Shown in pieces: positions 1-64,000 of a DNA stretch of 64,000 bases. The stretch is from Octopus vulgaris (lineage: Eukaryota), in NCBI GenBank assembly GCA_951406725.2, contig OX597835.1:43462001-43526000 (forward strand), in the 5' to 3' direction. A model generated the notes under the pieces. That model had not been told where the DNA came from and did no database searches. It saw only the letters and a list, made by a program, of their open reading frames with translations. A program made the position numbers and the translations under genes. The stretch's first letter is position 1. Every line of letters starts with the position of its first letter.

Positions 1-147
1 TACAGCAAACCCTTTTCATATATTTATGTACGAAAAGTTCTGCGGAGCATTTAAGAAAAAAATCCTATGTATCCATAGGATTTTTTTAAAATGATTCTCA
101 GGAAATCAGTCAAGGGTCACGTCTGGATAGCAGATAGAATGGAAGGA

Positions 148-193
<46 letters not shown>

Positions 194-319
194 ATGATAA
201 GGAAGAAAGAAAGTCTACAATTAAGTGTGAGAAGACGAGAGGGAGAGAAGAAGTAGGGATGCTAGAAAAGGAATATTAGGACGAGAGAGAGAGAGAGAGA
301 GAGAGAGTCGCAAAAAAAA

Positions 320-672
320 TATATAAAATTACTGTTAACAAAAAATGGGGATGTGTGACGTTCAGATATTCTATAAATGAAAAATGCATTTAGTACTACA
401 AAACGTACACGTAGGACACACACAATGACCCTAACGCTTCCGTTTGTAGAAAACATAAATCCAGGGAAGAAACACACTCTAAGATGTAGAGCAGTGTATA
501 TTTTAATGGGGGAATCCAGTTTATGGGATTACCCTGGGTTTCCCGTCCATAAAGAGTTTGGCTCTATGGTGTATCGTTTGACCTAAAAAAATCTGTTGGC
601 CATAAAGCTAAACCCTTTATGGACGGGAAACCCAGGGTAATCCTATGAACCGGACTCCCCCATTAAAATATA
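320..672. mobile_element. Fold-back insertion with 73-bp inverted arms (Penelope-like terminal architecture, inferred)
   Basis: Arm 497-569 is the reverse complement of 600-672 (7 transition mismatches, 30-bp spacer). The left copy extends further to ~320, and the right arm abuts (TA)n. Confidence 0.55.
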
Positions 673-1017
673 TATATATATATATAAAATATAATTGCCT
701 AAATGTGGCGGTCCCATAGAGTACGATGCTACTGTTGTTTTTAGCCCCAGGAGGACATCTCCTCCTGCTGGCTAATAGCACACTGCTTTGTATCTGATTA
801 GTATTTGCGAAGAAAAATTATCGTTCCAAATTCTAGCCTTATGTGATACACACAGACCCGGGTTTCTGAATAGTAGCCCGTCATCAGTGTGTGATAATCA
901 CAAGCTAGTAATGAAAACTCATTCCACATGGAAAATAGTATATGCTTTTTCCAGTGACACACACACATGTATGCATGTGTGTATATGTAATTATACGTTT
1001 ATCTATAAATATGTAAG

Positions 1018-1060
<43 letters not shown>

Positions 1061-1208
1061 CTGTGTGTCCATGTATAAGTGTTTACGTATGTACGTATAT
1101 TTCTGTCCGTCTGACAGCGCGCACGCCAGTGCCTGAGTGTGTCCAGTAGCCTTGAGTTATTTGCAGAATATTTCAAAAAATATTTGACACTACAGAGCAC
1201 AGCACATA

Positions 1209-1437
1209 CAGGGTGGCTCCAAAAGTAGGTTTTACAGGTATTCAACTGTTCCTTTCGCATTTATGTATTAGCAGTTTAGATCTTAATTATAAAAAATATG
1301 AAACCCTTATTCTGTGCTAATTTTGTCAAGCTCCCTTTTCAATTTTTAAGATAGAAATTTAAATGTTATAATCCATGTTTTAAAAGAAATTTAAAGTGCC
1401 TGTGTCATAACAGTAAACCTACTTTTGGGCGACCCTG
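1209..1437. mobile_element. Tc1/mariner-type MITE
   Basis: Imperfect TIRs CAGGGTGGCTCCAAAAGTAGGTTTTACAG / CAGTAAACCTACTTTTGGGCGACCCTG, with TA on both sides. Confidence 0.8.
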
Positions 1438-1493
1438 TATATAGATACATGGCATATACAGTCCTTTACACTTAAAAACATACATCCATGGGC

Positions 1494-1539
1494 ATACATA
1501 CATACATACATACATACATACATACATACATACACATAC

Positions 1540-1570
<31 letters not shown>

Positions 1571-1784
1571 TACATACATACATACATACATACATACATA
1601 CATACATACATACATGCACTCATACATACATACATACATACATGCATGCATACATACATACACATGCCTAAATATATGTATGTGTGCATATGTGTATATA
1701 TGTATATATGCAGGGATGTATAATCACAAAAATCAATTTCGTATGCAAATATACTTTCACACTGGCACCACAAACCACGCACGA

Positions 1785-1837
<53 letters not shown>

Positions 1838-1848
1838 ACACACACACA
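1494..1848. repeat. (TACA)n and (CA)n microsatellites
   Basis: Directly visible simple repeats. Confidence 0.95.
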
Positions 1849-1877
1849 ATTTATTAATTATTTTCATGTTGCGAGCC

Positions 1878-2006
1878 CCAACTGCTGACCCCAAAATATT
1901 TTGTTTCTGTTTGTCTTGACCTTTCAAACATCACTGCCACCAACGCTGACCCCAAAATATTTTGTTTCTGTTTGTCTTGACCTCTCAAACACCACTGCCG
2001 CCAACG
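1878..2006. repeat. ~62-bp tandem duplication
   Basis: Two copies of GCTGACCCCAAAATATTTTGTTTCTGTTTGTCTTGACC...CACTGCC. Confidence 0.9.
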
Positions 2007-2905
2007 CATTCATTCTCGATGTGTCCCATCATGGCCGCATTGGACTGCAGCCATTATGAGACACAGCATCGAAGAATTCAGACAACTTAATGAATATCAT
2101 CGGGTCACTAGCATAGCTAGAATGTGTGCCGCCCGGGCGAATTTTCTGTGTGCCGCCTGAAGCGATCCTTCAGTTTGCCGCCCCAGGCCCACACAGAAAT
2201 ACATATTGCTTACAGCAGACCCAAAAGTGGTGTCACCCTTATAAAAGTGCCGCCCGTGGCGGACTGCCCCCTCCGGCTCCCTCGTATCGGGTGCTTATTC
2301 TGACGATCGTCTTTTGCCTAACCGCCAGGTAAACGGAGTCCAAGACAAAACCCACCTTTGGACCATGAGGATGAGGGGCAGACCACGGAGGAGGTTCTGA
2401 ATGGCTTCGGTACAGCATTAGGTTGCTGTAAGACTTTAAATGAGTGATTCTCAACCGAGGTCCATATGAGATTTTTGGGTCTTCGTAAAAAAACAGTAAA
2501 TTGGGGACCACAGTAGTATTTTAAGACCCCACAAAAAATTTGCTTCAGATGTATGTATTGTTATGTATTGCAAGAAATAACTAGGTTTCTTTTTCCGACA
2601 TTTTATGGTTACGGTTAGGGTTTTAGGGTTAGGGTTAGTGTTGAGGAAAAGAGTCAAAATTGAAGAAGTTGTGGGGGGAAAGCGGGGGCAAAAATTTCGC
2701 AATGCCGACTTTTGGTAATTTTTCGGAACCTTTGTATCTGAAAACGGGGATTTTTGATAAAAAAAAATTACAAAAATAAACAAATTTGGGAGAAAATGGG
2801 GGTGGGGTCTTACCGCTCCAGTATGGCCGCAGTCAAATGATCGAAACTAGTAAAAGATTAAAAGAATAAATATGTACTGCTCGAGGCGAGAAATTTAGAC
2901 AGATA

Positions 2906-3301
2906 TCTTTACATATAAAAGAGAGGTTGTGTGTCTGTCTCCTACGATTTAGATTCCTAACTACTCCCACATTTTGCGGTGCAGTGTAACCAAAACCGGA
3001 TATCTTATAGTCGTGATTCATATCTAGCCCTTCTGGGTATTAGCGCGCGTCTACGATGAGTCTACGATTTGAAAAAAAAATTACCATCAATTTTTCCCAT
3101 TTTTAATGCATTTTTGGCATATATAAGGGAAGTAACTCTCTAAAAAATTTATTATTAAATCTCAGAATGTAAAAAGCTACAGTAACACACCCTCCCTTTG
3201 TGGTTAGCCATATTGAGATGGCTATTATACTTTACATCTCTAAAAATGCTTATATAGTTATTTCCCTTACAAACCCCAGGAACGCCGGGCGATACTGCTA
3301 G
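2906..3301 (+). mobile_element. Non-autonomous Helitron
   Basis: Starts A|TCTTTACATATAAAAG and ends CTAG|T, with a GC hairpin (CCC..AACGCCGGG) just upstream of the end. No TSD. Near-identical copy at 40305-40689. Confidence 0.85.
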
Positions 3302-3350
3302 TGAATAATATAACATACATGTTGATTTGACAGTCGTGTATAAGTTTGAT

Positions 3351-3640
3351 AAAGGGAAAGTATACGAAAATAAACAAAAGACGAAGGCAGGTGGTGTACA
3401 AACAAACAGATGTATTAGTATAACGCTCAGGAATAGAAAAAGTCTTTTACGTTTCGAGCCTACGCTCTTCTACAGAAAGGGACACAGGAAAAACAAGGAG
3501 AGAAAAAAATGTGTGTAGTAGCTAACGATCTATCATGGCGTCTGACTTCGGACAGAATGGTAAGACGGGAGAGGGGAAGTAGGGGAGATAACAAGGTCAC
3601 AATGACCTCCAATACAAAGGAGCCCCCAATACAAAGGTGC
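3351..3640 (-). mobile_element. Penelope-like terminal fragment (family with GAGCGTAGGCTCGAAACGT motif)
   Basis: Homologous to 22172-22365, 29482-29690 and 44090-44280. Degenerate hammerhead core CTGTAGA..GAAACGTA on the minus strand. Confidence 0.6.
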
Positions 3641-3645
3641 GTATA

Positions 3646-4056
3646 CTCTTTTACTCTTTACTCTTTTACTTGTTTCAGTCATTTGACTGCGGCCATGCTG
3701 GAGCACCGCCTTTAATCGAGGAACTCGACCCCGGGACTTATTCTTTTGTAAGCCCAGTACTTATTTTATCGGTCACTTTTGCCGAACCGCTAAGTAACGG
3801 GGACGTAAACACACACCAGCATCGGTTGTCAAGCAATGCTAGGGGACAAACACAGACACACAATCACACACACGCATATATATATATACATACATATATA
3901 CGACGGGCTTCTTTCAGTTTCCATCTACCAAATCCATTCACAAGGCTTTGGTCGGCCCGAGGCTATTGTAGAAGACACTTGCCCAAGGTGCCACGCAGTG
4001 GGACTGAACCCGGAACCATGTGGTTGGTAAACAAGCTACTTACCACACAGCCACTC
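3646..4056 (-). mobile_element. tRNA-derived SINE, family A (full length)
   Basis: Pol III A box (TGGCTGTGTGG) and B box (GGTTCAGTCCC), CORE-like ACCTTGGGCAAG, central microsatellite, and 3' tail GGCGGTGCTCCAGCATGGCCGCAGTCAAATGACTGAAACAAGTAAAAGAG. Many copies in the window. Confidence 0.9.
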
Positions 4057-4379
4057 GTGTATAAGAGAGTATGTATGTGCGTGTGAAAGAAGGCTATAAG
4101 TTTGATAGTTTGTAGTCGAACAGAAATCTGCACAGACGGGCGTTTTGGTGTTTCCGTCTGACGTCATTCAGCATGTATCTGTTTACAATGCTGTGGAGTC
4201 ATCTACACTGGGTAGTGAGTGACATGACCTAACTACGCTACACAGTCAATGATTTGCTAGTTTGCGCTCGTTCGAGTCTATTAATGCCTGCTACGAAATT
4301 CTAATTTTGAGCAGTAATCAATAGATAATTTCTATGAGGTTCCTCTGTGCTCGTGCGGGTGCGCCCTCTGGCACGCACC

Positions 4380-4507
<128 letters not shown>

Positions 4508-4565
4508 CTCATGAATATAGAGAGAGGTATAGACTGTATATATATCTTTTATTTGTTCTTTTTTT

Positions 4566-4812
4566 TTTAAAGCCTAGTACTTATTCTATTGGTCTCTTTT
4601 GACGAACCGCTAAGTTACGGTGACGTAAACACACCATTTAACTACGGCCATGATGGGGCACCGCCTTGAAGGCTTTTAATCGAAGTAATCGACCCCAGAA
4701 ATTATTCTTTTTAAGCCAAGTACTTATTCTATCCGCCTCCTTTGCCGAACTGCTAATGTTACAGTAACGTAAACACAGCAACACCGGTTGTCAAGCAGTG
4801 GTAGGAGACAAA
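4566..4812 (-). mobile_element. Two adjacent SINE family A 3'-half fragments
   Basis: Matches to AAGCCTAGTACTTATTCTATCGGTCTCTTTTGCCGAACCGCTAAG. Confidence 0.7.
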
Positions 4813-4845
4813 TATAGATGCAAAGACGTACACCAATCGATACAT

Positions 4846-4876
<31 letters not shown>

Positions 4877-5141
4877 TACATACATACATACATACATACA
4901 TACATACATACATACGTACGTACATACGTACATACATACATACATGCATACATACATACATACATACATACATACATACATACATACATACATACATACA
5001 TACGTACGTACGTACACCCACCCACCCACCCACCCATCCATCCATCCGTCCATCCATCCATACACACATACACCACACACATACACACATACATACATAC
5101 ATGCATTCTTACTTATTTCAGTCATTAAACCTGAACAGTTA

Positions 5142-5275
5142 GGATCTTTTCGGTTTGAACGGCAGTTTTTTCTAACGGTGTCATATGAAATTGTCACCCA
5201 TAATTATGACCCTAGTATCGATCTATTGCATTTCAATCTGTTTTAGGGTTAGGGTTAGGGTTAGTGGTGGGGAGA
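5142..5275 (+). mobile_element. Merlin-like MITE, left-end fragment ending in (TTAGGG)n
   Basis: TIR GGATCTTTTCGGTTTGAACGGCAGTTTTT followed by the family body. Truncated after three TTAGGG units. Confidence 0.85.
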
Positions 5276-5383
5276 AAGGAATGAGATTTTAAAAAAACCA
5301 AGGTAATAAATAGCTTTCATAACATTTGTATGTACATGTGTATATATATATATATACATATATATATATACTATAATCGGTGT

Positions 5384-5550
5384 CCCCCCTCCCGATCTCA
5401 GTACCGAACTGGCACTTTATTTTATCGACCCCGGAAGTTTGAAAGGGAAAGACAACCTTGGCGGAATTTGAACTCCGGACGTAGTGAGTCGCAAGAAATA
5501 TCGCAAAGCATTGTTTCTGACAAGCTAACGTTTCTGCCATCTCGCCGCCG
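5384..5550 (-). mobile_element. SINE family B (Nin/Deu-domain-like), diverged copy
   Basis: Homologous to 5567-5798. Confidence 0.7.
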
Positions 5551-5566
5551 TTAACCCGTTAGAAAT

Positions 5567-5798
5567 GCTTCTTTATTGCGCACAGGGGGCTAAACATGGA
5601 GGGGATAAACAAGGACAGACAAAGGAATTAAGTCGATTACATTGACCCCAGTGTACAACTGCTACTTATTTAAATCGACCCCGAAAGGTTGAAAGGCAAA
5701 GTCAACCTCGGCGGAATTTGAACTCAGAACATAACGGCAGACCAAATACCCATGAGCATTTCGCCCGGTGTGCTAACGATTCTTCAAGCTCGCCGCCT
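5567..5798 (-). mobile_element. SINE family B (Nin/Deu-domain-like), full length with 13-bp TSD
   Basis: B box GAGTTCAAATTCC and Deu/Nin-like CCTTTCAACCTTTCGGGGTCGAT..AAGTA. TSD ACCCGTTAGAAAT at 5554-5566 and 5799-5811. Confidence 0.85.
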
Positions 5799-5899
5799 AC
5801 CCGTTAGAAATATCGAGAATCCATAGATTATATAGGAATATCATGTTAATTTACCAGGAATTACAGTATGATACGGTTTATCATCAAAAGAATTAGACA

Positions 5900-6399
5900 C
5901 ATTCTTTTGGTGGTACTGTGACTGGCTTTATTTACTTTAATTTGTTACGACAATCTGTCATGATAATCATTCAAGTCGACTTTTATTCTCAGCAAGATAG
6001 CGCAGCCCACACTATCAGCATAATGTAAAGATCAACCTTGATGAAGTTTTGCCAAACGAGTAGATTGTCGGAAGAGAGTCAGTGAAATATCCTTCCCGTT
6101 CACCGGACCTCACACTCACTTGATTTCTATGGGGATACTTGAAAAATATAGTTTATCGAATAAAACCGGCAGCAGTCGGTGAATTGAGGGCAGCCATTGA
6201 ACGAGAATCTGCTCTAAAGCCTAACGAAATATTGCTTGATGTTCGTGATTCCGTTGCTTGGCGTTATCAGTTGTGTCTGGAGCAGAACGGCCATCAAATT
6301 GTCTGTTGATTCTATTAGGTTTTGAAAATGAAATATATTTTAATAAACACTGACTTTATAATCATTCAATGCTCGTTTACATTATTTTTCGGACATCCT
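5900..6399 (+). pseudogene. Decayed Tc1/mariner-superfamily transposase (C-terminal DDD/E region) with right TIR
   Basis: Manual translation gives QQDSA.H...YPSRSPDLT..FLWGYLKNIVY.IKP....ELRAAIERE with stops and frameshifts. TIR-like end TACATTATTTTTCGGACATCCTG followed by TA. Confidence 0.85.
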
Positions 6400-6489
6400 G
6401 TATGTACGTGTGTGTGTGTGTAGGCATGTCTGTGTATATGGATAAAAATATATATGTATGTATATGTGTGTATATATGTTTATATATAT

Positions 6490-6795
<306 letters not shown>

Positions 6796-7183
6796 GTGAG
6801 AGAGAGCTGTAATATTTGTGTGCATTAATGTTTGTAAACATCTGAGAAAAAAAGTGGGAGATAAGGGTGTTAGGGTGGGGGGAGACAGAGAGAAGGAATG
6901 AGAGAGAGAAATACGGGGAGAGAGACATTTTCTGGCAGACGATACTGATCGTCTGCTTTATCAATATTTCCTCCCCTACAATCACTCTCACCACCCCACT
7001 ACCACACTATCACCCTCACCACCATGTAATGTGATGTCAATGGCGGTTAGTTTCCTTATTCCGTCGTGTGTCACAGCAATAAATAGTTAATGGTCGACCA
7101 GTTTATGAGGGGGCTTCGACACCAGGCATGACAACTTTTCCGAAAAGTAGGCAGCACTACTAAAACAACCTGAAGGTAATTTG

Positions 7184-7592
7184 GGATCTTTTCGGTTTGA
7201 ACGGCAGTTTTTTCTTGCGGTGTCATATGAAATTGTCACCCATAATTATGACCCTAGTATCGATCTATTGCATTTCAATCTGTTTTAGGGTTAGGGGTAG
7301 GGGAAAGGGTATCTTTTTTCTTCACAAATGTAAATAAACCTAATCTGTTTCTTAAACGAGGGACATATTCATACGGCACAGAATGTTTTCACCTCAATAG
7401 ACGTCATTGATTGGTTGAAATTGCAGAAATTGAAGAAAAAAACAACAAATATCTTACAACCTATAGAATTTTCTCAATAAAGCCAAGAGAAAAAGATGTT
7501 TTATAAACACATTCTACCAGTATACGAAGTTTAAAATTTTTTAGTTACGTGGAAATTATTTTAAAAAACTGCCGTTCAAACCGAAAAGATCC
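7184..7592 (+). mobile_element. Merlin-like MITE, complete, 8-bp TSD
   Basis: ~30-bp TIRs GGATCTTTTCGGTTTGAACGGCAGTTTTT. TSD GTAATTTG at 7176-7183 and 7593-7600. GG termini with an 8-bp TSD fit Merlin better than hAT or P. Confidence 0.9.
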
Positions 7593-8288
7593 GTAATTTG
7601 TTGTTAGGCGTGCCATTCAGATGACCCCCGCAGTCCACAGCTTGGCCTTGAATGCTTTACACGTAGGTTTGACCTGCTAGAAATAGCAGCAAATTCTCCA
7701 TCAAGCCACATCTTATTCGTTTTAAAATAAAGTATAGTTGTTAAAAATATATATACTAGCGACAAAGGCAGAATTAGAACCGAGAGGTAACACGTTTAAG
7801 TGAGAACAAAGTTGCTGATATACACAAAGACGCTTCGAATGTTGGAACATCTTTCATTAGATGCATTGTTACGACTATAGCTAATTTAGCGCGAAAAAAT
7901 ATATAGCAACCAAATTTACTTCGAGTCAATCCAGCTGCTAGAAATAGCAGCAGTATTTCCCTCACATCGCAATCTACTGTTTTAAATTAGTAAAGAGTAA
8001 ACTGGACAATGTTGTTCTAGGTATAGGTATACTAAAAACACGACATGATTACGGCTGGAATGCTCAGATTGTAGATCTCCACTCTAAGGGGTGCACTAGG
8101 GGTGGGGTTAAAAAAATAATAGCAGTCAAGTTTATTGAGATAATTAGTAATAGTCTTTACCATCTGTTAATTAACTCTAATGAATGACAAGAGAATACAT
8201 TCATATGTGAGTGAAGGTGTACATACATACAGGTGTGTGTGTGTGTGTGTGTGTGTGAGCGCATGCGTGCGTGTATCTTTTGCCTTAT

Positions 8289-8711
8289 TTTTTACTTGCT
8301 TCAGTCATTAGACTGCGGCCATACTGGTGCACCGCCTTCATGAATTTTAAGTCGAGTGAATCGACCCCAAAACTTTTTTCTTAAGCCTGGTACTTAATTT
8401 ATTGATGTCTTTTGGAAACCACTTAATTACTGGTACGCAAAAACACCAGCTGCGGTTGCCAAGCGGTGTGTAGGACATAGACACAAAGATACGCGCGCAC
8501 GCGCACACACAATAACACACACACACACACACACTAACACATATATATGACAGGCTTCTTTCAGTTTCCGTCTACCAAATCCACTCACAAGGCTTTGGTC
8601 GGCCCGAGGCTATGGCAGAAGACACTTGCTCCAGGTTCCACGTAGTGGGACTGAAACCGGAACCCCGTGGCTGGGAAGCAAACTTCTGACCACTCAGCCA
8701 CGCCTGCGCCT
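8289..8711 (-). mobile_element. SINE family A, diverged full-length copy
   Basis: All family modules present, from tail to head GGCGCAGGCGTGGCTGAGTGG. Confidence 0.85.
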
Positions 8712-8712
8712 A

Positions 8713-9003
8713 TAGATATCACGTGATCGACCGGACTATCGGATGTTATTATACATTGCTAGTCACAATGCGCTTTGTATCATTTTAGCAATGGAATGAA
8801 GCCACCCCACCGGCCAACAAGCGAGCAGGCCAACATCCCCTACCCCACGATCAGAGGGCTAGTCTGTTGTAAGTTTACCCATTAACAGCTGAATGAACTG
8901 GAGTAACGTGAAATGAAGTATCTTGCTCAAAAACACAACGTCCAGCCGCTCTGGAAATCGAAACCACGGTCTCACAATCGTGAGTGCAACAAGCTTCACC
9001 ACA
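8713..9003 (-). mobile_element. Older tRNA-derived SINE (distinct family)
   Basis: Minus strand shows B box GGTTTCGATTTCC followed by CORE-like TGTGTTTTTGAGCAAGATACTTCATTTCACG. Confidence 0.6.
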
Positions 9004-9134
9004 TGGCTTAAAGTAGAAGACACTTACTCAAGGTAACATGGAAGCATATGATTGAGATGCAGACTTGTTACCACGCAGCCACGCCTCTCTCCCATCTTCC
9101 CCTCTCTTTCTCGCTTTAGCTATCTATCTATCTA

Positions 9135-9170
<36 letters not shown>

Positions 9171-9180
9171 CATACATATA

Positions 9181-9686
9181 AGAGGGATGACCACTAAGTG
9201 AACATCCATCTGCTAGAAGTCGAGAATTATCTTCTGCAGAATTATTTCCGTTATTTTGGCGCGCCAAAACGAAGACTTTTGAAATATAACCCCAAATGTA
9301 ATTGGTAGAACTATATATATGTTCAATCTCATGCGGATGTCTCGTGTGTAGTTCTGCAAATTATATTTTGCTATGAAGATCACACTGACGAGTTGCGGAC
9401 ATCTACGTAACAACGAAACTGGTTTGTGATTAATCTGTATATTTTGTATCTTTTCATTTGTCTTGCTCGCTTACGTTCTGGCGTTTGCCGAATTTTCTTG
9501 AGAACAATCTTTTCTTTATGGTCAGACCATACAGGGTCGACTTCTAGCATAATGGAATCTACTTATATGTATGTAATATAATTTTTCTGAATCTTCAGAT
9601 TTTTCTATATGCTAGACCACTGGTTTTAAATTGATATTAATCAAATTAATATCCAATTTTTCACCCTTATTATTTAAAATTTATAT

Positions 9687-9690
<4 letters not shown>
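9181..9690 (+). mobile_element. Penelope-like non-autonomous fragment within (TA)n
   Basis: Flanked by (TA)n and contains a hammerhead motif. Short inverted arms TGCTAGAAGTCGA/TCGACTTCTAGCA. Tail shared with 60890-61020. Confidence 0.6.
9379..9430 (+). ncRNA. Type I minimal hammerhead ribozyme motif
   Basis: Stem I ATCACA/TGTGAT, core CTGACGA, stem II GTTG/CAAC, GAAA, near-palindromic stem III ACTGGT, cleavage triplet GTT. Confidence 0.7.
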
Positions 9691-9743
<53 letters not shown>

Positions 9744-10757
9744 CAAATCAGATTTTAAAAAATCAATTCAAATAAACGAATGATAAAATTAACATACAAG
9801 AGGGCGTGCACAAGGAATGTATTAGCTTGACATCCGGTAAAATGAGAGAGTTTGAAGTTTCGAGCATTGCTCTTCGTCGGAAAAGAGAAAGGGAAAAGTC
9901 CAAAGAAGGAAAAGAAATCGCCAACAGCACGCTAATATCGAAGGGCGAGAATGAGTGCACAACAGCCCATTGCATATACATGTGCGTGTGTATATGTGTG
10001 TGTGTGTGTTCCCCACCATTGCTTGACAACCGGTGTTGGTTTGTTTATATAACCGTAAATTAGCGGTTCGGCATAAGACACTGAGTATGTCTGTCACTCC
10101 CTGTTGGTCTTAGATACCCGCGTGAGTAACGTCAGTAACACATTCACAGATGTGCGAGCAACACTTTGTAGAGTATCAATAATTGCAGGAGGAAAAACTA
10201 TATGGTGGCAAAGCGAGCTTCTTGTTGACAAAGCTATGCTTGCGTTCAACTCTTGAAATTTGTTGCTGGATATTGCGAGCTACATACGTATTGCGACGTA
10301 AAATACTCTTAAATTGAACTGGTCGATACGTGAAGCTGTTGTACAGCCGAGAAAAAAAACATTTGTTTTGAAACAGTTATTAAAGAGGTTGTTACACAGC
10401 AATATTAGTCGATATGAACTATGAGATTTGGAGAAAAACGTTCGCTTTGACTTTGAAAGTTTTTCTCTCGCAAATAATACACAATTAGCGAAAAAAACAA
10501 CAAAAAATTAAAAAAACCTACCGCTGCAAAATAGGTGGAAAAACTTGAGTGTTTTAACAAAACACACACACACACACACAACCACTCACTCACACACAAG
10601 CATAAGCACTGGAACCAAACCGTGTCACCGTAAAACGTGGGAAAATTTTCATTAAGATTTCTCTTTCTTTTCCTTTCTTTCTCTTTATGCGTGTGCACGT
10701 GATTTGTACATGTATGTATAATTTCATATATATATGTTTGTGCATATATATATATAC

Positions 10758-10806
<49 letters not shown>

Positions 10807-10809
<3 letters not shown>

Positions 10810-11966
10810 CCCCTCTGCGAAAAGATCTCAGAATTTTAATTGATTTGCTTTTCGCAGGAAGGAAGTTTTCTTCGAAGTATACGTCTCGCTTTTATCCTTC
10901 GAAACGTTTAGTAGATGAAACCTTAGCGACTGAAGAAGGGGATTTTTCGTTGTGCTTATTGTCCTGTTTCTCCCTTTTTTTTGCTTGTCTTGTTCCTTGG
11001 TTTGTGTCTATGTTTTTCGTCTCTCTATGTGTTCGACGTCTTTTTGGTGTCCTGTACACATATATGCGTGTATATGTACATGTAGAGGTAGGTACGTACA
11101 TATATGTTTATATATATGCATATATTTTATCAACATATTATACGACTAAACGCACGCACCCTATTAAGTAAGATTGTTCTGTTTATCAAGTTAGCCTTGA
11201 TATTAACTCTCACGCGACTCTGCATCTTTCTTTCTTTCTCTCCCATTCCCTTTTTCGTCTTTTTTCCCTCACTTAACTTGTCTCTTCCTCTCTCTCTCCC
11301 CCTCACTGTTCTTCATGGTCTCCTCGCACCATTCCCCTTCTTCTCTCTCTTCCTCTTGCTCCTCCTCCCCCATTCCCGTCGTCCATCTGCGACGATACTT
11401 CCGTCGTAACTGCTATCCTGTCTTTTCTCGCCCGCCTTCTAAGGCTACTGGTCGATATTCTTTCCCTCTCGTCGTCCACTATAATCCAGCGTTTGCAATA
11501 CTTTTTTCGTCTGGCGTTAACAGCCCTTCTTATCTTGTTCCCCTTGTCCTGTCTCTCACTGTTATATATTTATTTTTCCACTGTTTATATATATATTTTT
11601 ACTGTTTATATGTTTGTACTGTCGTTACCGTCTTGCTTTTTTTACCCCTCTGCGAAAAGATCTCAGAATTTTAATTGATTTGCTTTTCGCAGGAAGGAAG
11701 TTTTCTTCGAAGTATACGTCTCGCTTTTATCCTTCGAAACGTTTAGTAGATGAAACCTTAGCGACTGAAGAAGGGGATTTTTCGTTGTGCTTATTGTCCT
11801 GTATCTCCCTTTTTTTTGCTTGTCTTGTTCCTTGGTTTGTGTCTATGTTTTTCGTCTCTCTATGTGTTCGACGTCTTTTTGGTGTCCTGTACACATATAT
11901 GCGTGTATATGTACATGTAGAGGTAGGTACGTACATATATGTTTATATATATGCATATATTTTATT

Positions 11967-11973
<7 letters not shown>
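10807..11973 (+). mobile_element. Non-coding element with ~332-bp direct terminal repeats (pLTR-like, Penelope-type inferred)
   Basis: 10807-11138 and 11642-11973 are direct repeats (offset 835, about 2 mismatches). Flanked by (TA)n, with no TG..CA ends and no credible ORF. Diverged relative at 44460-44955. Confidence 0.75.
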
Positions 11974-12015
<42 letters not shown>

Positions 12016-12024
12016 ATGTCTATA

Positions 12025-12245
12025 ATACAAATAAGAAAATGGAGAAACAAATTTGGTTTATTCATCAACTTTCGGATATTATAGTGTTGGATTATTTATT
12101 CATTTAACAAAATGAGAACCTTAATAGCATACATATAGACATTATAATTCAATACATATAAGATAAGAATACAAATTATAAAATTCATAATATATATTAT
12201 TGAAATCATTAAAATCACTTCTTACAGCTGCTTCAGCCTATGGTT
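12025..12245 (-). mobile_element. Penelope-like 3' terminal fragment
   Basis: Minus strand GGCTGAAGCAGCTGTAAG (hammerhead 3' half) followed by an AT-rich tail running into (TA)n. Related to 35323-35530. Confidence 0.5.
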
Positions 12246-12307
12246 AAAAATAGTTATTTTTGTTGTTAAGTATAAAGTTTTGTAAAAAGTATGTGTGCAT
12301 GTACACG

Positions 12308-12770
12308 GTGGCCCGATGTCACATGGTGGTCAGTTGTTATAGATTGCGGTCTATGACGTGGTAGTGGTCAATCGTTGGTATGGTGACCACTTGTTATTGG
12401 CTGCAGTGACACATCTATGATTTCATGTTGGTCAATTGTCGGTCAGTTGTTTGTCAGTTGATACAGACTCCAGCGCCGCATAGTCACATAATAGTCAGCT
12501 GTTGTTCGATCGTTTTTGACCTATGATACCTGTTAGTGGTCAGTTGTTGGTCAATTCTTATTTGTTGTGGTGGCACATTTATAACATGATAGGGGTCAGT
12601 TGTTAGCCCTTATAGACTGTGGCAGGCCATCAATTGTTGGTCAGTTGTTATACATTATGGTAACACATCTTTGATATGGTGGTGGTGAGTTGTTGGTCAG
12701 TCGTTATAGCTTTTGCTATATCTATGACATATTTATGAACTGGTCATCAATTATTTGCCAATTATCACTG
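12308..12770. repeat. Degenerate minisatellite built on TGGTCAGTTGT
   Basis: More than 15 variants of an ~11-bp motif with an approximate 50-bp higher-order period. Confidence 0.75.
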
Positions 12771-13027
12771 TCGGTCCCATAATAGTCATTGAAATCCAAG
12801 AATCCTTGTTTACCGTTTTAACATACACTTTCCTGTCTGGTTTTCACAAAGACTGTCGGTTAACATGCTGTTTACCGTCGTAAAAGAAAGGAAAGTAAAT
12901 TGGGATAGAAACCGGAAGTGACGACACTGACATCCCATAAATCCATGCGAGCTATGTATGATATAACCAATGTATATAATGTATATATACTTAATACAAC
13001 ATGAATACTGTAGGTATATATTTTATA

Positions 13028-13323
13028 CAGGCGTGGCTGTGTAGTAAGAAGTTTGCTTTTCAACCACATGGTTTTGGGTTCAGTACCACTGCGCGACACC
13101 CTGGGTAAGCGTCTTCAGCTATAGCCTCAAAAGCCTTCTGAGTGGATTTAGTAGGCGAAAAATGAAAGCAGTCCGACGTCCGATCACCGAAGTTAAGCAA
13201 GGTCGAGCCTAGTAAGTACTTAGATGGGTGACCGCTTGGGAAACCTAGGTGCTGTGAGCATCTCACTTAAGGCGGCGGTGCTCCAGCATGGCTGCAGTCA
13301 AATGACTGAAACATGTAAAAGAG
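13028..13323 (+). mobile_element. Chimeric SINE: family A head + 5S rRNA fragment + family A tail
   Basis: Family A 5' half (13028-13179), then 5S sequence (13177-13261), then GGCGGTGCTCCAGCATGG..GACTGAAACATGTAAAAGAG. Confidence 0.85.
13177..13261 (+). rRNA. 5S: 5S rRNA fragment (approximately nt 36-120; 5'-truncated pseudogene)
   Basis: CGTCCGATCACCGAAGTTAAGCAAGGTCGAGCCTAGTAAGTACTTAGATGGGTGACCGCTTGGGAAACCTAGGTGCTGTGAGCAT matches the 3' two-thirds of metazoan 5S rRNA, including the box A and box C regions. No oligo-T terminator follows. Confidence 0.92.
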
Positions 13324-13336
13324 TGTATATATATAT

Positions 13337-13920
13337 AGGCGTAGGAGTGACTGTTGCTTACTAACCACATAGTTCCGTGTTCAGTCCCACTGCGTGGCAC
13401 CTTGGGCAAGTGTCTTCTACTATAGCCTCGGGCTGACCAAAGCTTTTTGAGTGGATTTGGCAGACGGAAACTGAAAGAAGCCCGTATATATATGTGTATG
13501 TGTGTTTGTTCCCCCAACATCGCTTGACAACCGATGCTGATGTTTTTACGTCCTCGTAACTTAGCGGTTCGGCAAAAGAGACGGATTGAATAAGTACTAG
13601 GCTAACAAAGAATAAGTCATGGGGTCGATTTGCTCGACTAAAGGCTCCAGTATGGCCACAGTCAAATGACTGAAACAAATAAAAGTATATATATATATAG
13701 TGTGTGTGTGTCTTTGTGTTTGTGTTTGTCCCTCGCCACCGCTTGATAATCGGTGTTGGTGTGTATACGTCCCAGTAACTTTGCAGTTCGGCAAAAGAAA
13801 ACCGATAAAATAAGAACCAGGCCTTATAAAAAAATAAGTACTGGGATCGATTCGTTCGACTACATATCTTCAAGGTGATGCCCCAGCATGGCCGCCGCCT
13901 ATTGACTGAAACAAGGAAAA
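13337..13920 (+). mobile_element. SINE family A full copy (13337-13684) plus a second 3' half (13700-13920)
   Basis: Family consensus modules. Confidence 0.85.
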
Positions 13921-15156
13921 GACAAACGATGAAAACAATCACATAACATCCATTGATACACAGAATGAGATCCATGAATATTTCTTCATTATCCCTAAAT
14001 CTGTTTCGCCCCACAAGCCCCTGAAGCCATGAAAATAAATCATTAGCAGTCCCCTATTCTGGCCTAAGTTCCTTTTGTCGTCGCTTACACTTTTTATCGC
14101 AATTTACTTTCATTGTTTTAGAACGACTTACTTTCACTTTTTTTACGAAGCTAAACTACGTTAAACCAGATTATGACCCTAAGCATTTTCCCCTCAATAA
14201 TCTTTCTTTAAACTTATCAACTTCGCTACTTCCCCACTCACCCAAATCTACCCCCTTGTTTTCAGCAATCTCGGAACTGATGTTACTTCTACACCCCCTC
14301 CTCGTCTTACTTTTCTAAATAACAAGCTAACGAACTAATTTTCTTATTGTATGTTCACCGTTCTTCACATTGTTTCTGTTCCTTCGTTGTTAATGGCATC
14401 GTTCCCAAAACTTAACCAAACAGTAATTCGTTTGCCACAAGTCTTTTTTACTCTATTAACGTCGACAATTCTTACAATAAACAAACATTTCTTCCATTCC
14501 TACAACCTGGGATTCATTTGTGACGTAGCAAATTCTGGCTACCAACAGAGGCGTAACAAGGCGAAGTCGGTTGAGGAGGGGAAGTTGATCTTTGGATACA
14601 GATGTGATAGGGTGCAAGATTTATCTCTGATCTATGAGGCTTTCTGATGAAGGTGAAGGCGCCCCGAAATGTCTTTTTGCACCTAAGCGCTGAGAACTTT
14701 GCTTTGTCAGTGGCTACCATTTCTTTTAAATGAGGTGTCAGAACATCGATATAGTCACTTCATCTACAAGAAATAGCAGCCAAATCTCCCTCAAGTTATG
14801 TCCTACTATTGTTTATAATTTTTTTTTTTTGTAATTGAAAAATATATTGGATAATGCTGTGCTACGATTGTTTTGTTTGAATAAGCCACGGCTGGAACGT
14901 ATTTAATCATAGGTGTCCTTGAAAATGACTGACCGAGGACAAAACAACAACAGCAGCAGTGACAGCAACAACAACATCTTGAATGAAACCAAGGGCGATA
15001 AACTTCTGTAAATCAAGACAGCGACAGGGTTTCGAATACAGGTACACACACACACACACACACACGAACACACGCGCATACATTGAACATGTGCGGGTAT
15101 ATATGTATGCATACGTGTGTGTACGCGTTTAAGTATGTTTATGGATGTAAATATAT

Positions 15157-15520
15157 ACTCTTTTACTTGTTTCAGCCATGCTGGAGCACCGCCTTTAATC
15201 GGGCAACTCGACTTATTCTTTTGTAAGCCCAGTACTTATTCTATCGGTCTCTTTTGCCGAACCGCTAAGTAACGGGGACATAAACACACCAGCATCAGTT
15301 GTCAAGCAATGCTAGGGGGACAAACACAGACACACAAACGCATATATACATATATAAAATATACGATGGGCTTCTTTCAGTTTCTGTCTACCAAATCCAC
15401 TCACAAGGCTTTGATCGGCCTGAGGCTATAGTAGAAGACACTTGCCCAAGGTGCCACGGAGTGGGACTGAACCCGGAACCATGTGGTTGGTAAGCAAGCT
15501 ACTTACCACACAGCCTGTGC
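15157..15520 (-). mobile_element. SINE family A
   Basis: Family consensus modules with small deletions. Confidence 0.88.
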
Positions 15521-15719
15521 CTATATATATATACACACACACACAGATACATACGTATACACAAGCATACATATACATATATCCTTTACCTTCTACTTGC
15601 TTCAGTCATAGACTGCGGCCATGCTGGGGTACTGCCTTGAAGAATTTTAATCGAAGGAATCGACTTATTTTTTTAACCGCCGGGAGTTGTTGAACTTGTT
15701 GCAAACAATAGCTCTAATT

Positions 15720-15928
15720 GTTTTCACTTCAATAGACGTCATTGATTGGCTGAAATTGCCGAAATGCAAGAAATTAAACAAGAAATAGCTTACAAACTAC
15801 ATAATTTTCTCAAGAACGCCAAGAGAAAAAGATGTTTTATAAACACATTCTACCAGTATACGAAGTTTAAAAGTGTTTCGTTACGTGGAAATTATTTTTA
15901 AGATCTGCCGGTCAAAGTGAAAAGATCC
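15720..15928 (+). mobile_element. Merlin-like MITE, diverged right half
   Basis: Matches the family body and a degenerate right TIR ..GAAAAGATCC. Confidence 0.8.
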
Positions 15929-17227
15929 CAGAGTGGTCCCTAGGTTGGTGGGCTGCCGTACAGCTATAGCCCAGCAAATTTCAGTCTTCAAGTTTCTAGT
16001 CGAACGAGGAAATAGTAAAAGACACTTGGCTAAGGTACCATGCAGCGGAAAGGTACCATACATCACGTATTTGGAAAGCGAACCTCTTAACTATACAGTC
16101 ACAACGACCCTTCTTTTAGAATAAAAATAGGAAGTAAAAATGAAAATGAAATTACAATCGTAAATCGAACGCGAGTCGCAGACAGCGCGTTAAACGGGAT
16201 TTCCCTAATGGTGTGTTAAAATATTAGGCCAGGTAGATTTTCAGCAGAACTCGAGAGAGATAAGGCTGAGATATTTTTAGTCATGATGACAGCCTAGAGG
16301 GTGGAAATGGAGAGGAAGATATTCCCTGATAATAGAACACTTGGAATTTGAGTGAAGGTGTTTGTTGTAATCGAGTGGGAAAGAGAGGGAGACAATGGAA
16401 GAGGGTGTATGTGTGAGTTGGAGCGGGTGGAAGTGTGAGCGAAAGTTGGAGTGAGAGAGGGAGGGGGTATGTAAGCGAACTAATGTCCTTCTGTGTGAGA
16501 GAGAGAGCTACTGCCATTATATGTGTATGTATGTATACATACATACATATATATATATATGACTATGTATGTGTGTGTGAGTGAATGTGTATGTTTGTAT
16601 ATTAATGTGTGTGAATAATCATGTATAGTAACTATTTATGTGTATGTGCGTGTGTGTCAGCGACTGTATGTAAGAGAGAGAGAGCGTGTATGTATATGCG
16701 TGAGAGTTGATGTTTATGAGCGTGTGTATGTGTATTTATATCCATGTGTGCGTTACTATGTACGCGTGTGTGCGTGAATGAGTGGAAGAGAAAAAAGTGG
16801 GGGAAGGGGAGGTAGAGAAAGAAGAAATGCAAAGTAGCGGAACAAATTGGGGAAGAGGGAGGAGTAGGAGGTAAGATAGAGAAAGAAGGAGGAAAAAGAG
16901 AAAGAGTAATAGAAGTATGTTATAGGGAAATAGGAAAGGGGGAAGTAATGAAGAGTATAAAGAAATAAAGAAAGAGTAAGAGATAATAAGAGGGGTAGAG
17001 GTAAAAGAAATAAGAGAGAGGGTGTAAATGGGGATGATGTAATAAAAACAGAGTTAAATGAGTGAGTAAAAGTGACAGAATAAAGACAAGAGAGAGTAAA
17101 AGTGAGAGTCGGCAAGAGAGAGGTAAAGGAAAGATGAGCTGAGAGAAAGAGAGATGAGCGTGAATGAGTGAGTGATGAGAGAGAGAGAGATAGTAGTAAG
17201 ATAGATTGCTCACAGAGGAAGTGCTAA

Positions 17228-17453
17228 AAGAGAGAGAAAGTGTTAAGAGTGTGTGAGAGAGAGAGAGAAAGTATTAAGAGTGTGTGTGAGAGAGAGAGAA
17301 AGTGTTAAGAGTGTGTGAGAGAGAGAGAGAAAGTGTTAAGAGTGTGTGTGAGAGAGAGAGAAAGTGTTAAGAGTGTGTGTGAGAGAGAGAGAAAGTGTTA
17401 AGAGTGTGTGAGAGAGAGAGAGAAAGTGTTAAGAGTGTGTGAGAGAGAGAGAG
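17228..17453. repeat. ~30-bp minisatellite (AG)nAAAGTGTTAAGAGT(GT)n
   Basis: About eight tandem units of a compound-microsatellite monomer. Confidence 0.9.
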
Positions 17454-18726
17454 ATTATGTAAGAAAGTGAAGATAATAAGAAATGCGTAAAGAGAAAGAG
17501 AGAGAGAAGGAGAAGGAAAGATGAAGGAGGGAGCGATTGAGCGGGCAAGATGGAGGCGTGTGTCGGCTGTTGGCAGATAAATGGATAAAGTCGAGGGTAA
17601 AATGACTGAATGATGTTCGGATTGTTGAGGATTTGACTGAGTTTAATGAAGGTGACCAAAGTAAAGCGGTTTTGATGGTTGTTAATAATGGCTGTGAGGG
17701 AGGAGGAGGTGGGAAGTAAATGAACAATGACCAATGGTTTGGTAAAGACCAATTACTGTGTGGTCGTCTGGTTGTGTGTGTGAGTGATTGTATGGTTAGT
17801 ATGTGTGATTGTCTAGTATGTGTGTCTATGTGATTGATTGTAGGTGTGTGTGTGTATGTAAATGATTGTGCATAATGGTGTATAGATGTGATTAAACAGT
17901 TGAGTGTGTGTGTGCGTGCGTGTTCGTCATTATGTATGTGTATGATCGCCTAGTTATAGTTATGTGTGAGAGTGATTGTGTATAGTGGTATATGTGTGTG
18001 ATTGCGTATGATGATGTAATTGTGTGATTGTCTCGTTGTAGGTGTGTGTATGTGTGACTGTATAGTTGTGTACATGAGTGATCGTGTAGTTGAATATATG
18101 TATGTAATTGTCTAGTTGTATGTGTGTGTGTAATTGATTATGTATAGTGGCGTATGTGTGTGTGTGGTTCATTGCATGTTTATGTATATGTGTGTGATTG
18201 TCTAACTGTGTAAGCTATTGTCGTGTGTATGTGTGTGTCTGGTTTTATATGTGCGTGTGTAAGCACGTAGCCTGGCTATGCATGTGTATCATTGACTATC
18301 TGTGTGTGTAAATGATTGTATATGATAGTGTTAATGTGATTAAAGTTATGTGTATGTGTGTTATTGTCTGGCAATGTGTGTGTGGTTGTACATGGTGGTG
18401 TATGTGTGTGATTGATTGTATGTATGCATGCGTGACTGTGTAAAGTTATCTATGCGTGTGGGTGTGATTGAGTATGAGGTTATGACTGGATGAGTGTGCG
18501 TCTGTGTGTGTCCCGTTACATGTGTGTATGTGGTTGTCTGGTTTTATGTGTGTGTGTCTGAGATTGGCTTCGTGTATGTATTTAAGATGGTGTGTGTGTG
18601 TGTGTGATTGCATATGGTTTGGCATTTGTGTGATTGTCTGACTGTTATTTGTATGTATGATTATCTGGCTGTATGTGATTGGGTGTGTATAAGTATATAT
18701 GTCTAGTTGTATGGATGTATGTATAT

Positions 18727-19368
<642 letters not shown>

Positions 19369-19377
19369 ACGTATATA

Positions 19378-19511
19378 TCTATATATATAAAACTCTAGTT
19401 GTGTGAGTGTCTGTCCCCTTCGATTTAGATTCCTAACTCCTCCCACATTTTGCGATGCAGTTTAACCAAATTCGGGTATCTTATAGTCGTGATTCATATC
19501 GAGCCCGTCTG

Positions 19512-19543
<32 letters not shown>

Positions 19544-19786
19544 TATATGGCGGCGGAGTTGCGTCCACGCTCACAGCTGCACCTGTTTGCTTCTCCCCTT
19601 CCCTCCCTCGTGAAGCTGTGGGGAAGGGAGTGTAAAGAAATCAACGTCGTAATGCGTTGTGAAGGAAACCAGCGTTCTTTTAGAACAACGACTTCATGGC
19701 TTGAAGACACCAAAACAAAATGGCTAAGAAAGCCGAAATTATAAGGAAGTAACTCTCTAAAAATGCTGTTATTTCCCTACAAACCC
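19378..19786 (+). mobile_element. Non-autonomous Helitron variant with a different internal segment, 3' end lost
   Basis: The 5' TC end and first ~130 bp match 2906-3035, and 19740-19786 matches parts of its 3' region. 19547-19740 is not in the other copies. Confidence 0.75.
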
Positions 19787-20474
19787 GTGTGTGTGTGTGT
19801 GTGTGTGGTGCGAGTGTGATTAATCTAGTTGTATCTGAGTGTGTATGCGTGTACACATGATTATGGTGAAGTAAATATGTGTGAGTTGTATAATGCAAAT
19901 AAATATGAGAACAGTGCGTATGTAGTTATTTAGCCCCGGGTCAACCACGTTGAGGCTGACTTCTATTCAAAGGGATTCCAGCTATGACCAGCCTGTTGTG
20001 TTTTTTTAAGAATTAATATACGGTCCCACTATTTAATGTATTCTGTTATAAGAAGACATCTGATATAGTATTTAGCTTCCATTTTAAACGAGTTCAGCAT
20101 CATGGACACCCCACCCACCCCCATCGCTGTCTCGTATAATTAATTAACCTGTGTGTTAATTATAATTTGTTTGACTGGTTAAAATCATTGTCAACTCTCA
20201 CTTAAAATATCTTCTACATAAACTAATAATAAAAACAGTTACTGATAATGTAATTAACGCAGTCAATACTAATTATTAATGCAGTGAGCATTTACTATGT
20301 AATTATGCTTTTCATGCTCCCGACGTTAATCCTTTAGCACTGAAACCAGCCATATCAGGCCTTACTCACCTACCCTACCATGTTATGTTGAACATAAGCA
20401 ATCACATCATCGAAATATCGAAGCTATAAGACAATACATGATTAATTTAAAACGATGTGAATAAATAAGCATTA

Positions 20475-20891
20475 GGATCTTTTCGGTTTGAACGGCAGTT
20501 TTTAAAAATAATTTCCACGTAACTAAACACTTTAAAACTTCGTATACTGGTAGAATGTGTTTATAAAACATCTTTTTCTCTTGGCTTTATTGAGAAAATT
20601 CTATCGTTTGTAAGATATTTGTTATTGTTTTTTTCTTCAATTTCTGCAATTTCAACCAATCAATGACGTCTATTGAGGTAAAAACATTCTGTGCCGTATG
20701 AATATGTCCCTCGTTTAAGAAACATATTGAGTTTATTTACATTTGTGAAGAAAAAAGATACCCTTCCCCCACCCCTAACCCTAACCCCAAAACCGATTGA
20801 AATGCAATAGATCGATACTAGGGTCATAATTATGGGTGACGATTTCATATGACACCGCTAGAAAAAACTGCCGTTCAAACCGAAAAGATCC
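20475..20891 (-). mobile_element. Merlin-like MITE, complete, 8-bp TSD
   Basis: TIRs at both ends. TSD AAGCATTA at 20467-20474 and 20892-20899. Confidence 0.92.
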
Positions 20892-20974
20892 AAGCATTAC
20901 ATTTGACAGAGAAATCTGAATATTAACATAGGTTTTTCACGTGAATAGCGTCACGGAGAAATTAACTTAGAGAG

Positions 20975-21316
20975 CTCATTCATCCATCAATCCATTTTTC
21001 TGTTCACAATTCCTGAGAGATTCGTGAGGGCATAGTCTTTAATCACCTCCTCCATAAGGTCCTCTATCAGAGGTTGGATACCCAAGAGTGGCCAACTGGC
21101 ACTATGGATATTGTCCACCGATCTTATTCTTGGTCTGCCCTTAGGTCTTCTGCCAATTGGCTCAGCTTGGAACATCTGTCTTGTAACTTTTTCCCGTGAC
21201 ATTCAAATCACGTCTTTAGTTCTGGCGTTGTGATCGTTCAATGCGGGGAAGTAGCAACTCGACCTAGTGAGAGACACTCCGATTTACGAGTTACGCACTC
21301 AGTTAAGTAAAGTTAC
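20975..21316 (-). mobile_element. RTE-clade LINE 3' fragment (decayed)
   Basis: Translation contains R.MF.AEPIGRRPKGRPR, typical of RTE C-termini, followed by a short 3' UTR and a GATG-type tail. Confidence 0.7.
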
Positions 21317-21603
21317 GGATCTTTTCAGTTTGAACGGCAGTTTTTTAAAATAATTTCCACGTAACTAAACACTTTTAAACTTCGTATGTGTTTATAAAAC
21401 ATCTTTTTCTCTTGGCTTTATTGAGAAAATTCTATAGTTTGTAAGATATTTGTTGTTTTTCTTCAATTTCTGCAATTTCAACCAATCAATGACGTCTATT
21501 GAGGTGAAAACATTCTGTGCTGTATGAATATGTCCCTCGTTTAAGAAACAGATTGGGTTTATTCACATTTGTGAAGAAAAAAAGATACCCTTCCCCCTAA
21601 CCC
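21317..21603 (-). mobile_element. Merlin-like MITE, truncated at its CCCTAA repeat by a SINE
   Basis: One TIR plus body. Confidence 0.85.
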
Positions 21604-21916
21604 AGTACTTTTGTTTCTTAAGCCTGGTCCTTATTTTAGCGGTGACTTTTACCGAGCCGCTAAGTTACGGGGACGTGAACACATCAACACCAGCTGTCAA
21701 GTTGTGGTTGGGGACATAGACAGACCATAGACACACACGCGCACATACACATACGACGGACTTCTTTCAGTGTCCGTCAACCGAATCCACTCACAAGGCT
21801 TTGGACGGCCCGAGACTATAGTAGAGGACACTTGGCCAAGGTGCCACACATTGGGACTGAACCTGGAACCATGTGGTTGAGAAGCAAGCTTCTTACCACA
21901 CAGCTACGCCAGCGCC
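21604..21916 (-). mobile_element. SINE family A (diverged, tail missing)
   Basis: Family modules. Confidence 0.8.
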
Positions 21917-21995
21917 TTTTTATTAATAATTTTTGTGAAATCAATAAAAATGTTATGAAACCTTTAACAATGAATTTCAATAATCAATTTCAATA

Positions 21996-22365
21996 GGAGT
22001 GGCTGTGTGGTAAGTAGCTTGCTTACCAACCACATGGTTCCAGGTTCATTCCCACTGCGTGGCACCTTAGGCAAGTGGCTTCTACTATAGCCTCGGGTCG
22101 ACCAAAGCCTTGTGAGTGGATTTGGTAGACGGAAACTGAAAGAAGACCGTCGTATATGTGTATATATATATGAGACGCCATGATAGATCGTTAGCTACTA
22201 CACATTTTTTTCTCTCCTTGTTTTTTTTCTGTGTATCTTTCTCTAGAAGAGCGTAGGCTCGAAACGTAAAAGACTTTTTCTATTCCTGAGCGTTATACTA
22301 ATACATCTGTTTGTTTTGTACACCACCTGTCTTCGTCTTTTGTTTTTTCCGTAAACTTTCCCTAA

Positions 22366-22404
<39 letters not shown>

Positions 22405-22550
22405 TCCCCCAAACATCGCTTGCTGGTGCGTTTCGGCAAAAGAGACCGATAGAATAAGTACTAGGCTTGCAAAGTCGATTTGCTCGTCTAAAGGCGGTGC
22501 TACAGCATGACCACAGTCAAATGACTGAAAGAAGTAAAAGAGTAAAAGAA
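21996..22550 (+). mobile_element. SINE family A interrupted in its central microsatellite by a Penelope-like fragment (22172-22365)
   Basis: SINE 5' and 3' halves flank a segment homologous to 29482-29690. Confidence 0.85.
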
Positions 22551-22595
22551 CGAAAGAAAATTAACATTTACAATGGAATTTTACGATACACAGCA

Positions 22596-22708
22596 AACCT
22601 TAACGCTAACCCTAATGCTAAACCATAATGATAAACCTTAACCTTAACTCTTAGCCCTCACCCTAGACCTTAACTATAATCCTAATCTAAACGGTAACCC
22701 TGAAACTA
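22596..22708. repeat. Degenerate telomere-like (CCCTAA)n array
   Basis: About 18 hexamer units such as CCTTAA, CGCTAA, CCCTAA and CCCTAG. Confidence 0.75.
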
Positions 22709-23034
22709 ATTCCACAGTGGTATCCATTACTTGTTATGGTAAACCGTGACTAAACGAGGTGTAATATTTTCTCAAGATAACAATGATAAAAATGAACGAT
22801 CAGATATGTTAGGTCACTGCCATCACATCTTAAGTAGTTATTTAGCAATTATATGCTTCAAGTAGTAATGTGTGTGTGTGTGTGTGTGTGTATTAATTTG
22901 TACTTAAAGCAGATATGCTGATTGCTAAACTGCAGTATTCGTCTGTAAATAGCATCTGATATAGACGCATAGAGTTATAGAAGACGAAGATATATCAGAA
23001 GTAGACGGAAATCGTCCAGCAGCAGAGGTGGCGT

Positions 23035-23077
23035 TGCTAAATACGTATTTCTGCATCTTTGGGCTTCGTCAGTAGCA
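23035..23077 (-). ncRNA. Minimal hammerhead-like motif
   Basis: Minus strand reads TGCTA-CTGACGA-(weak stem II)-GAA-ATACGTAT (palindrome)-T-TAGCA. Confidence 0.55.
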
Positions 23078-23496
23078 GTCATCCACTTGCATCCACATAC
23101 TAAGATAAAATAAGACGCTACTTATATCGCAAAACAATGACTGAAAAATCACTGATGACGCAACTAGCTGGCAGACTGAATAAAAATTCGTTATGTGCGA
23201 CAGACGCAGCATTAGTTCGAAATAGCAATCTGAGTATGATACTTAAAATAGACACATCGTTGGAAGCTTGGTAAACTGTGCAGTTCGCCTCGCCGGCCAA
23301 ATGTGATATCAGTGATTTGCTTTCCAGCAAACTCGTGATGGTCGTAGTTGCGTATCAATTGCGTGTGGAGAAAGAATATATCTGGTTGGTTAAAATTGTA
23401 AAAATAAATTCAATCGTTAAAGTTTCTGAACTTCGTCTTCTTATTATTCCCAAACTTTTTCGGGTTGCTGCCCCCTTGACATCCAACCCATATTGG

Positions 23497-24140
23497 TGGC
23501 ACAAGATCAAAGCTTGCTTACCAAAAAACTACCAGTCTATCGTTCTTCAAAACGGTTCTGATTCTAAATGCAGATTATGCGACACATTTAACGAAACAAT
23601 AGACCATCTCGTCTCGGGATGTTCTGTGCTGACACCAAACAAATGTAAAAATCGCCACGATAGGGTAGGATAGTATTTACATTGGAACATATGTAAATAC
23701 TACAAAATCTACACTCCTGCTTACTGGTATGAACATCAACTTGAGCCAATCGTTGAAGGTAAAAATGTCATTTTCCCCTGGGATTTTCCAGTCAACACTG
23801 ACAGAACGATCCAGGCTAATCGACCAGACATCATTATTAAAGATAGGGAAGAAAATACTTGTAGACTAATAGATGTAAGTGTTCCTATTGATAAAAGTAT
23901 ATCTGTAAAGGAATTTGACAAACTAATTAAATATAACGACCTGGAAATTGAAATACAAAAGATGTGGCATCTTAAAGCAAGAACTGTTCCTGTTATTGTA
24001 GGTGTCCTTGGTATGATAAAAAAGGGATGTCAGAAACGTCTAGATAGCATCTCAGGAGAACCATGTCTCAGAGAAATCCAGAAGGTTGTTGCTGACAAGT
24101 ACTGCCCACATCCTTATAAAAAACCCTATCCATTTAGATG
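23497..24140 (+). pseudogene. R4/Dong-clade non-LTR retrotransposon C-terminus (CCHC finger + restriction-like endonuclease)
   Basis: CRLC...ETIDHLVSGC...RHDRVG*YLHW..C...WYEH...WDFPV.TDRTI.ANRPDI...LIDVSVP.D...KE.DKL.KY.DL.IEI.KMW...VPVIVG.LG. Near-contiguous frame with one stop. Confidence 0.92.
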
Positions 24141-25052
24141 TCTGTGTTGTATCACATGAAGATATTTTACTACTGCCCCTGCCGCCCCCACCCCCCAAGC
24201 CTTCAGTCAAAATGTAACAGCTCTTATCCTTCACTCGCCCCAGGACGCTGAGTGTGTCTCGGCGAGTGCTAACGATTCTGTCATGATAATAATAATAATC
24301 TTTTCTACTATAGGCACAAGGCCTGGATTTTTGTGGAGAGGCGGACAATGTATGTATGCATTACCATACCTCATCTCATCGAACCTAACCTGTTTCTCTC
24401 TCCTGCTCCCCTTTTCCACCTGGAACCGGGTGGAACACAACACTAAGTGCGGTTTTCATGGTAACAATCTGTTAATGCCCCGCTGTCTGTTGATTGGCTA
24501 AAATTACCCAAATTTCTCAATTTTAATTCCAAATAACACCAGATTCTTTCATTTACGAGTTAAAGTAATTGGATGATCGTAATTAAAATTCAGAATCGCA
24601 TCGATACACCAAAATTCAAAGCAATCTAAGTAAAATTAAATTGAAAAGATTAGATCCGTAGCTTCTGCTTCAGAACGTAGCGACGGGTGAAATACGTCTA
24701 AGAATTTTGCCCGGTGTGCTAACGATTCTGGCAGCTCGGACTTAATTTTTTAAAAGCCTAGTACTATTCTCTTTTGCTGCTAAGTTACGTGGACGTAAAT
24801 ACACCAACACCGGTTGTCAACAGGTGATGAGATACAAACACACGCAAAGACACGCACACATACACACACAACGGGCTTCTTTCAGTTTCCGTCTACTTGG
24901 CTTTGTTCGGCCCGAGGCTATTGTAGAAGACACCTAGCCAAGAGAAGTTACGAATAGAGTGTTCGCAGCAGCTGTCCATGCGTTTTGTTGCTGAGGGAGA
25001 GTGTGAGTGTGAGCGTGCGTGAGTATAAGTGTGCGTGAGTGTAAGTGTGTGT

Positions 25053-25372
25053 GGATCTTTTCCTTTTGAACGGCAGTTTTCAACACAATTTCTAGTTAAC
25101 TAAACACTTTAAAACTTCGTATACTGGTAGAATGTGTCAAAATAAAACATGTTTTTCTCTTGGCTTTCTTGAGAAAATTGTAATTTGTAAGTTTAACGTA
25201 GTTTAATTTTTCGAATTTTAACCAACCAATTGAGCTAAAATTTACAATTTTCTCAAGAAAGCTAAGAGAAAAAAATGTTTTATTTTGAAGCATTCTACCA
25301 GTATACAAAGTTTAAAAGTGTTTAGTTAACTAGAAATTGCGTTGAAAACTGCCGTTCAAAAGGAAAAGATCC
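25053..25372. mobile_element. Merlin-like MITE, symmetric subfamily with ~135-bp inverted arms, 8-bp TSD
   Basis: TIR GGATCTTTTCCTTTTGAACGGCAGTTTT. Both arms resemble the right arm of the common MITE. TSD GTGTGTGT, with an empty paralogous site near 26325. Confidence 0.9.
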
Positions 25373-25757
25373 GTGTGTGTATAAGTGTGTAGAGGCCATA
25401 ACATCGCCTTCTTCTCTTCTCATCAACAACGGTAGCAAATCATTTAACAACGCCACTGATGGCTGAGAGAACTTCTATGTGGTACGTCGATGTGCTAGAA
25501 ATAACAGTCAAATCTTCTCACTTAGGTTTGTTCGGCCCGAGGCTATAGTAGAAGACACCTACCCAAGATGTCACGCAGTGGGACAGAACCCGGAACCATG
25601 TGGTGAAGATGCAAGCTTCTTACCACACAGCCACGCCTGCCCTTTATGATATGTGCACAGCAAAAATGATTCAATATCAAATGTGAGTGAGTGTAGCAAC
25701 TGGCCCAAAAGGAATACAAAAGTTCGTTCACTGGAATAAATATCAATATCGTTAGAG

Positions 25758-26148
25758 ACTGTGTGGTAAGTAGCTTGCTTACCGACCACATGGTTCAGGG
25801 TTCAGTCCCACTGCGTGGCACCTTGGGTAAGTGTCTTCCACTATAGCCTCAGGCCGACCAAAGTCTTGTGAGTGGATTTGGTAGACGGAAACTGAAAGAA
25901 GCCCGTCGAATATATGTGTATATATATGTATGTGTATGTGTTTGTGTGTCTGTGTTTGTCCTCCCAACATCGTTTGACAACCGATGCTGGTGTGTTTACG
26001 TCCCCGTTACTTAGCGGTTCGACAAAAGAGACCGATAGAATAAGTACTAGGCTTACAAAAGAATAAGTCCTGGGGTCGATTTGCTCGACTAAAGGTGGTG
26101 TTCCAGCATGGCCACAGTCAAATGACTGAAACAAGTAAAGGAGTAAAA
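25758..26148 (+). mobile_element. SINE family A
   Basis: Near full length. Head-to-head with the fragment at 25527-25642 (-). Confidence 0.88.
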
Positions 26149-26473
26149 GACAGACAGACAGACAGAGAGTTTGTATGGTGTGTGTTTGTGTGTGTGGTTA
26201 AGCAACGAACGATGACAGGTGAGAAATTATGAATGTAAGTGTTCGCAGCAGCTGTCCATGCCTTTTGTTGTTGAGGTAGAGAGTGAGTGTGAGCCTGCGT
26301 GAGTGTGAGCGTGCGTGAGTGTAAGTGTGTATAAGTGCGTAGAGGCCATAACACCGCTTTCTTCTCTCCTCGTCAACAACGCTAGAAGCAAATCATTTAA
26401 CAACGCCACTGATGGCTGAGAGAACTTCTATGTGGTCCGTCGATGTGCTAGAAATAACAGTCACATCTCTCTT

Positions 26474-26870
26474 GGATCTTTTCAGTTTGAACGGCAGTTT
26501 TTTCTAGCGGTGTCATATGAAATTGACACCCATAATTATGACCCTAGTATCGATCTATTGCATTTCAATCTGTTTTAGGGTTGGGGGGGAGGGTATCTTT
26601 TTTTCATCAGAAATGTAAATAAACCCAATCTGTTTCTTAAACGAGGGACATATTCATACGGCACAGAATGCTTTTTACCTCAATAAACGTCATTGATTGG
26701 TTGAAATTGAAGAAAAACAACAACAAATATCTTATAAACTATAGAATTTTCTCAATAAAGCCAAGAGAAAAAGATCTTTTATAAACACATTCTACCAGTA
26801 TACGAAGTTTTAAAGTGTTTAGTTACGTGGAAATTATTTTAAAAAACTACCGTTCAAACCGAAACGATCC
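26474..26870 (+). mobile_element. Merlin-like MITE, complete, no TSD
   Basis: Both TIRs present. Right flank shared with the copy at 31093. Confidence 0.9.
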
Positions 26871-27370
26871 AAAATTTCTTATCCTTATACGCATTCAGCT
26901 TGAATATTATGCAAACATGATTTTATTTATATACATACATGAATACACACGCTCGCACGCACACCGACACACACATATGTACATGTATGTAATTTAAAAC
27001 GTTTTGGTTATTATTGGGCCCAGGTCATGTCTAACTTCAATAACACCACATGGCCTACTCATGTAACCATGTTTGAGGACACTAATGTAGGAAGCTATTT
27101 GCCGAGATGTATTCGGTTGCCGTTCAAACCGAAACGATCCGAGATATATATATGCACATTGCATGCAAACATATAAACAGTTGAAGCCGCTTATTTTAAT
27201 CAAGGTTATCAAATTTAGTCAGTCCAAAACACCATATCTTGTATCACTCGGATAAGTGTCACCTAAATGGCTCTGCCTCAAACTACATCACACTCGAATT
27301 CGTGAGTATGTGTGTATGTGCGCACGTGCGCGTGTATGTTTATAAAGTATATGAGTTGTTCGACAGTAAA
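26474..27370 (+). repeat. ~0.9-kb segment duplicated at 31093-32042
   Basis: MITE plus ~500 bp of right flank, including an extra TIR at ~27115-27140, aligned in both places. Confidence 0.9.
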
Positions 27371-27955
27371 GCTTCAATTCTCTTTTTTTATTGTATAAGT
27401 CCATGTCCCTTGGCTACTGGAGATTATGTTGGGCATTTGTCACGCTGATGAAGGCTATTGAACCCGAAACACCTATGCCACGGCTGTCCTCCAATCTCCA
27501 GACAAATAGTCTGTCTTTTATTTAATGGCATGTCAACTTTGGAGAATCCTTGAATTTTGAGATTATCTCCCCTTCTCAAGTGGACCTCATCTTAATTCCC
27601 ATTTGGTAATTATGGTACATTATCTTGAGGCGGAGATAATTTTGATAAACCAATAATCTATGCTGTAGGGTACTTGATAAACCTGTATTTGTCTGTCTTG
27701 TAAATAATTTAGATTACATAATGGTAGATCGGTTTTAATGAGATTCTTCTCGAACGAAATCTGGCTACGTCCGTAATAAGGTAGGAACAGGTTCTGCAGT
27801 AAGGTTAACCAAACGCTGCTGTTATTGATCAGAGGCTGGAGTTGATTAGAGGCTACCTTTGATCAGAAACTGCAGTTGGTAGAGGCTGTTGATGACGTAC
27901 GTATGTATGTATGTATGTATGTATGTATGTATGTATGTATGTATGTATGTATGTA

Positions 27956-28007
<52 letters not shown>

Positions 28008-28082
28008 TGTGTGTGTGTGTGTGTGTCTATGTGTGTGTGTGTGTCTGTGCGTGCGTGCGTATGTATGTATGTATGTATGTAT

Positions 28083-28580
28083 GTCGGGTCGTCAGCGACT
28101 AAACCGGCAACCCCACCAAGCTCGCTTGGCGAGGAGGGTGTTTATTGGTCACCCTGCGGGATGAAAAACAAAACCCGTCAAAGGGCGGAGGAACTCTTGA
28201 GAGTCAACGGCCATCCAATAAATGTCTTAAGGCTGTATCATACGCGGGGACATAGAAATAATCGGACTGAATACCTGATCGTGTGGTTAAACCATTGGCA
28301 GTGAAGGACTCCTAGCCTTTGTTAGGGCATCCTTCTAGGAGAAGGTAACTCAGGTAACTGGGATGACTCCGACATAAAACCTGCGGCTCAGTGGTTACCG
28401 ATGATGTTGACTTGTTCTTCTTTTCGGATTATGGCTGCTGTTGCTTAGTGAGTGGGATTTACTCAATGCACAACCTTTCCTCACTTTAAAAAAAAAATCT
28501 TCTTGCACAGGTATTGCACGATAACAGCATTGATTAAGCTTCGTGCAATGGCCATACTCGATAACGAGGGGGCAGGCACC
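28083..28580 (+). mobile_element. Non-coding retroelement-like insert within (TATG)n, resembling an RTE 5' UTR
   Basis: GC-richer block bounded by (TATG)n. Motif TTAGGGCATCCTTCTAGGAGAAGGTAACTC resembles RTE 5' UTRs. Confidence 0.45.
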
Positions 28581-28679
28581 ATGTATGTATGTATGTATGT
28601 ATGTATGTATGTATGTATGTATGTATGTATGTATGTTTTTTTTATGTACGCTCATGCATAGAGTTACATATCTAGACAC

Positions 28680-29055
28680 GATCATATATATTTAAATGAT
28701 AAACTTCTGGTAAGTTTTACAGATTTTTACTATTCCAGTGATGGATCTGTAGCCTTCGAATTAGCTTTTTCCTTTCTGGTTTTGAGAAGCCTAATTTCTC
28801 AAGATTGGTATTTAGGCAGTGTGTTACATATCACAGGGCCCCAATAATTACAGGTATAAACCTGAACTTGCAATCTGGATAGAGTAACTGCACATTTCTC
28901 AATAGTTCAGCATAGGTGTTCTCTTTTTCACTGATCTTCAGCTTTATGTTAACATCTACTGAGCAGCTAATTTCAATAACTGTGCTCAGTATCTCTTCTC
29001 TATCCCAAATCATTATATCAGGTCTGTTGTGCTTACATTTTATTGAGTTCTTCAC
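28680..29055 (-). pseudogene. R4/Dong-like LINE 3' fragment (RLE domain), second family
   Basis: KCKHNRPDIMIWD...VIEISC.VDVN...K.SEK...YAEL...FIPVIIGAL. Confidence 0.88.
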
Positions 29056-29481
29056 TGCATGTATGTGCGTATGTATGTTTTGTCATACCTCATCTCATCG
29101 AACCTAACCTGTTCCTCTCGGCTGCTCCTCTTTCCATGGTTCACCGCTTAACCCCTGTGACACAAACCTCTTCTTGTATCTAACCTCCTATTTCCTCTCT
29201 GGTTTCACGCGTTAATATTCTTTTGTTACATTAGAAATGAATATAAATGAAAAGGCTATTTTCATTTTAGTTTTATACTAACTTCATTATTTACAGGTTA
29301 CATATATTATTATATCATGCTTTTATTACTGAATGGAGTCAGTGGCCATTGACAGGTCATTGATAATAAATAAAGCGTGAATAGTTAAACTTGCCCCGTT
29401 TATATGTCTGCTACATATATGTGTTGTGTTGTGTGTGTGTGTATGTGTGTGTGTGTGTGTGTATGAATGACAATATATATG

Positions 29482-29794
<313 letters not shown>

Positions 29795-29838
29795 CAATAA
29801 TAAATCTCTGAACGAGATATAAACAGTAACCGCTTGAC

Positions 29839-30160
29839 AACGTAAGGTGTACTAGCCATCTGAATGTGGCTAGCCACTGGGGGTGGGGTGTTACTAATGC
29901 TTTTAGCCCCAGGCGATCAACGTCACCAGACGGACTTTAGACACAATCTCAGTGCCCTTGTGTTATTTGCAAAGGGAGGTCATCCTCCCTCGAAAACCTA
30001 AGTGCTACATACGGTTTTCGATGAAGGAGACCCCTGACGAGAGGCAATTACCTTGAAACTATAGTCCATCTGGTGACGTTGATCGCCTGGGGCTAAGAGC
30101 ATCAGTAACACCCCACCCCCAGTGGCTAGCCACATTCAGATGGCTAGTACACCTTACGTT
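29839..30160. mobile_element. Fold-back element with ~102-bp inverted arms and a hammerhead-like core
   Basis: 29839-29940 is the reverse complement of 30059-30160 (about 4 mismatches). CTGACGA-GAGG caatta CCTT-GAA-ACTATAGT-C lies at 30034-30066. Diverged relative at ~700-850. Confidence 0.75.
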
Positions 30161-30637
30161 ATATATATATATAATAAAATATTCAAATTAAAATCAGGAA
30201 AATGGAGAAGTACCGTTAATATAAGTTATTGACTGCAAAAGTTCAACATGCTGAATTTTTATAAGCCAAGATTTATATTAACACTATTATCTTAGGAACA
30301 TTATTATTCACAAAATAATTGGTAACAAACCAGTAATTCAATGGATATTTTCTGTTCCTTAAGGCCATAATTTTAATCTCTATTTAAATTTATATGGTTA
30401 AATAAGAAGAATAGAGGGTTGGAAAGGATGATTCCAATCTTTTGAATTTGCAATTTATATTAGACTGAATTAAAACGTGCGTAGACTTTTATTTGGCTAT
30501 AGATTTTTTTTTTATCAGTTAGTTGTCATAATAATACTCAGAGTTTCAGATGCCAGGACTAAAAGACATCCTCATCAGTTATTAAAACAAAAACGCTATT
30601 TACATAATATCGAGGTCTTATGCATTCTTTTGTTGTC

Positions 30638-30733
<96 letters not shown>

Positions 30734-31092
30734 CATACACATCACACACATGTATGTGTGTGTGTATTAAATATAACCGACCTCACATACACAGTTCCGC
30801 AATAGACTTGTCTGCCGGTAGGCTGCGCTTAGCGCTTAGTATCTGACATCCTCTCAGCACTAAACCGCAGCCTACAGGCGAACAATCTGTTTCCTGCTCG
30901 TGCATGCGTGGTCGATAATGTTCATTACACTAGTGTTGTACTTGTACTTTGCCATTGCTTGACAACCGGTGCGGGTGTGTTTACGTTCCTGTTATACTGG
31001 GGTCGATTTATTCGACAGAAAAATTTTCAGGGCGGTGCCCCAGCATGGCTGCAGTCTAATGACAGTAACAAATAAAAGATACGAAAGATATA

Positions 31093-31508
31093 GGATATTT
31101 TTCGGTTTGAACGGCAGTTTTTTTCTAGCGGTGTCATATGAAATTGTCACCCATAATTATGACCCTAGTATCGATCTATTGCATTTCAATCTGTTTTAGG
31201 GTTAGGGGTGGGGGGAAGGGTATCTTTTTTTCTTCACAAATGTAAATAAACCCAATCCGTTTCTTAAACGAGGGACATATTCATACGGCACAGATTGTTT
31301 TTTTACCTCAATAGACGGTCATTGATTGGTTGAAATTGCAGAAATTGAAGAAAAACAACAACAAATATCTTAGAAACCATAGAATTTTCTCAATAAAGCC
31401 AAGAGAAAAAGTTGTTTTATAAACACATTCTACCAGTATACGAAGTTTAAAAGTGTTTAGTTACGTGGAAATTATTTTAAAAAACTGCCGTTCAAACCGA
31501 AAAGATCC
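31093..31508 (+). mobile_element. Merlin-like MITE, complete
   Basis: Both TIRs present. Right flank duplicated with 26871-27370. Confidence 0.9.
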
Positions 31509-31670
31509 AAAATTTCTTATCCTTATACGCATTCAGCTTGAATATTATGCAAACATGATTTTATTTATATACATACATGAATACACACACCGACACACAC
31601 ATATGTACATGTATGTAACTTAGAAACGTTTTGGTCATTATTGGGCCCAGGTCATGTCTAACTTTAATAA

Positions 31671-31734
31671 CACCACATGGCCTACTCACCACATGGCCTA
31701 CTCACCACATGGCCTACTCACCACATGGCTTACT
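31671..31734. repeat. 16-bp minisatellite x4 (CACCACATGGCCTACT)
   Basis: Four tandem units. Single unit in the paralogous segment at ~27044-27059. Confidence 0.95.
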
Positions 31735-32743
31735 CATGTATGTCATGTTTGAGGACACTCATGTCGGAAGCTATTTGCCGAGATGTATTTAGTTGCCGTT
31801 CAAACCGAAAAGATAAGAGATATATATATGCACATTGCATGTAAACATATAAACAGTAGAAGCCGCTTATTTTAATCAAGGTTATCAAATTTAGTCGGTC
31901 CAAAACACCATATCTTGTATCACTCGGATAAGTGTCACCTAAATGGCTCCGCCTCAAACTATATCACACTCGAATTTGTATGTGAGTATGTGCGCGCGTG
32001 CGCGTGTATGTTTATAAGGTATATGAGTTGTTCGACAGTAAATCTCTCTCCTTCCGTAACTCTCTCTTTCTCTCTCTCGCCTTCCTTCGCGCTCCCTCTC
32101 TCGACTCTCCTTTTCTCTTTGTCTCTTTGACACCATTTACACTTCTTCTAACATCCCTTTCCCTCTCTCACTCTGTTATCTCCTCTCACTTCACCTTTCT
32201 TTGTCTGTTTCACACCAACTCTCACTGAAACTCTCCCTCTCTCTCTCGCTCTCTCACACTCTCTCACACTCATTTTCTTTCCCTTTCTCTCTCTCACCTC
32301 CTCTCCAACCGTCTATCTCTCTCTCTATCCTATCATCATTCATCACTCACTCTCCTGCATCACCATCACTCACTTACCGACTCTAACAAACCTTCTCCCC
32401 CTTCTTGACACATTTAACAAGTTTTATTTTTAAAAAAGTACATCACTGCTTTCCTAAGAATTAAGCAATTATTTTGTTTATTTTTACGCATTTACACATT
32501 TAAATGCTTGATTAAAAATGATAATAATCAACAAAAAACAAAAAAAAACAAACATGGCCTCTTTTTTGTTCTAAGTTTCTGCGTTACCAGAAATTACTAG
32601 GATGGTGCAACACAATGGCTGCAAACTTGTGTTTTTAGGCAACGGTTCCCAAGATTTTTTGTGCTACGAACCGCTCTCAAGCAAGAAAATGTTACCACTG
32701 ACCGGGGTACCACACGCATAAAAAAAAATACAATACAGTGCAT

Positions 32744-33105
32744 TGCGTGGCACCTTGGGCAAGTGTCTTCTGCTATAGCCTCGGGCCGACCAATGCCTTG
32801 TGAGTGGATTTGGTAGACGGAAACTGAAAGAAGCCCGTCGTATATATGTATATATATATATATACATATGTGTGTATGTGTGTGTGTGTGTGTTTGTGTG
32901 TCTGTGTTTGTTCCCCTACTATTGCTTGACAACCGATGCTGGTGTGTTTATGTCCCCGTTACTTAGCAGTTCGGCAAAAGAGACCGATAGAAAAAGTACT
33001 GGGCTTACAAAAGAATAAGTCCCGGGGTCGAGTTGCTCGATTAAAGGCGGTGCTCCAGCATGGCCGCAGTCAAATGACTGAAACAAGTAAAAGAGTAAAA
33101 GAGTA
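32744..33105 (+). mobile_element. SINE family A, 5'-truncated
   Basis: Family modules from the CORE-like region to the tail. Confidence 0.88.
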
Positions 33106-33179
33106 ATATGGCGTTGTGTCGTATTGCGCCCTCTTTGCATATATCAATGGGTACATGCAGTATCACTAATGTCAGTCAG

Positions 33180-33365
33180 AGCATAGGTATTTCGGTCGTT
33201 GCTACCTTCCGAGTTCAAATTCCGCTGACGTCAACTTTGTCTTTCATCCTTTTTGGGATCGATTAAAGAAGTACCAGTGAATTACTGGGGGTCGATGTAA
33301 TCGACTAGTCTCTTCACCCAAATTCCAGGCATTGTGCCTTCAGTAAAAAGGTTTATTATTATTAT
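33180..33365 (+). mobile_element. SINE family B
   Basis: GAGTTCAAATTCC, Nin/Deu-like domain and (ATT)n tail. Confidence 0.75.
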
Positions 33366-33594
33366 TATTTGCTAAGATGTTTCCGTAATTTTGATGACAG
33401 AAACATCATCTCTGAACTGGTTGAACCACTTCTAATAAGCTTTGCTGTTGAAAGATTCTTTCACTTCAATGTATAAAAGACGTCAGTAAAAATATTACAA
33501 GATTTTGTTGTCTGATATCGTCTGTCATCAAACTTGATACTTTTTTCCGAGTGTGCGTGTGTGCGTGCGTGCGTGTGCGTGTGTGCGTGCGTGC

Positions 33595-33634
<40 letters not shown>

Positions 33635-33784
33635 AATGTGTTGTATGTGGGCATTATTGCTTGTATGTGTCGAAATATATGTGAGACAGGGCCTCTATCA
33701 AGCAAACGCACGCACACATTTTATATATATATGTACGTGTTTGGTGTATGTGTGTGCAAGAGATATACAAATATATGTATATAA

Positions 33785-33831
<47 letters not shown>

Positions 33832-33934
33832 TATGTACATGTATGTATATATATATATGCATAATGTATACCTGTATACTTATTACACATATTTTATATA
33901 TACTTATATAGATAGATACATACATACACATACA

Positions 33935-33970
<36 letters not shown>

Positions 33971-34325
33971 CATATACATACATATACATACAATATATAT
34001 ATGCACACAAACACACACACACACACTCACACATATATATATATGTATATAAACGCGTATATTTGTATGTGTGCGTTTATATAGGCGCTTGTATTACGTA
34101 CACACATACACAAACACACACACACACAAACGCACAGAAACACACACAAACGCACACATGTGTGTGTGTGTGTGTATGATACGCTACCAGTAAAGATAGA
34201 TACTCTAAAGAAACTGAACCTCCAAATGTGACACTGACGAGACAACTTTCGCGCCATAAAGACATTCTGATCGTCTGCAATTATTGAATTTAGATTTGCA
34301 CGGGGGTGGGGGTGTACGAAATCGC

Positions 34326-34357
<32 letters not shown>

Positions 34358-34439
34358 CCACTCTCTCTCTCCCCTCTCTCTCTTTCTCTCTCCAACTTCT
34401 TCTCACTGGATATTTGTTTCTATCATACATACACTCACA

Positions 34440-34463
34440 TTTATCTATCTGTCTGTCTGTCTA

Positions 34464-34497
<34 letters not shown>

Positions 34498-34603
34498 AGT
34501 CTGTCTGTCTGTCTATCAGTATGTCTGTCTGTCTGTCTGTCTGTCTATCTGTCTGTCTATCTGTCTGTCTGCCTGCCTGTCTGTCTGTCTATCTGTCTGT
34601 CTA

Positions 34604-34634
<31 letters not shown>

Positions 34635-34730
34635 ACCTGTCTGTCTATCCGTCTGTCTGTCTGTCTCTCAGTCTGTCTGTCTATCCGTCTGTCTGTCTGT
34701 CTCTCAGTCTGTCTGTCTGTCTGTCTGTCC
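34440..34730. repeat. (TCTG)n/(TCTA)n microsatellite
   Basis: Directly visible. Confidence 0.95.
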
Positions 34731-35020
34731 ACGCAAATACAAATACACACAAATGCCAACGTATCAAAAACCTTGGTGCTTGAGTTACTCTTCAGCCAGA
34801 TTCTAATTACATATATTCTTTTATTCTTTTACTTGTTTCAGTCATTTGACTACGGCCATGCTGGAGCATCGCCTCAAAGGTTTTTTTTTTAGTCAAAGAA
34901 AGCTACCCTAAGACTTACTTTTTAAAAGCCTAGTACTATTCTCTTTTGCCGCTAAGTTACGGGGACATAAATACACCAGCACCGGTTGTCAAGCGGTGAT
35001 GGGGAGAGCAAACACAGACA

Positions 35021-35066
<46 letters not shown>

Positions 35067-35161
35067 TATATATATATATATATATATTGGTAAAAACGGT
35101 AAGATAACAAAAGAAAGAAAGAGACCTCAATATTATGTAAATAGAGGAAATAGAGTTGGTC

Positions 35162-35224
35162 AGATATCCGAAGAGATGGTGTTGTGGATTTCCACCTCGG
35201 CATCCGAAACTCAGAGTTTTATCT
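35162..35224 (+). ncRNA. Hammerhead-like motif, CCGANGA variant
   Basis: AGATAt-CCGAAGA-GATG...CATCc-GAA-ACTCaGAGT-T-tTATCT. Same stem III as the motif at 57431. Confidence 0.45.
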
Positions 35225-35257
35225 TGACTATTGAATAATTGTCACATATTATTTTAC

Positions 35258-35326
<69 letters not shown>

Positions 35327-35872
35327 AAATAAGAAAATGGAGGAATAGATTCCTTTCAATCATCAACTTCCAGATATTACCAATTCATATAATTTATTAA
35401 CTAATTAAATAGGAACATCCAAATCCAACAGAGTAAAATAGAATAAAACAATACACATCAATAAGTAAGATAATACTATAAAAATAATACATATAAAAGG
35501 GATCTTACAGCTGTTTCAGCCTGTAGATGAGGGTATCTCATTATGCCTATATTAGTCAGATGTATTAAGGTAATATGCAGTTGAAAATGAGTTACTTATA
35601 TGTGTGTGTGTATTTATGGCAATCGGTGTTGGTGTGTTTACGTCCCTGTAAATTCGCAGTTCGCCAAAAGGTGACCGATAAAATATGTACCAGGCTTTAA
35701 AAAAAAATAAGTACTAGGTTCGGCACGTTTGACTAAAATTATTGAAAGCGGTGCCCCAGCATAACCGCAGTCTCATTACTGAAACTAGTAAAATTTATAA
35801 GAGACAAAGAGATATACTTCTAGAGGAGTATTGAGTACTATTTTTGTACTTTCGTTTCTACACATAGTCATA

Positions 35873-35948
<76 letters not shown>

Positions 35949-36731
35949 AACACATACTTGTACACATTTCATATACAACTTACTACTACGGGACGATCCA
36001 TTTTTTAGCTGTCGACTGGAAATCATTAAGATTTCGACACTTTCTGGCAACATGGCCTCACCTCCAGTATTTAAAAGGGGTGTGTAGAAGAGGGAGGAAC
36101 GGCAGGCTGTTCTTCAATATAACAGTATGCAACCTCCCACCTCAAAAGACATTGAAGTTATAAAGGTGGAGTGTCATTTCGTCACCATTTTGAATTAGCG
36201 TTGACATATTGTCGTGCGGCTCTTTATGGTCCCGTCTTTCACACTTCGTACCTTCTTCTCTCTCTCTCTCTCTCTCTCTAAGTGTACACACACACACACA
36301 CAACACACACACATACAACACACACACACAACACACACACATACAACACACACACACAAACACACACACATGTATACACATATATTTATAAATATATATA
36401 CGGGTATATGTATATGTTCGTGCGTGTGTGAGTGTGTGTGTATGTGTGTGTGTGTTGTGTGTGTGTGTGTGTTGTGTGTGTGTGTGTTTGTTGTGTGTGT
36501 GTGTGTGTGTGTGTGTGTTTGTTGTGTGTGTGTGTTGTGCGTATGTGAATGTGTGTGAATGTGTGTTTGTTGTGTGTTGTGTGTGTGTGTGTTTGTTGTG
36601 TGTGTGTGTGAATGTGTGTTTGTTGTGTGTTGTGCGTGTATGAATGTATGTTTGTTGTGTGTGTTGTGTGTGTGTTTGTTGTGTGTTGTGCGTGTGTGCG
36701 TGTTTGTGTGTGTGTGTGTGTGTTTCTGTTT

Positions 36732-36937
36732 TCAGTTAGAAATGTAGAATTTGGCAACCAGCTTCTCTTTCCTTGGACTCCTGCCAAACCGTATTCTGTA
36801 TCGTATTGACGTAAATATCTGGTTATTTTCGTCTGGTTGAAGGCATTCTTTCACAGAAAACCCACAGCAACCCAAGTAAACACCTAAGATTTCTTGTGCA
36901 TTTGTTACTGCTGGTTCGGGAGTTTCGTGTTTGGAAC
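36732..36937 (-). CDS. Candidate terminal coding exon (unassigned)
   Basis: Unique-looking island between microsatellites. A pyrimidine tract plus AG precedes an open frame GSKHETPEPAV...KLVAKFYISN*. No recognisable domain and no verified partner exon. Confidence 0.2.
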
Positions 36938-37236
36938 CTTTGGAAAAAAGAGGCAGTTTTTTGGGAGACAAGGGAGAAAGAATATAGGGATTAGGGGGCG
37001 ATGATAATGGCGTTTATGAACTTAAATAACAAAAGACCTTATGACGTCATTTAGTGTAACCTGAATGATTGAGAAACGACGTACTTTGTTTACCTAACGT
37101 GTGTGTGTGTGTGTGGGTGTGTGTGTGTGAGTGCGCGCATGCGTGTTGTGTGCATGTTGTTTTTCTGCGAAACTCTTGACGTGTTGAAAACATGTATTTT
37201 TCGGGGGGGGGTATTTTTGTCAATAATTTCTTCACT

Positions 37237-38402
<1,166 letters not shown>

Positions 38403-38404
38403 TG

Positions 38405-38705
38405 ACGCCACCGAGATCGACTTTGCCTTCCATCCTTCGGAGTCGATAAAATGAGTACTAGTTACACACTGGGGTCGATGGAATCGACTTAATCCCTTCC
38501 CCAAAATTTGAGGCCTTATGCTTCCAGTAGAAAGGATTATTATTATTATTATTATTACCGAGAAGGTGAACTGGCAGAATCGTTTGCACGCCGGACAAAA
38601 TGCCGTTCATCCTTTTGGGGTCGATTAAATAAATACCAGTTACGCACTGGGGTCGATGTAATCGACTTAATCCCTTCTCCAAGCTGCCCTTGTGGCAAAA
38701 CTGGA
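38405..38705 (+). mobile_element. Two SINE family B fragments
   Basis: GCCTTCCATCCTTCGGAGTCGATAAAATGAGTAC (Nin/Deu-like) and GGGGTCGATGTAATCGACTTAATCCC. Confidence 0.8.
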
Positions 38706-38766
38706 AATCATCATCATCATCATGATTATTATTATTCAACAAGATTAATTAACCATTTAATGAATG

Positions 38767-39173
38767 GGATTTTTTCGGTTTGAACGGCAGTTTTTAACAT
38801 AATTTCCACGTAACTAAACACTTTTAAACTTCGTATACTGGTAGAATGTGTTTATAAAACATCTTTTCCTCTTGGCTTTATTGAGAAAATTCTATAGTTT
38901 GTAAGATATTTGTTGTTTTTTTCTTCAATTTCTGCAATTTCAACCAATCACTGACGTCTATTGAGGTAAACAACATTCTGTGCCGTATGAATATGTCCCT
39001 CGTTTAAGAAACAGATTGGGTTTATTTACATTTGTGAAGAAAAGATACCCTCCCCCCACCTCTAACCCTAAAACAAGTTGAAATGCAATAGATCGATACT
39101 AGGGTCATAATTATGGGTGACAATTTCATATGACACCGCTAGAAAAAAACTGCCGTTCAAACCGAAAATATCC
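38767..39173 (-). mobile_element. Merlin-like MITE flanked by a 20-bp direct duplication
   Basis: Both TIRs present. TAATTAACCATTTAATGAAT at 38746-38765 and 39174-39193. Confidence 0.9.
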
Positions 39174-39847
39174 TAATTAACCATTTAATGAATTGTTTGA
39201 CGCCATTTGCAATAGAACGACTCGAGGAACCTCCGGGACCCCCGCGTACTCACAAAACGTACAACATCCACACACACACACACATACATCACCATCGCCA
39301 CCACCATCACCATCATCGTCGCCGTCCACCAGACGTTTGCCAATTCTTCCTCACACTGATTCTTATTTTGCATTAAGTTTTGTGTGTGTATGTGTGTGTG
39401 TGCGTCTGCTGTGTGTGCAAACATGTACATATATGAATGTATGTATGCGTGAGTGCGTGCGTGTTTGTGTGTGTGTGTATGTGTGTGCTTGCATAATACA
39501 TATACACAAGACAACTCACATAATCACAACAACAATTGCAACAACAACAATAACAGCAGCAGCAACAGCGGCGACTCCAACAGCAACACTAACAATTAAA
39601 ACTTGTATACACACTCCAGTTACTTTCACTGCAGATCCTGATACAACAATTAAGTTAGGAGCAGGAAGACGTCTGGGTGGACGTTGAGGGGGGTTGCAGG
39701 TAGTGTGTGTGTGTGTGTGTGTCTGTGTGTGTGAGTGTGTGTTTGTGTGTGTATGTATGTATGTGTGTGTGTTTGTGTGTGTGTGTTTGTGTGTGTGTGT
39801 TTGTGTGTGTGTGAGTTTGTGTGTGTGTGAGTTTGTGTGTGTGTGTT

Positions 39848-39880
<33 letters not shown>

Positions 39881-40081
39881 TTTTGTGTGTGTGTGAGTTT
39901 GTGTGTGTGTGTGTGTGAGTTTGTGTGTGAGTTTGTGTGTGTGAGTTTGTGTCTGTGTGTGTTTTTTTGTGTGTTTGTATGTGTGTTCGTACGTCTCTGT
40001 GTCTCTCTCTCTCTGAATAAATGTTTGTATCTGTGTGTATGTATGTGTACATACATGCATGCCTAAATACATACATGCATG

Positions 40082-40146
<65 letters not shown>

Positions 40147-40304
40147 CGAATCTGAAGCTTCAAACTTTGTAACTTCTTGTTTACATTCAAGTCATTTCGA
40201 AAACACACTTATACACACAAATAAATGCATGCATACACCCACAATATACACACATACACGCACACACACACTAATAACCATCTGTAACATTATTTATATA
40301 TATA

Positions 40305-40689
40305 CTAGCAGTATCGCCCGGCGTTGCTCGGGTTTGTAAGGGAAATAACTATATAAGCATTTTTAGAGATGTAAAGTATAATAGCCATCTCAATATGGCT
40401 AACCACAAAGGGGGGTGTTACTGTAGCTTTTTACGTTCTGAGATTTAATAATAAATTTTTAGAGAGTTACTTCCCATATATATGCCAAAAATGCATTAAA
40501 AATGGGAAAAATTGATGGTAAATTTTTTTCGTAAATCGTAGACGCGCGCTAATACCCAGAAGGGCTCGATATGAATCACGACTATAAGATACCCGGTTTT
40601 GGTTAAACTGCACCGCAAAATGTGGGAGTAGTTAGGAATCTAAATCGTAGGAGACAGACAGCACACAACCTCACTTTTATATATAAAGA
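40305..40689 (-). mobile_element. Non-autonomous Helitron
   Basis: Minus strand reads A|TCTTTATATATAAAAG...CCCGAGCAACGCCGGG (hairpin)...CTAG|T. Confidence 0.88.
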
Positions 40690-41001
40690 TATATATATAT
40701 ATATGTATGTGTGTGTATGTGTGTACAATTATATATATATGCATATATGTGTACACACACACACACACACACATTTTTTTCCGTTTCGAATGGGATGTTT
40801 TCAAATTTTTTTATCGCACAATTTGCAAATTACGGGAGAAACTTTTTATGAAAACAAATCTTCGAAAATTTATGATTTTTCCCTCTCAATTTCCGACCCG
40901 ATTTTGACTTTGTTTTTTACTCCGCACTTAAAAACGCTGGGACAGGCCTTAACGGTTAAAAAATAATTTTGGGGGATTCTCTGATCACCATCACAATCCT
41001 C

Positions 41002-41444
41002 GGATCTTTTCGGTTTGATCGGCAGTTTTTAACATAATTTCCACGTAACTAAAAAATTCTAAACTTCGTATACTGGTAGAATGTGTTTATAAAACATCTT
41101 TTTCTCTTGGCTTTATTTAGAAAATTCTATAGTTTGTAAGATATTTGTTGTTTTTTTTTTCTTCTTCAATTTCTGCAATTTCAACCAATCACTGACGTCT
41201 ATTGAGGTGAAAACATTCTGTGCCGTATGAATATGTCCCTCGTTTAAGAAACAGATTGGGTTTATTTACATTTGTGAAGAAAAAAGATACCCTTCCCCCC
41301 ACCCCTAACCCTAACCCTAACTCTAACCCTAATCCTAAAACAGATTGAAATGCAATGCAATAGATCGATACTAGGGACATAATTATGGGTGAAAATTTCA
41401 TATGACACCGCTAGAAAAAACTGCCGTTCAAACCGATAAGATCC
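41002..41444 (-). mobile_element. Merlin-like MITE flanked by a 135-bp direct duplication
   Basis: Both TIRs present and five CCCTAA-like units inside. 40867-41001 is repeated at 41445-41579. Confidence 0.92.
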
Positions 41445-41974
41445 AATTTATGATTCTTCCCTCTCAATTTCCGACCCGATTTTGACCTTTTTTTTTATCC
41501 GCACTTAAAAACGCTGGGACAGGCCTTGACGGTTAAAAAAATAATTTTGGGGGATTCTCTGATCACCATTACAATCCTCACTTTATTTTCAAACAGAAAA
41601 TGAAAAATTTCATTAACCCCTTTTCCACCCCCTATAAATCTTAAAATTTGGGGGATTTTCGAAATTCTTTTATATCATAGGTATAAAATACGGATACTAT
41701 GAATCTGCAATTTGGTTTCTGTTTATAATTTTTACATGATTTTCAGACGGACAAGTGTGTGATCTCAGAATGATTTGGCTGTTGTTTCTAGCACATCTCA
41801 CGACCACCTGCTACCTTCAACCTTTCTTTGTCACCTGTATTGATGTGTTTAAATATTTTTGTCCCCATGAAGATATTTTATGGATTGATGATGTGTGTTG
41901 GTACACTACTTGGATTTAAACAACAAAACATTTTTGTAGTTTAAATTTTATATCCGCACCTCATATCAAGCGAG

Positions 41975-42058
<84 letters not shown>

Positions 42059-42133
42059 TGTGTGCGTGCATATAAAAAAAACATATTTACTAACAGTGAA
42101 GTGTGCTATTAAATTAGATTATCTTTTACATAG

Positions 42134-42930
<797 letters not shown>

Positions 42931-43239
42931 AGAGATACCTTTTTTAAAATCACTCTGTTGCCCAAATAAAAGTCCTTACACATGCATATACACACACTGA
43001 CAAACACACACTTACACACACATACACTCTCAGTATGAGGTATATACTTTTATAGAGAGTGAGAATGTGGTAAATATATATGTAGAGGGGGAAAAGTTTA
43101 CCAAAAGCGAAAACTGAAAGAGAAGACGGAGAGGTCGTTCGTTGTTGTCGCAGATTTTGAAATTTTAAAATTAAGCGAAAATTTTCAAATTTGGTTTATT
43201 GGTGTACAATTTCTCACTGAATCAGAGTCAGTCATTCAT

Positions 43240-43649
43240 TTACTCTTTTACTCGTTTCAGTCATTTGACTGCGGCCATGCTGGAGCACCGCCTTTAATCG
43301 AGGAACTCGACCCCGGGACTTATTCTTTGTAACCCCAGTACTTATTCTATCGGTCTCTTTTTGCCGAACCGCTAAGTAACGGGGACATAAACACACCAGC
43401 ATCGGTTGTCAAGCAATGCTAGGGGGACAAACACAGACACACAAACACACACACGCATATATATATATATATATACACATATATACGACGGGCTTCTTTC
43501 AGTTTCCGTCTACCAAATCCACTCACAAGGCTTTGGTCGGCTCGAGGCTATAGTAGAAGACACTTGCCCAAGGTGCCACGCAGTGGGACTGAACCCGGAA
43601 CCATGTGGTTGATAGACAAGCTACTTACCACACAGCCACTCCTGCGCCT
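43240..43649 (-). mobile_element. SINE family A (full length)
   Basis: All modules, close to consensus. Confidence 0.92.
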
Positions 43650-44089
43650 TCATTTATTCTAGAAAATTTTCAGAAAAATGTTACAGAGGTTTAAGCTTTG
43701 GTTATTTTTAGCCAATCGGCAAACAAAATTTGAGCGTAACAGCTGTCATAAAATGAGATTAAACATCAGACGAAGTTTTAAACAAAATGAAAGCAATGCG
43801 TGAGGCATAATAGATATTCAGAAAGAGTGAGGAGAGAGAGAAGCGGGAAGAAGCGAGAGAGGGGTGGAGAAGAGAGAGATAAAGAGTGTAGTAAGTAAGA
43901 GAGAGAAAGATTAATGGTGATACAGTGGGAGTGTTGTTAATGTAAAAAGTGAGTTATTTCTCGTAGGAAATTGCTTTTTTTTTTTGTTTTTACTATTATT
44001 TACGATCGATCTTCTCTTTGGGACGCAGACTTCGAAAATCAAATTTGTTTTTCTTGAAGATGCATCGTTTCAGAGCCTTTCGGGGCTAA

Positions 44090-44450
44090 ACACACATACA
44101 TAACCACACACAGCCGCGTATATAGGGAGAATTCACAAAAAAAACCCCCAAAAGACAGGTAGTGTAGACAACAAACAGATGTATTAGTTTAACGCTCGGG
44201 AAGTGAAAAAGTCTTAAACGTTTCGAGCCTACGCTCTTCCACAGAAAGAAACAAGGAGAGAAAATAAAGAATCTCACTATTCGTGTGTACCGTTGGCGAT
44301 TTTTTTCCCTCTGTCTTCCCTTCTCTGGATCTTTCCTTTTCCTATGTTTCTGACGAAGAGCTCCGCTCGAAACGTTAAACCCTCCTTCATCCCTTCCTTC
44401 CCGAGCGTCCAATAATACTATATTTGTTCCACGTCCTCGCGTTGTTGTGT
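44090..44450. mobile_element. Two divergently oriented Penelope-like terminal fragments, each with a hammerhead-like motif
   Basis: Minus copy 44090-44280 (CTGTGGA..GAGCGTAGGCTCGAAACGT) abuts plus copy 44280-44450. Confidence 0.6.
44346..44380 (+). ncRNA. Minimal hammerhead motif
   Basis: GTTT-CTGACGA-A-GAGC tcc GCTC-GAA-ACGT-T-AAAC. Confidence 0.6.
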
Positions 44451-45529
44451 ATATATATATATTCCCCTTTCCCCTCTCCCTGTTACTCACACGTGACTGC
44501 AGACCATTTTTCTTGCCTCTGTCTTTTCTGGAAGGAACGTCCAGATAACCGGACGTCATTTCTCTCGCCCCTCGATATCTTCTTTTCTATTTTTTCTCTT
44601 CTATTTATTCTATATCCTATCAAAATTTCTTCCATGCGTTACTCATTACAATTCGTCTTGACCTAACGGCCCTAAACGTCTGTCTTCGTCGATTGTTTCT
44701 GTACGTCCACTCTGGTGTCATTTGTTCCTTCGAAGCCCTAACTCTCTAAAAATTTTATATTTTTTAAATTTCTGGATGCTGTTGTCTAACGAAGTTTTCA
44801 TATTTTGTCGTCAAAAGCACGAAACAGGTAGTAATAAACAGTCGACAACTGAGGAGGAGTCAGAATTCTTTTGCTATTTTGTCCTCTACTTGTCTCCCGT
44901 TGTGTGTTTACGTCTTTTTCTCTCGTTGGTGATGTCCTGTACTTAATGTGTATTTTTTATACCCCCCACCATCGCTTGACAACCGATATTGGTGTGTTTA
45001 CGTCCCCGTAATCTAGCAGTTCAGCAAAAGAGACCAATAGAACAAGTACTAGGCTTACAAAGAATAAGTCCTGGGGCCGATTTGCTCGACTAAAGTCGGT
45101 GCTCCAGCTGAAACAAATAGAAGAATATATACACATATATACATCCACACATAATAGAGAGAGAGAGAGTTCTTGGGGCTAGGCACTGGCTTCTAGAAAC
45201 GGCCCATGCACAGTATAGGTGTTTATGTAACTGTCTCTGCAACACCGTCAATCAACAAGAAAACGGTCGATCATATAAGAAACAATTCTGACGTTTCTCT
45301 CATGGTACAATGCTACTAACAAGTAGAACATACTAATTTAATAACCAATGTTGTGGTTCCAACCTTGTTTGGTCTCAACATTATCATGGCATTTGTTAGA
45401 CAACTTCGAGGATTTGTTTTAGAACAGAGCTAATATGAAATTCGTATGCAGTGTGTTGCATAATTTTTGCTTAACACACATTCTAATCCACCAGATGATA
45501 TATTTTGTGTGTAGGTGTACACGCATGTT

Positions 45530-46040
<511 letters not shown>

Positions 46041-46318
46041 TATTTATATATATGACAGTTTGTAAAAAAACTAAAAAAAACTCGGAGGAATTAGTTTGCC
46101 GTGACAAAAGTAAAGATTAACGTTTTGAGCAGATTTTTTTTTTCGGTAGTTTACTGAAATATGGCAAACTAGTTTATTCCAATTTGCATATTTGCCAACA
46201 TCTTCTACTTAACACTTTGCCGAGCGAGTCTTTCGTCCGCCCGCTTTCTCGAGTTTCTACAGTTTCATTTTGATATCGAAACAGTTACAGTGAAAAAAGA
46301 ACAGCAGCGTTTCTTTAC

Positions 46319-46462
46319 CGTATTATTCTGAAGCTGGTCAGAATAACCACGATGATTCCTGGTGAATTGGGAATCTGAGACATTCTTTGCATCGTTCCTT
46401 GGGCTTTTAACTCGTGACACAGCCGTAGGGTCGTCTCCTGACATACAGCCTGTCTTGGGCAT
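46319..46462 (-). CDS. Candidate first coding exon (unassigned)
   Basis: ATG in AAAATGC context, then 48 open codons (MPKTGCMSGDDP...QLQNNT) and ACG|GTAAAG. No recognisable domain. Confidence 0.2.
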
Positions 46463-47199
46463 TTTCCAGCTTATTATTGCTGTTGTAGTTGTGGTTGTTG
46501 TTGTTGTTGCTGCTGCTGTTGTTGTTGTTTGAAGGAGAAGAAGAAGAAGAAGAAGAAGAAGAAGAAGAAGAAGAAGAAGAAGAAGAAGAAGACGAAGAAA
46601 AGAAGAAGACGAAGAAGAAGAAGAAGAAGAAGAAGAAGAAGAAGAAGAAGAAGAAGAATTCCTTTATTGGCCACAAGGGCCGCACACAAACAAAGGATGA
46701 CAAAACACAAAGAACAGTCGAGATTTACATATAGTACGCATAAAGAGTAAAAAAATTATAACACTTGTATTGTAAAAGAGAAGCGGATCTCCGTCTGCCT
46801 GTCTGTCACATCTTTTAAAGGGAGGGAAAGAAGAGGAGGAATCAAAATGTACGTCACACCGTATATTTAGAAAAAGGAGAGGAGAATAGTTGTTGAGAGA
46901 GAAATACAGTGTGTGAGCAAGGGAATGTGTGTGAGTGTGTGCGTGATAGATTAGATAGATAGATAGATAGATAGATAGATTGTTAAGTTGGTAGGTAGGT
47001 AGATAGTTTTGTTACCGTAGTAACAAATTTTGATTGAAAACGCGAGGATTTATGTGCAAGTCTGTCAACACAACGCAACACAACTTTAAAACATGATTTT
47101 CTTTGTATAACAATATAGTTATTTGTTGGATGTTTGTACGTTTGTGTCTATGTATTTCTTTATGTCTTCCAATATAGAGACAACGCAATGCAGCACCGA

Positions 47200-47445
47200 C
47201 CGCATTTCTCGACTGGGTGAGAACTGTGAACGCCTACCGACACTCCAGGTGCCAAGCACCCTATCTCAGTCTGCGCTTGATCCAGAACTGTGACTCTGTC
47301 AATGAGACGAGCTACGGAAAATCCTGTGCGACAAATGGTGACTACACCTACTCACCGCCAAGGAAGAGCCGGAGATGTCGTAGCCTCAGCGCATGTCTGT
47401 GCATCATCATCCACGGTATGCCCAGCCCTCCATTCAGACTACGGC
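47200..47445 (-). pseudogene. Tx1/L1-like LINE ORF2 fragment (decayed)
   Basis: Minus-strand frame LNGGLGIPW...HALRLRHL with several stops. GGLG is the post-RT motif of L1/Tx1 elements. Confidence 0.5.
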
Positions 47446-47568
47446 ATGTACTTGCATTGCTTCAAACTACGTTTCCTTTCTTCACTGTTTGATGGCTTCC
47501 TGTGTCCGCTTTCCCTTATATCATTCCTTTTCGCCTATAAACCACACTCAGCTCATTATTTTACTCAT

Positions 47569-47960
47569 TACTCTTTTACTTGTTTCAGTCATTTGACTGC
47601 GGCCATGCTGGAGCACCGCCTTTAGTCGAGCAACTCGACCCCGGGACTTATTCTTTTGTAAGCCTAGTACTTATTCAATCGGTCTCTTTTGCCGAACCGC
47701 TAAGTAACGGGGACGTAAACACACCAGCATCGGTCGTCAAGCAATGCTAGGGGGACAAACACAGACACACAAACACACACATACATATATATACATATAT
47801 ACGACGGGCTTCTTTCAGTTTCCGTCTACCAAATCCACTCACAAGGCTTTGGTCGGCCCGAGGCTATAGTAGAAGACACTTGCCCAAGGTGCCACGCAGT
47901 GGGACTGAACCCAGAACCATGTGGTTGGTTAGCAAGCTATTTACCACACAGCCACTCCTG
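47569..47960 (-). mobile_element. SINE family A (full length)
   Basis: All modules. Confidence 0.92.
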
Positions 47961-48454
47961 TATATTTTTTAATCTCTGTTCGCAAAAAGCATTTGTTATT
48001 CTCATCTTTGCAGTTTAATACTTTAAAATCTGGCCGGTAGGATGTTGAATATATTTGAAGGGGGAAATAGTGCTGAAAATGAGTGCTAGGGCAAGAGCTG
48101 CGTATAGTAGTTTTGAGGCTGTCACTTGGTTAAGGAGTCGCAATTTGGTTATTGTTAGCATAGATGCTTCCTTAGAAAGATTTTCTCCACTTCCTTTTAT
48201 CGTTGCTTAGACAGAGGAGAAAGGACAACGTTCATGATCCCTTATTAGGGATCCAATGACTTATTGGAAAGACGGACGGAAGGAAGGAGGGAAGGAAATT
48301 TGGGTCTAATGTTTGCATGAGAATGGATTCCGCTAGAACGTCCCTAAGTAAGAATAAAAAAAAGTCACAGAAAAAATCTCACTGGGAAAAAAAAAAACCC
48401 AAATCTCTGGAGGAAAGCATTCTTTTTGAATAAAGATTTTATTTTTCATATGTC

Positions 48455-48663
48455 TAATCTTTTCTCTTATAGGCACAAGGCCTGAGATTGTTTCGAGGAG
48501 GGATAGTCGACTCCATTGCTTGACCGGTCCTCTTTTCATTGACCCCGAAAGGATGAAAGGCAAAATCGACCTTGGCAGAATTTGAACTTAGAACGTAAAT
48601 ACGGACGAAATACAGCCAAGCATTTCGCTAGGCGTGCTAACGATTCTGCCAGCTCCGCTGCCT
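48455..48663 (-). mobile_element. SINE family B
   Basis: Homologous to 5567-5798 with an alternative 3' end (GGCCTTGTGCCTATA). Confidence 0.78.
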
Positions 48664-49039
48664 TATTTTTCGCATTTATAATGCCACCATATAAAGATTA
48701 TGTAGAAGTTACGTAGAGTCAGTTAATAACTGATTTAAAATACTTCATTGTTTCAATTGTTTGTTTGTCTTTCAATAAAATGTGACTTTTTTCCAGACTA
48801 AAATTATGATGTCTTATGGGACTTGTTTTCCGGACGTCCTTCGTGGGAGGTGTTTAAAGGAGCTGACAATAACAATAATAATAATGACACTGCTGGATAA
48901 AGACTAACTTAGAACTGCACAACGACAACAAGACCAGGTAAAAACTAGCCTGGGATTAAACAACAACACTAAGACCCCTTGATAAGGGTCTGGACAGGAA
49001 CTGCACAACAAGAAGGACAGCAACAACAATAATAATGAA

Positions 49040-49250
49040 TCTTTCTTCTAGTATAGGCGCAAGGCCTGCAATTTTCGTAGGTGGTGGCTAGTGGATTGCA
49101 TCGACCCCCGGTGCCGAACTGGTCACTTATTTCGTCGTTCCTGAAACGATAAAAGACAAAGTCGATATCGGAGGAATTTGAACTCAGAATGTAAAGATGG
49201 AAGAAACGACGCTAAAACATTTTGTCCGACATGCTAGCGTTTCTGCCAAT
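49040..49250 (-). mobile_element. SINE family B (diverged)
   Basis: B box and Nin/Deu-like domain. Confidence 0.7.
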
Positions 49251-49790
49251 GCCCTGATGCAATACCAGGAACTGGTTCTCATCGCTTCTGATCTTAACTG
49301 ATTGGAAGTGTTATCATGTACATTGTTTTGTCTTGGTATAAAAAGATGGGCGACAGCAAATATTCTGCTCAATACCACATATTTGCTTGTCAGTTGTTTG
49401 ACCTTAACCAGTTGAGCATGTCTTTTGGTGGCTGACGATATGTGCATCTCTGATCACGAGCAGAAGTAGTGTTGAGAGGAATTCTTTGATTTTTGAATAA
49501 TTCACCTCTGGAAACATGGGTGTTTCATTCATCGTCCTTAAACAGCCCTTATTCAGAGACCTTGTGAGCAGGATGGGCTATTCGACCTGAAGAAAATTCT
49601 AACTGGGCCCCACCTGCAAGGTCATGCACTGTTTTTCTTGATATGAGGTTACAATGTTGTGCACATATGTTTGTGATGCATGTGCCTTGCCTGGTGTACC
49701 CTTATCAGACGGGTAGTCATGATGGATATACCGGGCTTTGTATATTTGTACCCCAGTGTCACTTTGATGGCATGCACTACTCTCTCACTC

Positions 49791-49865
<75 letters not shown>

Positions 49866-49877
49866 AAGAAGAAGAAG
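49251..49877 (+). mobile_element. Probable retroelement 3' region ending in (AAT)n(GAA)n
   Basis: Non-coding block that interrupts a SINE head and ends in a simple-repeat tail. Family not assignable. Confidence 0.4.
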
Positions 49878-50582
49878 GAGAGCAACAATAAGCATTAATG
49901 AGCTAACTTTTACAGCTCAGTATTGAAAATGAATTTTATTTAAATAAAGATGTAATATCTAATATTCCATTAGTCCGTTTTTACACTCCATTTACCCCCC
50001 ATCGTTCCTTTACTCTCCCTTTCTCTCTTCATACTCTGTTAATACGCTCTCCTTATCCCCTCTCCCTTTCTCTCTTCATACTCTCCCTTCTTTGGACCTA
50101 CTCCTCCTCCTCCTCCTCCTCCTCCCCATCCTCAACCCACACTCCAGGATCTCCTCTTCCTTCCATCAAACAATTTCCCTCTCATCCAATCTACTCTTTT
50201 TGTTCCTAACATCCTCTCATTTCTCTCCCTCTCCCCCTTACTCTCCTCATACTGTTTTCCTCCCCTTACCTTCTGCCTCTCCCCTCTTGTAATGCTCTCC
50301 CGCTTCCCGCTTCTGTTCCTCCATCTTTCACTATATTTTCATCTCCTCCCTCTCTTCCTCCTCTACTCTTCCTTTCCCTTTTCAGAAACTATTGTTCCCT
50401 CTTGTCCTACACCTTCTTCTTCTTCCTCTTCATCACCTTTGTCTCACACTCCTTCACTCCTTGAACCTCCCCCCCCAACTCACCTTTCTCAGACAAAAGC
50501 CACAATCATTGGCCGCCTGCTGCCAGCTGAATTCAGAAGCTGACCTACAGAAGAAACGAGAAAAACAAACTTGTGTCACATT

Positions 50583-50760
50583 AGGCGCAGGAGTGGCTGT
50601 GTGGTAAGTAGCTTGTTTACCAACCACATGGTTCCGGGTTCAGTCCCACTGCGTGGCGCCTTGGGCAAGTGTCTTCTACTATTGCCTCGGGCCAACCAAA
50701 GCCTTGTGAGTGGATTTGGTAGACGGAAACTGAAAGAAGCCCGTCGTATATATGTATGTG

Positions 50761-50797
<37 letters not shown>

Positions 50798-51020
50798 GTA
50801 TGCGTTTGTGTGTCTGTGTTTGTCCCCCTAGCATTGCTTGACAACCGATGCTGGTGTGTTTATGTCCCCGTCACTTAGCGGTTCGGCAAAAAGAGACCGA
50901 TAGAATAAGTACTGGGCTTACAGAAGAATAAGTCCCGGGGTCGAGTTGCTCGATTAAAGGCGGTGCTCCAGCATGGCCACAGTCAAATGACTGAAACAAG
51001 TAAAAGAAAAGAAAGAAAGA
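50583..51020 (+). mobile_element. SINE family A (full length)
   Basis: From head AGGCGCAGGAGTGGCTGTGTGG through the tail. Confidence 0.92.
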
Positions 51021-51187
51021 AAGAATTACTTTCTGTCACAAACCTGTGTCTGTTGCTTGTCTGTTACAAACCTGTGTCACAACCACAGCCGTTGGTTTGT
51101 CACAAACGTTTGTCATTCAGTCAATGGACTGTTGTAAACCTCTATTACAAAGTTTTGTCACTCAGTATATAGTTTGTTACAAACTTG

Positions 51188-51616
51188 GGATCTTTTCGGT
51201 TTGAACGGCAGTTTTTTTCTAGCGGTGTCATATGAAATTGTCACACATAATTATGACCCTAGTATCGATCTATTGCATTTCAATCTGTTTTAGGGTTAAG
51301 GTTAGTTAGGGTTAGGGGTGGGGGAAGGGTATCTTTTTTCTTCACAAATGTAAATAAACACAATCTGTTTCCTAAACGAGGGACATATTCATACGGCACA
51401 GAATGTTTTTTTTACCTCAATGGACGTCACTGATTGGTTGAAATTGCAGAAATTGAAGAAAAAAAAACAAGAAATATCTTACAAACTACAGAATTTTCTC
51501 AATAAAGCCAAGAGTAAAAGATGTTTTATAAACACATTCTACCAGTATACGAAGTTTAAATTTTTCTAGTTACCTAGGAATTATGTTAAAAACTGCCGTT
51601 CAAACCGAAAAGATCC
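51188..51616 (+). mobile_element. Merlin-like MITE, complete, 8-bp TSD
   Basis: TSD CAAACTTG at 51180-51187 and 51617-51624. Confidence 0.92.
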
Positions 51617-51685
51617 CAAACTTGTGTTACAAGGTCGTCAATCTGTCACAGACTTATGCCACTCAAACTTCCGTTTTTGATATCC

Positions 51686-52057
51686 TCATATGAAATTGTC
51701 ACCCATAATTAAGACCCTAGTATCGATCTATTGCATTTCAATCTGTTTTAGGGTTAGGGGTGGGGGGAAGGGTATCCTTTTTTCTTCACAAATGTAAATA
51801 AACCCAATCTGTTTCTTAAACGAGGGACATATTCATACGGCACGGAATGTTTTTTTACCTCAATGGACGTCACTTATTGGTTGAAATTGCAGAAATTGAA
51901 GAAAAAAACAAGAAATATCTTACAAACCATAGAATTTTCTCAATAAAGCGAAGAGAAAAAGATATTTTATAAACACATTCTACCAGCATACGAAGTTTAA
52001 AATTTTCTAGTTACCTAGGAATTATGTTAAAAACTGCCGTTCAAACCGAAAAGATCC
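51686..52057 (+). mobile_element. Merlin-like MITE lacking the left TIR (tandem-duplication product)
   Basis: 51228-51685 is repeated at 51686-52126, with TCATA at each junction. Confidence 0.88.
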
Positions 52058-52394
52058 CAAACTTGTGTTACAAGGTCATCAATCTGTCGCAGACTTATGC
52101 CACTCAAACTTCCATTTTTGATCTCCTCATACCTACGTCACTAAGTCTTCGATTTGCTTAATACCTATGTCATTTAGCCTTCGATTTGTCACAAACCCGC
52201 TTCACGTAAATTTCGACCGGCCACGCATACATCAAGCAGTTTTCTATTGTGGTCCCACAGTGACTATTAATCTGAACAATTATATATTATGTTTCGAAAT
52301 AATTTATGCAGTGACGATAATACAAAATTATGCGCAATGATTGATATAATAGACACAGAATACAGACAGGGGGAGGGTAGGAAAGATTTTTTTT

Positions 52395-52768
52395 TTTACT
52401 TGTTTTAGTCATGTGACTGAGGCCATGCTGGAGCACCGCCTTTAGTCGATCAAATCGACCCCAGGACTTATTCTTTGTAAGCCTAGTACTTTTTTATCGG
52501 TCTATTTTTTGCTGAACCACTAAGTTACGGGGACGTAAACACACCAGCATCAGTTGTCAAGCGATGTTGGGGGGACAAACACAGACACACAAACACACAT
52601 ATACATATATATATGCATATGTACGACAGGCTTCTTTCAGTTTCCGTCTACCAATTCCACTCACAAGGCTTTGGTCGGCCCGAGGCTATAATAGAAGACA
52701 TTTGCCCAAGGTGCCACATAGTGGGACTGAACCCGTAACCATATGGTTCGTAAGCCACTCCTACGCCT
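52395..52768 (-). mobile_element. SINE family A
   Basis: Family modules. Confidence 0.88.
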
Positions 52769-52869
52769 GTAAAATCAGTAGTTTCTTTTTTTTATTATTA
52801 AGGTGTACCAGTGAGGCACAAGAGCTATAACTAAAAAGATTCACCAGTCTGCCTCGGGGGCCCGAAAGA

Positions 52870-53075
52870 AGAAAAAAATGAAAAATGCGTTACCCCGGAG
52901 GATGGCGCGGGAGATTCGCTGAGACAACCAAACCGACTCACGGTCCTCGCACGCCCCGATAGCAGTGAGCAGAGATATACTCCGTAAGTCAAGAATGCCA
53001 GAGGTCTCCACTAGCACAAGCTCGATCACCGGTAAGCAAGGGAGTTAACTCCGGTCATATTTGGATGTTATCAGA
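52870..53075 (-). pseudogene. CRE-like (RLE-type) non-LTR retrotransposon C-terminal fragment
   Basis: KY...VETSGI....SLL.AIG...RES.WLSQRISRAILRGNA matches the ET.G...QR.S.AI.RGNA end of early-branching RLE elements. Confidence 0.75.
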
Positions 53076-54069
53076 CCTCATCGAGGAAACAAACTTGTTT
53101 CTATATAACAGTATTATACATCGGTCCGTCTGAAATATTTACAGACTTTAATGAATGAGATTAATACTTAAAATGAAGTTTAGACATATTTTGAGGGGAC
53201 TGGAGGAAAATAAACACTTTGTGGTCGATGTTTTGTATGTATTGAGCTTAACATTCATATGGTATGTAACGTACGCGCATAAACACACCAATTATTCATA
53301 TTCACACAATTCAGCGTACGCCACACACACACACACACACACACATACATTAGCCATTACATGTACACATATCCAGCCACCACAATCATGCACTCACACA
53401 CACACACAAGCCATTACACGCACACACATCCGTCACCACACGCAGGCATACGCACACACACGCCAGCCTTATACACACACTCACAAGCCATTATAACAGC
53501 TATCATACACACATACATAGATACAGAGATCAGTTGTCATATATACGAACACATATACACACATGTCAGTCATCAAACACACACAGATACACACATAGGC
53601 CATCACACACACGCATACACACACCACCCTAGACTTGCCATCACATGCAGTCGCACACACATATACATGTTGCTAGGAACAAGCAGACTTGCCTGTACGT
53701 AGTTGCTTCAGCTGCTAGAAATGGCAACCAAATCTCCCTCAACGCAGTCCGTACTCTCTTTCAAAAGAGCCATACAACAATGGCTGTCGTTTATGAGTCA
53801 GTATCATGCACCATGTTTTTGCTAATCATCTTAGGTGCCTATGTAGTCGCGAGCAGATATAGGTCCCTACAGCATTGACCCTTCCACCTTTGACCATGCA
53901 GAACATCGAAGACGTGACAGATGGAAGGAAAAAGGGAACGTGAGTGGATTTGGTTTATAGGGACGGACAGAGGCCCGTCGTATAGAGTCATGAAAGGGCA
54001 CAGGCCGTTGGATTTTGAATGATTTTGAACGGTATGATTCACGTATACACCTGATGAAAACAGTTTTTT

Positions 54070-54420
54070 CTATTGATGTAATATAGGATCCTGGTTTCGA
54101 ATCCCAGACCGGGCGTTGTGAGTGTTTATTGAGTGAAAACACCTTCAGCTCCACGAGGCTCCGGCAGGGGATGCTGGCGAACCCTGCTGTACTCTTTCAC
54201 TGCAACTTTCTCTCACTGTTACTTCCTGTTTCTGTTATGCCTGTAATTCAAAGGGCCAGTTTTGTCACACTCTGTGTCACGCTGAACCTACCCGAGAACT
54301 ACGTTAAGGGTACACATGTCTGTGGAGTGCTCAGCCACTTACACGTTAATTTCACGAGCAGGCTGTTCCGTTGATTGGTTCAACTGGAACCCTCGTCGTC
54401 GTAAGCGAAGGAGTACCAAC
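54070..54420 (+). mobile_element. SINE family C (tRNA-derived), head truncated
   Basis: B box GGTTTCGAATCCC. Body shared with 59196-59362. Confidence 0.75.
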
Positions 54421-54429
54421 AAATATATA

Positions 54430-54670
54430 TATATGTCGTATATATGTGTGTGTGTGTGTGTAGTTTGTGTGTCTGTGTTTGTCCCCCTAGCATTGCTTGA
54501 CAACCGATGCTGGTGTGTTTACGTCCCCGTCACTTAGCGGTTCGGCAAAAGAGACCGATAGAATAAGTACTGGGCTTGCAAAATATAAGTCCCGGGGTCG
54601 ATTTGCTCAACTAAAGGCGGTGCTCCAGCATGGCTGCAGTCAAATGACTGAAACAAGTAAAAGAGAGAAA
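54430..54670 (+). mobile_element. SINE family A, 3' half
   Basis: Family modules. Possible 5' part at 53935-53985. Confidence 0.85.
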
Positions 54671-54676
54671 GAGAAT

Positions 54677-54743
<67 letters not shown>

Positions 54744-55299
54744 GTAACTTAGTGCTGTGGTCGATTTATTCGACTAAAACCCTTCAAGGCAACGCCTCGG
54801 CATGGCCGCAGTCCCATGACTGAAAGAAGTAAAAAAAAAAATTCAAAGATAAGCCTATACTACCCAATGTGTGGTACACATATTTTAAAGACAATCTTGA
54901 CGTCAACCCGACAATTTAACTGGTATTCATTCTGACTGATCTTTACGGAAGAGATTAGAGGAGGAGACCACATCAACGTAAATTCATATTAAATACTGTA
55001 AGGTATCTAGTTGGGTGCCTTACAAATCCTGCTGTGAAATCAAAGAGAGAGACATCGCATGGTGGATAGATCTGCAGAGAAATGTCTTGGAATCAAAGAA
55101 TAGTGTCTGGGAAGAGAAGAGCATGTTGGGGGATATTAGTGTTGAAAAGACGGAATGGTCACAGCTGGATGATTTTGAGCGTCTAGGATTGATCTAAGAT
55201 TGATCAGGATAGATCAGGTATCGTCTGCAACAAGCAGCTTGAGAATTTACTGGAAAATGGAGTTATATGAGTGTTCTTGGCCACTAAAGTGGAAAGGTA

Positions 55300-56190
55300 G
55301 CGAGAAAAGAGAGTAATGTGCAGGGGAGGGAAAGGAAGACGAAGAAGAGGGAGAGGAGGTAGATAGGCAGATATAAACAGAGACAGTGAGGGAGAAAGAA
55401 AAGGGAAGGAGAAAGTGGAGGGAGAGGAGAGAGAGAGTCGTAAGGGTGAGAAAGGAAGACAGAGGACAGAGTTGAAGGAAGAGAGAGAGAGAGAGGAAGA
55501 AGGCGAAGAAAGGAGAGAGAAAGGCTAAAGGAGAGACAGAGGTAGGCAAGAAGATGGTGAGAGAGGGGAAAGGGATGAAGAAGAGAGAAAAAGAAAAGAG
55601 AAGGTGAGAGAAAAGATGAAGGTGAAGGGTGCAAGAGAGTAGAAAGATTGCTTGAAGAGAAAAAGGAAGGGAAAGAGAAACCAGAGAGAAAGGGGCATAG
55701 AAAGAGAGGAGGAGAGAGAAAAGAGGAAGCAAGGGACAGAAAAGAAAAGAGGAAAGCAGAGATAGTGAGGGGGAGGCAGAGAGAGGACGCGAAAGAAGCA
55801 GTCAGAGACGGAGTGAGAGGAATCAGAAACAGAAAAAAAGTAAGCAAAGAGAGAGAGAGAGAAGAAATAGAAAGATAGAAAGAGAGGAGAGAAAGAGGTA
55901 ATAAGAATGTAGAGAGGAAATTTGTTGGAAAAAAAAAGCAAAATGGAGGTGGGGTGAGTTTGGGTAGAGAGGAAGGGAGGAATAGGGACTTTCCTCCCTC
56001 CATTCTCTAGATACATAAGGAGACGGAGGTGAGGTAGTGACAGGAAGGGGAGGTAATATGATTGTAAAAGGGGTAATGGTGGTAGTGGTGGTGGTGGTGG
56101 TGGGCACTAATGATGGTAAAGAGGAAAGAGAAAAAGAAGGAAAAGAAGATGAAAAGAGGTGTGGTAGGGTGTAAGGAAGAGGGAGACGAA
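55300..56190. repeat. Purine-rich (GA) low-complexity tract
   Basis: Strong A/G bias over ~0.9 kb. Confidence 0.85.
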
Positions 56191-56388
56191 CGGTTAGTTA
56201 CATACTTACACTCACATATACATATGCACATACATGTATATGTGAGTGTAAGTCAAACGCATACGCATACACAAACACATGCACACACACACAAAGATAC
56301 ACACAGACTAAACATATTACACTCAGATGTACACACTGGCACATACACATAACACACACACTCATAGTCCACTTTTGCACATATACAT

Positions 56389-56858
56389 ACACGCACACAC
56401 ACACACAATGATACAGAATCCACTTTCACTCTGACACCATATACATTCGCGTGCGCACACACATACACACACACTCGCTCTCTCTCTCTCTCTCCCTACC
56501 TCTCTATCTCTTTCTCCAAGACACACACACACACACACAAACTGCATATATACACACATACACACATCCAGATGCATACTCACAGACGACACTTATACAA
56601 GCAGGTACACACACACATACACCGACTACACGCACACACACACAATGATTCAGAATCCACTTTCACTCGCACATACACTCTGACGTGCGCACACACATAC
56701 ACACACTCGCTCTCTCTATCTCTTTCTCCAAGACACACACACACACACACACACAAACTGCATATACACACATACACACATCCAGATGCATACTCACAGA
56801 CGACACTTATACAAGCAGGCACACACACACACACACATACACATACACCGACTACACA
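56389..56858. repeat. ~235-bp tandem duplication
   Basis: Two copies of ACAATGAT.CAGAATCCACTTTCACTC...CAGATGCATACTCACAGACGACACTTATACAAGCAGG...CCGACTAC. Confidence 0.9.
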
Positions 56859-57275
56859 CACACACACACACACCACAGAGATAAGGAACGAGGAGTGATT
56901 ATAATACAGAGAGGGACGAGAACACGTGACTACTGGCCCCAGTGACGTCGTATATCACTGTTTTTTGTCTCCCCTAATCTATTATACTTAATTATATTAC
57001 AGAATGTAGTCTTGCATCCAGGGGGACAAGGGAGGTAAACAAGGGAGCAGGGAATAGGGTTTATGGGGGAACAAATGGCGGGCAGCGAAAAGATTCAGTA
57101 ATTGTTTTGTATTAATTGTTGAAATAATAACAACAGTCGCGTCCTTGACCAGTTTTAGAGCTTCCATGACTGGGCCGTATGCTGTTTTATACTTTTACCT
57201 TTAACTGGTTTCAATCATTGGACTGCAGCCATGCTGGGACGAACAAATTGATCCATCTACATGTTTTCTTATATA

Positions 57276-57501
57276 CCGGAGTAAACACATAAATGTGAAA
57301 CAAGGTGGAAAAAAGAGTACTCAAATACCAGTGGTAGAGTAAGATGCTTTATTTAAAGCAGCAGAAAATTCAACAAAACCTGTTACTCTGAGTTTCACGT
57401 TCCCGTTCGTCGGACATTTTCTAGCAAAAACTGTCCGACGAACGGGAACGTGAAACTCAGAGTAACAGGTTTTGAATTTTCTGCTGCTTTAAATAAAGCA
57501 G
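57276..57501. mobile_element. Fold-back Penelope-like insertion with mirror hammerhead motifs and 14-bp TSD
   Basis: Arms 57345-57416 and 57432-57500 are inverted (one 3-bp indel). TSD TGTTTTCTTATATA at 57262-57275 and 57502-57515. Confidence 0.8.
57431..57468 (+). ncRNA. Minimal hammerhead-like motif, CCGANGA variant (mirror copy at 57380-57416 on minus)
   Basis: CTGT-CCGACGA-ACG ggaa CGT-GAA-ACTCaGAGT-A-ACAG. All three stems pair. Confidence 0.6.
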
Positions 57502-59145
57502 TGTTTTCTTATATATATATATGAAACAAACACAAGTGTTTATTTTTTATGCCAACGTCACACTGATCTAGGGTGGGTGGGATCTGTGGTCATAAATTGG
57601 GTTTCGAACTTGCATATCTACAGTATCCTGCCGACACTTTGTCTTCTGGGGTCTATGCTATCGTACCTAGCCATTTGTGGTGTCTTACAAGTTCATGTGC
57701 TTTAATTCTTGATTCCTAAGAATTCTCATAACAAAATTATATATATATATTAATCGAAGTGAACAATATTATATATCAATTACTGCAGATCCGTTTCGCA
57801 CCAGGAGTTCAACAGAGTATTAGGTAACAATCCGATTATGAAACCCTACGCTCTTCAGAGATGGTGACTGACATATTTCTACTGACAAATTTTTTATGAT
57901 TTAGACGGCTATATATATATATATATAATCTGTTAGCCGTTAATTAACGAAGTTAACATTTTCGTTAACGATTTAACTTTTAAGTTTACTTTGAAAATCA
58001 TTATCGGACTAATCAACTTCCGTTGCATTTAGCTTCTGTTAACTCAAATCCCTTAATCCCAAAATTTCATAAAAACCAGTAAGCGATTAAAAGTTTCTAT
58101 TGTTTTCAGATTGTTTTAGCATTTTTCATATGGTACACGTCATTCTTTCAACCCCATTATAACACCATTTATTATTATGAATAGATTGTATGACCGCGTT
58201 TGGCCCTGCCTGGACTTGAAACCAAATCCACCCGCTTGTTGCTTGCAAAGATAGCAAGAAATTTCTTTGTCCTGTTGAGAGGGAACAGTGATTGATGTGT
58301 TTCCTCTTGATCTGTGACCTCACTGAGGTGAATGTCAACAGAGAAAAGTGGAAAAATAAATGGAAGGAAAAAATGTTGGTAAATATTTTGGTGTGAACGC
58401 AAATAGCTGTTACATGGTAGCAAGGCATGCTAGAAATATCCAAATCTTTCCTCTTCTGGAAAAGGAGCTGTTTATGTGTGATTTCAATGTCACATTCGTT
58501 AAAAGAATACAAAATAACCTGGAAAAGAAAAAAAGACCTGCGAAACAAAACTCCCCTGGTGGGAAATTTCGAGGTCCCCCTCTCACCTTTCTTTTCCGAA
58601 AAGAAGTGGTTTACAGCGGGATTGTAGACAGTATGTTGAATGCACCTGAAAAAACTATGGAAAAAAATTACTCCACACCGACGTACGAAATATTTACCGA
58701 AAGAATAAAATCAGTACCTATTAAACTTGTATTTTAATTAATTCAAATTAATGCTTCTCTTTGTGAAAAGTGGTAAAATTTTTGTCGCTGTGCTATCTGG
58801 GATAATTTTAATAACAAATCAAATAGGTAAGATGCATTAAGAATTTCAGATTTAGTGTTTATCCATATTGCTATTGCTTTTTATACCTGTTAAATTTACC
58901 TGCCCATAAAAGTCAAACTTTCTCACCCAAATCAGCTAAAATTACATAACTATAAACTAGGGATAAATAAAGCACCCACTGACAAAATTTCAAATCAGTA
59001 TGTAAAAAAATTATAAAGTCACAAGCAAATATTGTGGACAACCCTCTTGAACCTGGATAATTCAAAATAACATGAATAAACATTACATTTGACAGATTAA
59101 TATGAGCACTAAAGATGTTTGAAAGGTATTTTTTTTTTTTTTTTT

Positions 59146-59362
59146 GTACTTGTTTCAGTCATTTGACTGCGGCCATGCTGGAGCACCGCCTTTAGAGTGG
59201 TGAAAGAGTACAGCAGGGATCACCACCATCCCCTGCCGGAGCCTCGTGGAGCTTTTAGGTGTTTTCGCTCAATAAACACGCACAACGCCCGGTCTGGGAA
59301 TCGAAACCGCGATCCTCCGACCGCAAGTCCGCTGCCCTAACCACTGGGCCATTGCGCCTCCA
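59146..59362 (-). mobile_element. Chimeric SINE: family C head + family A tail
   Basis: A box TGGCCCAGTGG and B box GGTTTCGATTCCC, then ~165 bp of family C joined directly to AAAGGCGGTGCTCCAGC...GACTGAAACAAGTA and poly-A. Confidence 0.8.
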
Positions 59363-59406
59363 CATTTGTATAAAATTTCATTAAAAAATTCCTATTTTCC
59401 AGAAAG

Positions 59407-60239
59407 TTATTTGAAGGAAAATGTCAGATTAACATTAATTGCTTGGTTGTTGTCCAACAGTTCATAATGGATTACTCCTTTAATATCCCACCATACACTA
59501 CATGATGATCTTCTTTGGATAAAGTCCTCTCGGTTGGTGAACTGGCCGTCCTCCTCGACTGATCCAAGAACTGCGGCGTTTAACATTATGATAAAGAATC
59601 TACTTCTCATTGCCTGTAACAAGACTGTCTAAAAATACTGCTTAAAAGTGTCGCAAAAGCAATGATTGATAACAAGCAGTACGCTGTCGTCGATTCTCTG
59701 GAGACAGCTCATGGGGGACCCATTTTCCAGGCACTGAAACCTTTCCAATGTGCTTTAGCTGGCGTACCATGGTTGTATGGGCCACTTTTAACTGTTCTGC
59801 AAGTTCCCTAGTAATAACAGTAGGGTTCTCTGAAACAAGAGATTCCAACATTTCAGAATCAAGTTTTTTTGGCTGACCCTCTTTTGGCTCTTCTTTCAAA
59901 ATGAAGTCCCAACTTCGGAAATGGGAAAATCACCTCCTGCAACTGCTTTCATTCACTACATCATCCCCATAACTGCTCTGAATAGATCTTGCTGCCGCAC
60001 TTGCATTAGCACCTTTATGAAACTCGTAGAGTAAACCATTTCTTATGTGATCTTTAGATGGAACAAACATGGTAGTAAAATTCTCTGAGAATTATGGCCA
60101 GAAATTAGATAATCTGAAAGAAAATAGTACAAATTAGACATAGAGATATCTTAAAACTATAAGAAGAGATTAAAAATTTGATAAATTTGCCCTGAAACAT
60201 TTTTTCTAGAAATCAGACATTACTTTTGCACCAACATGA
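59407..60239 (-). pseudogene. Mariner (Mos1/Hsmar-like) transposon, decayed 5' portion
   Basis: TIR TA|TCATGTTGGTGCAAAAGTAAT and ATG at 60070. Translation: HIR..LLYEF.KG.NA..AAR.I...YG, RELAEQL.V, GKWVPHELS, LVTGNEK*ILY (first catalytic D lost), VWWDIKGVIHYELL. Confidence 0.93.
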
Positions 60240-60261
60240 TAGAATATATATGTATATATAT

Positions 60262-60498
60262 CCGACTGTGGCCGTTTGCCAGCCTCGTCTAGCACCTGTG
60301 CCGGTGGCACGTAAAAAGCACCCACTAGACTCATGGAGTGGTTGGCGTTAGGAAGGGCATCCAGCTGTAGAAACATTGCCAGATCAGACTGGGCCTGGTG
60401 CAGCCTTCTGGCTTCCCAGACCCCAGTTGCACCGTCCAACCCATGCTAGCATGGAAAGCGGACGCTAAACGATGATGATGATGATGATGATGATGATG
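60262..60498 (+). mobile_element. SINE family D (Meta/RUDI-like domain), 5'-truncated, (GAT)n tail
   Basis: TTGGCGTTAGGAAGGGCATCCAGCTGTAGAAAC domain and 3' end GGAAAGCGGACGCTAAACGATGATG. Confidence 0.7.
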
Positions 60499-60524
60499 AA
60501 GATATATATATGTATATATATATG

Positions 60525-60555
<31 letters not shown>

Positions 60556-60566
60556 GTATATATATG

Positions 60567-60614
<48 letters not shown>

Positions 60615-60623
<9 letters not shown>

Positions 60624-60790
60624 CTGAGAGTGTGTGTCTGTCTGTCTGCCTGAATCATTAAAACCTGAGAACTACACAACCAATTTCATTCAAATTTTAC
60701 ACATGCCTTACTTAGGGTCTATGTAGTGTCATAGGCCAAAAAATTTTTAACTTCTTTCTTGCCTAGGGCGAGCCCACAGCAACCTCTTAT
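60615..60790 (+). mobile_element. Helitron-like 5' fragment (second family)
   Basis: TATATAACTGAGAGTGTGTGTCTGTCTG...CAACCAATTTCATTCAAATTTTACAC layout typical of non-autonomous Helitrons. 3' end not seen. Confidence 0.45.
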
Positions 60791-62459
60791 CTTCTCTACT
60801 ATTTCAGTATTATGTGTCAAAAATAAAACAAAAACATCTTCCTATTGAAACTATTAAAGTGAAACTATTATATAACAGCAATGAACTGTAACTGGACATC
60901 TATTATGCTAGAAGAAGATTTGCTATGGTCTTATATGCTACACCACTGCTTTTAAATTCATATTAATCAATTAATATTTAATTTTTCACCCTTATTATTT
61001 TAAATTTAAAGTTACATGTATATATATATATAGATGTATATGTATTGATGTATATATATACATACATACATGTATATATATGGATGTATATGTATAGATG
61101 CATTTCTATAGATATAGATGTATAAGTATACATGTATGTGTAGATATATATATAGATGTACATGTAATATGTACACATATATATATGCATACATATATAC
61201 ACCAATACACACATACACACATACCCCCCCCCCCCCAACACACATACATAGTTGCAGGTGTGGCTGTGTGTTAATAAACGCTCCAAAACACATGGTCCTC
61301 AGTTCAGTCCCACTGTGTGGTAACTTGGCATGTGTCTTCTGCTATAGCCTCAGACCAACCAAAGCCTTGTCAGTGGATTTTGTAGACAGAAACTGAAAGA
61401 AATCAATTGTATATATATGTATGTATATATGTAAGTCTCTGTGTGTGTCTTTATGTTTGGACTTAACACCTACAATTTGGTCATTTTATCTAAGCAAAGA
61501 TGAATACAGTTGTGCTCTTGGAAGCTGTTAGGTCATCCGAGCATAAAAGATGAGCATTATTTGTAATTCAATGGTACAACAGTGTAACAGTTTGCTTTGA
61601 CATACACTTACATTGTGATTTCTGCAATGTGGTGCATAAATTGTCAAGTAAATGAGAGGCATCTTTGCCTCCACTGATTCAGTTGCAAAGTGTTGAGTAA
61701 AGTTATTTGATTGCAGATCTCCTTTCAGTCTTTTTATTATCACTGGGTCACACATAGTCCCCAGATGGTAATATTGATTTCAAGGCCTTCCATGATGACT
61801 GACTGGTTATTCAAAGACATTTATAGATTGTAAATTTATTCTGTCCAGTTACATATCAGTATAGTGGTCATTTGCAAACTCCAGAGGTGACACTTTCATT
61901 TCTCCTTAGCCCTCACGTCACACCACACGGTTGTTAATGTTTATTTCAATTGGGTCACGCCCTTCCAATTGCTATAGATTTGTAATGCATCTTATGGCTG
62001 TGCCTGTCACCTGGATGGTGAGGAATCCTACATTGGGAGTGTTAACGACTAGGGTAGGGTAGCTGACTGCTTATTGTGATCATTCGTCTTTTGATTTCCT
62101 GTAGCTTTACTCTCTTTTACAAACCCAGTGAACATATATTTCCTATTTCAAACAAATTCAAACAATAGATATAGATGTTGTAGATATATATATATAGATG
62201 TACATGTAATATGTACACACATATATATACACATATATATATATATGCATACATATATACATCAATACACACATATACACATACCCACACACACACACAT
62301 ACATAGTTGCAGTTAAAAAGATTTTCAACAATTCAATTTTTATTAAAATTTACTTTCACTTTAGCATTCTGCCTTATAATTTTTCCTCTTTTATCATTTC
62401 TCCACATGCGGTCAACCCCACCATTTACTCACTTATATATATATATATATATATTCATT

Positions 62460-62785
62460 TATTTTATTTGTTTCATTCATTAGACTGTGGCCACACTGAG
62501 GCACCATCTTGACAAATTTTAAATTGGACGGCTGGACCCTAGTACATATTTTTTAAAGCCTTATACATATTCTATTGGGCCCTTTTACCGAACCGCTAAT
62601 TTTTAAAGGACATAAATACACCAGCACTGATAGTCAAGCTGTAGAAGGGGATAAACACGCATGCACACACACATATACACGACGGGATTATTTAAGTTTC
62701 CTTCTACCAAATGCAAAGTAGTGGGAGTGAACTCGGAGCCATGTAGTTGGGGGTTAAATTTCTTAGCACACAGCCACGCCTACGC
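62460..62785 (-). mobile_element. SINE family A, old diverged copy
   Basis: Degenerate modules. Abuts the next copy head-to-head. Confidence 0.7.
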
Positions 62786-63530
62786 CTGGCTGTGTGCTAA
62801 GAAGTTTGCTCCCCAGCCATGTGGTGCAGGGTTCACTTTCACTGCGTGGCATTTTGGAGAAGTGTCTTCTACTGTAGCCTCGGGCCAAACCAATGCCTTT
62901 TCAGTGGATTTGGTAGACAGGAACTGAAAGAAGCCTGTCGTATATATATATATCTATATGTATATATCTATGTGTGTGTGTCTTTGTATCTGTGTTTGTC
63001 CCTCCACCATCGGTTGACAACTGGGGCTGGTGCGTTTATGTTCCTGCAACTTAGCGCTTCAGCAAATGAAACCAATGCGATAAGTACTCAGCTTTAAAAA
63101 AAATGTCCTGGGTTTGATTTAAATAATAATAATAATAATAATTGTGTACAGTGCTCAGGTGCACTACAACTCATCTAAAGTGTATATATAATCAGGTGTA
63201 GTTTCGACGGATTTCGGGAAGCATGAGGGCCTTAAAGGATGCAGTGTCATGGCAGTCAACAACTGATGCAGGCAGTTTATTCCATGCTTCAGCAACCCTG
63301 AGCGTGAAAAAATGTTTCCGAAAGTCATGGGAGCTGTGCTGTTTTCTGACTTTGTAGGCATGTCCACGTGTGTTAGACACATGGAGATCAAAAAGGTGTT
63401 CAGTGTTGTTGTTGGTGAGGTGGTTGATAACCTTGTGGGTGTTTACCAAGTCCGTCGCCAGACGCCGGAGCTTCGACTAAATCCCTTTATGGCGGTGCCC
63501 CAGCATTGCTGTAGTCAAATGACTGAAACA
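62786..63530 (+). mobile_element. SINE family A interrupted by a CR1 fragment
   Basis: The GGGTTTGATTT | TTCGACTAAA halves are separated by 63121-63471. Confidence 0.75.
63121..63471 (-). pseudogene. CR1/L2-clade LINE 3' end
   Basis: LRRLATDL...TRGHAYKV....HDFRKHFFTLRVAEAWNKLPASVV....ASFK, followed by a short UTR and (ATT)n tail. Confidence 0.92.
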
Positions 63531-63532
63531 TG

Positions 63533-63573
<41 letters not shown>

Positions 63574-63672
63574 TATATATGTATGTACATAATTCATGGT
63601 CACCTATGATATATATATATTTATCTATATATATATATATATATATTTTTATACACACACATACACATACAC

Positions 63673-64000
63673 ACGTGGCTGTGTGGTAAGTAGCTTGCTA
63701 ACCAACCACATGGTTCCGGGGTCATTCTCACTACGTGGCACCTTGGGCAAGTGTCTTCTACCATAGCCTCTGGCCAACCACCGCCATGGTGATTTGGTAG
63801 ATGGAAACTGAAAGAAGCCCATTGTGTATATGTATGTGTGTGTGTGTGTGTGTGTTTGCCCCTCCACCATTGCTTGGCAACTGATGTTGGTGTGTTCACG
63901 TCCCCATAACTTAGTGGTTCGGCAAAAGAAACCGACAGAATAAGTACTAGGCTTACAAAGAATAAGTCTTGGGGTTGATTTGGTCGACTAAAAGTGGTGC
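63673..64000 (+). mobile_element. SINE family A (runs off window end)
   Basis: Head, CORE-like region, microsatellite and 3' half. Confidence 0.88.

What the first reader, a model, noticed from the sequence alone, without database searches (positions are those of the whole stretch)
13028..13323. 5S rRNA internal control region captured inside a tRNA-SINE (possible nascent dual-promoter SINE)
Seen: the central microsatellite and 3' body of SINE A are replaced by ~85 nt of 5S rRNA (about nt 36-120). The 5' junction has a CGT microhomology, and the 3' side runs into the ~50-nt SINE tail with no oligo-T terminator in between. Known: the 5S box A/IE/box C region is an internal Pol III type 1 promoter, and 5S-derived SINEs (SINE3) and tRNA/5S hybrids exist in other animals. 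Inferred: this is a reverse-transcriptase double template switch. It now has both promoter types (5S-driven start predicted near 13142) upstream of the tail needed for mobilisation.
Basis: partly seen in the sequence, partly recalled or inferred. Interest (0 to 1): 0.72.

Follow-up and report, generated by a model that had tools for sequence, protein, structure and literature searches.

The report
5S-LINE-tail retrocopy nested in old SINE
A shortened copy of 5S ribosomal RNA joined to the 50-base end of a LINE jumping gene sits inside an older, split SINE repeat; it is likely a later insertion, one of dozens of such small-RNA-plus-tail copies likely made one at a time by the LINE's copying enzyme, rather than a new two-promoter SINE.

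Summary
The 5S fragment is real: nt 36-119, 94% identical to the genome's 5S genes, with CGT shared at the 5' junction and no terminator before the tail. It did not replace the SINE's body. A body and tail of the same old subfamily lie 400 bp downstream, behind a second SINE. Head and body are 12-16% diverged, the 5S and its tail under 4% (p<0.003), so 5S+tail is likely a younger, 5'-truncated insertion into the SINE's TA microsatellite. The head-5S junction is single-copy. The 5S-tail junction recurs at 51 exact-pattern loci, mostly with whole 5S, but with 50 different linkers that often begin with 5S gene trailers, and with at least four tail types. The same two-hairpin tails end an APE+RT LINE and also carry U6 and pre-tRNAs; they start at one sharp boundary. 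Best reading: repeated reverse-transcriptase template jumping, as in U6/LINE chimeras, not an amplified SINE. The old head has two private T4 runs, and the 5S start lacks the upstream motif of real genes. This scan noted the same kind of chimera before in three other windows.

The parts
13028..13179 (+). 5' half (tRNA-like head and core) of an old-subfamily SINE A copy, the outer element; private T4 runs at 13057 and 13072
   Evidence: BLAST to window copies; 22/148 differences from a 42-copy old-subfamily consensus; T runs
13177..13260 (+). 5S rRNA nt 36-119, sense, 5'-truncated; internal control region present (box positions recalled from Xenopus: A 13191-13205, IE 13208-13213, C 13221-13238); CGT microhomology at 13177-13179
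   Evidence: RF00001 36.7 bits; 94% to a genomic 5S gene, changes C60G A61G T73A C102A A115G; 3/84 from the consensus of related copies
13261..13273 (+). linker: pre-5S-like 3' trailer of the TCTCACAC class, then AA and a duplicated GGC
   Evidence: trailer class shared with other 5S copies joined to different partners
13274..13323 (+). T1-type two-hairpin LINE-related tail of the young kind, belonging to the 5S insertion
   Evidence: 2/50 from consensus; fold z -2.46; aligned to LINE tails
13325..13336 (+). (TA)n remnant of the outer SINE's central microsatellite, likely the target site
   Evidence: sequence
13338..13685 (+). complete young-subfamily SINE A copy, a second nested insertion
   Evidence: head 7/131, body 8/137, tail 2/42 from consensus
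13686..13717 (+). (TA)n(TG)n, rest of the outer SINE's microsatellite
   Evidence: sequence
13718..13922 (+). 3' body and tail of an old-subfamily SINE A, likely the displaced half of the head at 13028
   Evidence: old-type mark AACCG[G] linked to old heads, 8 of 12 versus 1 of 70, p 1.2e-07; 25/204 from a 41-copy old consensus

Best explanation
The 5S fragment and the tail behind it are likely a separate, younger retrocopy that inserted, 5'-truncated, into the central TA microsatellite of an older tRNA-SINE and split it. A second SINE landed in the same microsatellite and pushed the old body 400 bp downstream. Mechanism (inferred): a LINE reverse transcriptase primes in a TA-rich site on an RNA ending in the two-hairpin tail and copies about 50 nt. 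It leaves the template just 5' of the first hairpin, adds a few untemplated bases and jumps end-to-end onto the free 3' end of a 5S precursor. Here it stopped at 5S nt 36 and joined the target through CGT microhomology. Shown: anatomy, age difference, junction diversity, shared tails, sharp boundary. Inferred: the jump, the order of insertion, inactivity of the copy.
For: Age: head 16.2% and body 16.2% against 5S 3.6% and tail 4.0%. With old-subfamily consensus, head 14.9% and body+tail 12.3%; head vs 5S+tail p 0.0004, body vs 5S+tail p 0.003, head vs body p 0.51. Subfamily linkage of head and displaced body. The 5' junction pattern has 2 hits and the other (L092) is not 5S. 51 exact 5S-linker-tail loci, 0 in the reversed control; 50 distinct linkers, tails T2 22, T1 8, T3 8, T4 7, other 6, and 34 of 51 begin at 5S nt 1-5. 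Many linkers start with trailers of real 5S genes such as TTCCATT, TTCCCTT, TTACCT. T2 and T3 tails follow the stop codon of an APE+RT LINE with a 1364-aa open frame. By eye, 22 of the 30 best U6 loci are joined to tails (10), SINE 5' ends (7) or inner repeat parts (5). 39 exact loci join 5S to the 5' end of a full SINE A, 35 distinct linkers counted by hand. Of 30 T3 tails, 11 carry at most 1 nt of LINE upstream, none 2-88 nt, 19 carry 89 nt or more. Other tail elements sit in SINE A microsatellites (L006, L111, L196, L276).
Against: No empty-site contig was seen, so the nesting order rests on age and subfamily marks. Headless SINE bodies are common in the window, so the body at 13718 could be independent. 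4 of 12 old heads carry the young body mark, and tail marks alone did not reach significance (p 0.06-0.15). No LINE with the exact T1 second hairpin was seen among 20 of 55 LINE-like ends examined, so the T1 donor may be a SINE RNA. No 5S gene with the TCACAC/TCTCACAC trailer was seen among 30 of 38 loci examined. Target-site duplications are weak: 7 of 50 against a shuffled mean of 3.1, mostly in simple repeats. Sequence alone cannot separate jumping from RNA ligation.
Confidence: 0.72

Rival explanations
1. Same nested anatomy, but the 5S precursor and a precisely cut tail RNA are first joined as RNA (RtcB-like ligation) and then reverse-transcribed.
For: The 5' boundary of the tail is very sharp. 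Only 2 of 70 sampled exact T2 tails have LINE sequence upstream. RNA ligation is a proposed route for U6/L1 chimeras (PMC13174262, passages).
Against: 5S and U6 are also joined to the 5' ends of full-length SINEs; from general knowledge these ends are phosphorylated and not RtcB substrates. The partners include pre-5S and pre-tRNA trailers ending in T runs, and linkers carry extra bases.
Confidence: 0.14
2. One reading: one double template switch (SINE tail to 5S to SINE head) made a single head-5S-tail element with two Pol III promoters, a nascent SINE.
For: The order head-5S-tail and the CGT microhomology are as described. Tripartite chimeras by double jumps are reported in Magnaporthe (PMC2104539, abstract). 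Boxes of the 5S control region are nearly intact.
Against: The parts differ about fourfold in divergence. A matching old body lies downstream. The junction is single-copy. There are two T4 runs in the head and no upstream 5S motif.
Confidence: 0.05
3. The 5S-tail copies are an amplified 5S-derived SINE (SINE3) from one or a few master loci, and the window holds a truncated member.
For: At least 51 dispersed copies of one general layout; C102A is shared by 43 of 51 and A25G by 39 of 51 relative to the L055 gene. A published Octopus vulgaris annotation lists one recently active '5S' SINE family (PMC13282606 Table 1).
Against: 50 of 51 linkers differ, and trailer classes pair with several tail types. 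A25G and C102A also occur in cluster genes. None of 20 full-length chimeras has the upstream motif present in 27 of 27 genes. The published family averages 6 kb per insertion (7 insertions, 42,242 bp), unlike these elements of about 190 nt.
Confidence: 0.05
4. A DNA-level event (break repair or recombination) pasted a piece of an existing genomic 5S-tail copy into the old SINE.
For: There is a 3-nt microhomology at the 5' junction and no clear target-site duplication.
Against: The 3' end stops exactly at the tail's end repeat, followed by (TA)n, as in retrocopies. No donor with this linker exists among the 51 loci.
Confidence: 0.04

Closest known systems
U6/L2 and U6/Mon-1 chimeras of platypus, and U6/LINE or U6/SINE chimeras of Anolis (Doucet et al. 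2015, PMC4476161; passages read)
   Same: A Pol III RNA in sense, upstream of a short 3' piece of a LINE or of its SINE; short or no target-site duplications; ascribed to template switching; proposed as a source of new SINEs.
   Different: Here 5S and pre-tRNAs with 3' trailers are captured as well as U6. Most 5S heads are whole, while platypus U6 parts are mostly 5'-truncated. The donor break falls at one boundary.
Human 5S/L1 and tRNA/L1 chimeras (PMC13174262; passages read)
   Same: 5S or tRNA inserted together with a LINE 3' end.
   Different: The human 5S and tRNA parts are mostly antisense and 3'-truncated (twin priming). Here they are sense and reach the precursor's 3' trailer.
Magnaporthe MGL/WEIRD chimeras with switching hot spots (PMC2104539; abstract and section 9 read)
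   Same: Template switches at preferred, structure-linked sites, without homology between templates.
   Different: There 28 sites among 33 elements; here essentially one site, at the 5' edge of the tail's first hairpin.
Dictyostelium 5S retropseudogene made by LINE template jumping (Szafranski 2004; title only, seen in a reference list; paper not held)
   Same: By its title, 5S joined by a LINE RT jump into a SINE-like element.
   Different: Details not read.
SINE3 and 5S/tRNA hybrid SINEs (definitions in PMC3531059, PMC4494074, PMC5786205; passages read)
   Same: A 5S-derived part and a LINE-derived tail.
   Different: No shared master junction, no amplification of the window's three-part form, and the parts differ in age.

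Membership tests
SINE3 (5S-derived SINE) | at least 60% identity to 5S over at least 60 nt | tested here: met
   84 nt at 94%
SINE3 (5S-derived SINE) | LINE-related 3' tail | tested here: met
   tail aligns with the 3' ends of an APE+RT LINE
SINE3 (5S-derived SINE) | copies descend from a master: shared junction and shared diagnostic changes absent from the cellular gene | tested here: not met
   50 distinct linkers in 51 loci, at least 4 tail types; the common changes A25G and C102A also occur in 5S genes
SINE3 (5S-derived SINE) | at least 100 interspersed copies | tested here: inconclusive
   51 exact-pattern loci is a lower bound
SINE3 (5S-derived SINE) | transcribed by Pol III from its own genomic copies | not testable with these tools
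   no raw RNA reads available; upstream motif of true genes missing in 20 of 20 chimeras and in the window copy
tRNA/5S dual-promoter hybrid SINE | head, 5S part and tail form one insertion of one age | tested here: not met
   head 15-16% versus 5S+tail 3.7%
tRNA/5S dual-promoter hybrid SINE | junction amplified to several loci | tested here: not met
   1 true hit in G000 with up to 1 mismatch
tRNA/5S dual-promoter hybrid SINE | no Pol III terminator between head and tail | tested here: not met
   T4 at 13057 and 13072, absent from the family consensus
small-RNA/LINE chimeric retrocopy (U6/L1, U6/L2 type) | cellular RNA copy in sense directly 5' of a LINE or SINE 3' end | tested here: met
small-RNA/LINE chimeric retrocopy (U6/L1, U6/L2 type) | independent origin: junctions differ between copies | tested here: met
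   50 of 51 linkers distinct
small-RNA/LINE chimeric retrocopy (U6/L1, U6/L2 type) | autonomous LINE with the same 3' end in the genome | tested here: inconclusive
   met for T2 and T3 tails; no exact T1 LINE among 20 of 55 examined
small-RNA/LINE chimeric retrocopy (U6/L1, U6/L2 type) | target-site duplication around the whole chimera | tested here: inconclusive
   7 of 50 versus shuffled mean 3.1, mostly simple repeats
CR1-group LINE (partner element) | APE endonuclease followed by RT | tested here: met
   PF14529, PF03372 and PF00078 in one 1364-aa frame
CR1-group LINE (partner element) | RT phylogeny inside the CR1 group | not tested
   the label rests on recalled motifs only; no reference set was available

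The most novel reading that the evidence does not exclude
The 50-nt double hairpin is released from octopus LINE and SINE RNAs as a free, precisely cut mini-RNA. It works as a universal adaptor that retroposes by itself and tags any Pol III precursor (5S, U6, pre-tRNA, SINE RNA) for insertion, so the genome keeps a record of germline precursor RNAs and a standing supply of new SINE heads.
Probability: 0.2. Interest if true: 0.68.

Novelty: new member of a known kind. Interest (0 to 1): 0.33.

Why it matters
The window copy itself is likely a dead nested insertion. The genome-wide pattern behind it is more useful. It shows the step long proposed for the birth of SINEs, transfer of a LINE tail onto a Pol III RNA, happening many times over with one sharp break point, and it suggests why the 5S products did not spread (they lack the upstream motif of real 5S genes). 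An intact partner LINE frame exists, so jumping versus ligation can be tested directly. The kind of chimera is known from mammals, lizard and a fungus, and this scan has noted it in other octopus-like windows.

Tried and rejected
Expression: no RNA holder listed. One run guessed to be RNA (X1, contigs only) showed no listed piece across the 5' junction, but the list is cut; this is not used as evidence. Empty-site search in four contig runs was swamped by repeats and showed no piece joining head to old body. K-means on SINE alignments was uninformative because old copies were few, and a first motif test had only 2 old heads; both were replaced, which used 82 of 84 copies (2 dropped for other letters at the marked sites). 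The pre-tail linker test was invalid because the motif caught an earlier site. ARAGORN finds no tRNA in the window. Hammerhead and HDV-like ribozyme readings of the tail were considered by eye against recalled consensus and rejected: the core motifs and spacing are missing. No partner LINE with the exact T1 tail was found. No source gene for the TCACAC trailer was found. The pair-count tool was not run on the tail alignment, so covariation is read by eye. Literature searches listed no paper on such chimeras in cephalopods. Most subscription papers, including Ohshima and Okada 1994, are not searchable. Only part 1 of 3 of PMC13282606 and two supplement passages were seen; its repeat library may hold such elements.

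Full report
Observation. Rfam RF00001 matches window 13147-13260 at 36.7 bits, just under the gathering score of 38. Against a 5S gene of the same genome (L055) the match is 5S nt 36-119 at 13177-13260, 94% identical. CGT at 13177-13179 fits both the end of the SINE head and the 5S. The 5S runs through a 13-nt linker into the shared tail (13274-13323) with no T4 run. The genome (G000, 2.8 Gb) looks like an octopus from its repeats; that label is inferred and I did not establish the species.

The body was displaced, not replaced. Local BLAST shows two heads, two bodies and three tails in 13028-13922: head, 5S+tail, (TA)n, a complete second SINE (13338-13685), (TA)n(TG)n, then a body and tail (13718-13922). 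In 82 of 84 complete SINE A copies from the window and fetched loci, the old head mark goes with the old body mark (8 of 12 against 1 of 70, p 1.2e-07); tail marks alone were not significant. The head at 13028 and the body at 13718 both carry the old marks. Divergence from the consensus of the best-matching copies is 16.2% for the head, 16.2% for that body, 3.6% for the 5S, 4.0% for its tail and 5-6% for the inner SINE. Against old-subfamily consensus lines (42 and 41 copies) the head is 14.9% and the body with tail 12.3%; both differ from 5S+tail (p 0.0004 and 0.003) and not from each other (p 0.51). One double template switch would give parts of one age. Nested insertion into the central microsatellite explains all of it, and other tail elements sit in the same microsatellite elsewhere (L006, L111, L196, L276). 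Caveats: headless bodies are common, and no empty site was seen.

The 5' junction is single-copy; the 3' junction is not. A pattern for the head-5S junction with one mismatch gave 2 hits, the window and L092, which is a SINE lacking its microsatellite, not 5S. One 90-nt contig of run X15 (kind not on record, another organism label) spans the junction with 3 differences, and X15 contigs also cover both outer SINE ends with their flanks, so the arrangement is not private to this assembly. The 5S-linker-tail pattern gave 51 exact loci and 0 in the reversed control. All 51 were examined: 34 start at 5S nt 1-5, 12 at nt 6-15 and 5 later; 50 linkers are distinct; tails are T2 22, T1 8, T3 8, T4 7, other 6. 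Many linkers begin with trailers found behind cluster 5S genes before their T runs and end in a few extra bases. The window's trailer class (TCTCACAC/TCACAC) is joined to several partners, but no gene with it was seen in 30 of 38 loci examined.

Whose tail it is. T2 and T3 tails begin about 20 nt after the stop codon of a LINE. L215 holds a 1364-aa frame with APE and RT domains. I call it CR1-like from recalled motifs; no tree was made. The tails fold into two hairpins (z -2.5 to -3.6), and the second stem differs between T1 and T2-T4 by paired changes, read by eye. No LINE with the exact T1 tail was seen in 20 of 55 LINE-like ends. T1 is the tail of SINE A and of a second tRNA-SINE, so the window's donor may have been a SINE RNA.

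The tail carries many RNAs and starts at one place. Of 148 exact T2 tails, 70 were examined: 2 follow LINE body, 3 5S, 1 U6, 4 ARAGORN tRNA calls at a relaxed threshold (one is probably a SINE head), 2 tRNA 3' halves, 5 SINE pieces, 24 (TA)n and 29 other sequence. tRNA-Cys and tRNA-Leu pass default ARAGORN and keep 3' trailers. Of 556 exact T3 tails, 30 were examined: 19 have 89 nt or more of LINE upstream, 11 have at most 1 nt, none lies between; two of the 11 are a local duplicate. By eye, 22 of the 30 best U6 loci are joined to a tail (10), a SINE 5' end (7) or an inner repeat part (5). 39 exact loci join the 5S 3' end to the first bases of a full SINE A, with 35 distinct linkers by hand count. 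The samples are the first loci listed and need exact patterns, so they favour young copies.

Mechanism. Shown: the anatomy, ages, junction diversity, shared tails and sharp boundary. Inferred: the LINE protein primes in TA-rich DNA, copies the tail, leaves the template at the 5' edge of the first hairpin or at a SINE's 5' end, adds a few bases and jumps to a free 3' end of a Pol III precursor. Joins to SINE 5' ends favour jumping over RtcB-type ligation, by general knowledge of RtcB substrates. Target-site duplications are weak (7 of 50 against a shuffled mean of 3.1).

Promoters. The 5S control region is nearly intact, with no change in box C (box positions recalled). But 27 of 27 sampled cluster genes have an AATAAATA motif about 30 nt upstream, while 0 of 20 full-length chimeras and the window's predicted start have it. 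The old head has two private T4 runs before the 5S. A 5S-driven transcript would run on to 13444, leaving the tail internal. A working dual-promoter SINE is unlikely.

Comparison. It works like the U6/L2 and U6/SINE chimeras of platypus and Anolis (PMC4476161, passages), and differs from human 5S/L1 chimeras, which are mostly antisense and truncated (PMC13174262, passages). Switching hot spots are described in Magnaporthe (PMC2104539, abstract and section 9). By the SINEBase definition (PMC3531059, passages) and Kojima's test for masters versus independent chimeras (PMC4494074, passages) it fails as SINE3. Six searches listed no cephalopod report, within the limits of the library. Three earlier notes of this scan describe the same kind of chimera; I read them after forming my view.

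Verdict. The fragment is real and the nascent dual-promoter SINE is not supported. It is a nested 5S/LINE-tail retrocopy, a new member of a known kind, interest 0.33.

Noticed in passing
G000, 39 loci (e.g. L377-L386) and L330-L356: Whole or truncated 5S joined to the 5' end of a complete tRNA-SINE A. These, not the window copy, are the real 5S+tRNA two-promoter layouts; linkers mostly differ.
   Followed up: partly
L327 and L328, about 1517-1600 on the minus strand: 5S with the TCACAC trailer joined to a different tail ending in (GAT)n, RTE-like from recall, so a second LINE system may make the same chimeras.
   Followed up: no
L113:1360-1500 and L269: About 150 nt of the same AT-rich unidentified sequence stands before a T2 tail at two unlinked loci with different flanks: one RNA captured twice, or a small tail-bearing family.
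   Followed up: partly
L098, L110, L121, L268, L270, L275, L325, L326: tRNA genes or 3' halves with their genomic 3' trailers joined to tails; L325 and L326 are a local duplicate of a tRNA-Met chimera.
   Followed up: partly
window 59144-59350 (-): A young second tRNA-SINE family with the same T1 tail followed by poly(A); it makes up about two thirds of the 30 loci examined.
   Followed up: partly
L215:1849-5943: Intact 1364-aa single frame with a long N-terminal extension, APE and RT; candidate partner LINE.
   Followed up: partly
G000:C4 about 35.2-35.3 Mb (L031-L060): 5S gene cluster with copies in both orientations, varied trailers and a shared upstream AATAAATA motif.
   Followed up: partly
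L038 and L039 (G000:C25): Two 5S copies head to tail, 11 nt apart, each with the same trailer and no T run or upstream motif: possibly a 5S-to-5S jump or a local duplication.
   Followed up: no
window about 63160-63460: Sequence that looks like a LINE C-terminal fragment on the minus strand, next to a short SINE end at 63491.
   Followed up: no
window 37237-38403: A 1.17-kb (TTA)n array, 389 copies.
   Followed up: no
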